Source: Eledone cirrhosa
Taxonomy: Eukaryota
NCBI GenBank assembly: GCA_964016885.1
Contig: OZ024747.1
Coordinates: 57,164,001-57,228,000 of the forward strand
Length of the DNA: 64,000 bases
Direction: 5' to 3'
Part shown: positions 1 through 64,000 of the stretch, one piece after another
Layout: each line of letters begins with the position of its first letter
How positions within the stretch are numbered: the first letter of the stretch is position 1
The notes under the pieces: generated by a model
What the model saw: only the letters and a program-made list of their open reading frames with translations
Told to the model about the DNA's origin: nothing
Databases searched by the model: none
Position numbers and translations under genes: made by a program

Positions 1-199
1 AAAGTCTTGGAGGCTATATTGTTTTCTGATTTTGTAAGTATGTTCACGGGTGTTAGACATATGGAATTCAAATGTATGCTTGCAAGACATAAGAAAAGAT
101 CAACAGAATCTGTAGAACATCAAATGTCTTCTTTCCCAGAGTCTCCATTAGGAATACATTATGTTGGTCTGAACACATCCTGAATGAAGAGGTCATGGA

Positions 200-460
200 A
201 ACAGTCAAGCTGATTCATCTACATAATGCCATCACTGTAAGATGGCTGGCAGTGCTTGGCCATAGACCATATTCTATGTATGTCCATGAAATAACCAATG
301 AAAGTCTTTTTTGAATGGAAATTGAAAGGGGACAGAGCATAGAAGTGAAGGCAACCCTGGTTAAAGTCTGTGAAGGAGGACTTTGTAAGTGTTGGTTTGA
401 CCTGGCAGCAGATCCATGACAGAGCTTGTGACCATGTGGAATGGAGATCTCTCATCACCC
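200..460 (+). pseudogene. Highly degenerate LINE RT C-terminal fragment
   Basis: Broken translation gives ...VRWLAVLGH... and ...PWLKSVKEDFVSVGLTWQQIHDRACDHVEWRS, resembling RTE C-termini; contains stops and frameshifts. Confidence 0.35.
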
Positions 461-539
461 AGTGCTCTATACAGAAAAAAAGGAACTAAAGAAAAAGAAA
501 ATGTTTGTGTATTCTTATTACTCTTATATGTCACATAAA

Positions 540-880
540 GTGTCTGTCAGCTGGCCTGTGATCCCATTACACCTTTTATACATCCATTGTTTATACTGGC
601 TGAACTGTACAGAATTTCTACACTCTCCTTTCCTGCATATCAAGCGTGGCCACTTTCCATGGGGCAGTAGCATCTTTCACACTTACAGAAACCTTTAATC
701 CTTGCTAAGTTTACTTTGAGGTCTGTGAATTCTAAGTTATGTTTCCTGGGCAGGAATTATGTATATAGATTTACTACAAATTGAGCTATAACATCTAAGT
801 TATTGGCATAAAGAATTCCTAACAGACAGCCAGACTTAACCTATTCTGTTATGGCCTGGTAGACTATGATAATTTAGTGG
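540..880 (-). pseudogene. Degenerate fragment of the PHD-bearing RTE LINE family
   Basis: Minus translation KWPRLICRKGECRNSVQFSQYKQWMYKRCNGITGQLT matches KWPCSVCRKGVGRNSILCPKCKQWVHKRCSGI in the younger copies. Confidence 0.6.
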
Positions 881-886
881 GTTTAA

Positions 887-1106
887 CCCTTTAACATTTA
901 AGCCGGCCATAACCAGCCAGAATTCCCTTACCTCTTTCTGTTCAAACTGGCTGTAACTAGCCACTCATGTCTAGGTTAAGGTATTGTTCTCAAAATAAAT
1001 AATATCAAAATCTCATAGATTCAATATTATGTGAGATATTATGTAAGCTAAAACCTTTACTGTGAAAATACAATAATAAACATAAAGTAATGTAAATGCT
1101 AAAGGG
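887..1106. mobile_element. piggyBac-type MITE
   Basis: TTAA at 883-886 and 1107-1110 flanks termini CCCTTTAACATTTA / TAAATGCTAAAGGG (13/14 inverted match); no ORF. Confidence 0.7.
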
Positions 1107-1139
1107 TTAATAATTAAATTGTTAAACATCTTTGCCATG

Positions 1140-1491
1140 TACTCTCAGATCTTGAATTATTCCCCCCTCCTCCGCTTATTAATTTTTCAGATATTTTCCA
1201 ACCCCAAGTTTATATTCCAATACAACCCCTGCTTATTAAAGTTTGCTAATCTATCTTCGGCGAAATTTTATTGTAAGTGATTCATATTGATACAGCAGCT
1301 GGAGTATCTAATAATAATTTTATTTTATATTAAAAAAAAAAACATTATATATGACAAAAAAGAACATTACAAAAAGTCCCATATTTACGAATATACACTA
1401 TACAATTACTGCCCTCCGTTTATTCCTAGCCACCCCACTTATAAGAATTTAAGCAAATGTCCAACCCCCCTATCATTTGGGACCCAAAGAG
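1140..1491. mobile_element. Possible old MITE
   Basis: Weakly inverted ends TACTCTCAGATCTTGAATTAT ... ATCATTTGGGACCCAAAGAGT, with internal CCCC..TTATT repeats. Confidence 0.3.
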
Positions 1492-2754
1492 TGGAAATAT
1501 CCAAAGGGGTGAAGAAGACCCAGTGGTGTTATGACCTGCCACATAATTTGGCTAGGGTGAATGTGGACTGTATAGTAGAAAATGTATGATTAGTAACCTT
1601 TTTAAAAGTGGTCAGAACAAAAATTGTCAAAATCTATATTTGTGAACTTACGAAACTGTAAGTTGAAATTGCTATATTTAGGAGAATGGGTCACATAAGT
1701 GGAAGAAGGAGGCACATATAGTGGAACTAGAGTGAGGCACAGAATACCATGGTATCGGCTGTGCTGGCATATATTTCACCAAGACCACACAAAATAAACA
1801 ATCTTTGAATTCTGAGCACAATATAGAAACAGAATTAACTAATATGTTACCAAATATATATTTAAAAAAAATATTTATGATATTCAAATAATATTTTAAG
1901 TAATCAGGAATTTGGAGGGATTTAGTAATATAACAAATTTTTTCATTATTAAGCTGGAGTTTGGAACATAATATATATTAACACAGGTTCATATATAAAA
2001 TTATGATGGAACATTTTAAATGAATATAAACACTTTAAAATAAACAGTTTTTGTATTGTAGAACCATAAGTGGTTTTGTATAAAAATGGTTAAATAACAT
2101 TAAAACATCCAGCCTGAAATTCTACAATTTGTTCCTTGCTACTGTCTTGGTTGACTCAGATATCAAAGAAACCAATAAAGATGTCCCTATGTGGTTCATC
2201 AATCTGTTAGAAATAGCAGCCAAATTTTCTCTTAAACTACTGGATAAATAATATAAATGAGGTTGGTGTTAGGAAGGACATCCAGTTATAGAAACCAAGC
2301 CAAAATCAGTTCTGTGTGAGTGGGACATGGTCCTTGACCTAGCATTGCCCTCAACAGGACAACTCGTCTAACCCATGTTAATGGGGAAAAATGGACGTAA
2401 AACAGTGATGATGGTCAGGATAGTTACTACACTTAGAAAATTCCAGGAAAAGTAAAAAAGAACAACTGATGGAATAGTCATATCTGGAATGTGGAATGTC
2501 ATTGCCCTTAGGTATATTCAGGGCTGACCTAGGGCTAAACAACAACAACAACCAAAACAAAGATATTAAATATCTGGTTCAATTATTGATGCTATATATT
2601 AATCATAGACATTTCTTATAAAGTAAACAATAGCCCTCGAGTTATAATGAAACTTTGAAGTAAATGTATAAATGTGTTTATATATACATATACATATACA
2701 TACATACACACACACACACATACATACACACACATATACATACACACACATTTT

Positions 2755-2802
<48 letters not shown>

Positions 2803-2891
2803 CACATATATATATATATACATATATACATATACATATTTATGCATATATATATATATATAAACACATATATAAACACATATATATATAC

Positions 2892-2929
<38 letters not shown>

Positions 2930-2931
2930 AT

Positions 2932-2988
2932 ATGATGGCTGCCCCCTCGTTATCGAGTATGGCCATTGCACAATAGAAAAAAAAAAAA

Positions 2989-3082
<94 letters not shown>

Positions 3083-3087
3083 AAAAG

Positions 3088-3120
<33 letters not shown>

Positions 3121-3240
3121 TATACACATATATATATATACACATATATACACACACACATACATACACATACATACATATATACACACACACATACATA
3201 CACATACACTCACACATATATACACACATACATTAATAAC

Positions 3241-3289
<49 letters not shown>

Positions 3290-3368
3290 GCAATAATAAT
3301 AATAACGACAACAACAATAATAATATACATATTCATATATATATACACACACACGCACGCACATAAGC

Positions 3369-3412
<44 letters not shown>

Positions 3413-6400
3413 GATAGCAACTAACAGTGCTGCGATCGAATGTGGCTTTTTAGCCCAGCCAATGATCTAAAATGTCTTGCACAGAGTCGGCAACCAAAAC
3501 ATTTACTGGGAATAGTCGGCTGTGGTTGGAGTTCGTGTACTTTTGCATGTCGCTTGAGTCCTCCTGCTGATTTACATTCTCTACCACATGTTTGGCAAGC
3601 ATGATGAGTAGCATCTCCAACAGCAGCCTGGTAGTCAACCACTGGTCTTACTTTATGACTGCGAAGATGACTTTCGAGTCCAGCTTTGCTTAGGCAGAGT
3701 CTCGCACAGACGCTGCATGTCAGAAACATAGGAGGACCCTCGCCGTCTGGAAGTGCAACAGCAATACCCTTCCTCACGTCCCGCCTTACTTTCTCGTGTG
3801 CGATTCGAGATGCCTCAAAGGCAACTTTTCCCTCATATACAGTCTTTCTCCATTTACTACGATCAGCAGCAATATTTTCCCATGTATCAGCAGAGATGTT
3901 AGCGTCTTTCAGAGAGGCCTTCAAGGAATCCTTATACCTCTTTTTTGGTTTATGTGGCGGTCGTTTTCCTTTAACCAACTCTCCATAGAAGAGTTGTTTT
4001 GGTATTCTAGAATCCTTCATCCTGGCAAGGTGACCACTCCAACGGAGTCGCTGCTTAAGCACAAGAGCTTCTATACTGTCACACATAGAGCTTTCCAAAA
4101 TCTCGACATCACTGATGTGGTCCCTCCAGTGAACGCCATGTATCCGTCTGAGACACATCTGATGGAAACGCTCCAATTGCTTAAGGTGGCGTCGATATGT
4201 GACCCAGGTCTCGCAGGCATAAAGAAGACAAGAGAGTACACATGCCCTGTACACCCTTACCTTTGTCCTCCTGCATATGTCTCGCCGACCCCAGAGTCGC
4301 CTTTCTAGCTTTCCGAAAGCATCACTTGCTTTCCTAATCCTAAGTGAGATTTCACTGTCAAGGTTGCCGTATCGATTGACAGTGCTTCCCAGGTAGACAA
4401 ACTGATCAACCACTCCAAGTCGTTTGCCATACACATAGATGTTTGGTTCAGTGTACTGCCCACCAGGTGCAGGTTGGTACATGACGACGGTTTTCTTGAG
4501 ACTGACAGTCAAACCCAGGGCAGTGCAAGCGTCAGAAAATACATTCAAAATGTGCTGCATATCACTCTCTGTGTGCGCTACAAGATCGCAATCATCTGCA
4601 TACAAGAGGTCTCTTATGACTGATGTAAATACTTTTGTCTTCGCAGCAAAGCGCCTGATGTTAAATATGCTGCCTGAGGTTCGATATCGGATGTAAACAC
4701 CATGCTCGCAATTCCTGAATGCAATACAGAAAACCATTGCAAAGTATATGGCAAACAGGGTCGGTGCTGGAATATCCCCCTGTTTCACTCCATTTTTTAC
4801 TGAGATAGGCTCCGACATGTTACCTCCGACATTAACCCAAGCCTTCATGTCGTCATGGAAAGACCTAACTAAAGCAAGGAACTTATCAGGGCAACCAAGT
4901 TTCTGGAGAACCTTCCATAATGCATCTCTGTTGACAGTATCGAAAGCCTTTGTCAGATCGACAAAAACCTGATACAGATCCAAGCCCTGTTCAATGCACT
5001 TCTCCTGGAGCTGTCTAGCTGAGAAGATCATATCAGTAGTGCCGCGTCCAACACGAAAACCAGATTGACTTTCAGGAAGGACACAATCTGCAATGTGTGT
5101 CAGCAGACGGTCCAGAAGCACCCTACATAAAACTTTCCCCACGACAGAAAGCAATGATATACCTCTGTAGTTCCCACAATCATTCCTGTTACCCTTTCCC
5201 TTGTACAAGACCACCATTACTGCATCTCTCCAGTCCTCAGGCACGGATTCATTAGCCCATATCCCTCCAAACAGAGAGTGAAGATGTTGCAGGAGTCTCT
5301 CACCACCATATTGTAGGAGCTCAGCATGTATGCCATCCATACCTGGAGATCTTCCACTGTTCAGCTTCGAAATAGCCACTGCAACCTCCACAAGTGTCGG
5401 AGGTTCTGCGAGAGCTACTTTCACAGGACTTTCCGGAATGAGATTGAGGAAATCTTCACTGACGACAGACGGCTGATTCAAAAGATCATCAAAGTGCTCT
5501 CGCCACCTTCGTAGAATTCCCTGTGAGTCACGAAGAAGTTCTTTGCCATCCCTGCTGCGAATCGGTGTCACCAGAGAAGAAGACGGTCCATAAACCTCAC
5601 GCAAGAGACTGTACAACAGCTTTGTGTTATTGCAATCAGACGCAGTTTGTATCTCACCAGCCTTCTCACTCCACCACTGATCCTTCATCTGAGAAAGACT
5701 CCGCCTAACACGTGATTTTACATCCCTGAGCTCCTCATGCAACGTATTCCTCTCCTGTGGTTTTGCCGTCAAGTAGCGTGACAGAGCGCGCCTCTTATCA
5801 GCCAACAAGTCATCTATATGCACATCTTTCTCATTAAACCAGTCCTGATGTTTTCTCTGCACCAATCCCAGAACACGTCTGCCTACATCATAAACCGACT
5901 TTTTAAGGGTCGGCCAATCCTCACCAAGATCTGCAGCCTGCATCTCTTCTTCCAATGTCCTCTTCACATTTTTATCCTTAAGACGAGCAGCATTCAATCT
6001 TTTGGGCAGGGTAACACCAGGAGCCCGGATTTTACGTTTGGTGATTAGATTCACTTTTGCGCGTACCAGGCGGTGGTCCGTCCAGCACTCAGCTCCACGA
6101 AGAACACGAACACACTGCACATCCTGTCTGTCACGCATCCTGACTAGGACGTAGTCCAAAAGATGCCATTCCTTAGATGCAGGATGCATCCATGTGGTCT
6201 TGAATTTGTTCTTTTGTTGGAACATGGTGTTGGTAACACACAGATCCAGCTCCTCACACATCTGCAGCAAGAGCATACCATTGCTGTTACACTTTCCCAC
6301 CCCATGCCTTCCGATTACATTCCATGTGTTAAAATCCCTACCCACTCTAGCATTAAAGTCACCAAGCACGATGACTTTGTCTGCCTGAGGGATATTTCTT

Positions 6401-6975
6401 AAAACACCTTTCAAGGCATGGTAAAAGGACAGTTTTTCTTCATCGACAGAATTCATAGTTGGAGCATACACACTCACCAGGGTAGCATATCTTCCCTTGT
6501 CCAGCGGAACTCTCATGGACATAAGACGCTCACTAATCCCCACTGGGAATTCTTCTAATTTATTCACCAGTACAGTCTTAACAGCAAATCCTACCCCAGC
6601 CTCTCTTCTGGTTCCTTCATCTCTTCCTTTCCAGAAGAATGTATATTCTCCACAAAATTCCGTAAGATGACCATCCCCAGCTAACCTCGTCTCAGACAAA
6701 GCCACGATGTCAAGATCGTAACGTCGAAGCTCCTTCGCAACAAGAGCGGTCCTTCGTTCAGGACGCTCCAAAGAATCCCTGTCAAGCAGCGTCCGTACGT
6801 TCCAGCAGCCAAGACTAAATGCCCTGTTTGGCTCTATTACAATGGCACGATGACGGGCGGACCCAGGTTGTGATAACTTGGGGCCCCTGCCCTTATTGCC
6901 AATGATCCTTTTTGTTCCAGAACCCAAATTGGCAATTATCTCGTTTACATTGTTCTGGAACATCATTGAATTGGG

Positions 6976-7009
<34 letters not shown>

Positions 7010-7014
7010 TAATA

Positions 7015-7049
<35 letters not shown>

Positions 7050-7350
7050 ACACTATTAATAATTATTAATGCACTCGTGCAATGCCTGTGCGTGACGAAT
7101 ATTTTTAAAGTGAGGAAAGACTGTGCACTGAACCAATCCCACTCTCTGAGCGACAGTAGCTATAACCCGAAAAGAAGAAAAGATCAACATCATCGGTAAC
7201 TACTGAGCCGCAGGTTTTATATCGGAGTTAACCCAGTTTCCTGAGATGCCTTCTCCTAGAAGAATACCCTGACATGGGCTAGGGGTTCTTCACTCCCAGT
7301 GGTTTAACTGCGCGATCGGGCATTCAGCCCGATTATTTCTATGTCCCCGC

Positions 7351-7352
<2 letters not shown>
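2932..7352 (-). mobile_element. Full-length RTE/BovB-like LINE including 5' UTR and 3' terminal stem-loop
   Basis: The 5' region (minus) has RTE-type UTR motifs (CTAGGAGAAGG...AACTCCGATATAAAACC; GCACAGTCTTTCCTCACTTTAAAA). The 3' terminus (minus) GGCCATACTCGATAACGAGGGGGCAGCCATCAT resembles RTE 3' stem-loops. Simple repeats lie inside both UTRs. The ends are approximate. Confidence 0.8.
3421..6966 (-). CDS. Intact non-LTR retrotransposon ORF (RTE/BovB-like): APE endonuclease + reverse transcriptase + 3 C-terminal C2H2 zinc fingers
   Basis: 1181-aa uninterrupted ORF. EN motifs WNVRTL, ALSETR, GVGFAV, SVYAPT, LGDFNA, LLDYV, TDHRLV. RT motifs NYRGISLL, QSGFR, FVDLTKAFDTV, GVKQGD, LLYADD, YLGS, LRWSGH. 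C-terminal CxxC-x12-HxxxH(H) three times. Confidence 0.95.
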   Translation of the reverse strand: MMFQNNVNEIIANLGSGTKRIIGNKGRGPKLSQPGSARHRAIVIEPNRAFSLGCWNVRTLLDRDSLERPERRTALVAKELRRYDLDIVALSETRLAGDGHLTEFCGEYTFFWKGRDEGTRREAGVGFAVKTVLVNKLEEFPVGISERLMSMRVPLDKGRYATLVSVYAPTMNSVDEEKLSFYHALKGVLRNIPQADKVIVLGDFNARVGRDFNTWNVIGRHGVGKCNSNGMLLLQMCEELDLCVTNTMFQQKNKFKTTWMHPASKEWHLLDYVLVRMRDRQDVQCVRVLRGAECWTDHRLVRAKVNLITKRKIRAPGVTLPKRLNAARLKDKNVKRTLEEEMQAADLGEDWPTLKKSVYDVGRRVLGLVQRKHQDWFNEKDVHIDDLLADKRRALSRYLTAKPQERNTLHEELRDVKSRVRRSLSQMKDQWWSEKAGEIQTASDCNNTKLLYSLLREVYGPSSSLVTPIRSRDGKELLRDSQGILRRWREHFDDLLNQPSVVSEDFLNLIPESPVKVALAEPPTLVEVAVAISKLNSGRSPGMDGIHAELLQYGGERLLQHLHSLFGGIWANESVPEDWRDAVMVVLYKGKGNRNDCGNYRGISLLSVVGKVLCRVLLDRLLTHIADCVLPESQSGFRVGRGTTDMIFSARQLQEKCIEQGLDLYQVFVDLTKAFDTVNRDALWKVLQKLGCPDKFLALVRSFHDDMKAWVNVGGNMSEPISVKNGVKQGDIPAPTLFAIYFAMVFCIAFRNCEHGVYIRYRTSGSIFNIRRFAAKTKVFTSVIRDLLYADDCDLVAHTESDMQHILNVFSDACTALGLTVSLKKTVVMYQPAPGGQYTEPNIYVYGKRLGVVDQFVYLGSTVNRYGNLDSEISLRIRKASDAFGKLERRLWGRRDICRRTKVRVYRACVLSCLLYACETWVTYRRHLKQLERFHQMCLRRIHGVHWRDHISDVEILESSMCDSIEALVLKQRLRWSGHLARMKDSRIPKQLFYGELVKGKRPPHKPKKRYKDSLKASLKDANISADTWENIAADRSKWRKTVYEGKVAFEASRIAHEKVRRDVRKGIAVALPDGEGPPMFLTCSVCARLCLSKAGLESHLRSHKVRPVVDYQAAVGDATHHACQTCGRECKSAGGLKRHAKVHELQPQPTIPSKCFGCRLCARHFRSLAGLKSHIRSQHC

Positions 7353-7388
<36 letters not shown>

Positions 7389-7589
7389 ACTTATTGACAC
7401 TTATACGTACGACATACACACACACGCATACATATGCGTGCACACAGCAACACTCACACACACAACAAACACACACACACGCTACTCTACTCACTTACAC
7501 GCACACACACACATATATATATATATATTACCGTCATTACTGATACAAGATTACCAGATTATGTCAACTGTTGACTTTCAAGAGTTTGT

Positions 7590-7740
7590 ATAGTTGAAGC
7601 CGATCGTATTACAGTCCAGTATTACTATAATTGCTTTACAGCATAGAGTTATGGCTCTCCACGGAGTCAACAAAAGAGAGTACCAGTGATGCGCTGGCCA
7701 GTCGCTGGATCCGTGCCAAAAGCAGAAAAATTATTATTAA
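7590..7740 (+). mobile_element. Degenerate short SINE (family 2)
   Basis: GTCAACAAAAGAGAGTACCAGTGATGCGCTGG...GTGCCAAAAGCAGAAAAATTATTATT resembles the copies at 9605, 45100 and 63486. Confidence 0.45.
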
Positions 7741-7823
7741 AGTTGTTCTTAAGGTCGCTGGTGATGGTGATGGCGACGGCGGTGGCGGTGGTGGTGGTGG
7801 TGGCAGTTGATGTTGTTGTTCTG

Positions 7824-7860
<37 letters not shown>

Positions 7861-8324
7861 GTTATTTTGAGTTTTTTTTTGTTTTTTTTTCCTTTCTTTT
7901 TTTTCCTCCTTTTTTTTTTTTTTTTCCCCTTCCCTTTTTCTTTTTTCTTTTTTCTTTTCCCTTCCTTTTTTTATGTTTTGATGCCGCTGTTGTTGTTGTT
8001 GTAATTGTTGTAAATGTTCATTTCAGTTCATTCTGAAGCTGTTGTTGCTGTAAACATTAGTGCCGGTGTTGTTGTTGTTGTAGATGTTGGGGTTGAAATC
8101 TGGTTGTTTGACTGAGTGATGTATATACACACATATACATACACACACATATATATATATACATTCATCAGAGAGTAGAGAGTTTGACAACAGGTCGATG
8201 ACTTTAGTCTCGATAGGGTATGGTATGGTAATGACATGTGATGGTGGGGAGAGAGTGTAGACGTTATTGTGGTGGTGTGGACAGTGAGATGTATCTAGTT
8301 CATTTGACCGTTTTCTTCTCTTAG

Positions 8325-8358
8325 CAAAATTTGAATTCTAGCCATGTTATATTGAGAT
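8325..8358 (+). CDS. Candidate host-gene exon (QNLNSSHVILR)
   Basis: Polypyrimidine acceptor ttttcttctcttag, strong donor gtaagt, one open frame, non-repetitive context; no homology recognised. Confidence 0.25.
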
Positions 8359-8928
8359 GTAAGTAAATGTAAAATATAAATAAGGATTGCTCTGCTAAAA
8401 TATACTAAAATATTTGTGTAACTTCCACAAACTTCTGTCGTGACATTCCCGAGTCCAGTAACCAACAAATTGTTGTATTTTGATGTTTCAGAATACAAAA
8501 ATTAATTAAAAACTTACCCCACGAAGAGACAGCGTGTGTTGTCCTATCTATAAGCTCCCTCATACATATACATGCATATATATACACACATATAAGTTTA
8601 TATATAAATATCAATATATATATATATATATATATATAGTAGAATAATCGAGAATGCATATGCCTGGCGTGCATGCATGCGTTGCCTTGTTTTGTTTATT
8701 CATTTAGCGAAAAATAAATATGCATTGAAGCCCCGTGCTGCCACCTCCTTATAACTTACCATTACTTTAGCCACAGCCACCACACATTCACCCATTCCTG
8801 ATTATATTGGAAATGTTAGTGTCCATCAATTTTTATTCAGTAATTTCTTCTTTTAAAAGCGAGCTTCATATTTTTCTTTCTTACAAAATAACACTGGTCA
8901 GCAAGAGATACTTCTCTTGTCTATTCAG

Positions 8929-8969
8929 CCAGATTTCATCCACATGATTGTATTCTGTGGATCAAGTAA
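8929..8969 (+). CDS. Candidate terminal exon ((S)RFHPHDCILWIK*)
   Basis: Acceptor cttctcttgtctattcag; phase compatible with the 8325-8358 exon; two AATAAA hexamers downstream (~9080, ~9094). Confidence 0.2.
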
Positions 8970-9153
8970 TGACCTGAAGTATCTAAAGGATAATTGCTAG
9001 TCCAAGCTGGCAGAATGACAGAACTTCTGCTTTACTATTGTACCATTGCTTGAAGAAGAAGAAGAAACCTTTTTTTTTCAATAAATACATTCAATAAATA
9101 CACTTCATATTTTGGCTTTAGAAAAAATTGCTTTGCTGTATTATTAGAGTAAG

Positions 9154-9185
<32 letters not shown>

Positions 9186-9237
9186 TGTATGTATGTATGT
9201 ATGTATGTATGTATGTATGTATGTATGTATGTATGTA

Positions 9238-9321
<84 letters not shown>

Positions 9322-9378
9322 TATATGTAGATATAAATATGCACGCACACACACACACACACACTCACATATATATGG

Positions 9379-9424
<46 letters not shown>

Positions 9425-9535
9425 GCATGTGTGTGGTATGTATATATATATATTATATATATATATAAATGAAAATATATATGCATGTGTGTGTGTGTCT
9501 AAACATACATACATACATACATGCAAACATGTATG

Positions 9536-9568
<33 letters not shown>

Positions 9569-9604
9569 GCGTGTGTGTGTGTGTCTAAACATACATACAT
9601 ACAT

Positions 9605-9764
9605 GCAAGCCATGCTTTGATGCATAGAGTTACGGCCCTTGCCATTCTGAGTTCAAATCCCGCCGAGGTTAACTTTGCCTTTCATCCTTACGGGGTCGAT
9701 AAAATAAAGTACCAGTAATGCACTGGGTAATTGCTGGCCTTGTGCCAAAAAGTAGAAACAATTA
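9605..9764 (+). mobile_element. Short tRNA-related SINE (family 2)
   Basis: B-box GAGTTCAAATCCC followed by the conserved body CGCCGAGGTTAACTTTGCCTTTCATCC...AAAGTACCAGT...AGTAGAAACAATT; repeated elsewhere in the window. Confidence 0.7.
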
Positions 9765-9970
9765 TATATATATACATATATATATATATATAATATATAT
9801 ATATGTATATATATATATACATATATGTGTATATATAAATATACATGTATATTTATATATATTATATAAACGATATCATCATCATTTCATAACTGTTTTC
9901 CTTGCTAGCATGGGTCATCACAGTCAGAGTTACAGACGAGATTGAGACAACATCTTATATATATATATAT

Positions 9971-10319
9971 GGAGGCACATGGCTTAGTGGTTAGAGCATT
10001 GGCCTTGCAATTGAAAGGTTGTGAGTTCAATTCTCAGACCGGGTGATGTGTTGTTTCCTTGAGCAAGACACTTTATTTCACATTGCTCCAGTTTACTCAG
10101 CTGTAGAAATGAGATGATAGGGACTGGGGTCCCTATCATTCCACTGCAAAGTGGTTGTGGAGGTGCCACGCCAAAAAAGCACCCAGCACTCACTGTAAAT
10201 GAGGTTGGCGTTAGGAAGGGCATCCAGCTGTAGAAATCAAGCCAGAATCAGTTCCCGTCCCACCCTTGCAAGCAGGGAAAAAGCGGACGTAAAATGAAAT
10301 GATGATGATGATGATGATG
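9971..10319 (+). mobile_element. tRNA-head SINE (family 1) with CORE-like centre and RTE-derived 3' tail
   Basis: A box TGGCTTAGTGG, B box GAGTTCAATTC, core TCCTTGAGCAAGACACTT, tail GGTTGGCGTTAGGAAGGGCATCCAGCTGTAGAAA...GGACGTAAAA(TGA)n shared with RTE 3' UTRs; about 9 near-identical copies. Confidence 0.9.
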
Positions 10320-10548
10320 CATTCCCACATTCTACAAAGCACACTAGGTGCATTTTATCAAGGCAGCAGTGTTAAGGTCGTTGTTGGTTATTGGTGGAGT
10401 AAGAATGATGGAGTAAGTTTAAATAGGATGAGGGAAGTAAGGAAGTTGATACATATGTGACAATAGGTGGGGTGGAGGGGAGAGAGAATAACAAGTACGG
10501 GGCTATGGTTATGAGTGTCCTAGGGTTTAAAGAGGTGATATATATGTG

Positions 10549-10580
<32 letters not shown>

Positions 10581-10670
10581 GTAATAATAATAAATTTGAA
10601 GACTAAAATCCAAAGAGGGCTCGGTAAGGATAAATATATATATATATATACACCCACACATCTATATATA

Positions 10671-11060
10671 CGAGGGTAATCCCAAAAGTAAGGTCTCCAA
10701 AGCGATGGGGATGCAGAGAAACTGTTCGTATGGCTGTTGGCCAACACTGTTGTGATTGGTGCTTCCTTCACTCCCAAACAAGCATGCGTGCGCTCGCTGG
10801 AATGCTCAATCTTGGCTTGGCAGCCGTTGAGAATGGAGCTCCCATTGCACGCTACCAAGTGCGAATTTCGTGCAGTTATTATATAGAGGGCAATCCCAAA
10901 AGTAAGGTCTCCTTCCGAGGAAAACATGCGTAAAGATCGGCGGATCACTCTGGATGCTCTCTGCATTTTGGTTCCTGAGGTTTCCCGAAGCACCATCCAC
11001 AGGGATTTTAACGGAAAAGTTGCCATAGCGGAAGGAGACCTTACTTTTGGGATTGCCCTC

Positions 11061-11061
<1 letters not shown>
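10671..11061 (+). mobile_element. Mariner (Tc1/mariner) deletion derivative with duplicated left TIR
   Basis: TA-flanked TIR CGAGGG(T/C)AATCCCAAAAGTAAGGTCTCC at 10671 and again at 10886, with the inverse at 11029-11061. Transposase remnants MELPLHATKCEFRAVI (ATG 10833) and EENMRKDRRITLDALCILVPEVSRSTIH. Confidence 0.8.
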
Positions 11062-11111
<50 letters not shown>

Positions 11112-11296
11112 TAGAGAGAGAGAGAAATATTATTTAGAGTCAGGACCTGACAGCTGATCTCTTGCCATTTCAACCACTAGTTTCAGATCTTACAATATAG
11201 CCATACTCTACTACCCCAAGTATCGAGTACTCTGTAATGATCTAACCAGTTTCAAACTGTTTCTATCCTTTTATGTATATTTATATATATATATAT

Positions 11297-11772
<476 letters not shown>

Positions 11773-11837
11773 CAAGACGAGTGCTTACTCCTTCATTACA
11801 TTTATTGGTTGGTGATGTCTTTTTATTATTATATTAC

Positions 11838-11944
11838 ACCGCCGAGGTTGACTTTGCCTTTCATCCTTATGGGGGTCGATAAAATAAAGTATCAGTAATA
11901 CACTGGGTAATTGCTGGCCTTGTGCCTAAAGTAGAAACAATTAT
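11838..11944 (+). mobile_element. SINE family 2, 5'-truncated
   Basis: CGCCGAGGTTGACTTTGCCTTTCATCC...GTAGAAACAATT. Confidence 0.7.
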
Positions 11945-12518
11945 TATATTACACTCTCTAGCTCTACACCTCGATACTGATGTGAACCTAAACATCAAGT
12001 GGTCACTCTGGTGAACCTACAGTAACTCTGCATTATACTTCCTGGATATATATATATATATACTGCTCCCCCATTCTCTCTGTTTCTCCTACTTTCTTTC
12101 GCCCCCTCTGTCATGTCAGTTAACTCTTCCTCACACTTCCACTCACTCACTCACTGTTTCTTCTCCTCACTTCACCCCGTTCGCGAAGAAAGCAATTTCT
12201 CTCTTTTCTCACATTGCATTCGTTCGTGAAAGGTCTGTTTTCTAAGCGCTCATATATTCACCTAGCTTATGCTAACAGAATAACTATGAAGCTTGTCTCC
12301 TTCCTTCTACGGTTAGCTCTACTCTTTGTTGTTTTCTTGTCTCACTCGCTTTACGCGTTTTAATTGTCCTAATAACTAATTTAGTTATTATTGCACCGAC
12401 GTGAGGGATATGATTTTTAATGCAATGAAATATCTATGATCGTCGGCAAATCACTGATGAGGGACTTATTTTATTACATGTTATCCATGTGCTACCAGCA
12501 GTATTTTTCTCCCCATTT

Positions 12519-12559
<41 letters not shown>

Positions 12560-13095
12560 GTTCACACGGGTGCCACACAACTAAAAAGTACACAAATCTC
12601 TCCAGATTTATTAGTGTGACATCTCCTAATTTTATGTTGTTTATACGTTTTGATATTTCTGTTTCTGTGGATTCAAATGTTAAACTTATGCATGGACATT
12701 TTCATTTATTTTCTTGTTTTAACTTTTCTTTCATGATTGCGGAATTTTATTTGTATATAGATTTAATTTCCATGTATATCTTATTAAAATGATAAAAAAA
12801 ATTTTCTAAATTTTGTGAAACGTACATAAAACAAATAAAATGTTAGAATTCTCCCTAAACCTTGGTTGTATTAATTCTTTACTTAACAACCTGGTCAAAA
12901 CTGGCTCTGGTTCTATGAAATAAAACCACCCATTTTAAAGGTTTCCAATTTAAATTAAAATCTTTAAAGATAATTCTATATAAGAACCTTACATTAAATT
13001 ACTATCTTAGTAAATAAATAATTAATAATTTTAGTAAATCCTTCATTAATTAATTAAAATAGGGTGTATTTCAGTAGAAATGTGATCATGAAAGC

Positions 13096-13159
<64 letters not shown>

Positions 13160-13604
13160 GGTTGTGTTTGAAAGCTACCCTAATAAAAATTAGATAGTAA
13201 ATGTTAAAAATATAACAATGTTGTTGAAATATTACCTTGCAGTTCTTTATATTTGGGGATTAATAGAGAAAACTTAAGAGCAACAAAATATATACACAAC
13301 TCCAAACTAGTTTTTATCTATTAATCTTTTGATGAAGATATTTTAACCCAAAATATAAGAACCTAAAAAGAATTGCAAGGTAACTGTTAGTACTCATTTT
13401 CAGCTGAGTATACTGCTCAAGAACACAACATGCAACCCAGGCCAGGAATCAAACCCACAACATTATGATCCAAAGTCCAACACCCTTACCACTAGGCCAT
13501 GGTCCTCTATAAACACACACTTATATATTATGAAATACTGTTGGCTTCTTGCTCACATTCATTTCTATATTTTCATATATCTATATATATGTATGTATAT
13601 ATAT

Positions 13605-13935
13605 ATCATCATCATCATCATCACCGTTTTACGTCCGTTCTTCCACACTAGCATGGGTTGTCCTGTTGTGGGCAGTGTCCGGTCGGCTGACCTTGTCTTG
13701 CTCACACGGGAACTGATTCTGGCTTGATTTCTACAGCTGTATGCCCTTCCTAACACCAACCTCATTTACACTGAGTGCTGGGTGCTTCTTTTCCGTGGCG
13801 CCTACACGTCCACTTTACAGTGTGGGCTGGGTGCTTTTTTGCCATGGCACCTCCACGACCACTTTGTAGTGGGAGGGGGTGGGGGCATATTGTCTATATG
13901 CTTCAGCTTCGGCTTGTACCCATGGGGGGTGGGGG
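13605..13935 (-). mobile_element. Isolated 3' UTR fragment of the RTE subfamily seen at 57159-60194
   Basis: Near-identical to 57161-57480; ends in (CAT)n on the plus strand. Confidence 0.8.
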
Positions 13936-15211
13936 GTCGGTATATATATATATGTGTGTGTGTGTTTTTGTGTGTGTATCATATTTTCTATTGTTATATT
14001 ATCAAAGAATAGTCTATTTCTGGAGAGAGGAAAAAACTTTAGGAATTACACACACACCCTAACACACACACACTCACTCTCACACACACAATCCCTTATC
14101 AGGAAAGATATTTCCTAACACTCTGCTCCCCAGCTTCTCCAGCCCACTCCCCACCCACAAACATTTGCAATGGCCATAAATAACCCCCTCCACACCCCCT
14201 CTGTTTTACCTACCCACACACACCACCACTCCAATCTCCCCAAAATGAAACTGTAGTATATGATAAATTAGATGATTCACACTGATTTCTCTCTCTCTCT
14301 CTCTCTGTCTTTCTGTCCTTCTTTCTCTCTCTGGGAGGGGAACTTTGAAAGATACACACATACAGTGAGAGAGTGAAAGAAAGATATGATAGATAAATTG
14401 ATAGAATGAGAGAGGGGTGAAAGAAGAGAGAGATGGATAGATAGAGTGAGATAGGGAGAGTGTGTGTTTGGCGGGAGGGGGAAGAGGAGGTGATATGAAG
14501 AAGACAAAATAAACAATGTTGATTTATCTCTGTGAGAATATTTGCAATACCAGCTGGGTGGAACAGGGGTTTAGTTCTGGGTGAGAAAATTCTGAGTTAT
14601 GTTTTCAAAGGAAAACCACCCCACCCCAACCCATCCCGGTCATTAGACCAGACTAAGGAAACATTTTCCCACTGATACTATCTGCTGGTCTCAAGTCCTG
14701 TTAGATGGAAGTGAAATTTGAACTCAGAATGCTCAGTACTGGATAATATACTGAATGACACCTTAACTATTCTGCCTATCTGCTGTCCCCCACTCATAAA
14801 CTGGAACCTTATTTAATTGACCTTCCACCAAAAAAAAGGATGAAAGACAAAGTTGATCTTGGTAAGATTTGAACTCAGAATGCAGTGAGCTGTAACAAAT
14901 ATTAAGTCTCTAATGAGTGCCAATTTGCTGCCTTCAAATCAGTTTATTCTCAAATGTGACTAATGAACTTATTTATCATACTTAGAACTTAAACTGCCAA
15001 GGACAGTTAAATCAGGATTCAGAGCTGATTGAGATGAGATCAAAAAATAAAACTGAAGTCTACGGCTCACACATATGTAGGTTTAATTGTCCTCCTATGA
15101 ATTTGAGGTTTGAAAAAAAAGATAATAATAATTGTTTCTACTTTTGGCACAAGGCCAGCAATTATCTCAGTGCATTACTGGTACTTTATTTCATCGACCC
15201 CGTAAGGATAA

Positions 15212-15552
15212 TAATAATGAAAAGTATTGTGTACAGTGCTCAGGTGTACTACAACTCATCAAATGTGCATGTATAGTACATAGAAAAATGTACAAATGTC
15301 AGGAAAGTGAACAGTGTATGAGCCATGATATACAAACACACACACACACACACACACACAAACGTGTGTGTATGGAGGGGGAATATCAAGTGTAGTGTTG
15401 GCGAATTTCAGGAAGCATGGAGGTTTTGAAGGATGCAGAGTCCCAACAGCTAACAACTGATGCAGGTAGTTTGTTCCATGCTTCAGAAACCCTGAGCATG
15501 AAAGAATGTTTCTGAAAGTCATGGAAGCTGTACTGTTTTCTGATTTTGTAAG
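15212..15552 (-). mobile_element. CR1/L2-type LINE 3' fragment
   Basis: Minus translation YKIRKQYSFHDFQKHSFMLRVSEAWNKLPASVV...SFKTSM resembles the CR1 C-terminal RVxxxWNxLP motif. The 3' end GCACTGTACACAATA..CATTATTATT recurs at ~35900 and ~55670. Confidence 0.65.
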
Positions 15553-16005
15553 GAGGAAGATTGGAGGAAGAGACAGCTTGCATGTTTTAAAATATTATAC
15601 TTAGAAACAGTTAAGAGATGGTGTTAGGAAGGATATCAGACCATTGAATACTATCTCAGCAAAAATGTCCTCTAGTCCATGTCAGTATAGAAACATGCAT
15701 GAAAAAACAACTATGATAATGATGAGGATGATGTTAATGGTGGTGGTTTTGATGGTTGGGTTGATGGGGGTATTGGAAGTGGTGGCAGTGGTGGTGTTGA
15801 AAGTGATGATGATGATGATAGTGCTGTGAAAGAAATGGATGAGGATGATTATTATCATGGTGACAATGATGATGATATCATATATATATATGTATATATG
15901 TATATATGTTCTGCGTTTACAGATTGACTTTGTTAGTTTCAGAAGATCCTGTTAAGGGTGAAAGCAGCGATTCTTTGCTTAAACTTTAATCTGTTATTTT
16001 AATAA

Positions 16006-16040
<35 letters not shown>

Positions 16041-16154
16041 TATGTATATGTATATATATATATATTATATATTTATATATATTTATATATATATATGTGT
16101 ATATATATATATATGTGTATATATATATATATGTGTATATATATATATATATAT

Positions 16155-18344
16155 GGCACACTTGCCATCACCGACGCTGATAAGAAGGTAGCTTGGAAGT
16201 GTCACTATGAAAGGCTACTAAATGAGGAGAATAAATGGGAGAAAGACAGTCTCCCCCATATCGACCCAATAGAGGGACCAGCAGTGTTAGTCGAGGGGAG
16301 TATAATAAGTAAGGCAATCAAGGATATGAAGACGGGTAAGGCGGCTGGGCCTTCGGAAATAGTTGCTGAGATGCTGAAGGCATCTGGCACGGTGGGACAC
16401 ACCATGGTCACCCGCATAGTTAACCAAGTCGTACAGAATGGGGTTGTTCCGAAGGACTGGCATAGCAGCATCATCGTTAACTGTTATAAGGGTAAAGGAG
16501 ACGCCCTAGATAGGAGTAACTATAGAGGCATTAAATTAATCGACCAGGTCATGAAGGTCACGGAAAAAGTAATAGCGCAACTAATCAGAGAGAGAATTGA
16601 CCTAGATGAAATGCAGTTCGGGTTTGTGTCAGGCAAAAGTACCACAGACGCTCTTTTCATAGTACGACAACTACAGGAGAAGTACCTAGCTAAAGGTAAA
16701 CCCCTCTACTTAGCTTTTGTCGACTTGGAGATAGCCGTCGACAGAGTCCCCCGCTCCATTATCTGGTGGGCTCTTAGAAAACTAGGCGTTGACGAATGGC
16801 TTGTGAGGGCTATACAAGCAATGTATAAAGAAACAGTCAGCAAGGTTAGAATTAACAACGAATATAGTGAAGAGTTTAGCGTAAAAGTTGGCGTCCATCA
16901 GGGCTCTGTTCTCAGCCCACTACTATTTATTATTGCCCTTCAGGCTATAACAGAGGAGTTCAAGACAGGCTGCCCATGGGAACTCCTATACGCAGACGAC
17001 CTGACACTCATAGCGGAATCAATGGCCGAGCTAGAGAAGAAATTCCAAACATGGAAGCACGGCCTAGAGTCAAAAGGACTTAAAATTAACCTGGCTAAGA
17101 CCAAAGTACTAGTTTGTAGGAAAGAAAACAAGGCGGCGGTCCCTTCTGGGAAATGGTCGTGCTCGGTGTGTAGGAAAGGCGTAGGTAGAAACTCCATTTT
17201 ATGTCCTAAATGCAAAGTATGGGTGCATAAAAGATGTAGTGGGATCACAGGTAAGCTAACTAAGAACATAGATTTTACATGTGGCCGGTGCTCTGGTGCA
17301 ATAAGTAGCAGCAAGTGCCCACAAAATACTAGCTCTTTCAATTGCGCAGAGGGTTCTATAGAAATAGTGGACAGCTTCCGTTACCTGGGCGATAAAATCA
17401 GCAGTGGGGGAGGGTGCTCTGAAAGTACTGTAGCTAGAGTCAGAACTGGTTGGAAAAAGTTCAGAGAGCTTATACCACTATTAGCTGCTAAAGGGTTCTC
17501 CCTAAAAATGAAAGGCAGGTTGTACGATGCCTGCATACGAACAGCAATGCTGCATGGCAGTGAGACCTGGGCATTGTGTGCAGAGGATATACGCAGACTA
17601 GAGAGGAACGAAGCTTGCATGCTCCGCTGGATGTGTAACAGTAATATACGTGAACGGCAAAGCATAAATGAACTAAGGAAAAAATTAGAGATAAGAGGGA
17701 TCAGATGTTGTTTACTCGAGAGAAGGCTACGTTGGTATGGACACGTGATGCGCATGAAAGTCGATAGCTGTATAACAAAGTGCAGGGCAATAAAGATAGA
17801 CGGTAGTCACGGAATAGGCAGACCTAGAAAAACCTGGGACGAGCTGATAAACTCCGACATCACACACTTACACCTCTCCAAGACAATGTCACTGGACCGA
17901 GACCTTTGGCGGTACTCAGTAACAGAGAAGACCCGCCTTACCTAAATATATAGTAAAACCTACTCCAGCCAGTAGGCATCTCTAACAAAATACACCCCGT
18001 CCCACCACCTCCACCCCCACCCCATCCACACCACCCCGTTCTATGTAAAGTTATGTTGGTGCCGCGCCATCGAGGCCGAAACAAATGAGATCGTGTAGGT
18101 GTCACGACAAAAAAACACACAGTCCACGCTGTAATGTGGCCGTGTAGGCAACACGGTAAAAACCTCCCAAACCCACACTGTAAATGTGGTTGGTGTTAGG
18201 AAGGGCATCCAACTGTAGAAAACCTGCCAGACAGTCCTATGCGAGCAAGACAATCACTCTTGCCTCAAGTGGGACTACCCCCGTCCAAACCCATACAAGC
18301 GTGGAACACGGACGTTAAACGTTGATGATGATGATGATGATGAT

Positions 18345-18347
<3 letters not shown>
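16155..18347 (+). mobile_element. 5'-truncated RTE LINE (PHD-bearing family), RT ORF remnant 16155-17945 plus 3' UTR and (GAT)n tail
   Basis: NYRGIKL, QFGF, FVDLE, GVHQGSVLSPLLF, LLYADD, YLGD, LRWYGH. C4HC3 finger after the RT. The ORF's N-terminal YIYI is microsatellite. Confidence 0.92.
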
Positions 18348-18395
<48 letters not shown>

Positions 18396-18521
18396 ATATA
18401 TGTATATATATATGTGTTCCCCAGTGAATTAACAACCCAACAAGGAACTGGGCATATCAGAGTATTGACAATATCATACACCTAAATAACATATGTACTT
18501 GTCTATACCATACTAATTCAA

Positions 18522-18573
18522 GCTGTCTGAAGAGGTCACAGCCAAAGATGGCTGTCACTGAAATATATATAGC
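18522..18573 (+). ncRNA. Hammerhead-ribozyme-like motif (degenerate, minimal type I)
   Basis: GCTGT-CTGAAGA-GGTcACAGCCA-AAGA-TGGCTGTCACt-GAAA-TATAT-ATAGC; stem II 7/7 plus flanking pairs; cleavage-site register imperfect. Confidence 0.45.
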
Positions 18574-18702
18574 AGTAATAAACGAAGCTAAATTTTAATC
18601 ATTTGACTTTTATTTAACTTTATTTTATGTGTATATATATGTATATATATATGTGTATATATATATATGTGTATATATATATATGTATGTATATATATAT
18701 AT

Positions 18703-20031
18703 ATAGCGGAATCAATGGCCGAGCTAGAGAAGAAATTCCAAACATGGAAGCACGGCCTAGAGTCAAAAGGACTTAAAATTAACCTGGCTAAGACCAAAGT
18801 ACTAGTTTGTAGGAAAGAAAACAAGGCGGCGGTCCCTTCTGGGAAATGGTCGTGCTCGGTGTGTAGGAAAGGCGTAGGTAGAAACTCCATTTTATGTCCT
18901 AAATGCAAAGTATGGGTGCATAAAAGATGTAGTGGGATCACAGGTAGGCTAACTAAGAACATAGATTTTACATGTGGCCGGTGCTCTGGTGCAATAAGTA
19001 GCAGCAAGTGCCCACAAACTACTAGCTCTTTCAATTGCGCAGAGGGTTCTATAGAAATAGTGGACAGCTTCCGTTACCTGGGCGATAAAATCAGCAGTGG
19101 GGGAGGGTGCTCTGAAAGTACTGTAGCTAGAGTCAGAACTGGTTGGAAAAAGTTCAGAGAGCTTATACCACTATTAGCTGCTAAAGGGTTCTCACTAAAA
19201 ATGAAAGGCAGGTTGTACGATGCCTGCATACGAACAGCAATGCTGCATGGCAGTGAGACCTGGGCATTGTGTGCAGAGGATATACGCAGACTAGAGAGGA
19301 ACGAAGCTTGCATGCTCCGCTGGATGTGTAACAGTAATATACGTGAACGGCAAAGCATAAACGAACTAAGGAATAAATTAGAGATAAGAGGGATCAGATG
19401 TTGTTTACTCGAGAGAAGGCTACGTTGGTATGGACACGTGATGCGCATGAAAGTCGATAGCTGTATAACAAAGTGCAGGGCAATAAAGATAGACGGTAGT
19501 CACGGAATAGGCAGACCTAGAAAAACCTGGGACGAGCTGATAAACTCCGACATCACACACTTGCACCTCTCCAAGACAATGTCACTGGACCGAGACCTTT
19601 GGCGGTACTCAGTAACAGAGAAGACCCGCCTTACCTAAATATATAGTAAAACCTACTCCAGCCAGTAGGCATCTCTAACAAAATACACCCCGTCCCACCA
19701 CCCCCACCCGATCCACACCACCCCGTTCTATGTAAAGTTATGTTGGTGCCGCGCCATCGAGGCCGAAACAAATGAGATCGTGTAGGTGTCACGACAAAAA
19801 AACACACAGTCCACGCTGTAATGTGGCCGTGTAGGCAACACGGTAAAAACCTCCCAGACCCACACTGTAAATGTGGTTGGTGTTAGGAAGGGCATCCAAC
19901 TGTAGAAAACCTGCCAGACAGTCCTATGCGAGCAAGACAATCACTCTTGCCTCAAGTGGGACTACCCCCGTCCAAACCCATGCAAGCGTGGAACACGGAC
20001 GTTAAACGTTGATGATGATGATGATGATGAT
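18703..20031 (+). mobile_element. 5'-truncated RTE LINE, near-identical to 17010-18347
   Basis: Protein from IAESMAELEKK to EKTRLT differs by only a few residues from the upstream copy; same 3' UTR and (GAT)n tail. Confidence 0.92.
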
Positions 20032-20040
20032 ATATGTATG

Positions 20041-20189
<149 letters not shown>

Positions 20190-20309
20190 GTATATATAAT
20201 AATAAATTTGAAGACTAAAATCCAAAGAGGGCTCGATAAGGATAAATATATATCAAATATAGAAGAACCGTAGAGCAAATATTTATTATTTTAATAAATA
20301 TATATATAC

Positions 20310-20656
20310 AGGCACATGGCTTAGTGGTTAGAGTATTGGCCTTGCAATCGAAAGGTTGTGAGTTCAATTCTCAGACCGGGTGATGTGTTGTTTCCTTGAG
20401 CAAGACACTTTATTTCACATTGCTCCAGTTTACTCAGCTGTAGAAATGAGATGATAGGGACTGGGGTCTCTATCATTCCACTGCAAAGTGGTCGTGGAGG
20501 TGCCACGGCAAAAAAGCAGCCAGCACTCACTGTAAATGAGGTTGGTGTTAGGAAGGGCATCCAGCTGTAGAAATCAAGCCAGACTCAGTTCCTGTCCCAC
20601 CCTTGCAAGCAGGGAAAAGTGGACGTAAAATGAAATGATGAAAATGATGAAATGAT
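20310..20656 (+). mobile_element. SINE family 1
   Basis: Matches 9971-10319. Confidence 0.9.
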
Positions 20657-20799
20657 GTATATATATATATATATATGTATAGAATATATATATACATATA
20701 TATATGTATATATATATATATGTATATGAATATATATATATATATACACATATATATATATATATATATATAAATGTATATGAATATATATATATATAT

Positions 20800-20836
<37 letters not shown>

Positions 20837-20889
20837 TATGTATATATATATATATTCACACACATATATATATATATGTGTATATATAT

Positions 20890-20939
<50 letters not shown>

Positions 20940-21997
20940 TTCCGTTCTCCATTGTGCTAACTTGTCAAAATACAGAGAGAGAAAAAAAAGAGAGAAAGAA
21001 TAAAATTTATATAAAAATTATTAGATTTTTATCAAGCTATTCTGAATGTGCAAAACTTTCGTATATAAGAAACTTTGGCGGCAATTAAGTATGTTTTTGT
21101 GATGCCAAATCTTGAGTTATTAACGTCATTCTGTTAACAGAAATGAACTCCGAACTTTTGTCATTCTAAATACTCATTCGGCCTATTATGTAAACATCTC
21201 ATAAATGACAATAAAATTTGAATAAAGAATCAGATTTTTATCAAATCACTTTGATTTGTTCATAACTTTGGAAATTTCTTCGCAAAATCTTCTCCATTTT
21301 TTCTTCTTCTTCCTCTTTGCTTCTTGTTTTTTCTTTCTTTTTTTCTATTATTTCATCTGTCATTTGCTGTGTCCAATTTATATTTATATACCAGATCTGA
21401 CTGGTCAGTCTAAAATTTTGGCCAAATGACTGTACAAGGCAATGAATATTAGCATGAATAAGTGCGTGGTAGAGGACAAAAAAGAGAAAGAGAGATGAAA
21501 CGTAAGATGTGAGAAAGATAATCAGTGTTCTTTTTAACTGAAACCTTTCTTTCTTTTCTAAACGTTCTATATATAATATATATACTGTTAGATTATGAAA
21601 ACAAAAGATTAAATATGGCTATGTATCAAAATTTTCGGTCCATCTCTGAAAATTTGAAGCCACAAAACAGCAAAGGTTGTTTGGAAAGGAGATCGGTTGT
21701 ATTAGGATTGTGTATTTTTGGCAGTCGGCTATCGTAAATATCATGTTTTATAAGGACAAGATCACAACAAACAAACAGTGGTGGAATTTTAGATGAACAA
21801 ACGATGGATGGATTGATGTATGGTTAGGTAGGAAGGTAGGTGGGTGGGGGAATTAGAGGGGATGATGAAGTGAGTATTATCTGTATGAAGTGTGTGTGTG
21901 TGTGTGTGTATGTATACATTGGTGCCTATGTGTTGAGCTGTGGAAATTGTGTGTGTGTATAAAGAGGTATATGAATGTATGGACATGTTGGTAGTAT

Positions 21998-22089
<92 letters not shown>

Positions 22090-22142
22090 TATATCATCAT
22101 CAACATTTTACGTCCACTTTTCCCTGTATATATATATGTATG

Positions 22143-22173
<31 letters not shown>

Positions 22174-22484
22174 GTATGTCTATTTTAATATGTCTATAAA
22201 TATATATATATATATATATGTGTGTGTGTCCACAAACCCCTTTCTTACACACACACACATATATATATATATGTCATCATCATCATTACCATTTATCATC
22301 TATTTTCCATGTGTGCATGGGTTAAGAGACATTCAATCTAAGAAGTACTTAGATGGGTGACTGATTGAGAGACATAAATGTAAGCATTTTATATTTTATA
22401 GTGAAGGGGATGCCCTGGTATGGCCTTATTTATATGAATAAATAAGTAAAAGAATCAAAGAATATATATATATATATATATGCA

Positions 22485-22750
22485 AAAGTTCTATTTAAAA
22501 TTGTTGGGATACAACAAGTAAATATTTTTATAACTGATATAAAGCACTCGACAAGTATTTGGAGTATCCGGTTTACTTCCAAAAACAATGGTTGTATTTT
22601 AAAAGGGTACGTCAACGCTTATTTGTAAAACTGTTATATATTGTATTTTGTCTGATGAAGGCATACCATAATTTAATTTGGTATCCCTGAAATATGTATA
22701 ATGAAATAAATATGGTTTTATAAATATAGTTTCCATTTATTAATATCGTA
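22485..22750 (+). mobile_element. TA-embedded Penelope-like remnant with hammerhead-like core at 22652-22700
   Basis: CTGATGA-AGGcATACCA-loop-TGGTATcCCT-GAAA-TATGTA; homologous to the arms of the 28649-29014 palindrome; stem I poor. Confidence 0.5.
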
Positions 22751-23167
22751 TATATATATATATATATATTTATATGTGCTTTTGTGTATGTGTATTTATT
22801 GTTTGTCTAATATATCTGCATATGTATAAACATACACACATTCATTTGTATGTTCCTTTGTGCTTTTACTGGTTTCCGTCATTTAACTGAGGTACCACCT
22901 TGACATATACACACATATATATACATATATGAGTGTGTGTGTGTATATGTGTATATATGTGTATATATATGTATATATGTGTATATATATATATATATGT
23001 GTATATATATATATATGTGTGTGTGTATATATATATATGTATGTATATATGTATATATATGTATATATATATGTATATATATATGTGTATATATATATAT
23101 GTGTGTGTATATATATATATGTATATATGTGTATATATGTATATATATGTATATATGTATGTATATA

Positions 23168-23198
<31 letters not shown>

Positions 23199-23259
23199 CC
23201 CACCCTTGCAAGCAGAGAAAAGCGAACATAAATTGATGATGATGAAATGTATATATGTT

Positions 23260-23308
<49 letters not shown>

Positions 23309-23779
23309 TTGTATATATATATATATATATATAAGTATATATACATATATATATGTGTGTGCATGTATGTTCTCAGTAAATTACTTGACCACCAAATTAA
23401 ATGTTCAATGAAAGAGATTGTGAGATTGTTTTTTGTGGGGATTTTATTGTTTGTCTTTTGTTTTAATATTCTGGTTTATGATTTAGTATATTTATGTAGT
23501 GTGGTGGTGATGGTGGTTGTGGGGGCTATTGATGTGTGGTGGTGGTGGTGGTGGTGGTTGTGGGGGGCTATTGATGTGTGGTGGTGGGGGGTCCGTGCGT
23601 GCGAAGGTGCTGGTGGTATTAGTGTGTGATGGTGGTTGTAGGGTGTGTAGAGGTGGTGGTGGTGGTATTGGTATGTGGTGGTGGTGGTGGTGGTGGTGAT
23701 GGTGGTCATGGGGGGGGGGGGCTACCGATGGTGTGGTAGTGGTGGATGCAAAGGTACTGGTGGTATTAGTGTGTGATGG

Positions 23780-24330
23780 AGGTTGTGGTGGTGGGATGTG
23801 CAGAGAAGATGGTGGTGGTATTGATGTACGGTGGTGGGAGTGGAGGTATTGGTGTGTGGTGGAAGGGGTGGGGGTATTGGTGTGTGGTGGAGGGGGTGGG
23901 GGTATTGGTGTGTAGAGCTAGTTGTGGGGCATGTGGAGGTGGTATTGGTGTGTGGTGGTGGTAGTGGTGGTGGGATGTGCAGAGAAGATGGTGGTGGTAT
24001 TGATGTACGGTGGTGGGAGTGGAGGTATTGGTGTGTGGTGGAAGGGGTGGGGGTATTGGTGTGTGGTGGAGGGGGTGGGGGTATTGGTGTGTAGAGCTAG
24101 TTGTGGGGCATGTGGAGGTGGTATTGGTGTGTGGTGGTGGTAGTGGTGGTGGGATGTGCAGAGAAGATGGTGGTGGTATTGATGTACGGTGGTGGGAGTG
24201 GAGGTATTGGTGTGTGGTGGAGGGGGTGGGGGTATTGGTGTGTGGTGGAGGGGGTGGGGGTATTGGTGTGTAGAGCTAGTTGTGGGGCATGTGGAGGTGG
24301 TATTGGTGTGTGGTGGTGGTAGTGGTTGGG
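23780..24330. repeat. G/T-rich minisatellite, 179-bp unit, about 3 copies
   Basis: Identical blocks recur at 23831/24010/24189 (period 179), within a wider GGT-rich low-complexity zone (23500-24380). Confidence 0.9.
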
Positions 24331-24503
24331 TGTGTAGAGGTGGTGGTAGCAGTGATATCTGGTGGTGGTGATGGGAGGAGGGAGGAGAGACATGAGTTGG
24401 TGCTCAACAATAAACTCTATAACAAACAATAACAACAGCAAAGTTAACAGTAACAATGAAAAGTGATACCAATAACTTAACATACATACACACACCATGT
24501 AAA

Positions 24504-24548
<45 letters not shown>

Positions 24549-24599
24549 ACATCACGTGTATATATATATATATATATATATATACATACACACACCATG

Positions 24600-24643
<44 letters not shown>

Positions 24644-24660
24644 TACACACCAAGTATATC

Positions 24661-24692
<32 letters not shown>

Positions 24693-24747
24693 CACACCAT
24701 GTAAATATATATATATATATATATATACATACACACATACACACTAC

Positions 24748-24780
<33 letters not shown>

Positions 24781-24809
24781 AACACCATATATATATATAT
24801 GTATATATA

Positions 24810-24847
<38 letters not shown>

Positions 24848-25282
24848 CTCACACACATACACACCACATATATATATATATATACAAACACCATATATAT
24901 ATATATATATGTATCAAGAAAAAAATCCCAAAGAACACATACACACCCTCTCTTATCTTCCTTAGTCTTATCTCCAACACATACACAAACTTTGTCTTAG
25001 AACATACAAGCTCTCCTCTGCTTTACATACACACATACACACACAATCATATATACTTACACACACTCAGAAAATATTATTGAAATATACCAGGTGAAAG
25101 GTCATCATAAAGATGTCTTTTTTTCTTTTATACAATTTTTTTTATTTGTTTCATTGTTTTTATATTTTATTTCATATTTTCAATCTGTGTGGAGATTAAG
25201 AAATATGAATGATGAGGAAGAGAGAAGAAACAAGGGGAGATAACACATTAACAGACTTGTGTGTGTGAGTGTGTGTAAGTAT

Positions 25283-25318
<36 letters not shown>

Positions 25319-25423
25319 GTATGTACATATATATGCAAAAAGCAAACAGAAATAAGAAAGCAAATGACAATGTACAAAGAGGAAATATATTATTAGTTTT
25401 ACGCTTGCTGTAGTAGGAAAAGG

Positions 25424-25460
25424 CTCTTAACATTTCGGACACGAGTCCTTCATCAGAAAA
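25424..25460 (-). ncRNA. Minimal hammerhead-like motif of Penelope type
   Basis: Minus strand TTTT-CTGATGA-A-GGAC-TCGT-GTCC-GAAA-TG-TTA-AGAG. The downstream sequence is homologous to 39281-39363. Confidence 0.5.
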
Positions 25461-25763
25461 TACAATGAGAAATTAAGAAATAGAAAGATTGAGGGGCAAG
25501 CAGGACATAAATAGAAACAAATTTTTAGAGAAAAATAACAGGTTCATTCATGTTGCCATCTCCTGGAAAACTGTTGATGCTGGTGTTTTGTGTATTATAT
25601 AGCTTTTTGAAAAGGTGCTGATCTATATATATATCTATATCTATCTATATATATATATCATCATCATCATCATCATCATCATTGTTTAACATCTATCTTC
25701 CACAATAGCATGAGTTAGACGGTTTTGTTCCATTTGATACTGGAATGGTTAGGGGACGATTAT

Positions 25764-27774
25764 ATCATCATCATCATCATCATCTTTTAACGTCCATTTT
25801 CCACGCTAGCATGGGTCTGGACGGGAATTGTCCCACTTGAGGCAAGATTGGTTGTCTTGCTCAGGACTGTCTGGCAGGTTTTCTACAGCTGGATGCTCTT
25901 CCTAACACCAACCACGTTTATAGTGTGGACTGGGAGGTTTTTACCGTGTTACCTACACGGCCACATTACAGCGTGGACTGTGTTTTTTATTGTCGTGACA
26001 CCTACACGTCTGGCGGGTTTTCTACGGCTGGGTGCTCTTCCCAACACCAACCACGTTTACAGTGTGTACTGGGAGGTTTTTACCGTGTTACCTACAAGGC
26101 CACGTTACAGCGTGGACTGTGTGTTTTTTTTGTCGTGACACCTACACGACCTCATTTGTTTCGGACTGGTACCAACATAACTTCACATTTAAGGGGTTGG
26201 TGTGGATGGGGTGGGGGTAGTGGGACGGTGGTGTATTTTGTTAGAGGTGCCTACTGACTGTAGGTTTCGCTTTGTACTTAGGCAAGGCGGGTCTTCTGTA
26301 TAACTGTGTAGCGCCAAAGATCTCGGTCCAGTGACATTGTCTTGGAGAGGTGTAAGTGTGTGAGGTCGGAATTTATCAAGTCGTCCCAGGTTTTTCTGGG
26401 TCTGCCTCCTCCGTGGCTACCGTCTATCTTTATCGCCCTGCACTTTTTTATACAGCTGTCGTCTTTCATGCGCATCACGTGACCATACCAACATAGTCTT
26501 CTCTCGAGTAAACAACATCTGATCCCTCTTATTCCTAATTTCTCCCTTAGTTCGTTTATGCTTTGCCGTTCACGTATATTACTATTACACATCCAGCAGA
26601 GCATGCAAGCTTCGTTTTTCTCCAGTCTGTGTATATCCTCTGCACACAATGCCCAGGTCTCACTGTCATGTAACATTGCTGTTCGTATGCATGCATCATA
26701 CCGCCTACCTTTCATTTTTAGAGAGAACCCTTTAGCGGCCGATAGTGGTATAAGCTCTCTGAACTTTTTCCATCCCGTTCTGACTCTAGCTACTGTACTT
26801 TCAGAGCACCCTCCCCCACTGCTGATTTTGTCACCCAGGTAACGTAAGCTGTCCACTATTTCTATAGAACCATCTGTGCAATGGAATGAGCTAGTATTCT
26901 GTGGGTACTTGCTGCTACTTATTGCACCAGAGCACCGGCCACATATAAAATCTATATTCTTAGTTAGCTTACCTGTGATCCCACTACATCTTTTATGCAC
27001 CCATACTTTGCATTTGGGACATAAAATGGAGTTTCTGCCTACTCCTTTCCTACACACTGAGCATGGCCATTTCCCAGATGGGACCGGTGCCCTATTTTCC
27101 TTCCTACAAACTAGAACTTTAGTCTTAGACAAGTTAACTTTAAGGCGTTTTGATTCTAGGCCATCCTTCCATGTTTGGAATTTCTTCTCTAGTTCCGCCA
27201 TTGATTCAGCTATGAGCGTTAGATAATCTGCATATAGGAGTTCCCATGGGCAGCCGGTCTTGAACTCTTCTGTGATAGCCTGAAGGGCAATAATAAATAG
27301 TAGGGGGCTAAGGACGGAGCCCTGATGAACACCAACTTTTACGCTAAACTCTTCACTATATTCGTTGTTAATTCTAACCTTGCTGACTGTTTCTTTATAC
27401 ATGGCTTGTATAGCTCTCACCAGCCATTCATCAACACCTAGTTTTCTAAGGGCCCACCAGATAATCGAGCAGGGTACTCTGTCAAAGGCTTTCTCCAAGT
27501 CAACAAAGGCTAAGTATAGGGGTTTACTTTTAGCTAGGTACTTCTCCTGTAGTTGTCGTACAATGAAGAGAGCGTCTGTTGTACTTTTACCTGTCACAAA
27601 CCCGAACTGCATTTTGTCTAGATCAATTCGCTCTCTGATTAGTTGCGCTATTACTTTTTCTGTGACCTTCATGACCTGGTCAATTAATTTAATGCCTCTA
27701 TAGTTTCCCCTATCTAGGGCATCACCTTTACCTTTGTAGCAGTTAATGAGGATGCTGCTGCGCCAGTCCTTTGG
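25764..27774 (-). mobile_element. 5'-truncated RTE LINE (PHD-bearing family), RT likely inactive
   Basis: ORF 26278-27672 is homologous to the 16155 copy and homology extends to 27774. The catalytic motif reads YADYL instead of YADD. The 3' UTR has a duplicated unit and a (CAT)n end on plus. Confidence 0.92.
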
Positions 27775-27962
27775 TGTGTGTGTATGTGTGTATATATATA
27801 TATATATATAATTCTATAAGTTGATAAAGCGACAGTATATATTCAGATATTTTTTTAAAGCTCAAATGTGGTTTATTTGCTATCCAAAATAACGAGAAAT
27901 ATTTCAGAGGTAAATCCAGTTTGTATACTTCCGGTCATCTTAGATTTAGATCACAGAGATTA

Positions 27963-28118
27963 TATTAACAAAAAAACAAGTCACCAAGTTCACCAGTTAA
28001 TACATTATTTATTTGATCTGCACGTGTTTAATTCCCTTCGGAGTAATATACAACACATGTAGATCAAATAAATAAAATATTAACTGGTGAACTTGTTGAC
28101 TTATTTTTTTGTTAGTGT
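27963..28118. repeat. Imperfect fold-back element
   Basis: AACAAAAAAACAAGTCACCAAGTTCACCAGTTAATA...TTTGATCT is inverse to AGATCAAAT...TATTAACTGGTGAACTTGTTGACTTATTTTTTTGTT. Confidence 0.7.
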
Positions 28119-28213
28119 ATATATATATATCATCATCATCATCATCATCATTTTACATCACATATATATATATATATAGTAAGAATATTTTCGAAACAGC
28201 GAGCGAGTTTGAA

Positions 28214-28307
28214 AAATTAGAAATATAAGCTATCGCCGTATTTTGACTATTGAAATAACTTAGTAATTTCTTTAGTCAAAATACGGCGATAGCTTATATT
28301 TCTAATT

Positions 28308-28308
<1 letters not shown>
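28214..28308. repeat. Fold-back element (about 36-bp perfect arms)
   Basis: AAATTAGAAATATAAGCTATCGCCGTATTTTGACTA ... TAGTCAAAATACGGCGATAGCTTATATTTCTAATTT. Confidence 0.85.
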
Positions 28309-28353
<45 letters not shown>

Positions 28354-28648
28354 ATGTATCTGAAGAAGATGGTCAATCGAACAGGAATTTTGAATCTAGA
28401 AATACTCGAAATAGGTAATAACCTAACCACTGCCACACTAGTTGATACATCTATCTACCACAATCAATCAACCCTCTGAAATTATCACAAAACAATGAAC
28501 TAATTAACTACCTGCCTCTGACTTCTGGCTTTTATTCATTGTTCTACATATATATATACATATATATATATATATAGAAGTTATATTTAATTTGTTGGGA
28601 TACAACAAGCAAATATTTTTATAGCTGATATATATTTTTGGAGTAAAA

Positions 28649-29014
28649 ATACAATATATTAACAAATGGAAACTATATTTATAAAACCATATTTATTTCA
28701 TTATACATATTTCAAGGACACCAAAGCAAATTATGGTGCGCTTTCATCAGATAAAATATAATATAGATCAGTTTTATAAACAAATATTGACATACCCTTA
28801 AAGAATGCGACCATGTCGGTTGGAAGCTCCCGGGAGCTTCCAACCGACATGGTCGCATTCTTTAAGGGTATGTCAATATTTGTTTATAAAACTGATCTAT
28901 ATTATATTTTATCTGATGAAAGCGCACCATAATTTGCTTTGGTGTCCTTGAAATATGTATAATGAAATAAATATGGTTTTATAAATATAGTTTCCATTTG
29001 TTAATATATTGTAT
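28649..29014. repeat. Spacer-less palindrome, about 183-bp arms, each with a hammerhead-like core
   Basis: Centre GCTCCC|GGGAGC at 28831/28832; arms appear identical by eye; CTGATGA..CACCA-loop-TGGTG..GAAA at 28913 (+) and its mirror image (-). Confidence 0.9.
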
Positions 29015-30641
29015 ATATATATATATATGATAGATATATCTGAATGAAAGGTTTTATGCAAGTTATATTGTAAAAGAGTCTCTGTGTCTAATCTGAATAT
29101 AATTTGGAATGATGAGTGTTCTGTGTTCTGGTAGTAAGAATATTTCCTGAATATAAGAATGTTTTGCAGTAATATTTTGTTGGTTGTTGAGATAGAGATG
29201 TTGTTGTAGTGTATTGTACATGTTGACTGGTGTAGGAAAAATGAACAGAATCAACAAAGAATTACTAGAAAACAACAAGGAAACCAAACTGCCAATTTTG
29301 ATAGTTGTGTTTATGCCATGGAATGTGACAAACCATGTAGTAAAATATAACACAACTGGAATACATTAAAAGGTTTGCTATAATAAAGTGTTTTATCAAC
29401 ACGTTGCTAAATATACCGTTTAAAAATAAGAGTAGATTGTTGTGATGTGTTGGAATTCATGAGTGAATGTGAAAATGAGGAGATGTTGATTGTGATAAGA
29501 TATCTGCTTGATGCATGACATATTTACTTACCTGCGTACCATGACCTGGCTGTAGGTGTGTCTTAATGAAATGAATAGTGACTGCTTGTTGACTGTCAAC
29601 TGTGTCAGAGACCAGCAGAATGAGAGGAAAAGTGTTTTGGCTTTGGTCTGCATTTTATATCTGCAGATTTACCCTTGTTAATTCCACTACAAATATTTTG
29701 AGTAAAGATAAAATAATATATTTCCATAAAATAGATTTTAAAACTTTTAATATTGTATTGCAGAATTTGATTTATTTTTAGACCTAAAATGTTTATATTT
29801 AAATTCATTCTGTGCAGATCTGTAATGTTTAGATTAAAGATAATAATTATAGTTCCTGTTGTGGTTGTTTTTGTCTGAAAAATCAAGCATTTTTCTGGAT
29901 AATTTCACAACATTGTTTGTTGAAGATTTCCTGAGTATTTTGAAGATTTTATAAGACTCATGTGTTTGCAAGGAATTTAGAGCCGGGTTAATTCAGAATT
30001 TTAGCTTCAGTCATTCACTAACAGCATTTGAACATAGAAAAAATGTTTGTGTACATCAAGAATTTACCATTCGACTGAAGTTATTTGTATGACAATCTTG
30101 TCTTCTATTCTGACATAATATATTCCCTATTTGCTTATTCTGTATATTTAACCAGTTTTTTAGATGGTAAATTAATAGTTGCAAAAAATCTTGATGCAAA
30201 TTTTGGCTGATTTAGTAAGCATGTACATACATCCTTATTAGCTTGAATATGAAAGAGCATTGAATGAGGAGAATATGTCAAAGAGTTATAGATTGATTTA
30301 ATGGAAACTAAAGATGTTTGAAATATAATCTGTTGTCATTAAGGAAAGATTCTTCTGAAAAATGTCCAGACATTTTGTTACTCCAAGGCAAGTGGCAGAA
30401 ATTCATAAATAATTTCTAATTTAGGTGAGAGAGATGGAGGTGATGACGGTGACAGTTTGGCACCTCTGTATTTGGACCTGGTGTATGTATATATGTGTGT
30501 ATGTTTACTTCTATTCATTCAATATGATTGTACTGGATCTTTTTTTATTTAGTCTCAAGACCAGCAATTTGTGGGCAGGAGAAAGTCGATTATATCGACT
30601 CCAGTACTTAACTGGTACATTCTTTTATCAAACGTGTTAGG

Positions 30642-30808
30642 CAGAGGTTCCCAAAATAGGTTCCGCAAAGGAGTGACTAGGGTTCCATGAAAAGAAGTAG
30701 AGGAGTACATTTATATTATGACCATATAACAATATTAGACTTTGGGGTTCCCACAAAAGTTTCGGAACCAAAAAGGATTCTGCATTTGAAAAAGTTTGGG
30801 AAACCCTG
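30642..30808. mobile_element. hAT/Charlie-type MITE inserted into a minus-strand family-2 SINE
   Basis: Termini CAGAGGTTCCCAAA / TTTGGGAAACCCTG; degenerate 8-bp TSD GTGTTAGG / CTGTAAGG; SINE halves on both sides. Confidence 0.7.
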
Positions 30809-31285
30809 CTGTAAGGATGAAAGGTAAAGGTGTCCTTGGCCGTACTTAAATCAGAACATAAAGGGCTGTAACTATATGCCACAAATTACGCTGTCTGACA
30901 AATTACGTTGCTGCCCTTATAATAATAAATGTTAGATATTATGAGCTATAAAGAGAAACCTGATTTCATAATCGTTCACTTGGTAATGTCCAGCCCAGCC
31001 TTTTTACTGCTAGCAGCTATTTTGACCATGTGAATTAACACAAACAGTATTTGGGGGAAATACAATCTCTAATCATCATTCACCAAATAGTTTCACAACA
31101 ATTAGCAATATAATCCATATGAGAAAAACTGTTTAGAAATAGACGAAATATTAAAATATTCATATTTAAATATAAATGCTCTGTCATGTATTGAGTGCTT
31201 ATTTCTTTCATTTGCGCACATAAATATATATATATATATATATATCATGAAAGAAGGAAGAATAACAAGGATAAGCTATCCAGTC

Positions 31286-31335
<50 letters not shown>

Positions 31336-31502
31336 ATGTATATATACACACAGAAAATAATCACAAATCTCATATCTATGTATCTTTTAATATTATAATA
31401 GCTATGCTGTCAAAAGTGTATGATCCCATCACAAACAGATTTGATCTATGACTATATGTTCTTATTCCCTATTATTAAACAAAACCAGACTTTCCCTTCT
31501 GC

Positions 31503-31592
<90 letters not shown>

Positions 31593-31599
31593 AATATAA

Positions 31600-31644
<45 letters not shown>

Positions 31645-32212
31645 TTTCTAATTGCACCCTTTCACCTTCAATGTTTTCATTGATATGACTCCGTTCTATC
31701 CTTAAATGCTTTATTGATTATGTTATATATATTCATTCGATCTTATTACATTTTTTTCTTTTTCTTTATTCCCTATAATTTTCAAAAATGGTATTGCAAT
31801 TCTCCTTCCCACACAAAGACACGCCATTCCTGGGCCTACATTTTCAGATTAAAAAAATTATGTTTCTTCTATTTGTATATCTACGATGTTTTGGGGTGGG
31901 TGGGTGTTTCTGGTGTTTTTGTCTGGTTTTTATATTGTTATTGTTTGTGTCTTTTTTAGTTGTTTCGGTTTTATGCTATGTTTTATTTTGTTTATTTTTT
32001 TCATTTCATGAAAGTGAAAAATGTAAAATGGCCACAAAAGTTCATGTCTTTCATTTTGCAATTATCTTTCTATGTTCCTATGAATGTATTTATTCATTTC
32101 TCTGTTTATGTACATATATATAAAGCATGTATATGTATAGTTATATACCATATATATATATATAGCATATATATATATATATATAGCATATATATATATA
32201 TATATATAGCAA

Positions 32213-32245
<33 letters not shown>

Positions 32246-32309
32246 CCATATATATATATATATAGCATATATATATATATATATACCATATATATATATA
32301 TAGCATATA

Positions 32310-32393
<84 letters not shown>

Positions 32394-32394
32394 C

Positions 32395-32427
<33 letters not shown>

Positions 32428-32472
32428 GCATATATATATATATATAGCATATATATATATATATATATAGCA

Positions 32473-32504
<32 letters not shown>

Positions 32505-32631
32505 GCATATATATATATATAGCATATATGTATATATATATATATATATAGCATATATATATATATATGTATATAGCATATATGTATATATATATATATA
32601 TATATGTAGCATATATGTATATATATATATA

Positions 32632-32669
<38 letters not shown>

Positions 32670-32674
32670 TATAT

Positions 32675-33020
32675 GGAGGCACATGGCTTAGTGGTTAGAG
32701 CATTGGCCTTGCAATCGAAAGATTGTGAGTTCAATTCTCAGACTGGGTGATGTGTTGTTTCCTTGAGCAAGACACTTTATTTCACATTGCTCCAGTTTAC
32801 TCAGCTGTAGAAATGAGATGATAGGGACTGGAGTCCCTATCATTCCACTGTAAAGTGGTCGTGGAGGTGCCACGGCAAAAAAGCAGCCAGCACTCACTGT
32901 AAATGAGGTTGGTGTTAGGAAGGGCATCCAGCTGTAGAAATCAAGCCAGAATCAGTTCCTGTCCCACCCTTGCAAGCAGGGAAAAGTGGACGTTAAATGA
33001 AATGATGAGATGAATGATGA
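32675..33020 (+). mobile_element. SINE family 1
   Basis: Matches 9971-10319. Confidence 0.9.
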
Positions 33021-33072
33021 TATATATATATATATATATATATATAGCACATATATATATATATATATATAG

Positions 33073-33123
<51 letters not shown>

Positions 33124-33443
33124 CATATATATATATATATATATAGCATATATATATATATAGCATATATGTATATATATATATATAGCATATACGTATA
33201 TATATATATAGCATATACGTATATATATATATAGCATATATATATATATATATATATATATAGCATATATATATATAGCATATATATATATATATATATA
33301 TAGCATATATATATATATATATATATATAGTATATATATAGTATATATATATAGCATATAAATATATATAGCATATATATATATATATATAGCATATATA
33401 TATATATAGCATATATATATATATATATAGCATATATATATAT

Positions 33444-33778
33444 ATCATCATTTCATTTTACGTCCACTTTTCCCTGCTTGCAAGGGTGGGACGGGAACTG
33501 ATTCTGGCTTGATTTCTACAGCTGGATGCCCTTCCTAACACCAACCTCATTTACAGTGAGTGCTGGGTGCTTTTTTGCCGTGGCACCTCCACGACCACTT
33601 TGCAGTGGAATGATATGGACCCCAGTCCCTATCATCTCATTTCTACAGCTGAGTAAACTGGAGCAATGTGAAATAAAGTGTCTTGCTCAAGGAAACAACA
33701 CATCACCCGGTCTGAGAATTGAACTCACAACCTTTCGATTGCAAGGCCAATGCTCTAACCACTAAGCCATGTGCCCCC
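33444..33778 (-). mobile_element. SINE family 1
   Basis: Reverse-complement copy, tail-to-tail with 32675-33020. Confidence 0.9.
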
Positions 33779-33872
33779 ATATATATATATATAGCATATA
33801 TATATATATATATATAGCATATATATATATATATATATACTATATATATATATACTATATATATATATGTGC

Positions 33873-33903
<31 letters not shown>

Positions 33904-33975
33904 TATATATATATATATGCTATATATATATGCTATATATATATATATGCTATATATATATATGTACTATATATA

Positions 33976-34026
<51 letters not shown>

Positions 34027-34281
34027 TGCTATATATATATATATGCTATATATATATAGCATATATAGCATATATATATATAGAGCATATATATATATAG
34101 CATATATATGTATATATATATATAGTATATATATAGCATATTTATATAGCATTTATATATATATATAGTATATATATATATAGCCTATATAGTATATACA
34201 TATATATATATATATGGTAAGTAAGTATGTTTATATATATATATATAAATATATAGTATATATATATAAATAAATATATAG

Positions 34282-34313
<32 letters not shown>

Positions 34314-34371
34314 TATAGCATATATATATATTTATATAAATATATAGCATATATATATATATAAATATATA

Positions 34372-34413
<42 letters not shown>

Positions 34414-34421
34414 TATATATA

Positions 34422-34455
<34 letters not shown>

Positions 34456-34667
34456 CATATATATAGCATATATATATATATATAGCATATATATATATAT
34501 ATATCTATATAGTATATATATAGCATATATATATATATATATATATACCATATATATATATATATATACTATAAATATATATATATATACCATGTATATA
34601 TATATATATATATATATAGCATATATATATATATATATATATAGCATATATATATAGCATATATATA

Positions 34668-34707
<40 letters not shown>

Positions 34708-34870
34708 CATATATATAGCATATATATATATATATATAGCATATATATATCTATATCTATATAGTATATATATAGCATATATATATATATATATACCATA
34801 TATATATATATACTATAAATATATATATATATACCATGTATATATATCTATAAATATATATATATATACC

Positions 34871-34967
<97 letters not shown>

Positions 34968-35402
34968 CATATATATATATAGCATATATATATATATATA
35001 TATCACATACAGATATGTATGTATCTAACCCATGCTAGCACGGGAAATGGAGGTTAAATGATGATTAGGTTGATGGCAATGATGACACACGTGTGTGTGT
35101 GTTTATATATGTATATACATAAATATATATGTATATGTATGAACAAGTGTATGAACATATGTATATATATGCACCAGTGTGTATGTATGCATGTATATAT
35201 ACATATATGTGTATGTATAAGAACTGCAACAAGTGGTGTGACGCTATGCTGGAGAAGACCAATTTACTCTACACAATCATGAAAAAAAGTATGTGAAATA
35301 ATGATTTTGATGATGATAATGATTATATAAATATTTATATACACGTATCTGCATACATACATCTGTGACTGTGTATGTATGTATATATGTAAGTGCGTGC
35401 GC

Positions 35403-35454
<52 letters not shown>

Positions 35455-36854
35455 ATATGTGAAGGTTTGTGGTAAGAGTGATGGTCTCATAATATGATTT
35501 TGAGTTCAGTTCTTTGACAGAACAGCCTGGTGTTTTTTTCAGCAAGTCACTATATTTCATATTACTCTAGATTACCCAGTGGGGCAAAATGAGTGTTAAC
35601 AACACTGGTACCAAGCTGTATCAGGATTTGCCTTACTCTTGGATAACATCAACATTATAGAGAGACGGGAGACTGGTACGCATGAGACTGCTGGTCTCCC
35701 ACAAAATACTTAGCTTAGGTTTGCACCTCGGTGAAAGACCTCTGTGGCACAAACCCATATCTAATCATGATCATGGCAGATTTCTAAAGAATATACATTT
35801 TATGTGTGTCCGGGTGTATATCATGACTCATACCCTATTCACTTTCCTGACATTTATTCATTATTCTATGTAATATACCTTTGATGAATTGTAGTGCCCT
35901 CAAGCACTGTATGCAATAATTTTCATTATATTATATACATAAACTTGATTTTCTAAAGCAATCATTATTTATAGTGATTCTGTGTTTGGATTCCAATATT
36001 TCAAATTTCAAATTGTCTAAATGCTTTGATAAATATTAAGACTTGTTTACCTCAAACTCTAGCCCCAAAACATTTTGAACAGCTCCAAATTTGGACAGAA
36101 ACTTTTGTCTGCTGCTAGTTACCATAGTGATAACACACATGGCTTGAATTCAAGAGACGTGGAGTTCAATTCTCTATAGTGCCTGCTGGCCACGTTTTTC
36201 TCCCCATAAGTGTATTTCACTCAATTTTCTGAAGCTATGATCATTTATATTAATTCTTTGTTTGGATTCCAATGTTCATTATATATATATATATGTATAT
36301 ATATTATCATTTAACGTCCACCTCTATATTGGGTTTTGGTTACTATCCTTTACTTTAGCAAGAACAGAAGCAACCCAAACGAATGTAATAAAAAATCAGC
36401 ATGCAGAAGTTTTAATGAAAAAAATATTTAACCTAATAACAAAGTTATTTTGAAGAGCCAAAACGGGAAAAGCAAGCTTTGCTAACATCATTTTCTATAC
36501 ATGTTATAAAGATCCTAGTTATATATACCAGGTGCACTTTTCAACCCCCTTTATTTATCATTTTCCTTTATATATATATATATGAAAAGTAAACAGAAAA
36601 AACAAAGCAGATGATGAAGTACAATGGAGATATATATTATTTCTACACTTAATATAGTAAGAAAAGTCTTAATGTTTCAGACAGTAGTGCTGCAGTGGAA
36701 AACAGAATGATAAAGTAAAGAAGAAACAGAGAGATGGGGAAACATTTGTGAATGAAAAGCGAGTCATGGGATATTGGTATATGCAAAAGCAATGAATGGT
36801 CCAGTGGTTCAAAGGAGATACACATATACATACCTATATATGTATATATATATA

Positions 36855-37123
36855 TCATCATCATCATTTCATTTTACGTCCGCTTTTCCCTGCTTGCAAG
36901 GGTGGGACGGGAACTGATTCTGGCTTGATTTCTACAGCTGGATGCCCTTCCTAACACCAACCTCATTTACAGTGAGTGCTGGGTGCTTTTTTTGCCGTGA
37001 CACCTCCACGACCACTTTGCAGTGGAATGATATGGACCTCAGTCCCTATCATCTCATTTCTACAGCTGAGTAAACTGGAGCAATGTGAAATAAAGTGTCT
37101 TGCTCAAGGAAACAACACATCAC
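36855..37123 (-). mobile_element. SINE family 1, tRNA head missing
   Basis: Tail and core match; stops at AACAACACATCAC. Confidence 0.85.
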
Positions 37124-37137
37124 ATATATATACATAT

Positions 37138-37700
37138 ATATTGTTATACTTGGGGAGGGTCATATTTGTGTAATAATATTGCCAGAATTAATAACAGAAC
37201 ACACTCACTGTTTGGTTGGTTTTCGCTTTTGCGTCTTTTATATCGGTTAATTTAATTTATTCGGTCCTCAATGTTACCATTGATTGACCAACAGTCAAAA
37301 ATACAGATATAATATAGACACAAATACATATATATATATTCTAACAAAGTTCTTTCGTTGCACATCTGCAACATCGTCAGTGGTGCTATTGTTTCCTCCC
37401 ATTGTATTGTATGCTTACACCATTTTTATTTAGTCTGTTTATTTATTTATTTATTTGTTTTTTTTTGTCTTCTCTGCACATGTGTTTGCATGTGTGTATA
37501 GTGTTTTGTTTGATGTGTGTCCGTGTTTGGGTGACTGTGTATTGGTTATTGTATTGTATCTTAGTTTACTAGTGTGTGTTTATAATATGTGTTTGTTGTT
37601 ATTGTGCTTGTGTATGTATTTATTTATTTATTTATTTATACTTCTCTTAGCTCGGTGTTGTTTGTTTGGGTGTTGTTGTTATTCCATTCATTTTTTCTGT

Positions 37701-37732
<32 letters not shown>

Positions 37733-38077
37733 ACAGACTAAATAAAGATGGCGTAAGTATACAATACAACGGGAGGAAACAATAGCACCACCGACGATGT
37801 TGCAGATGTGCAACGAAAGAACTTTGTTAGACTATATATATATGTGTTTGTGTCTATATTGTATCTGTATTTTTGACCGTTGGTCAGTCAATGGTAACAT
37901 TGAGGACCGAATAAATTAAATTAACCGATATAAAAGACACAGAAGCGAAAACCAACGAAACAGTGAGTTTGTTCTGTTATTAATTCTGGCAATATTATTA
38001 CACAAATATGACCCTCCCCAAATATAACAATATTTGTTTCAACACACAATTTCATATCAAAACCTCACAAAACTAAT
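37138..38077. mobile_element. Fold-back element, ~320-bp inverted arms, hammerhead-like motif in the arms
   Basis: Arms ~37138-37456 and ~37703-38033. Minus 37341-37385 reads CACCA-CTGACGA-T-GTTGCA-GATG-TGCAAC-GAAAG. Same family as 62268-62626. Confidence 0.8.
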
Positions 38078-38086
38078 TCATCATCG

Positions 38087-38124
<38 letters not shown>

Positions 38125-38561
38125 GTAGTACAATTGTTCTCGGTATGGTGAACTAAGTGTTGTGTAAACACTTCTATATATATATATCAAATTTTTTAAA
38201 ACTTTTTCTCTATTTGCTAGACCTGGATTTTATATTTTCTGGCTTGTTAATTTATTAACCCGCCATAGAACCACATTAGCACACGGTTGGATAATACTTG
38301 TATCCCTATATGTATTTTTTACACGTAGGAATTCATAATTTATTATTATTGATCTCCCCTAAGGTAGAGATAAAAGTTGGCTATTTGGACTGCTGATATT
38401 TCTAGTGGCAGGACATTCACCTGTCCACCCTGCCTTTTGTCTTTGCACACGGCACCAGACAGAATTATTTCTTCTATCATCCACTCTCATCTGGCAATCG
38501 TTTTGTATGGCGTCAGTTTGTGATTTGAACTCGGGAATTTTATATTCTCCGAGTGAGAAGA

Positions 38562-38643
38562 GCCTTCTGAAGATGGTTCCCTTCTCAATGGAAATCCGCT
38601 TGGATTATCCGTTTATTCTGGAACTTGAAACCGCAGTAAAGGC
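38562..38643 (+). ncRNA. Type-I hammerhead ribozyme motif
   Basis: GCCTT-CTGAAGA-TGGTTCC-(large loop)-GGAACTT-GAAAC-CGCA-GTA-AAGGC: stem I 5/5, full core, GUA triplet; 10.1-11.1 position is U.U. Confidence 0.65.
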
Positions 38644-39360
38644 ACATATAGTAAGTACAGCAAATTTTTTAAAATTTTTCTCTATTTGCTAGACCTTGAT
38701 TTTATATATATATATTGTTACTCTAAAAACATAAATAAATATAAATAAAAATTTTTCTCTATTTGCTAGACCTTGATTTTATATATATATATTGTTACTC
38801 TAAAAACATAAATAAATATAAATAAAAATAAAAATTAACTATAGCTTTGTAGAATTAGCTTTTAATGAATTCCCTTTTCTATCAACCAATGACCTGCACC
38901 CATCCCACTCCCCACCCTCTCCTACCACTTGTAGAGACCTATAAATACCATATTTATTTTTTGATACCCAGATTCCTGATGATTTCTAATGAATGAAACA
39001 GTTCTAGTCCTGTAGAATCTCATCTATATTAAAACTATATATATATATATATATATATAGAAGTGTTTACACAACAGTTAGTTCACCATACCAAGAACAA
39101 TAGTACTACCAATATATATGTATATATATATATACATATATAGGTATGTATATGTGTATCTCCTTTGAACCACTGGACCATTCATTGCTTTTGCAATATC
39201 CCATGACTCGCTTTTCTTTCACAAAATTTTCTCCATCTCTCTGTTTCTTCTTTACTTTATCATTCTGTTTTCCACTGCAGGACTAATGTCTGAAATAGTA
39301 AGACTTTTCTTACTATATTAAGTGTAGAAATAATATATATCTTCATTGTACTTCATCATC

Positions 39361-39527
39361 TGCCATTAGGGATTTCAGTCAATCATATCAACCACACTAC
39401 TAATTTTTTTCAGGCTTTACATTATCATTTATATTCATATATATATATATGAATATAAATGATAATGTAAAACCTGAAAAAAAATTAGTACTGTGGTTGA
39501 TATAATTGACTGAAATCCCTAATGGCA
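39361..39527. repeat. Palindrome centred on a (TA)n tract
   Basis: TGCCATTAGGGATTTCAGTCAAT...TTATATTCATATATA|TATATGAATATAA...ATTGACTGAAATCCCTAATGGCA. Confidence 0.85.
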
Positions 39528-40815
39528 ATTCTCACAGCATAGCCACTGTCTGTTGAGTAAAATTGGTAAAAAATAAAGTATACATATATAGAGAATTCAG
39601 GCAATCATATCAACCTCTGTATTAGTATTTCGAGTCTTGTATTTACATTATCGATACTCACACACACACACATACATTCAACAGAAGCCACTATTCTTTA
39701 TCACATCAAATGAATTGTTTTAGATAAAATTACTGGGCAATCCTTTACTTACCAGCCTGGTCAAAACTGGCTCTGATTCTATGTAATAAAACCACCCATT
39801 TTAAAGGTCTCCAATTTAAATTAAGACTTTCCAGCATAATTTAATATGAGAACCTTACATTTCTTAGTAAAGAAATAATAATTTTAGTAAATCCCTCAAA
39901 ATTCTTCAGTAATTAAGTAAAATAGAATGTATTTCATTAGAAATACACTCGTAATACTCATTAAAATCATTAAACACACGATGTAACAACATCTGGAACT
40001 TTGATTTCAATAAGCAGATGAATTTCAATTCATTTCAAATAAAATGTTTGGTATTGTGACTGCTTCATAAAATTTTCCATGGCTGTATCAAGTTAGATTA
40101 AAACTAACTGTTTTTTTAACTATTTACTTTAAAACAATATATCTCAGGAAAGAATACATTTTATATTAACCACTAGAAGCTACATGATTTTGTCTTATAA
40201 GAACCATTTTGTTGAGTCATGATGAAACCATTACTACAGATATTTCCATATATACATACAACTACCTCAGAACGAATCTCAACAAGATGGACCTCACAAA
40301 ACTAGAAAAGACATGGCTAATTAAATAATTATAATTACAAGCTATTAATGGAATTGTAAAGAATATATAAACCATTCCAGAGGTTTAGGCAGTAGAATGT
40401 AGACATAGAAACTATACATATACAAACATAAACAAACATTTGTATGTTACACAGACACAAGTCAAAACGTACTGCTTCAGATTGGCTTCAACATATAAAC
40501 ATATACTTTCATGTGCAGGTATATAAAAACACATACACACTTCTGTCCATCCATCCACACACACACACTTCCGTATATACATTGAGAACTTACTTATAGA
40601 TATCTAATATTACATTTTTTTTATTGAATTTCTGAGGACAAATCATACACCAAAGAAAAAATGTATAAGTGCATACATAAAAATTTAAAGAACTGAAAAG
40701 AAAAATTATATATATATATACATATATAATATATATACATAGATGTATATATATATAAGCATATATATATATATATTATATATATATCATATATATATAA
40801 TCATATATATATGAT

Positions 40816-40847
<32 letters not shown>

Positions 40848-41417
40848 CATATATATATTATATATATATATATATATTATATATATATAATCATATATAT
40901 ATATATATAATCATATATATATATATTATATATATATCATATATATATATATATATAATCATATATATATTATATATATATCATATATATATATATATAT
41001 AATCATATATATATATTATATTATATATCATATATATATATATAATCATATATATATAATATATATATTATATATATATCATATATATATATATAATCAT
41101 ATATATATTTATATTATATATATATCATATATATATTATATATATATCATATATATTATATATATATCATATATATATATATCAAATATATATATCATAT
41201 ATATATATATCAATATATATATCAAATATATATATGTGTGTGTGTGTGTAATATGTATGTATATAAAGGAAACATGAAAACATTTAAAAGAAATTATAAT
41301 AAATAAAAAAAAATTAAAATATATAAAAGAATATACTAACAAATAAACAACAACATTGCAATTTTAGATTTGCATATTATATTTTCTCTTGCTTTTTATT
41401 TTCTGTTTCAGGAAATG

Positions 41418-41453
<36 letters not shown>

Positions 41454-42030
41454 TTGAAATAAAATAAAAAAATTGTTTGCGGCAATAATGTATTTTATTC
41501 ACTGCCAAATAATGATTTTACAGACTTGTAATTTTCCACAGAAGAAACCAGAATTGATTTTTAACCAAAGAATTATATATATTGGCAAAGAATGGCATCA
41601 ATTGTCTCTTTTTATGTTTTGTTATTTTTGTTTTTCTATGAGAGTATATGTTTTTGTTGTTGAAATTTTATTATTTCTTTTATATTTTATTTTATTTTTA
41701 TTTTATTATTAGTTACTATTTTTTATATATATTTTATTTTTACTTCTTATATTCTATTTTTTTATCTTTGTAGTATTATTTTATCTTTATTTTTTCTTCG
41801 TAGTTTCTAAATGATTTATTATTCAATATGACATATTAGATATATTGTAACTTGATATAGGAGAGTGAGAGAGGGAGAGGGGCAGACAGATTGAGAAAGT
41901 GATTGAGAGACATAGAGAGGAAGAAAAATATAGAGAAAAAGATAGAAAGAATAGGTGAGAGAGAGAGATAGAGGCAGAGAGACTGAGAAAGTGATTGAGA
42001 GATACAGTGTGAGAAAATAGAGATAAAGAT

Positions 42031-42063
<33 letters not shown>

Positions 42064-42239
42064 GTGATTGAGAGATAGAGAGGGTTAAAACGACAGAAAG
42101 GAGAGAGGGAGCTGGTTGATTGGTTAGTATGTCTGATCTTTGAATCAACCAAGAGTAATAGTTTGTTTATTGTTTTTGTTTAGCCCTAGGACAAATCTGA
42201 TTGAACAAACCAATGGTTAAAGACAAACCAAACATTTTT

Positions 42240-43330
42240 CAACAGTTTTTCCGTGTGCTATTGACTAATCCTTCCACCAAGATGCTTGCAGTTGACTAAA
42301 CAACAAATATGACTTCAACTGCAATCAGAAATGACTACCTTTGTAAATGGCATTTCCACCCACTTCCACCCTCTTTTTTCTACAAAGCTAGTCATTTTCG
42401 ACAAGTCTCCATGTCATATTCATTGATAATATGTGCAAAAAATAGTCAATTGTGAGCACCTTTGATGTCAAATTGGGTGGTAGGCACACAAAAAAAAAAC
42501 AGGAAGAAAATGTTTCACACAGAACAATAGCATGATGTGATGTAGTAGTTTGGCATTCTGTGGTTTGGCTTGGTGTTGTTTGGTATGGTTTGGTGTAGTT
42601 TGGTATGGTGTGGTTTGGTTTGGTGAAGTGACATAGAAACCAATAGTAAATGATAGGTTTTCATGATATATTCATTGATAATGTGTGAGAAAAAGGTCAA
42701 TTGCAAGCACCTTTGATGTCATATTGGGTGGTAACCACACAAAAAAATGATGTCAATATCATGGTATGATGTAAATGGTAGGAGTAGGTGTTCTCCAATA
42801 AATTTATATTGATATGATGTAGTATGGTATAGTTTGGGGTAGTTTAATGTGGTGTGGTCTGCTTTATTATAATGTGTTTCTCTATAAAGTAAGGACTTTA
42901 ATTACCACTTTGAATCAAGTCAGAAAAACATCTTTCCTCTGTTTTTTCCATGTGCTATTAACCAATCCAACTGCCAAGATGCTTGCAGTTGACTAAACAA
43001 CAAATATGAATTGCACTCCAATCAAAAATGACTAGCTTTGTAAATGGTATTTCCACCCACTTCCACCCTCTTTTTTCTACAAAGCTAGTCATTTTCAACA
43101 AGTCTCCGTGTCATATTCATTGATAATATGTGCAAAAAATAGTCAATTGTGAGCACCTCTGATGTCAAATTGGGTGGTAGGCACACAAAAAAAAACAAAA
43201 AAAACAGGAATAAAATTTTTCACATTGAGATCAATAGCATGGTGTAATGTAGTATGTTGTTTGGTATGGTGGGGTTTGGTTTGGTGTAGTTTGGTATGGT
43301 GAGGTTTGGTTTGGTGAAGTTATGACATGG
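42240..43330. repeat. Direct duplication, period about 700 bp
   Basis: CCAAGATGCTTGCAGTTGACTAAACAACAAATATGA...TCCACCCACTTCCACCCTC...GGGTGGTAGGCACACAAAAA at ~42277 and ~42974; partial third copy at ~42665. Confidence 0.8.
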
Positions 43331-43734
43331 AAACCTATCGTAAATTTACCAGGATATGGTATCATCTGGTTTGGTGTTGTGTAGGTTAGTGTGGTGTGTT
43401 GTGTTATTGTGTTGTATGGTATAGCGTGATTCTCTCTAACTTAAAATCTTTAAAATATAATGCCTATCTTCTATAGCTGGATTAATGTTAGATTTCTGGA
43501 TTAATGTTAGATTCTGGATTAATGTTAGATTTAGGATTAGTGTTAAGGTAAGTTTTACAGTTAATGGTAAGTTTATTGTTAGTGACTGTGTTACTGTTAG
43601 TGTTATTGTTAGCATTACTGTAACTATTATTCTTAGAGTTGCTGTTAGCGTTTGTGTTAGCGCCACTCTTTGCATCAATGCATTTGCATAAGCATCTATG
43701 TAAGCTAGTGTTTATATAGAGTTTGTGTTAACAT

Positions 43735-44080
43735 GGAGGCACATGGCTTAGTGGTTAGAGCATTGGCCTTGCAAACGAAAGGTTGTAAGTTCAATTCTCA
43801 GACCGGGTGATGTGTTGTTTCCTTGAGCAAGACACTTTATTTCACATTGCTCCAGTTTACTCAGCTGTAGAAATGAGATGATAGGGACTGGGGTCCATAT
43901 CATTCCACTGCAAAGTGGTCGTGGAGGTGCCACGGCAAAAAAAGCACCCAGCACTCACTGTAAATGAGGTTGGTGTTAGGAAGGGCATCCAGCTGTAGAA
44001 ATCAAGCCAGAATCAGTTCCCGTCCCACCCTTGCAAGCAGGGAAAAAGCGGATGTAAAATGAAATGATGATGATGATGAT
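43735..44080 (+). mobile_element. SINE family 1
   Basis: Matches 9971-10319; splits a hexamer-like low-complexity array (43480-44840). Confidence 0.9.
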
Positions 44081-44914
44081 CTGCGTTAATGTTTGCATTA
44101 GCTTTAGCGTTTGCATCAGTGTCAGCATCTACGTCAGCGTTTGCGTCAACATCTGCGTTTGTGATAGCAATTGCATCAGTGTCTGCCTTAGCGTCAGTGT
44201 CTCAATTAGTGTTTGCATCAGTGTCTGCGTCCGTGTTTGCGTCAGTGTCTGCATTAGCATTTGCGTAAGTGTCTTCGTTAGTGTTTGTATCAGTATCTGC
44301 GTTACTGTTTGTATCAGTGTCTGAGTTAGCATTTGCGTCAGTGTCTTCATTAGTATTTGCGACAACCTTTCCCTTTAGCGTCTGTGTCAGCGTTTGCATC
44401 AGCATATACGTCTGCCTCAGCATTTGCATCAGCGTTAGCATGTGCATCAGCGTTTGCATTAGCTCAGTGGTTCCATCAACCTTTCCGTTGGCATCTGGGA
44501 AGCCTAAACAACATCAGCGTTTGCCTTTGCCTCAGCAAATTTGTGTCAGCGTAAACGTTGGCGGCATGCCCGCGTCAGCATTTGCCTTAGCATCAGTGTT
44601 TACATCAGTGTCGGCGGTTATGTCTCTCTCTCTCAGCATATGCATCAGCGTTAGCATTAGCATTTGCGTTTGCATTAGCGTCCGCATTGGCATTGCGTTG
44701 GATATCGGCTTCGGCGTCGGGGTAAATGCTGGCGGTGCTATCAGCGTCTGCGTTAGCGTCTGCCTTAGCGTCTGCATAAGCTTTTGCGATAGCATCAGCA
44801 TTTGCGTCAGCGTTCCCTATAGCATCTGTGTCAATGTTAACAATACACATGTAGCATCCACATGTGATGAGGAGGGGGAGACAGTGTTCAACTAATTTTA
44901 ACATTACATGTAGC

Positions 44915-45425
44915 ATCCATCTACAGGTCATTAAGTTAAGACAGAGGTGTAATATCTATAGGTCACTAAGTTAAGTCAGAGGTGTAATCTTATCTATAAG
45001 TCACTAATATAAGACAGGTGTAGCCACATCTATATGTCATTAGTTTAAAACTGCACTGAGAGCATATCTATATGTCATTAATTTATTGGCAGTATCGGTA
45101 GAGGGTCGGACGCCATGCTTTCCAGCATAGTTATGTCCCTTTACGATCTGAGTTCAAATCCCGCCGAGGTTGACTTTGCCTTTTATCCTTACGGGGTCGA
45201 TAAAAAAATAAAGTACCAGTAATGCACTGGGTAATTGCTGGCCTTGTGCCTAAAGTAGAAACAATTAATTTAAGACTGAATTGAAATTATATCTATAGGT
45301 CATTAATGTAAAATTGAATTGAGGTCATTAATTTAAGACTGAGTGTAATCATATCAAGAGGTCAATTTAAAACTACACTGTGATCATATCAAGAGGTCAA
45401 TTTAAAACTACACTGTGATCATGCC
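44915..45425. repeat. About 35-bp degenerate minisatellite interrupted by a SINE
   Basis: Recurrent ATCTATAGGTCATTAA(G/T)TTAAGAC..; exact tandem ATCATATCAAGAGGTCAATTTAAAACTACACTGTG x2. Confidence 0.7.
45100..45267 (+). mobile_element. SINE family 2
   Basis: B-box GAGTTCAAATCCC plus conserved body. Confidence 0.75.
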
Positions 45426-45457
45426 TTAAAATGATGGTCAATGAAGTGTTTACTTAC

Positions 45458-45505
45458 TCAGATCCATTGAAATAACTTTCTTTCTCTTACTGTAACTGGA
45501 CATAC
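45458..45505 (-). CDS. Candidate 48-nt host exon (xMSSYSKRKKVISMDL)
   Basis: Minus-strand acceptor gttttctattttgcag, donor gtaagta, symmetric phase 1-1 open frame. Confidence 0.35.
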   Translation of the reverse strand, partial: VCPVTVRERKLFQWI

Positions 45506-45794
45506 CTGCAAAATAGAAAACAGCAGTAGTAGAGTGGACAGTGGTATGGTGTAGTGTAGTGTAGGGTGGTGCAGTGTATTGTAGTGCAGTGTAGTGTACT
45601 GTAGTGTGAAGCAGTGTTATGTACAGTGGTGTAATATACTGTAGTGTAGTTTCATGTGATGCAGTGTGATACAGTTGGTGTGGTGTGGTCTTCTTCTGTG
45701 TGGTGTGGTATAATTGGTGTATGTAGTGTGGTACAGTTCATGTGATGTCATGTGATACAGTTGGTGTGGTGTTGTGTGTTACAAAAATGTTTAA

Positions 45795-46650
45795 TCTCTT
45801 TTTTTATGTGCTATCAACTAATCCGACCTCCAAGATGCTTGAAACCAACTTTTTCCTCCAAGAAAACGGAGGAGGTGAGGTGGTTTTGCCTTCCCCTGGA
45901 TTACCTCGGCGTACTTGGAATTTTCTCTACAACTTTATTTTCATACGTTATCAATGAATATGACTTCCAAACCAGTCAAAAACAACTAGCTTTGGAGTAA
46001 AAGGAGAGGGAAGGGGGAAGAGTTTCGAAGATCTACACCCACTCATGTGTCGTTGGACATAATTATTCTCGGTATTTTTCCTATATTATCAACTAATCTG
46101 ACCTCCCAGATGCTTGCAATCAACTTATTTTCCCGGGTACGGGTTTGGGAGTAATGTTTAGGGTTTAGTTTTAGGGTTGATTTAAGGTTTATGTTTAGGG
46201 TTGGGGTAATGTTTAGGGTTTAATTTTAGGGTTGGTTTAAGGTTTAATTTTAGGGTTGGGATTAAATTTAATTTTAAGTTTAATTTAGTTTTAGATTACC
46301 ATTAAGTTTTCCGAATCCCAAGAAAGAAAATTGAATCAGAGCAACTTAGAGTTGAGATTAGTTGATAGCACACAAAGGAAAACCAAAGAAAAACCATTAG
46401 AGTGTATATCTACAAAATGACAATGGTCTATCCACCCCCTTCAAACACTCCTTTTTCGAGAACAACTAATCATTTCCAACTGGTTTGTAGGTCATATTCG
46501 TTGATAACATACAAAAAAATCTTAGAGAAAACTCTGGGTGAGGTTAAACAAGAGAGGTGCACCAACCCCAGCTGTTTGCCAGGAAGAGAAAGTTGATAGC
46601 AAACATCTTGGAGTTCAGATTAGTTGAGAGCACACAAAAAAAGAGAGGAA
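45795..46650. mobile_element. Old fold-back element with TTAGGG-like centre
   Basis: About 250-bp diverged inverted arms (GTGCTATCAACTAATC...TTATCAATGAATATGAC..AAACCAGT versus its inverse); TTTAGGGTT repeats at 46140-46290. Confidence 0.65.
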
Positions 46651-47335
46651 AAAATTTGGGTGCTATGTGGTATAGTGTGTTGTGCTGTGATGTGATGTGG
46701 TGTGATGAAGTGTGGTATAGTGTGTTGCGTTGTGGTGTGATGTAGTGTGGTTTAGGGAAGTGTGGTATTAGTGTGTTGCGTTGTGGTGTGGTGTAGTATG
46801 GTGTGATGTAGTGTGGTGTAGTGAAGTGTGGTGTAGTGAAGTGTGGTGTGATGTTGTGTGGTATAGTGTGTTGTGATGTGGTGTGGTGTGGTGTGTTGTT
46901 GTGTGGTGAGGTGTGGTGCAGTGAGGTGAGGTGTGGTGGGATGCGGTGCAGTGACGTGAGGTGCAGTGAGGTGTGGTGTGGTTCTTCATCTTCTTCCTTG
47001 TCGTCGTCTTCGTCTTCATTTTATCTTCCATCTAAAAAATAAAAAAATGGAGGACATATATGTAACCAATCTCTCAAACATTTACAAAGCTCTGAGGAGA
47101 TAAATTTAATATAATGAGTGGTGTGCTCATAAACAGAGATGGCAATGCACCGTATGTTTTCGGCAGAGACTGAGGATCACCAACAGTATGAAATAGAATC
47201 TGTCAGCTTCTCTCGCTTCCTTTGCCGAAAAAAGAAGTAAGTGACCTAGTCACTACTTTAAAATGATAGCGAAAGGTTTCGAAATGTTTTTAATTAAACA
47301 TACAGTATATTGCCAAATATGCTATACATACATTC

Positions 47336-47394
<59 letters not shown>

Positions 47395-47403
<9 letters not shown>

Positions 47404-47622
47404 ATATATGTTGTTAGGAGCGAAATATCACGATAAATTAACGGAGGCATAGGCCGTCGTTATTCCCTGTAAATAATGTGCTCAAAGGGGAAGAGATCCT
47501 GAGCCCTTTAAAATATAATATGTTGAGAAGGTAACACACCAGAGAGAGATATATAGTGCGTTATCAATAATACAGGGAAATGCACTATATATCTCTCTCT
47601 GGTGTGTTACCTTCTCAACATA

Positions 47623-47631
<9 letters not shown>
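47395..47631. repeat. TA-embedded element with a terminal fold-back (47510-47631)
   Basis: AAAATATAATATGTTGAGAAGGTAACACACCAGAGAGAGATATATAGTGC and its exact inverse; same family as 49863-50236. Confidence 0.8.
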
Positions 47632-47663
<32 letters not shown>

Positions 47664-47801
47664 TTATATATATATATATACATCATCAGCATCATCATCA
47701 TCACCGTTTTACATCCGTTCTTCCACGCTAGCATGGGTTAGACAGGTTAGATGGGTTAGACACACATAATATATATATATATATATATATATACATACAT
47801 A

Positions 47802-48015
47802 CTGTAGAAATGAGATGATAGGGACTGGGGACAATATCATCCCACTGCAAAGTGGTCATGGAGGTGCCACAGCAAAAAAGCACCCAGCACTCACTGTAAA
47901 ATGAGGTTAGTGTTAGGAAGGGCATCCAGCTGTAGAAATCAAGCCAGAATCAGTTCCCGTCCCAGCTTTGCAAGCAGGGAAAAAGTGGACATGAAAAGAA
48001 ATGATGAAAATGATG

Positions 48016-48016
<1 letters not shown>
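47802..48016 (+). mobile_element. SINE family 1, 5'-truncated
   Basis: Starts at CTGTAGAAATGAGATGATAGGGACTGG; tail intact. Confidence 0.85.
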
Positions 48017-48073
<57 letters not shown>

Positions 48074-48295
48074 ACAGGGAGAAAGAGACAATTATTAGAA
48101 AGAAAAATTCATTTTTTTTCCTTTTTTGTTTCTCTCTCTCTTTTTTCTGGGTTAGAAAATGATTAAAAGGAAATGTTTTACTTTGTGTGAAGTGTTAAGG
48201 TATTAGTTTATTTATTTATTATTTAACAATGGCATTTATTTATATATACATACATATATATATATACATACATATACATATATATATATACATAC

Positions 48296-48330
<35 letters not shown>

Positions 48331-48546
48331 CATATATATACATATATATACATATATATACATACATTTATATATATACATACATTTATATATACATACA
48401 TTTATATATATATACATACATTTATATATACATACATTTATATATATATATACATACATTTATATATATATATGTACATACATTTATATACATATATATA
48501 TATACATACATATATATATATACATACATATATATATATACATACA

Positions 48547-48750
48547 TATGGTGGCTGCCAACTCGTTTTCGAGTACGGCACTACTTTATATCCATGTAGG
48601 AGAACCCCTACCGATGCGCTGAATGAGTGTGACTTTTAATCCAGCCAGCGACTTGAAAACTCTGGTACAAACACTACACTTGTGACAATTATTGACACAT
48701 AGTGCTGGGCCCATGGTACCATGTGACGACAAGTGCAGAGAGATCTCTAG
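48547..48750 (-). mobile_element. 3' remnant of a zinc-finger RTE/BovB-like LINE related to 3421-6966
   Basis: Minus translation ..[18 protein letters not shown] matches RHFRSLAGLKSHIRSQHC; 3' stem-loop GCCGTACTCGAAAACGAGTTGGCAGCCACCAT matches 2932-2970. Confidence 0.75.
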
Positions 48751-48789
48751 ATATAAAGCAATGCCTGTGCCGTGAAGCTTTTATATGTT

Positions 48790-49711
48790 ACATGGCAGTG
48801 AGATGAGACCTGGGCATTGTGTGCAGAGCATATACGCAGACTGGAGAGAAACGAAGCTTGCATGCTCCGCTGGATGTGTAATAGTAATATACGTGAACGG
48901 CAAAGCATAAATGAACTAAGGGAGAAATTAGGAATAAGAGGGATCAGATGTTGTTTACTCAAGACAAGACTACGTTGGTATGGTCACGTGATGCGCATGA
49001 AAGACGACAGCTGTATAAAAAAGTGCAGGGCGATAAAAATAGACGGTAGCCACAGAGTAGGCAGAACAAAAAAACCTGGGACGACTTGATAAATTCCGAC
49101 CTTACACACTTACACCTCCCCAAGACAATGTCACTGCACCAAGATCTTTGGTGCTACACAGTTATACAGAAGACCCGCCTTGCCTAAGTACAAAGCGAAA
49201 TCTACAGTCAGTAGGCACCTCTAACAAAATACACGCCCCGTCCCACTACCCCCACCCCATCCACACCACCCTCTTAAATGTGAAGTTATGTTGGTACCAC
49301 AACATCCAACCCGAAACAATGAAGTCGTGTAGGTGTCACAACAAAAAAAAACCACAGTCCACGCTGTAATGTGGCCATGTATGTAACACGGTAAAAACCT
49401 CCCAGTACACACTGTAAACGTGGTTGGTGTTGGGAAGGGCACCCAGCCATAGAAAACCCGCCAGGTGTGTAGGTGTCACGACAAAAAAACACACAGTCCA
49501 TGCTGTAATGTGGCCGTGTAGGTAACATGGTAAAAACCTCCCAGTCCACACTGTAATCGTGGTTGGTGTTAGGAAGGGCATCCAGCCGTAGAAAACCCGC
49601 CAGACAGTCCTATACGAGCAGGACAACCAATCTTGCCTCAAGTGGGAAAACTCCCGTCCAAACACATGCAAGCGTGGAATATGGACGTTAAACGATGATG
49701 ATGATGATGAT
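48790..49711 (+). mobile_element. 5'-truncated RTE LINE (PHD-bearing family) C-terminus and 3' UTR
   Basis: CAEHIRRLERNEACMLRWMC...LRWYGHVMRM, frameshifted; duplicated 3' UTR unit as in the 25764 copy; (GAT)n tail. Confidence 0.9.
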
Positions 49712-49862
49712 ATATATATATATTATATATATATATTATATATATATATATATTATATATATAAATATATATATATTATATATATATATATTATATATAT
49801 ATATATATATTATATATATATATATTATATATATATATATATATTATATATATATATATATA

Positions 49863-50236
49863 TATGTTGAAAAGGTAACACACTAGAGATATACAGTGCG
49901 CTATCAATAAAACAGGGAAAAAACCACCAGTGTATGGAGTCTATAACCTATGAAAGGCAGACTATAGACACGATAATTAAAAATATAAATTAAAGCGTGA
50001 ATAAATACCTCTATAACAATATAACACACGTACAAAGAGATCTGTTTTGCCAGTCATTTGTAAGTCAATGTGTAAGGCATTTCAGACAACACTAAGAGAA
50101 TTTTAAAAGTGACTACGCAGCTACACTGTTTTATTGATAGCGCAACTGTATATCTCTAGTGTGTTACCTTTTCAACATATTGTATTTTAAAGAGCTCAAG
50201 ATTTCTTCTCCTTTGAGCACGTTAATTTATCGTGAT
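49863..50236. repeat. TA-embedded element with ~52-bp inverted arms
   Basis: ATGTTGAAAAGGTAACACACTAGAGATATACAGTGCGCTATCAATAAAACAG is inverse to ~50126-50181. Confidence 0.75.
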
Positions 50237-50397
50237 ATATATATATATTATATATATATATATATTATATATATATTATATATATATATTATATATATAT
50301 ATAATAGATATTATATATATATATATTATATATATTATATTATATATATTATATTATATATATATATTATATTATATATATAATATATATATATATA

Positions 50398-50580
50398 TTC
50401 ATTTCATTTCATTTTACGTCCGCTTTTCCCTGCTTGCAAGGGTGGGACGGGAACTAATTCTGGCTTGATTTCTACAGCTGGAGCAATGTGAAATAAAGTG
50501 TCTTGCACCCGGTCTGAGAATTGAACTCATAACCTTTCGATTGCAAGGCCAATGCTCTAACCACTAAGCCATGTGCCTCC
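50398..50580 (-). mobile_element. SINE family 1 with internal deletions
   Basis: Tail and head present; the middle is lost at a CTACAGCTG/CTGGAGC microhomology. Confidence 0.8.
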
Positions 50581-50640
50581 ACTATATATATTATATATAT
50601 ATATATTATATATATATATATATTATATATATATATTATA

Positions 50641-50890
50641 TAGTTATGTAATAAACAACATAAAGCAATTATTTCATTTACCAGTGGTTTCTTAAAAGCA
50701 AAAAAAATTTGCTTTCAATCATCAGAATGAAAAAATCCTGGTGCATTTATTGGCGTTGGATTTTAAAAACAAAAATATCATCTATATGAAAGTGAGGGTG
50801 GAAAAGGATGATTGAAAGCAAAATGTTTTTGCTTTTAAGAAACCACTGGTAAATGAAATAATTGCCTTTTGTTGTTTATTACATAACTAT
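50641..50890. mobile_element. Fold-back hammerhead-bearing element (arms 50641-50724 and ~50808-50890)
   Basis: TAGTTATGTAATAAACAACA...ATCATC is inverse to GATGATTGAAAGC...TGTTGTTTATTACATAACTA; flanked by (TA)n; same family as 61231-61404. Confidence 0.8.
50672..50732 (-). ncRNA. Type-I hammerhead ribozyme motif, apparently intact
   Basis: Minus: TTTCATT-CTGATGA-TTGAAAGCAAA-TTTTT-TTTGCTTTTAA-GAAACC-ACT-GGTA-AATGAAA. Stem I 7/7, stem II 11 bp, stem III 3 bp, GUA site; 10.1-11.1 is U-A rather than G-C. Confidence 0.75.
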
Positions 50891-51309
50891 TAAGCTCTGT
50901 TACCTACATAGAGCACTCTTTTTTCCTGGACTTTTCCAACTGAATTACTTCATTTATATATTATATATATATAATATATTATATACATATATTATATATA
51001 TTATTTTATATATATATATTATATTAATATATATATATATATATATATAATATATTATATTATATATATATATATATATTATATTATATAATATACATAC
51101 ATTATATATATATATTATATATATATTATATTATATTATATATATATATATTATATTATATATATATATATATTATATTATATATATATATTATATTATA
51201 TATATATATTATATTATATATATATTATATTATATATATATATATATTATATATATTATATATATATATATTATATATATATATATATATTATATTATAT
51301 ATATTATAT

Positions 51310-51351
<42 letters not shown>

Positions 51352-51656
51352 ATATATATAATATAATATATATATATTATATATATATATATTATATTAT
51401 ATATATTATATTATATATATATATATATATTATATATATATATATATATATATTAGAATTGGTGCTCTGAAATAGCTATATATATATGAATGTTTATATA
51501 GTGTATTTTGCAATACACTCTATGCTTAATTAAAAGCATTTCGAAGACCCTATTCTATTGTTATAGACTATATATACATATATTATATATATATATATAT
51601 AATATATGTATTAGAGTATATATACATATATATGTTTTAGAGTATATATACATATA

Positions 51657-51759
<103 letters not shown>

Positions 51760-52365
51760 GAATGGTTGCATGCATGTCCCATTATGATAGAAACATTATA
51801 TAGAAAAATAGATCCAATACCACTTCCACAAAAAAAAAATGAAAATAAAAAGGGAAACCTTAGAAAATATATGAAAAACTAATAATTATAAGGAAAAAGT
51901 AAGTAGTAAATATATCCTAAAAGCACAATAAAAATGTGAACAAGCATATATTTAATCATATAAAATACACAAAAATAATACATATACAAAAGTTACAAAT
52001 TTAATATATACAAAATGTACTAAAATATATACAAAAATGTAAAAGGTACAAAATTGATACATAAAAAGAATATACAAAATTTGTATAAATGAAATGAGCA
52101 AAATTTATGTATATAAAAATAAACAATAAACTTGGTAGTAATGAAGGTTTGCAGTGAAAAACACGAACAACAAAACTATGAGTGTGTAAAATTGCAATTA
52201 TATCTTAATTTGTGAAGAAAAGGCATGACTAGAAATATTTTTCCAAAATTTCATTTTCTTTCCCATTTTATAATTTATCCCGTTGTTTTACACTTTTCTC
52301 TACTTTTCTCTCCGTTCTTTTTTTTGTGTCTGACCTTTCTTTACTTTCTTTTTACATGCACACAC

Positions 52366-52442
<77 letters not shown>

Positions 52443-52466
52443 CATACATATATATATATGTATATA

Positions 52467-52611
52467 TATTCATTTATATTAAGGCTAAAAAGTGAGTCTT
52501 GTTACACTGGAGTTTTGGGTGTTTATCACAGGGTCATCAGACAAGAACTGATAAACAGGTGAAACTCCAGAATAACACGACTCACTTTTTAGTCTGAATA
52601 TAAATGAATAT
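52467..52611. mobile_element. Fold-back element centred on a degenerate hammerhead (52497-52546, minus)
   Basis: Minus TCTTGT-CTGATGA-...GTG-ATAAA-CAC..-AAAAC-TCCAGT-GTA-ACAAGA (stem I 6/6; G12 changed to A); inverted flanks. Confidence 0.6.
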
Positions 52612-52686
52612 TAAAACTCTACGTTGGTGTTGAGTACTCCTTTCTCTCAGCCCAGTATATATATATATTTATATATATATATATAT

Positions 52687-52860
52687 AGGAAAAGAGTCAG
52701 GACCCCGACGGCTGAGCTCTGGCCATTTCGACAGCTATAGCAAAACGTCCGGAGTTCAGCCGTCGGGGTCCTGATTCTTTTCCTCTTACCCACTCTACTA
52801 CCCATAGTATCAAGTACTCTGGTGCGTTATGGTCCACCTGATTCCTTACCACACTTCCTT
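52687..52860. mobile_element. Fold-back element (arms 52687-52722 and ~52748-52784) plus tail
   Basis: AGGAAAAGAGTCAGGACCCCGACGGCTGA is inverse to TCAGCCGTCGGGGTCCTGATTCTTTTCCT; related copies at ~11137 and ~56142. Confidence 0.75.
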
Positions 52861-52861
52861 C

Positions 52862-52898
<37 letters not shown>

Positions 52899-52942
52899 CA
52901 GAATAATAATAAATGAAGACATTCACATAATCAAAATATATG

Positions 52943-53004
52943 TTTTATTATATATATTTCGAAGGTACTGTGCTGTTTTTTCAGTATGTCCTCATCAGAT
53001 AAAA
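52943..53004 (-). ncRNA. Minimal type-I hammerhead ribozyme motif
   Basis: Minus TTTTAT-CTGATGA-GGAcaTACTG-loop-CAGTAccTTC-GAAA-TATATA-TA-ATAAAA: stem I 6/6, G10.1-C11.1 present, palindromic stem III region. Confidence 0.6.
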
Positions 53005-53147
53005 TACATGAATTGATGTATGACTTACCTCAACGGTCTTGAAAGTTCAATTCCAGTATTGGCAGTGATTTATTACAACATATCTCAACATTTATATACC
53101 ACAAATAATAACATGATAAACTTAAATTTAATTATATATATATATAA

Positions 53148-53332
53148 GCTCAAGCACAGAAATGCGATAAAGATAGCTTATAAAATAGGGTGAAGACCCT
53201 TAAGAGATAGCAAAAGAAGTGGAAGATACGAGGTTCATTTCCTCATAGCAACCAATGGCAACTTTTTTTCCATCTTTAAAGGGTTTTCACCCTATTTTAT
53301 AAGATATCTTTATAGCATTTCTGTGTTTGAGC
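53148..53332. repeat. Imperfect fold-back element
   Basis: GCTCAAGCACAGAAATGCGATAAAGATAGCTTATAAAATAGGGTGAAGACCCTT is inverse to AAGGGTTTTCACCCTATTTTATAAG...TTTCTGTGTTTGAGC. Confidence 0.75.
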
Positions 53333-53344
53333 ACTTTCTTTATA

Positions 53345-53380
<36 letters not shown>

Positions 53381-53444
53381 CATATATTCTCAGTGCTTCA
53401 AAAGCTGAAAATTCAGCTTCGTACATTATTTATATATATATATA

Positions 53445-53709
53445 TGAGATCGTGTAGGTGTCACGACAAAAAAACACACAGTCCACGCTGTAATGTGGCC
53501 GTGTAGGCAACACGGTAAAAACCTCCCAGACCCACACTGTAAATGTGGTTGGTGTTAGGAAGAGCATCCAACTGTAGAAAACCTGCCAGACAGTCCTATG
53601 CGAGCAAGACAACCACTCTTGCCTCAAGTGGGACTACCCCCGTCCAAACCCATGCAAGCGTGGAACACGGACGTTAAACGTTGATGATGATGATGATGAT
53701 GATGATGAT
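53445..53709 (+). mobile_element. RTE 3' UTR-only insertion
   Basis: Near-identical to 19773-20031. Confidence 0.85.
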
Positions 53710-54340
53710 ATATAATCATTATCGTTTAGTGTCCAATTGCCCTACTAACAATCGTGGCACATGTAATCACAGGCTGTTCAGTAGTTAAGTGGAGCCACTG
53801 ACTTCCAGGACTTCCGGGACACAACATTTGATCCAGTGTTCGACTGAGTACATTTTATTGTGGCACAACACCCAGAAAGTTGTCATGTTTTTGACACAAC
53901 TTAATAGTCTACCTGACACTTTGCTTGCCAGGTTTTCTATCATTGGATGTCCTTCCTCACACCAATTATGTTTACATTGAGGAAATAGGTGTTCCCATTA
54001 TAAGGAGAGTCTGGCCAGTTGGTTGTGCAATCCCCTGCTCATAGTGAAACCGTATTTTGGGAGCTGGGTGGTCTTGTTATGAGGGAGCCTGGCCAGTTGG
54101 TTGTGCTGTACCTTGCTCATAGCAAGACTTTTTATTTTGTACTTTTCACTAGCACGCCATATATATGTATACCTGCTTGCTGTAGAATGGTGAGGGCTCC
54201 ACTGTTGAGCAGAAAATCTTTATAAAATATATATATCATCAGGAATTCCTGATAATTTCTTATAAATGAAACAGTTCTAGTCCTGTAGAGGGCATTACTA
54301 TATAAAAAAAATATATATTTCCATATATATATATATAAAA

Positions 54341-54627
54341 GGGTAAAGACCCCCTTCTGTCACAAGTGACCATGGGAGTTGTACCTTGGAGGCACAAGTC
54401 TGGGCAATGTTGTTTGTGGAAGACCAGCCCTCACCAATGCAAACCAAGGAAAAGGCAATGGCTGATACAGCTTGGCACCAGTGACTCGCAACTCATTTCT
54501 ACAGCAACTGTAGCAACATGAAATAAAGTGTCTTACTGAAGGACACAGCACATCCCCTGGTCCAAAAAGTGAACAAACAACCTACCAATTCCAAGCCCAA
54601 TGCTCTAACCACTAAACCATGTGCCTT
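54341..54627 (-). mobile_element. Older tRNA-head SINE with a different 3' tail
   Basis: Head and core resemble family 1 (AACCACTAAACCATGTGCC; GAAATAAAGTGTCTT), but the tail ends GGTCACTTGTGACAGAAGGGGGTCTTTACCCTTT on the minus strand. Confidence 0.65.
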
Positions 54628-54661
54628 CACACACACACACACACATATATATGTGTGTGTG

Positions 54662-54700
<39 letters not shown>

Positions 54701-55086
54701 AAAGAGAGACAGACAAACAGATGACCATAAAAATTAATATCTGTAGTTAGATGCATATTTGTAATTTTCATATATTCTTTTCTAGTATATTTGATAACTT
54801 TTTAAATGGATTTACAGTCAAGAATGGAAGAAATATTCTGGTTAGTGGATGGGGTGGTCACATGTGGCTGGGGTGCTTGGATAATAAAGCTGGTGAAGGG
54901 TTTGTTTCGGAATCAATAACTTCATTCAATAAATGCTTCATTTCACTTGGTATTCACTCTGGCATAAAAGCAATTGAAATTGTCGTAGATAAACAGATAT
55001 TAGCATTTCTGGGAATTGTTATTATCATTGCTATTATTAATATTGTTATCGTTATTATTATTATTAATATTATTATTTTATTATTA

Positions 55087-55144
<58 letters not shown>

Positions 55145-55223
55145 CACACACATGTATATGTTTGTGTATATATGCCAGAGTGTAAGTGTGTTTTTTTAGT
55201 AGAAGTGCTTTCAAATTTACAAT

Positions 55224-55570
55224 GTGAAGTGTTCCGCATTGCAAGGCAGTGTATCAGTGTGAATTGTGATGTTGTTGGGGAAAAGTATGTTAGAAATGAC
55301 ACTGGTGCACTTAGCGCCACCGATGCTCAAAAGAAAGAGACCTGGAAATGTTACTATGAGATGCTGATTAATGTAGAACATGAACAGGATGAAAAGAGAC
55401 TACCCCTAACTTACCCAACAGAAAGACCAGCTATTGAAATTGACGGTTATAAAGTCAAAGAAGTAGTCAAGGAGATGAAGAATGGTAAAGCTGCAGAACC
55501 ATCAAAGCATTGAGAGAATTAGGAGCCAAATTAGTAACTCGCATAGTCAATCAGGTAATATAGGGAGATG
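55224..55570 (+). pseudogene. Degenerate internal RTE fragment
   Basis: EVFRIARQCISVNCDVVGEKYVRNDTGALS...MKNGKAAEPS is homologous to the 57463-60351 ORF. Confidence 0.75.
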
Positions 55571-56300
55571 TACATGGGTATACCTAGAAGAACAGGTAAA
55601 ATTCCTTTGATGCTGTTGCACCAGATAATAATAATGAGTATATATATATATATATATAATAATAATAATGAAAATTATTGTGTACAGTGCTCAGGTGCAC
55701 AACAACTCAGGTATTCCTTAAAACGACTTGAGAGTCACTGATCAATTTCTCTAATATACAACAGACCACAGATTTGGTATTGTGTGTACTTTTGTATGCA
55801 GTTCTGTTTTTTTTTTTTTTTTTTTTCCTAGAGACTCTTCATATTTATATCATGCAAAACTACATCCGGTATGAGAGCTGAAGAGGTTAGATGATATTTG
55901 TATGATCTTGTCTCATTCATTTTCTTCATTTTCTCATCTCTTCCTATCACTTCTGAAGGCCAACACATTTCTAGCCATTGATTTCTGTCCTTTGAGGTTA
56001 ATTTTACCCAACGCCATCATTGACGGCATTTTGCTGTTTTAACAGCATTTCTTGCTTTGAGTATCTCTCATTATTTTATGAATTCTAATACACTCACACT
56101 TCTACTTGTTCTTCAAGAAAACTTTGTTTACACATATATATAGGAAAGGAATCAGGACCCACTCTGCTACCCTAAGTATCGAGTACTCTGGTGCATTATG
56201 GTACACCTGGTTTCTTACCACACTTTCTTTGTTTTATATGTATATATATATATAAAACAGAAAATTTTCGCTCTACATGGCTGAATACAATAAATGTAAT

Positions 56301-56551
56301 CTGAGTTTTTCGAATATTAATAATAACATTCGATTTGTTTGCAATTATGCAAATGAGCCTTAATTTTATAGCCATGTCAGTAGAATGAACCCTCAATTCT
56401 TGCTCTTGTGTTGGCGTGTGAACAGAATTGTTCACACGGCAACACAAGAGCAAGAATGAAGTGTTCATTCTACTGACATGGCTATAAAATTGAAGCTTGT
56501 TTGCATAATTACAAATGAATCAAATGTTATTATTAATATTCGAAAAACTCA
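56301..56551. repeat. Fold-back element, ~120-bp arms, minimal loop
   Basis: GAGTTTTTCGAATATTAATAATAACATT...CGTGTGAACA-GAAT-TGTTCACACG...AATGTTATTATTAATATTCGAAAAACTC. Confidence 0.85.
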
Positions 56552-56594
<43 letters not shown>

Positions 56595-56614
56595 TATGTA
56601 TATATATGTATATG

Positions 56615-56673
<59 letters not shown>

Positions 56674-57094
56674 GTATATTTAAAAGAATAGAGGTGTAAA
56701 ACACTAGTTGTGATATATTGGTAAAAGGAAAAGAAAATGCTGACAAATTGTTCCCAGTGAAAAATAGTTTAATTAGGAATAAGTAAAAATTAGTAATAAG
56801 TATTGGTTAGTATTCAGTTTTGATTTAAAGTTTTTACCGGTTGCACATTTCTAATGCTTTTCAAAAATAATTTTGAGATAGAGTGCCCGTGATGTTTGCT
56901 CTAATCTGATCAGTTTTGAAAATTCTACCTGTTTTATGTGAAAAAAGTGGCTCCAGAGGTATTAAAATAAGTTTCACGCCAATTCGTGTTGCAAAAATTC
57001 TTGTGGTCAAAACAATTTTGATTGGTCGGTGGAGGTCACGTGAATGTTAAAAATTGATTTTGCGCCAAATGTAGGTTTGTCGTATCGACCAATC

Positions 57095-57158
<64 letters not shown>

Positions 57159-57162
<4 letters not shown>

Positions 57163-60100
57163 TCATCATCATCATCATCACCGTTTTACGTCCGTTCTTC
57201 CACGCTAGCATGGGTTAGACGGGTTGTCCTGTTGTGGGCAGTGTCTGGTCGGCTGACCATGCCTTGCTCATACAGGAACTGATCTGGCTTGATTTCTACA
57301 GCTGGATGCCCTTCCTAATACCAACCTCATTTACAGTGAGTGCTGGGTGCTTTTTCGTGGCGCCTACACGTCCACTTTACAGTGTGGGCTGGGTGCTTTT
57401 TTGCCGTGGCACCTCCACGACCACCTTGCGGTGGGGGGGGGGGGGCATATTGTTTATATGCTTCAGCATGTACCCATGGGAGGTCGGGTACCCTGTATTA
57501 CTGCGTGACGCCAGAAGTCACGGTCGTGTGTCATTGACTTTGAGAGGTGTAGTTGGGTAAGGTCGGCTTTTATCACCTCATCCCAAGTCATCTTGGGTCT
57601 CCCCACTCCGCGGTTTCCATCAACTTCTAGTGCTCTGCACCTTTTTATGCAGCTGTCATCCTTCATACGCATCACATGTCCATACCAGCGTAACCGCCTC
57701 TCCTGCACGCAGCATTTGATTCCTCTTATGCTCAGTCTCTCTCTCAATTCATTTATGCTTTGTCGTTCACGTATATTACTGTTACACATCCATCGGAGCA
57801 TGCAGGCTTCGTTTCTCTCTAATCTACGTAAGTCTTCCACCTTCAGCGCCCAGGTCTCACTACCATGCAACATCGCTGTTCGGATACACGCATCATACAG
57901 TCTGCCTTTCATTCTGAGGGAGAAGCCTTTTGCAGCTAGCAGTGGTAGTAGTTCCCTAAACTTCTTCCATCCCGTTCTTACCCTAGTTATTGTACTTTCT
58001 GAGCACCCACCTCCGTTGCTAATTCGGTCACCTAGGTAGCAGAAGCTGTCTACTGTTTCTACAGGGCCCTCCCAGAGATTGGTGGTACTTGTTTCCTGTG
58101 GCTGTTTGCTTGCTGTTTCAGCACAGCTGCTGCATGTGAATCCTACATTCTTAATTAAGCTTCCTGAGATCCCGCTACATCTCTTGTGTACCCATTGTTT
58201 GCATTTGGGGCAAAGAATGGAGTTCCTACCTACACCTTTCCTACATACTGAGCAAGGCCATTTCCCTGAGGGGATCTGGGTTCTGTTTTCTCGTCTACTT
58301 ATAAGGACCTTAGTCTTTGTCATGTTGACTTTGAGGCCCTTTCTCTCTAGTCCCTGCTTCCAGGTTTGGAATTTATTCTCTAGTTCTACCATAGATTCAG
58401 CTATGAGTGCGAGGTCATCAGCATACAGGAGTTCCCATGGGCATCCGGTCTTAAACTCCTCCGTTATTGCCTGCAGGACTATGATGAACAGGAGAGGGCT
58501 AAGAACAGAGCCCTGGTGGACCCCAACCTGTACGCTAAATTCCTCGCTATACTCATTGCCAATCCTAACTTTGCTGACTGCTCCCCTATACATGGCTTGT
58601 ACCGCTTTCACAAGCCATTCATCTACTCCTAGTTTTCTAAGAGCCCACCAGATTACTGCACGTGGAACTCTGTCAAAGGCTTTCTCAAGGTCGACAAATG
58701 CCAAGTAGAGTGGCTTACTTTTAGCTAGGTACTTTTCCTGTAATTGCCTCACAAGGAAGAGCGCATCAGTGGTGCCTTTCCCTGGAACAAACCCAAATTG
58801 CATCTCGTCTATATTCACCCGGTCCCTAATCAGCTGTGCTATAACTCTTTCTGTTACTTTCATGACCTGGTCCATCAACTTTATACCTCTATAGTTTCCT
58901 CTATCTAGTGCATCGCCTTTACCTTTGTAGCAGTTGACAATGATGCTACTGCACCAATCTTTTGGTATGGCCCCCTCTAGTATTACCTGGTTAACGATAC
59001 GTGTGGTTATAGTGTGACCTACAGACCCAGATGCCTTCAGCATCTCGGCAGCTATACCCGATGGACCGGTTGCCTTCCCTATCTTCATATCTCTGATTGC
59101 CTTACTTACTACGCTGCCGCTGACTTGTACTGCTGGTCCCTCTATAGGGTCTACGTGGGGTAGGGTCTCTTCTTCCCATGCATTCTCCTCATTTAGTAAT
59201 CTATCATAATGACTCTTCCATGCATCTTTCTTCTCAGCACTTGTGAGGGCAAGCTCACCTTTATCATTCCGGATACACTTCTCTCCAATGACATCACAAC
59301 TATCTCTGACACACTGCCTCGCAATCTTGAATACCTCCTGTTTCTGGTCCTCACGTTGTAAAACATGCTTGAATTTTCTATCCTCTGCTTCCCTCCTAGC
59401 TAAGTATACTTGTCGCCTAGCTTCCCTCTTGGTCTCTATGTAATGTACCCTGCTCCCCCCGTTCTTCCATTCTTTCCATGCCTGTCTCTTGGCCTTGACT
59501 GCTTCATCTACCTTATTGTTCCACCACCAAGTCACTCTCCTCCTGCTTGAGGTCTTACTCCAGCCACAAACCTCATCCGTCGCCTCTAGTAAGTTATTTT
59601 TTAGGAACTCCCAGTTCTCTTCTACGTTAAATGTCTCTATCTGTTCTTCTTTACTGTCGTAGGCGTTGAGTAAAATATCTTTAAATCTGTTACTGGTTGA
59701 GGGGACTTTCAGCTTCCAGATCTTTCTTCTCCAGGTTGGCCTCTGTTTCAGGGCTCGTCTAGTTCTGACCGTGAGGTCGCTGACAACTAAGCTATGTTGG
59801 GATGTACATTCCTCACTAGGGAAGGCTTTTGTGTTTACGACCGTCCATCTGTCACGTCCTCTGATGAGGATAAAATCTAACTGACTAGAGTGCTCCCCTG
59901 ATCTATAGGTGATCAGGTGGTTGTCGGGTTTTTTAAAGTTTGTGTTACATATCGACATGTCATTGGCGTCGCAGAATTCTAGAAGTCTGAATCCTTCCTC
60001 ATTCCTTGTGCCAACTCCATGGCCTCCATGTACTCTATTGAAGCCGTCGCAGTGTTTACCTACGTGTCCGTTAAAATCTCCTGCAATGATTAGGAAGTCC

Positions 60101-60194
60101 TTGTCGTCTGTTAGAGCAGTAGTGTGTATTAGGGACTCGTAAAACCTATCCTTAAGTTCGTCTGGCAGCCCCGATTGGGGTGCGTAAGCTGATA
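57159..60194 (-). mobile_element. 5'-truncated RTE LINE (PHD-bearing family, second subfamily) with open partial EN + RT ORF
   Basis: About 910 aa open from SAYAPQ: GDFNGHVG, LDFIL, SQHSLV, NYRGIKL, LLYADD, C4HC3 finger, LRWYGH. The N-terminal EN part is replaced by microsatellite; 3' UTR and (CAT)n present. Confidence 0.93.
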
Positions 60195-60255
60195 GATACA
60201 TATGTATATATATATATGTATACATATGTATATATATATATATATATATGCATAC

Positions 60256-60301
<46 letters not shown>

Positions 60302-61118
60302 GTATATATATATATGTATGCATGTAAATAAATACATACACAGAGACACACTCATACAATGGGTTTCTGCAGTGTCTGTCTACAAAGTTTCTTTTACAAA
60401 GCATTGTTTAATCTGAAGCTATAATGGTTTCTGATTAAGACACAAGTCCAACAATTTTTGGGAAGAGTAAAGTCAATTAAATCAACAGCAATGTGTTATT
60501 TGTACTTTATTTTAATGACCCATTAAAGATGAAGGACAAAACTAACCTCAGCAGGATTTGAACTCTAAACATAAAAGGACATAACTATATGCTGCAAAGC
60601 ATGTTGGCTTCTCTATGAATACTTCCAATCAACAGCTTAATCTGAGATTATAAATGAAGACCCTTATCAAAGAGGCTATGAAGTAGGATGGAACACAGGA
60701 ACACAAAATTATGTGGATAGACACACATACTTATATTTACACTCAGTCAGGATTCTTAAGAAATAAATGTATTGCTAAAAATTGCATTTTATGAAATGTT
60801 TCATATTGTAATATATTTTCTTGTATAACATTCGATAATTTTCGAAATAATGGCAGCACCTTATAATTTCTTTGGATAAATTCCATATTAAAATGCAAAC
60901 CATGCTGCTGTTTTTTAATATTTAGAGTTATTATACTTGTCAATTCTGGCAATAAGATATATATTGACTACTAATAAATCAACATGTACACATATACATA
61001 GACTATATATAGGTATATACACACACATATATATATATATATATTTGCATACATATGAAACATATATATATATATATTATCATCATCATTATTATTTTAG
61101 ATGCAGTTTCTATCCGCT

Positions 61119-61171
<53 letters not shown>

Positions 61172-61310
61172 CTATCTATATATATATATATATGAATGAA
61201 GTATTTCCGTCGGAAAGGAATAGTAAAATAGAGTGCTCTATGTAGGCTACAGAGCTTATGTAGTTATGTAATAAACAACATCATATTTAATAAAAACACC
61301 ATGTTATTTA

Positions 61311-61372
61311 TTCATTTCTGACGACTGAAGACAGATATAATATCTGCCTTCAAGAAACCACTGGTAAATGAA
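61311..61372 (+). ncRNA. Type-I hammerhead ribozyme motif (same family as 50672)
   Basis: TTCATT-t-CTGACGA-cTGAAGaCAGATAT-A-ATATCTGcCTTCAa-GAAACC-ACT-GGTA-AATGAA; inside 21-bp inverted ends at 61261 and ~61384-61404. Confidence 0.65.
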
Positions 61373-61398
61373 ATAATTATCTTATGTTGTTTATTACA

Positions 61399-61434
<36 letters not shown>

Positions 61435-61602
61435 CACACATATATATATATATATATAAAATTCGGTTTTTCGCTCAAACATAGCAGATACATAAATGTA
61501 TTTGTGAGTTTTAAACTATATTTTTCAGATGACTATCACCATCCTTTTGTTCTAGCAGTGACAGAGAAAAACAATTGACAAAGTTGTTTCTGAGTTATTG
61601 CC

Positions 61603-61802
61603 NNNNNNNNNNNNNNNNNNNNNNNNNNNNNNNNNNNNNNNNNNNNNNNNNNNNNNNNNNNNNNNNNNNNNNNNNNNNNNNNNNNNNNNNNNNNNNNNNN
61701 NNNNNNNNNNNNNNNNNNNNNNNNNNNNNNNNNNNNNNNNNNNNNNNNNNNNNNNNNNNNNNNNNNNNNNNNNNNNNNNNNNNNNNNNNNNNNNNNNNNN
61801 NN
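61603..61802. other. Assembly gap (200 N)
   Basis: Run of N. Confidence 1.
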
Positions 61803-62209
61803 AACAAGTAGTTCTATAAGGAGATATTTTACACATATGTTTGTGTGCATGTTTGTTTATATGTGTATATATATATATATATGTATATATTCAAGTAAAT
61901 GTATATATATAACTGAACTGAGTTGTTTGAATTTGTGTGTGGAACTATATACCTACATATGTATATATAAGCAAACAGAAGTCTGATGAGCTTTTGATTC
62001 CAGACTTGGGCCCAATCGATAGGGATCTAACCTTGAGCTGATCAATCCCGGAACGCATGTCACGCTGTAATAAACTCAATGAAAATTTGACACTTCATCC
62101 ATACTTATTATTAATCTTACACTCTGCTTAATACAACCCCTATGTACATACTGGAGACTACACATCGAGTGCTCACCTTGGTTAACCAACAGTAACTTGA
62201 CATATATAT

Positions 62210-62267
<58 letters not shown>

Positions 62268-62270
<3 letters not shown>

Positions 62271-62618
62271 TTTTGCGAGGTTTTTTATATGAAATCGTGT
62301 GTCGAAACAGATATTGTTATATTTGGGGAGGGTCATATTTGCGTAATATTGCCAGAATTAATAACAGAACACACTCACTGTTTGGTTGGTTTTCGCTTCT
62401 CGCTGTCTTTTATATATATATATCTGCGATCTAACTTACTCGGTCCTCAATGGCCCTTTTTGACCGCCGATCAGTCAATGGCAACATTGAGGACCGAGTA
62501 AGTTAGATCGCAGATATATATATATAAAAGACAGCGAGAAGCGAAAACCAACCAAACAGTGAGTGTGTTCTGTTATTAATTCTGGCAATATTACGCAAAT
62601 ATGACCCTCCCCAAATAT

Positions 62619-62626
<8 letters not shown>
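62268..62626. mobile_element. Fold-back element, ~140-bp apparently perfect arms
   Basis: Arms 62311-62452 and 62485-62626 with a ~32-bp spacer; homologous to 37138-38077. Confidence 0.85.
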
Positions 62627-62674
<48 letters not shown>

Positions 62675-63485
62675 AAGAGCTTTCAAATTTAATCATTTGA
62701 AAACATTTTGATTACATTTGAAGAAAGTTTTAAGAAAATGTTTGATATATTTGTGTAAAGTTTTGAGAAAAATTTTAAAGAAAGTTTTGAAAATTTTAGG
62801 AAGAATATTTTCGAAGAAATGCTTTAAATAGAAACATTTTGTAATATTTTGCCGAAATTTGTTTTAGTAAATATTCTAGAAAATTTTGAGGAACTATTTG
62901 AAAAATTTGTTGAAAATTCTGAGTGAACTTTAGTGAAAATGTTTTCAAAAGATTTTCTTAAAATTTAAAGGAAACTCTTTGAAGAAATTATTGGGGAAGA
63001 TTTTCAAAGAAAATTTTGATGAAGATTTTTTTAAATTTTGAGAAAACCTTTTTAAATCTTAAAAATAATTTTCAAGAAATATGTGAAAATGTTTTGAAGA
63101 AAAGTTTTGGCAAAGCTTTTTGGAAAATTTTGAGGAAACCTTTGGAAAATTTTTAACAATAATACAAACACTAATCATATGATAAATATTTTTGGACCAT
63201 TACATACCTTCACTTTAAATTACCTTTCAAATCTAACTGTCTGTTTGTTCTCTTACACTCTGTCACTAAAACACTACCACATCACCATCATCACCACTAT
63301 CATCATCATCATATCTGTTTCTAACAGGAAATATAAAAAGAAAAAGAAAAAATATTTGCAATTCAATTCTTACTTCATTTTTCTAAATATATAAAGGAAA
63401 GAAAATATGATTTTGGAAAATTATTTTCTTCTTTTGTTATATATTTTTTCTCAAAATATTAACTTTTCAAAGCAGAATCTTCTTA

Positions 63486-63651
63486 GAGGGTCGACGCCAT
63501 GCTTCCCAGCATAGAGTTACGCCCCTTTACGTTATGAGTTCAAATCCTGCCGAGGTTAAATTTGCCTTCATCCTTACAAGGTCGATAAAATAAAGCACCA
63601 GTAATACACTGGGGTAATTGCTGGCCTTGCGCCAAAAGTAGAAACAATTAT
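63486..63651 (+). mobile_element. SINE family 2
   Basis: Matches 45100-45267. Confidence 0.75.
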
Positions 63652-64000
63652 TTCTGTTAATTAATTTTATGATTACAAATTCTTAGGTAAATATTATTGT
63701 TTCATCATAAGTAGAAAAAATCTCTTGAGCTGGGTTTTCTATAATGTCAGTTGGACCACCTTCGGTTCCAGTTATTTGATCAGTGGAACAATCTTCTCAT
63801 TTAATTAACAATGTTCAAGTGGTTAAAGCATTCCATAGACGTGTGTACCCTTAGAGCAATTCTCAGGGAAATTCAGTGTGACACATTGTGAGACAAGGTT
63901 GGCTGTTTTAATTACAGGTACCACACGTGTTTTCCTACCGAGTTGTCTGGAGCAATGTGAGATAATGCTATCAGATATTGAACTCATGGTCTTAACACAG

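What the first reader, a model, noticed from the sequence alone, without database searches (positions are those of the whole stretch)
50641..50890. Apparently intact hammerhead in a fold-back element; the mirror arm is cut off exactly at the core
Seen: the minus strand gives stem I 7 bp, CUGAUGA, an 11-bp stem II, GAAAC, a 3-bp stem III and GUA. The inverted right arm begins at GATGA, so it lacks the CU of the core and the 5' stem I. The non-canonical U10.1-A11.1 pair may lower activity. This is the best candidate for an active ribozyme in the window.
Basis: partly seen in the sequence, partly recalled or inferred. Interest (0 to 1): 0.75.

Follow-up and report, generated by a model that had tools for sequence, protein, structure and literature searches.

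The report
Hammerhead in truncated Hydra retrotransposon end
This is a cut-down, mirror-image end piece of a very abundant Penelope-like jumping gene; its self-cutting-RNA motif is real in sequence and of a known kind, but it is predicted to need a partner copy and to be buried by its own mirror arm, and the break at the core likely reflects where the two arms could pair rather than a design.

Summary
The hammerhead is present as described (minus strand, 50732-50672). The element is larger than reported (50640-50954): two 5'-truncated end repeats (pLTRs) of a Hydra-clade Penelope-like retrotransposon, joined back to back in (TA)n, one carrying a 64-nt tail. The parent has a 710-aa telomerase-like RT/GIY-YIG ORF with the Hydra motifs, and the motif pattern matches 8,179 times in this genome. 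The cut at the core is not a family trait: 1 of 76 arm starts falls in it, and junctions cluster at self-complementary sites, this one at a 13-of-17 match. 'Best active ribozyme' is not supported: stem III is a dimer-type palindrome, and in a read-through RNA the mirror arm is predicted to bury the ribozyme by about 53 kcal/mol. No RNA data were available. Hydra-clade hammerheads are published, and this scan noted them before on other DNA of this genome. One side lead: a sister lineage carries a nested, GUG-site (predicted uncuttable) hammerhead whose core stayed unchanged while its free positions drifted, possibly a built-in dimer partner; folding energies do not favour that pairing.

The parts
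50640..50808 (-). Short (untailed) pLTR arm, positions -83 to +85 counted from C3; holds the complete hammerhead
   Evidence: +85 is the end of 32 of 40 inverted arms
50672..50732 (-). Type I hammerhead motif: stem I 7 bp, CUGAUGA, stem II 11 bp, GAA, stem III 3 bp, GUA; predicted cut between 50679 and 50678
50680..50688 (-). Stem III and loop, palindrome ACCA-C-UGGU; predicted 8-bp intermolecular helix in a double hammerhead
   Evidence: hairpin +0.4, duplex -8.2 kcal/mol; the two-strand minimum-energy fold is the double hammerhead
50807..50823 (.). Junction of the arms: 2-nt overlap (50807-50808) at the start of a 13-of-17 match between the pyrimidine tract at -100..-82 and G5..stem II (+2..+20)
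50807..50890 (+). Truncated second pLTR arm, +2 to +85; lacks C3, U4 and 5' stem I, so it cannot form a hammerhead core alone
50891..50954 (+). 64-nt tail (+86 to +149); in full-length copies it continues into the 5' leader of the ORF; begins with a GCUC..GAGC hairpin
   Evidence: (88 of 90 tailed arms end at +147..+149)
50582..50639 (.). (TA)n-rich target, left flank
50955..51455 (.). (TA)n-rich target, right flank

Best explanation
The locus is a gene-less, fold-back fragment of the end repeat of a Hydra-clade Penelope-like retrotransposon, likely made when the element's reverse transcriptase copied the same RNA family twice from two fixed start points and the two short copies joined where the sequence is self-complementary, leaving a hammerhead that is predicted to be silent here. 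Shown: identity with the pLTR of full-length copies (87-88% to a young sister subfamily, 89-95% to closer ones), the two fixed outer ends (+85 and +149), variable inner junctions at self-complementary sites, (TA)n flanks, a conserved hammerhead with a palindromic stem III. Inferred: the endonuclease nicks both strands in (TA)n; each nick primes cDNA at one of two internal sites just 5' of a GCUC..GAGC stem (as shown in vitro for a Poseidon PLE, PMC11167929); both cDNAs stop early and anneal or switch template at a complementary stretch, here the pyrimidine tract against G5..stem II, which removes C3-U4 from one arm. Because copies run 39 or 103 nt past the cut site, the template was uncut multimeric RNA or a re-joined circle. 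In the parent the ribozyme likely cuts slowly, as a dimer or with protein help, 226 nt upstream of the ORF start, to define unit-length RNA; in this fragment no promoter is known and read-through RNA would form a hairpin of about 80 bp.
For: Parent: hammerhead-tail-leader-710-aa ORF-3' region-hammerhead, unit 4,278 bp, in tandem and inverted arrays; 150 best EN-region matches at 96-100% identity, many in 714-codon open frames. RWK, DKT, YRDD, CxCx5C, CxxC and CxH present and conserved at 78-100% per defining residue in 118 homologues; model pLDDT 94, best fold matches telomerase RTs, E 9e-9. Family size: 1,476 exact tail-boundary matches and 8,179 core-plus-stem-III matches, controls 0. Ends and junctions; 34 of 76 arm starts at -51..-39, where the best palindrome outside stem II lies, and the window's pairing (-100..-82 with +2..+20) ranks joint third among self-matches. 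The two arms of one locus differ by 2.9% against 5.7% between loci (31 fold-backs). Structure-keeping variation: stem II pair 3 G.U 89 / G-C 22, pair 6 A-U 107 / G-C 4, stem I pair 5 U-A 64 / U.G 41 / C-G 4, N7 in four states (115 distinct sequences). Dimer -33.4 against 2 x -12.2 kcal/mol; sequestration by the mirror arm. Published: inverted truncated pLTR plus tail and (TA)n targeting (PMC8557442), dimer-type PLE hammerheads with low activity (PMC4209133, PMC6765202).
Against: No cleavage or expression was measured. Folding energies ignore tertiary contacts, Mg2+, proteins and folding during transcription; a transcript starting between the arms would free the ribozyme, and the trimmed 61-nt motif folds as a monomer in its minimum-energy structure (stem III probability about 0.5). 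The own partner arm is the nearest arm in only 8 of 31 fold-backs, so a single template molecule is not shown. The junction sample comes from the first 90 of 1,476 listed places, all on one contig, needs an exact 24-mer, and holds a few copies with the same junction that may be duplicates. Pfam gave no hit for the ORF; the GIY-YIG assignment rests on motifs, the paper's description and by-eye likeness to Hydra-1_Obim. Compensatory double changes are few. No intact ORF of exactly this copy's subfamily was found (L193-L195 are broken).
Confidence: 0.88

Rival explanations
1. The locus is an active monomer ribozyme in its genomic setting, and one arm was cut at the core so that only one strand of the hairpin element can self-cleave.
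For: All core bases and three stems are intact; the only strict-descriptor hit in the window; the 61-nt motif folds alone into the hammerhead.
Against: 1 of 76 arm starts in the core; both cores intact at 19 of 90 sampled arms; the junction sits on a 13-of-17 self-match; the truncated arm still covers the ribozyme from G5 to +85 as antisense and is predicted to bury it.
Confidence: 0.06
2. The element is a MITE-like DNA transposon with 83-bp terminal inverted repeats and a TA target, and the hammerhead is incidental.
For: Inverted arms, TA flanks and many 250-bp look-alikes.
Against: The arms are unequal (tail on one side), the middle differs from copy to copy, many copies have a single arm, and the arms are the pLTR of an RT-encoding element.
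Confidence: 0.02
3. Same parent, but the mirror arm arose by one cDNA folding back on itself and copying its own strand, or by later DNA rearrangement, not by two priming events.
For: 22 of 38 junction rows are symmetric palindromes; arms share subfamily variants (80 shared against 58 and 46 private); a 5-kb fold-back is 99.3% perfect (L191).
Against: Snap-back copying alone does not explain why the second arm stops at the same +85 site as single-arm and tandem copies, just before a conserved stem.
Confidence: 0.25

Closest known systems
Hydra clade of C-terminal-EN Penelope-like elements, e.g. Hydra-1_Obim (Craig et al. 2021, PMC8557442; passages and supplement rows seen)
   Same: RWK, DKT, CxCx5C, CxxC and CxH motifs; single ORF of about 700 aa; (TA)n targets; hammerhead in the pLTR with an ACCA-N-UGGU stem III (Hydra-1_Obim: acca-a-tggt); inverted truncated pLTR with a tail on one end.
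   Different: A separate family: the stem III-to-cut-site motif of this family is not in the paper's supplement (0 hits); GUA instead of GUU; unit 4.3 kb against 2.5 kb because of a microsatellite-rich 3' region; tail 64 nt against the 30-40 bp given for PLEs.
Minimal and atypical type I hammerheads of metazoan PLEs (Cervera and de la Pena 2014, PMC4209133; parts 1-2 of 4 read)
   Same: Type I, long stem II, short palindromic stem III, pairs of motifs 100-700 bp apart on opposite strands, predicted dimer action.
   Different: No G10.1-C11.1 pair and no bulged base after A9; position 10.1 is U, C or A opposite a nearly fixed A.
PAc, Poseidon element of Anolis carolinensis (Frangieh et al. 2024, PMC11167929; parts 1-2 of 4 read)
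   Same: Two internal RT start sites that define the tail, AT-rich targets, copies that run through the hammerhead cut site.
   Different: Different clade; there the hammerhead overlaps the ORF start and needs the protein to cut; here it lies 272 nt (C3 to ATG) upstream and nothing was assayed.
Metazoan non-LTR retrozymes (PMC7229834, passages; bioRxiv 10.64898/2026.07.22.740005, part 1 of 5)
   Same: Non-coding, type I hammerhead, PLE-related.
   Different: Those are head-to-tail arrays with a hammerhead in each unit; this is an inverted, non-tandem truncation product.

Membership tests
Type I hammerhead ribozyme | Core C3 U4 G5 A6 N7 G8 A9, G12 A13 A14, A15.1-U16.1, H17 (consensus as given in PMC3088659) | tested here: met
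   left arm only
Type I hammerhead ribozyme | Three stems closing on the core, ends in stem I | tested here: met
   7, 11 and 3 bp; structure-keeping variation among 115 sequences
Type I hammerhead ribozyme | Site-specific self-cleavage after H17 | not testable with these tools
   needs an in vitro assay
Canonical (tertiary-stabilised) hammerheads / Rfam models | G10.1-C11.1 pair and a match to a curated model | tested here: not met
   U-A here, G-C in 0 of 115; no Rfam hammerhead hit; loop 1-loop 2 contacts not tested
Dimer-type PLE hammerheads | Short stem III with palindromic stem and loop | tested here: met
   ACCA-C-UGGU; predicted dimer -33.4 against 2 x -12.2 kcal/mol
EN+ Penelope-like element | Single ORF with telomerase-like RT | tested here: met
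   In parent copies, not in the window (no ORF remnant in the window)
EN+ Penelope-like element | C-terminal GIY-YIG endonuclease | tested here: inconclusive
   VVY..YVG..R motif with Y, Y, G, K and R invariant, but no Pfam hit and no endonuclease among the listed fold matches
EN+ Penelope-like element | Partial tandems forming pLTRs, inverted 5'-truncated copy, tail on one end | tested here: met
Hydra clade | RWK, DKT, CxCx5C linker, CxxC and CxH around the conserved E and N | tested here: met
   residues 37, 114, 555, 658, 689, against the description
Hydra clade | Insertion into (TA)n and hammerhead in the pLTR | tested here: met
Hydra clade | Placement in the Hydra clade on an RT tree | not tested
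   no tree built; likeness to Hydra-1_Obim judged by eye
Non-LTR retrozyme | Head-to-tail units, each with a hammerhead | tested here: not met
   inverted arms, one complete motif
MITE | Fixed length, equal terminal inverted repeats, constant interior | tested here: not met
   unequal ends, variable junctions, RT parent

The most novel reading that the evidence does not exclude
In a sister lineage of this family a nested second hammerhead with a GUG site, about 1.45 kb upstream of the active one, has been kept as an enzyme-only half: it would pair with the GUA hammerhead through the palindromic stem III and cut it once per unit without being cut itself, a natural built-in heterodimer ribozyme that frees the element from needing a tandem copy.
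Probability: 0.2. Interest if true: 0.62.

Novelty: new member of a known kind. Interest (0 to 1): 0.27.

Why it matters
The locus itself is ordinary debris of an abundant retrotransposon. The family is useful in two ways. Its young intact ORFs, two fixed ends and mappable junctions make the still unsettled steps of Penelope insertion (two primed starts, how inverted ends join, cut or uncut template) testable in a clade that none of the papers read here assayed. And if the nested GUG hammerhead is a kept enzyme half, it would be direct evolutionary evidence that these weak ribozymes act as dimers in vivo, which the papers read propose but do not show.

Tried and rejected
Rfam: no hammerhead hit; MIR396 and other weak hits reflect the hairpin and AT content. 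Sequencing runs: no RNA holder listed, so no reads were laid and expression is open. Look-up of earlier notes by sequence gave one unrelated note. Pfam and PDB sequence searches of the ORF were blank; the single-sequence fold was unusable (pLDDT 35) and was redone with an alignment. First BLAST extents put the left arm at -98; that was extension over the imperfect self-match and was corrected to -83. A genome search for junctions like this one found 1 other copy in a shifted register, and the pattern was too tight to match the window's own copy, so it is only a lower bound. Dimer energies were understated by a crude stem II builder and were redone. Retrozyme and MITE readings were rejected as above. 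Luense et al. 2017 on dimer-cleaving PLE hammerheads is not held; only its title was seen in reference lists, and it may already cover U10.1-A11.1 variants or uncuttable partners. No measured effect of U10.1-A11.1 was found in the library; PMC3088659 reports natural hammerheads whose stem II starts with a U-U mismatch. Six literature searches listed no paper on a nested GUG partner; one search returned only unrelated papers, so this is weak evidence of absence. Supplements of the bioRxiv preprint were not opened.

Full report
OBSERVATION. The minus strand at 50732-50672 reads as a complete type I hammerhead with stems of 7, 11 and 3 bp and GUA at the cut site. A strict descriptor finds it once in the window and never in 100 block shuffles. 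The right arm begins at G5 (50807) and matches the left arm at 79 of 83 positions. Rfam has no matching hammerhead model. Positions below are counted from C3 (50725) along the sense strand.

THE ELEMENT IS LARGER AND MULTICOPY. A genome search gave 81 matches from the 40 best of 1,457 candidates. The copies show that the right arm carries a further 64 nt (50891-50954) before the (TA)n flank. An exact 24-mer across that boundary occurs 1,476 times and a core-plus-stem-III pattern 8,179 times, reversed controls 0; the second count includes some double hits. I took the first 90 of the 1,476 listed places (all on contig C1; L075 and L140 dropped at de-duplication, L105 and L147 gave two arms each). 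88 of 90 tailed arms end at +147..+149, and 32 of 40 inverted arms end at +85.

THE CUT AT THE CORE IS NOT A FAMILY FEATURE. Of those 90 arms, 38 rows are fold-backs with the junction inside -120..+85. One of their 76 arm starts lies in C3-A9 (an even spread gives about 2.6); 34 lie at -51..-39 and 13 at -17/-16; 22 of 38 are symmetric. 17 of the 38 show overlap between the arms and the rest abut or have short inserts (read). A self-complementarity scan of the pLTR ranks stem II first, the -48..-31 palindrome second, and the pairing of -100..-82 with +2..+20 joint third; the window's junction is at the first base of that pairing, 13 of 17 matching. So the loss of C3-U4 is what joining at this complementary stretch produces. 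Both cores are intact at 19 of 90 arms' loci, one at 56, none at 15.

PARENT. Pairs of hammerheads 3.6-4.9 kb apart enclose RT and endonuclease fragments. A protein search returned 150 scored matches at 96-100% identity, many in 714-codon frames. Five such regions show hammerhead, tail, leader, 710-aa ORF, microsatellite-rich 3' region and hammerhead, in tandem and inverted arrays; the unit is 4,278 bp and the ATG is at +272. The tail is simply the start of the leader. The window's arms are 87-88% identical to this young subfamily and up to 95% to an older, broken one (L193). The protein has 1,342 homologues at E<=0.001, folds at pLDDT 94 with telomerase RTs as best matches, and has the RWK, DKT, CxCx5C, CxxC and CxH motifs that Craig et al. 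give for the Hydra clade, along with (TA)n targeting and hammerheads (PMC8557442). Their Hydra-1_Obim is visibly homologous and has an acca-a-tggt stem III, but this family's motif is not in their supplement. Pfam and PDB sequence searches were blank and no tree was built. The window holds no ORF remnant of the parent.

THE RIBOZYME. The core is intact in 63 of 76 tailed and 31 of 34 inverted arms that span it. Among 115 distinct sequences with the exact stem III, N7 takes four states and common stem variants keep pairing (G.U/G-C, U-A/U.G/C-G, A-U/G-C), though true double changes are few. Position 10.1-11.1 is U-A in 100, C.A in 10, A.A in 3 and never G-C, so it is a family trait; its effect on rate is unknown here. 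Stem III with its loop is the palindrome ACCA-C-UGGU: +0.4 kcal/mol as a hairpin, -8.2 as a duplex, and two copies fold by default into a double hammerhead (-33.4 against 2 x -12.2). That fits published PLE hammerheads, which cut weakly and as dimers (PMC4209133; PMC6765202; PMC3088659); the Poseidon one needs its protein and is not needed for insertion in vitro (PMC11167929). Against a strict dimer need, the trimmed 61-nt motif does fold as a monomer (stem III probability about 0.5).

ACTIVITY AT THIS LOCUS. On the minus strand the antisense of the right arm precedes the ribozyme. The hairpin is predicted at -117.2 kcal/mol against -64.1 with the hammerhead enforced, and all hammerhead pairs have probability 0.0; the plus strand also folds as a long hairpin. 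Only a transcript starting between the arms would escape, and even the left arm alone gives stem I a probability near 0.02. The neighbouring tRNA-like SINE points away from the element on the minus strand. Expression could not be tested. I therefore read this copy as probably silent.

MECHANISM. Shown are the fixed outer ends, the variable self-complementary junctions and the (TA)n targets. Both ends lie 3-6 nt before a GCUC..GAGCACUCU stem, a lead taken from earlier notes and checked here in one parent copy. By analogy with the two internal RT starts of PAc, I infer two primed cDNAs, one from +149 and one from +85, that stop early and join by base pairing. Arms of one locus differ by 2.9% against 5.7% between loci and share subfamily variants, but the partner is the nearest arm in only 8 of 31 cases, so one template molecule is not proven and snap-back copying remains a rival. 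Copies pass through the cut site, so the template was uncut or re-joined RNA.

SIDE LEAD. In the sister lineage a second hammerhead with GUG at the cut site lies about 1.45 kb upstream of the GUA one; G17 is outside the H17 consensus. A pattern for it matches 690 times. Of 70 loci read, 62 are followed by the element body and 59 of these span the core; CUGANGA is intact in 54 of 59 with N7 in three states, and GAA in 61 of 62. Four older copies against one young copy differ at 0, 0, 0 and 1 of 36 core and stem positions but 7-9 of 55 free positions (Fisher p 0.01-0.08; not independent), and nearby flank differs at 26 of 125. In part of the youngest lineage the sequence upstream was lost right up to stem I. 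Against a helper role: the GUG-GUA double hammerhead is 4-7 kcal/mol above the best alternative fold in all four pairs tried, the youngest lineage has weakened stems II and III, the comparison rests on few lineages, and the copies of the window's own lineage that I read show no such copy before the body. A self-insertion that survived because it stopped cutting is the simpler reading.

NOVELTY. Hammerheads in Hydra pLTRs and inverted truncated ends with a tail are published, and this scan already noted Hydra hammerheads and two-armed elements elsewhere in this genome. This is a new family of a known kind. Six searches listed nothing on a nested uncuttable partner, but the most relevant paper (Luense et al.) could not be read. 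Interest 0.27.

Noticed in passing
L214 ~5160-5255 (also L212, L213, L215, L216, L191, L192, L049, L056, L217-L286): Nested second hammerhead with a GUG site about 1.45 kb upstream of the GUA hammerhead in a sister lineage; core and stems conserved more than free positions; 690 pattern matches. Its three early differences from the active copy are all A-to-G.
   Followed up: yes
window 61191-61405: Fold-back of an older subfamily of the same family (CUGACGA core, C.A at 10.1-11.1, different stem II); its inverted arm is only about 21 nt plus tail and does not cover the core.
   Followed up: partly
window 22652 (+), 28750 (-) and 28913 (+), 52998 (-), 18527 (+): Other type I hammerhead motifs with (UA)n-palindromic stem III; 28750/28913 form a symmetric fold-back with a tail on one side, the same design in another family.
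   Followed up: partly
window 38567 (+): Weak hammerhead-like match with 2-bp stems II and III from the loose descriptor; not examined.
   Followed up: no
window 50400-50581 (-) and 32682-32745 (+): tRNA-derived SINE-like repeat (weak Rfam tRNA hits); the same repeat flanks or interrupts several other family copies (L029, L191, L196).
   Followed up: no
L030/L029 at -100..-76 from C3; window 50801-50808 (-) holds its 3' part: Pyrimidine tract ending in CAG, kept in two diverged subfamilies; could be a 3' splice site of a pLTR intron as in Penelope. The window copy reads CAC there.
   Followed up: no
L191 660-5666: 5-kb fold-back, 99.3% perfect, with its centre inside the endonuclease coding region; a very recent insertion.
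   Followed up: partly
L036 510-1390: Array of about 16 units of 57 bp made from a short inverted pLTR fragment.
   Followed up: no
L193 ~3500-3700: Nested end of a more distant family with a CCGACGA core (C at position 4), long stem II and a related tail.
   Followed up: no
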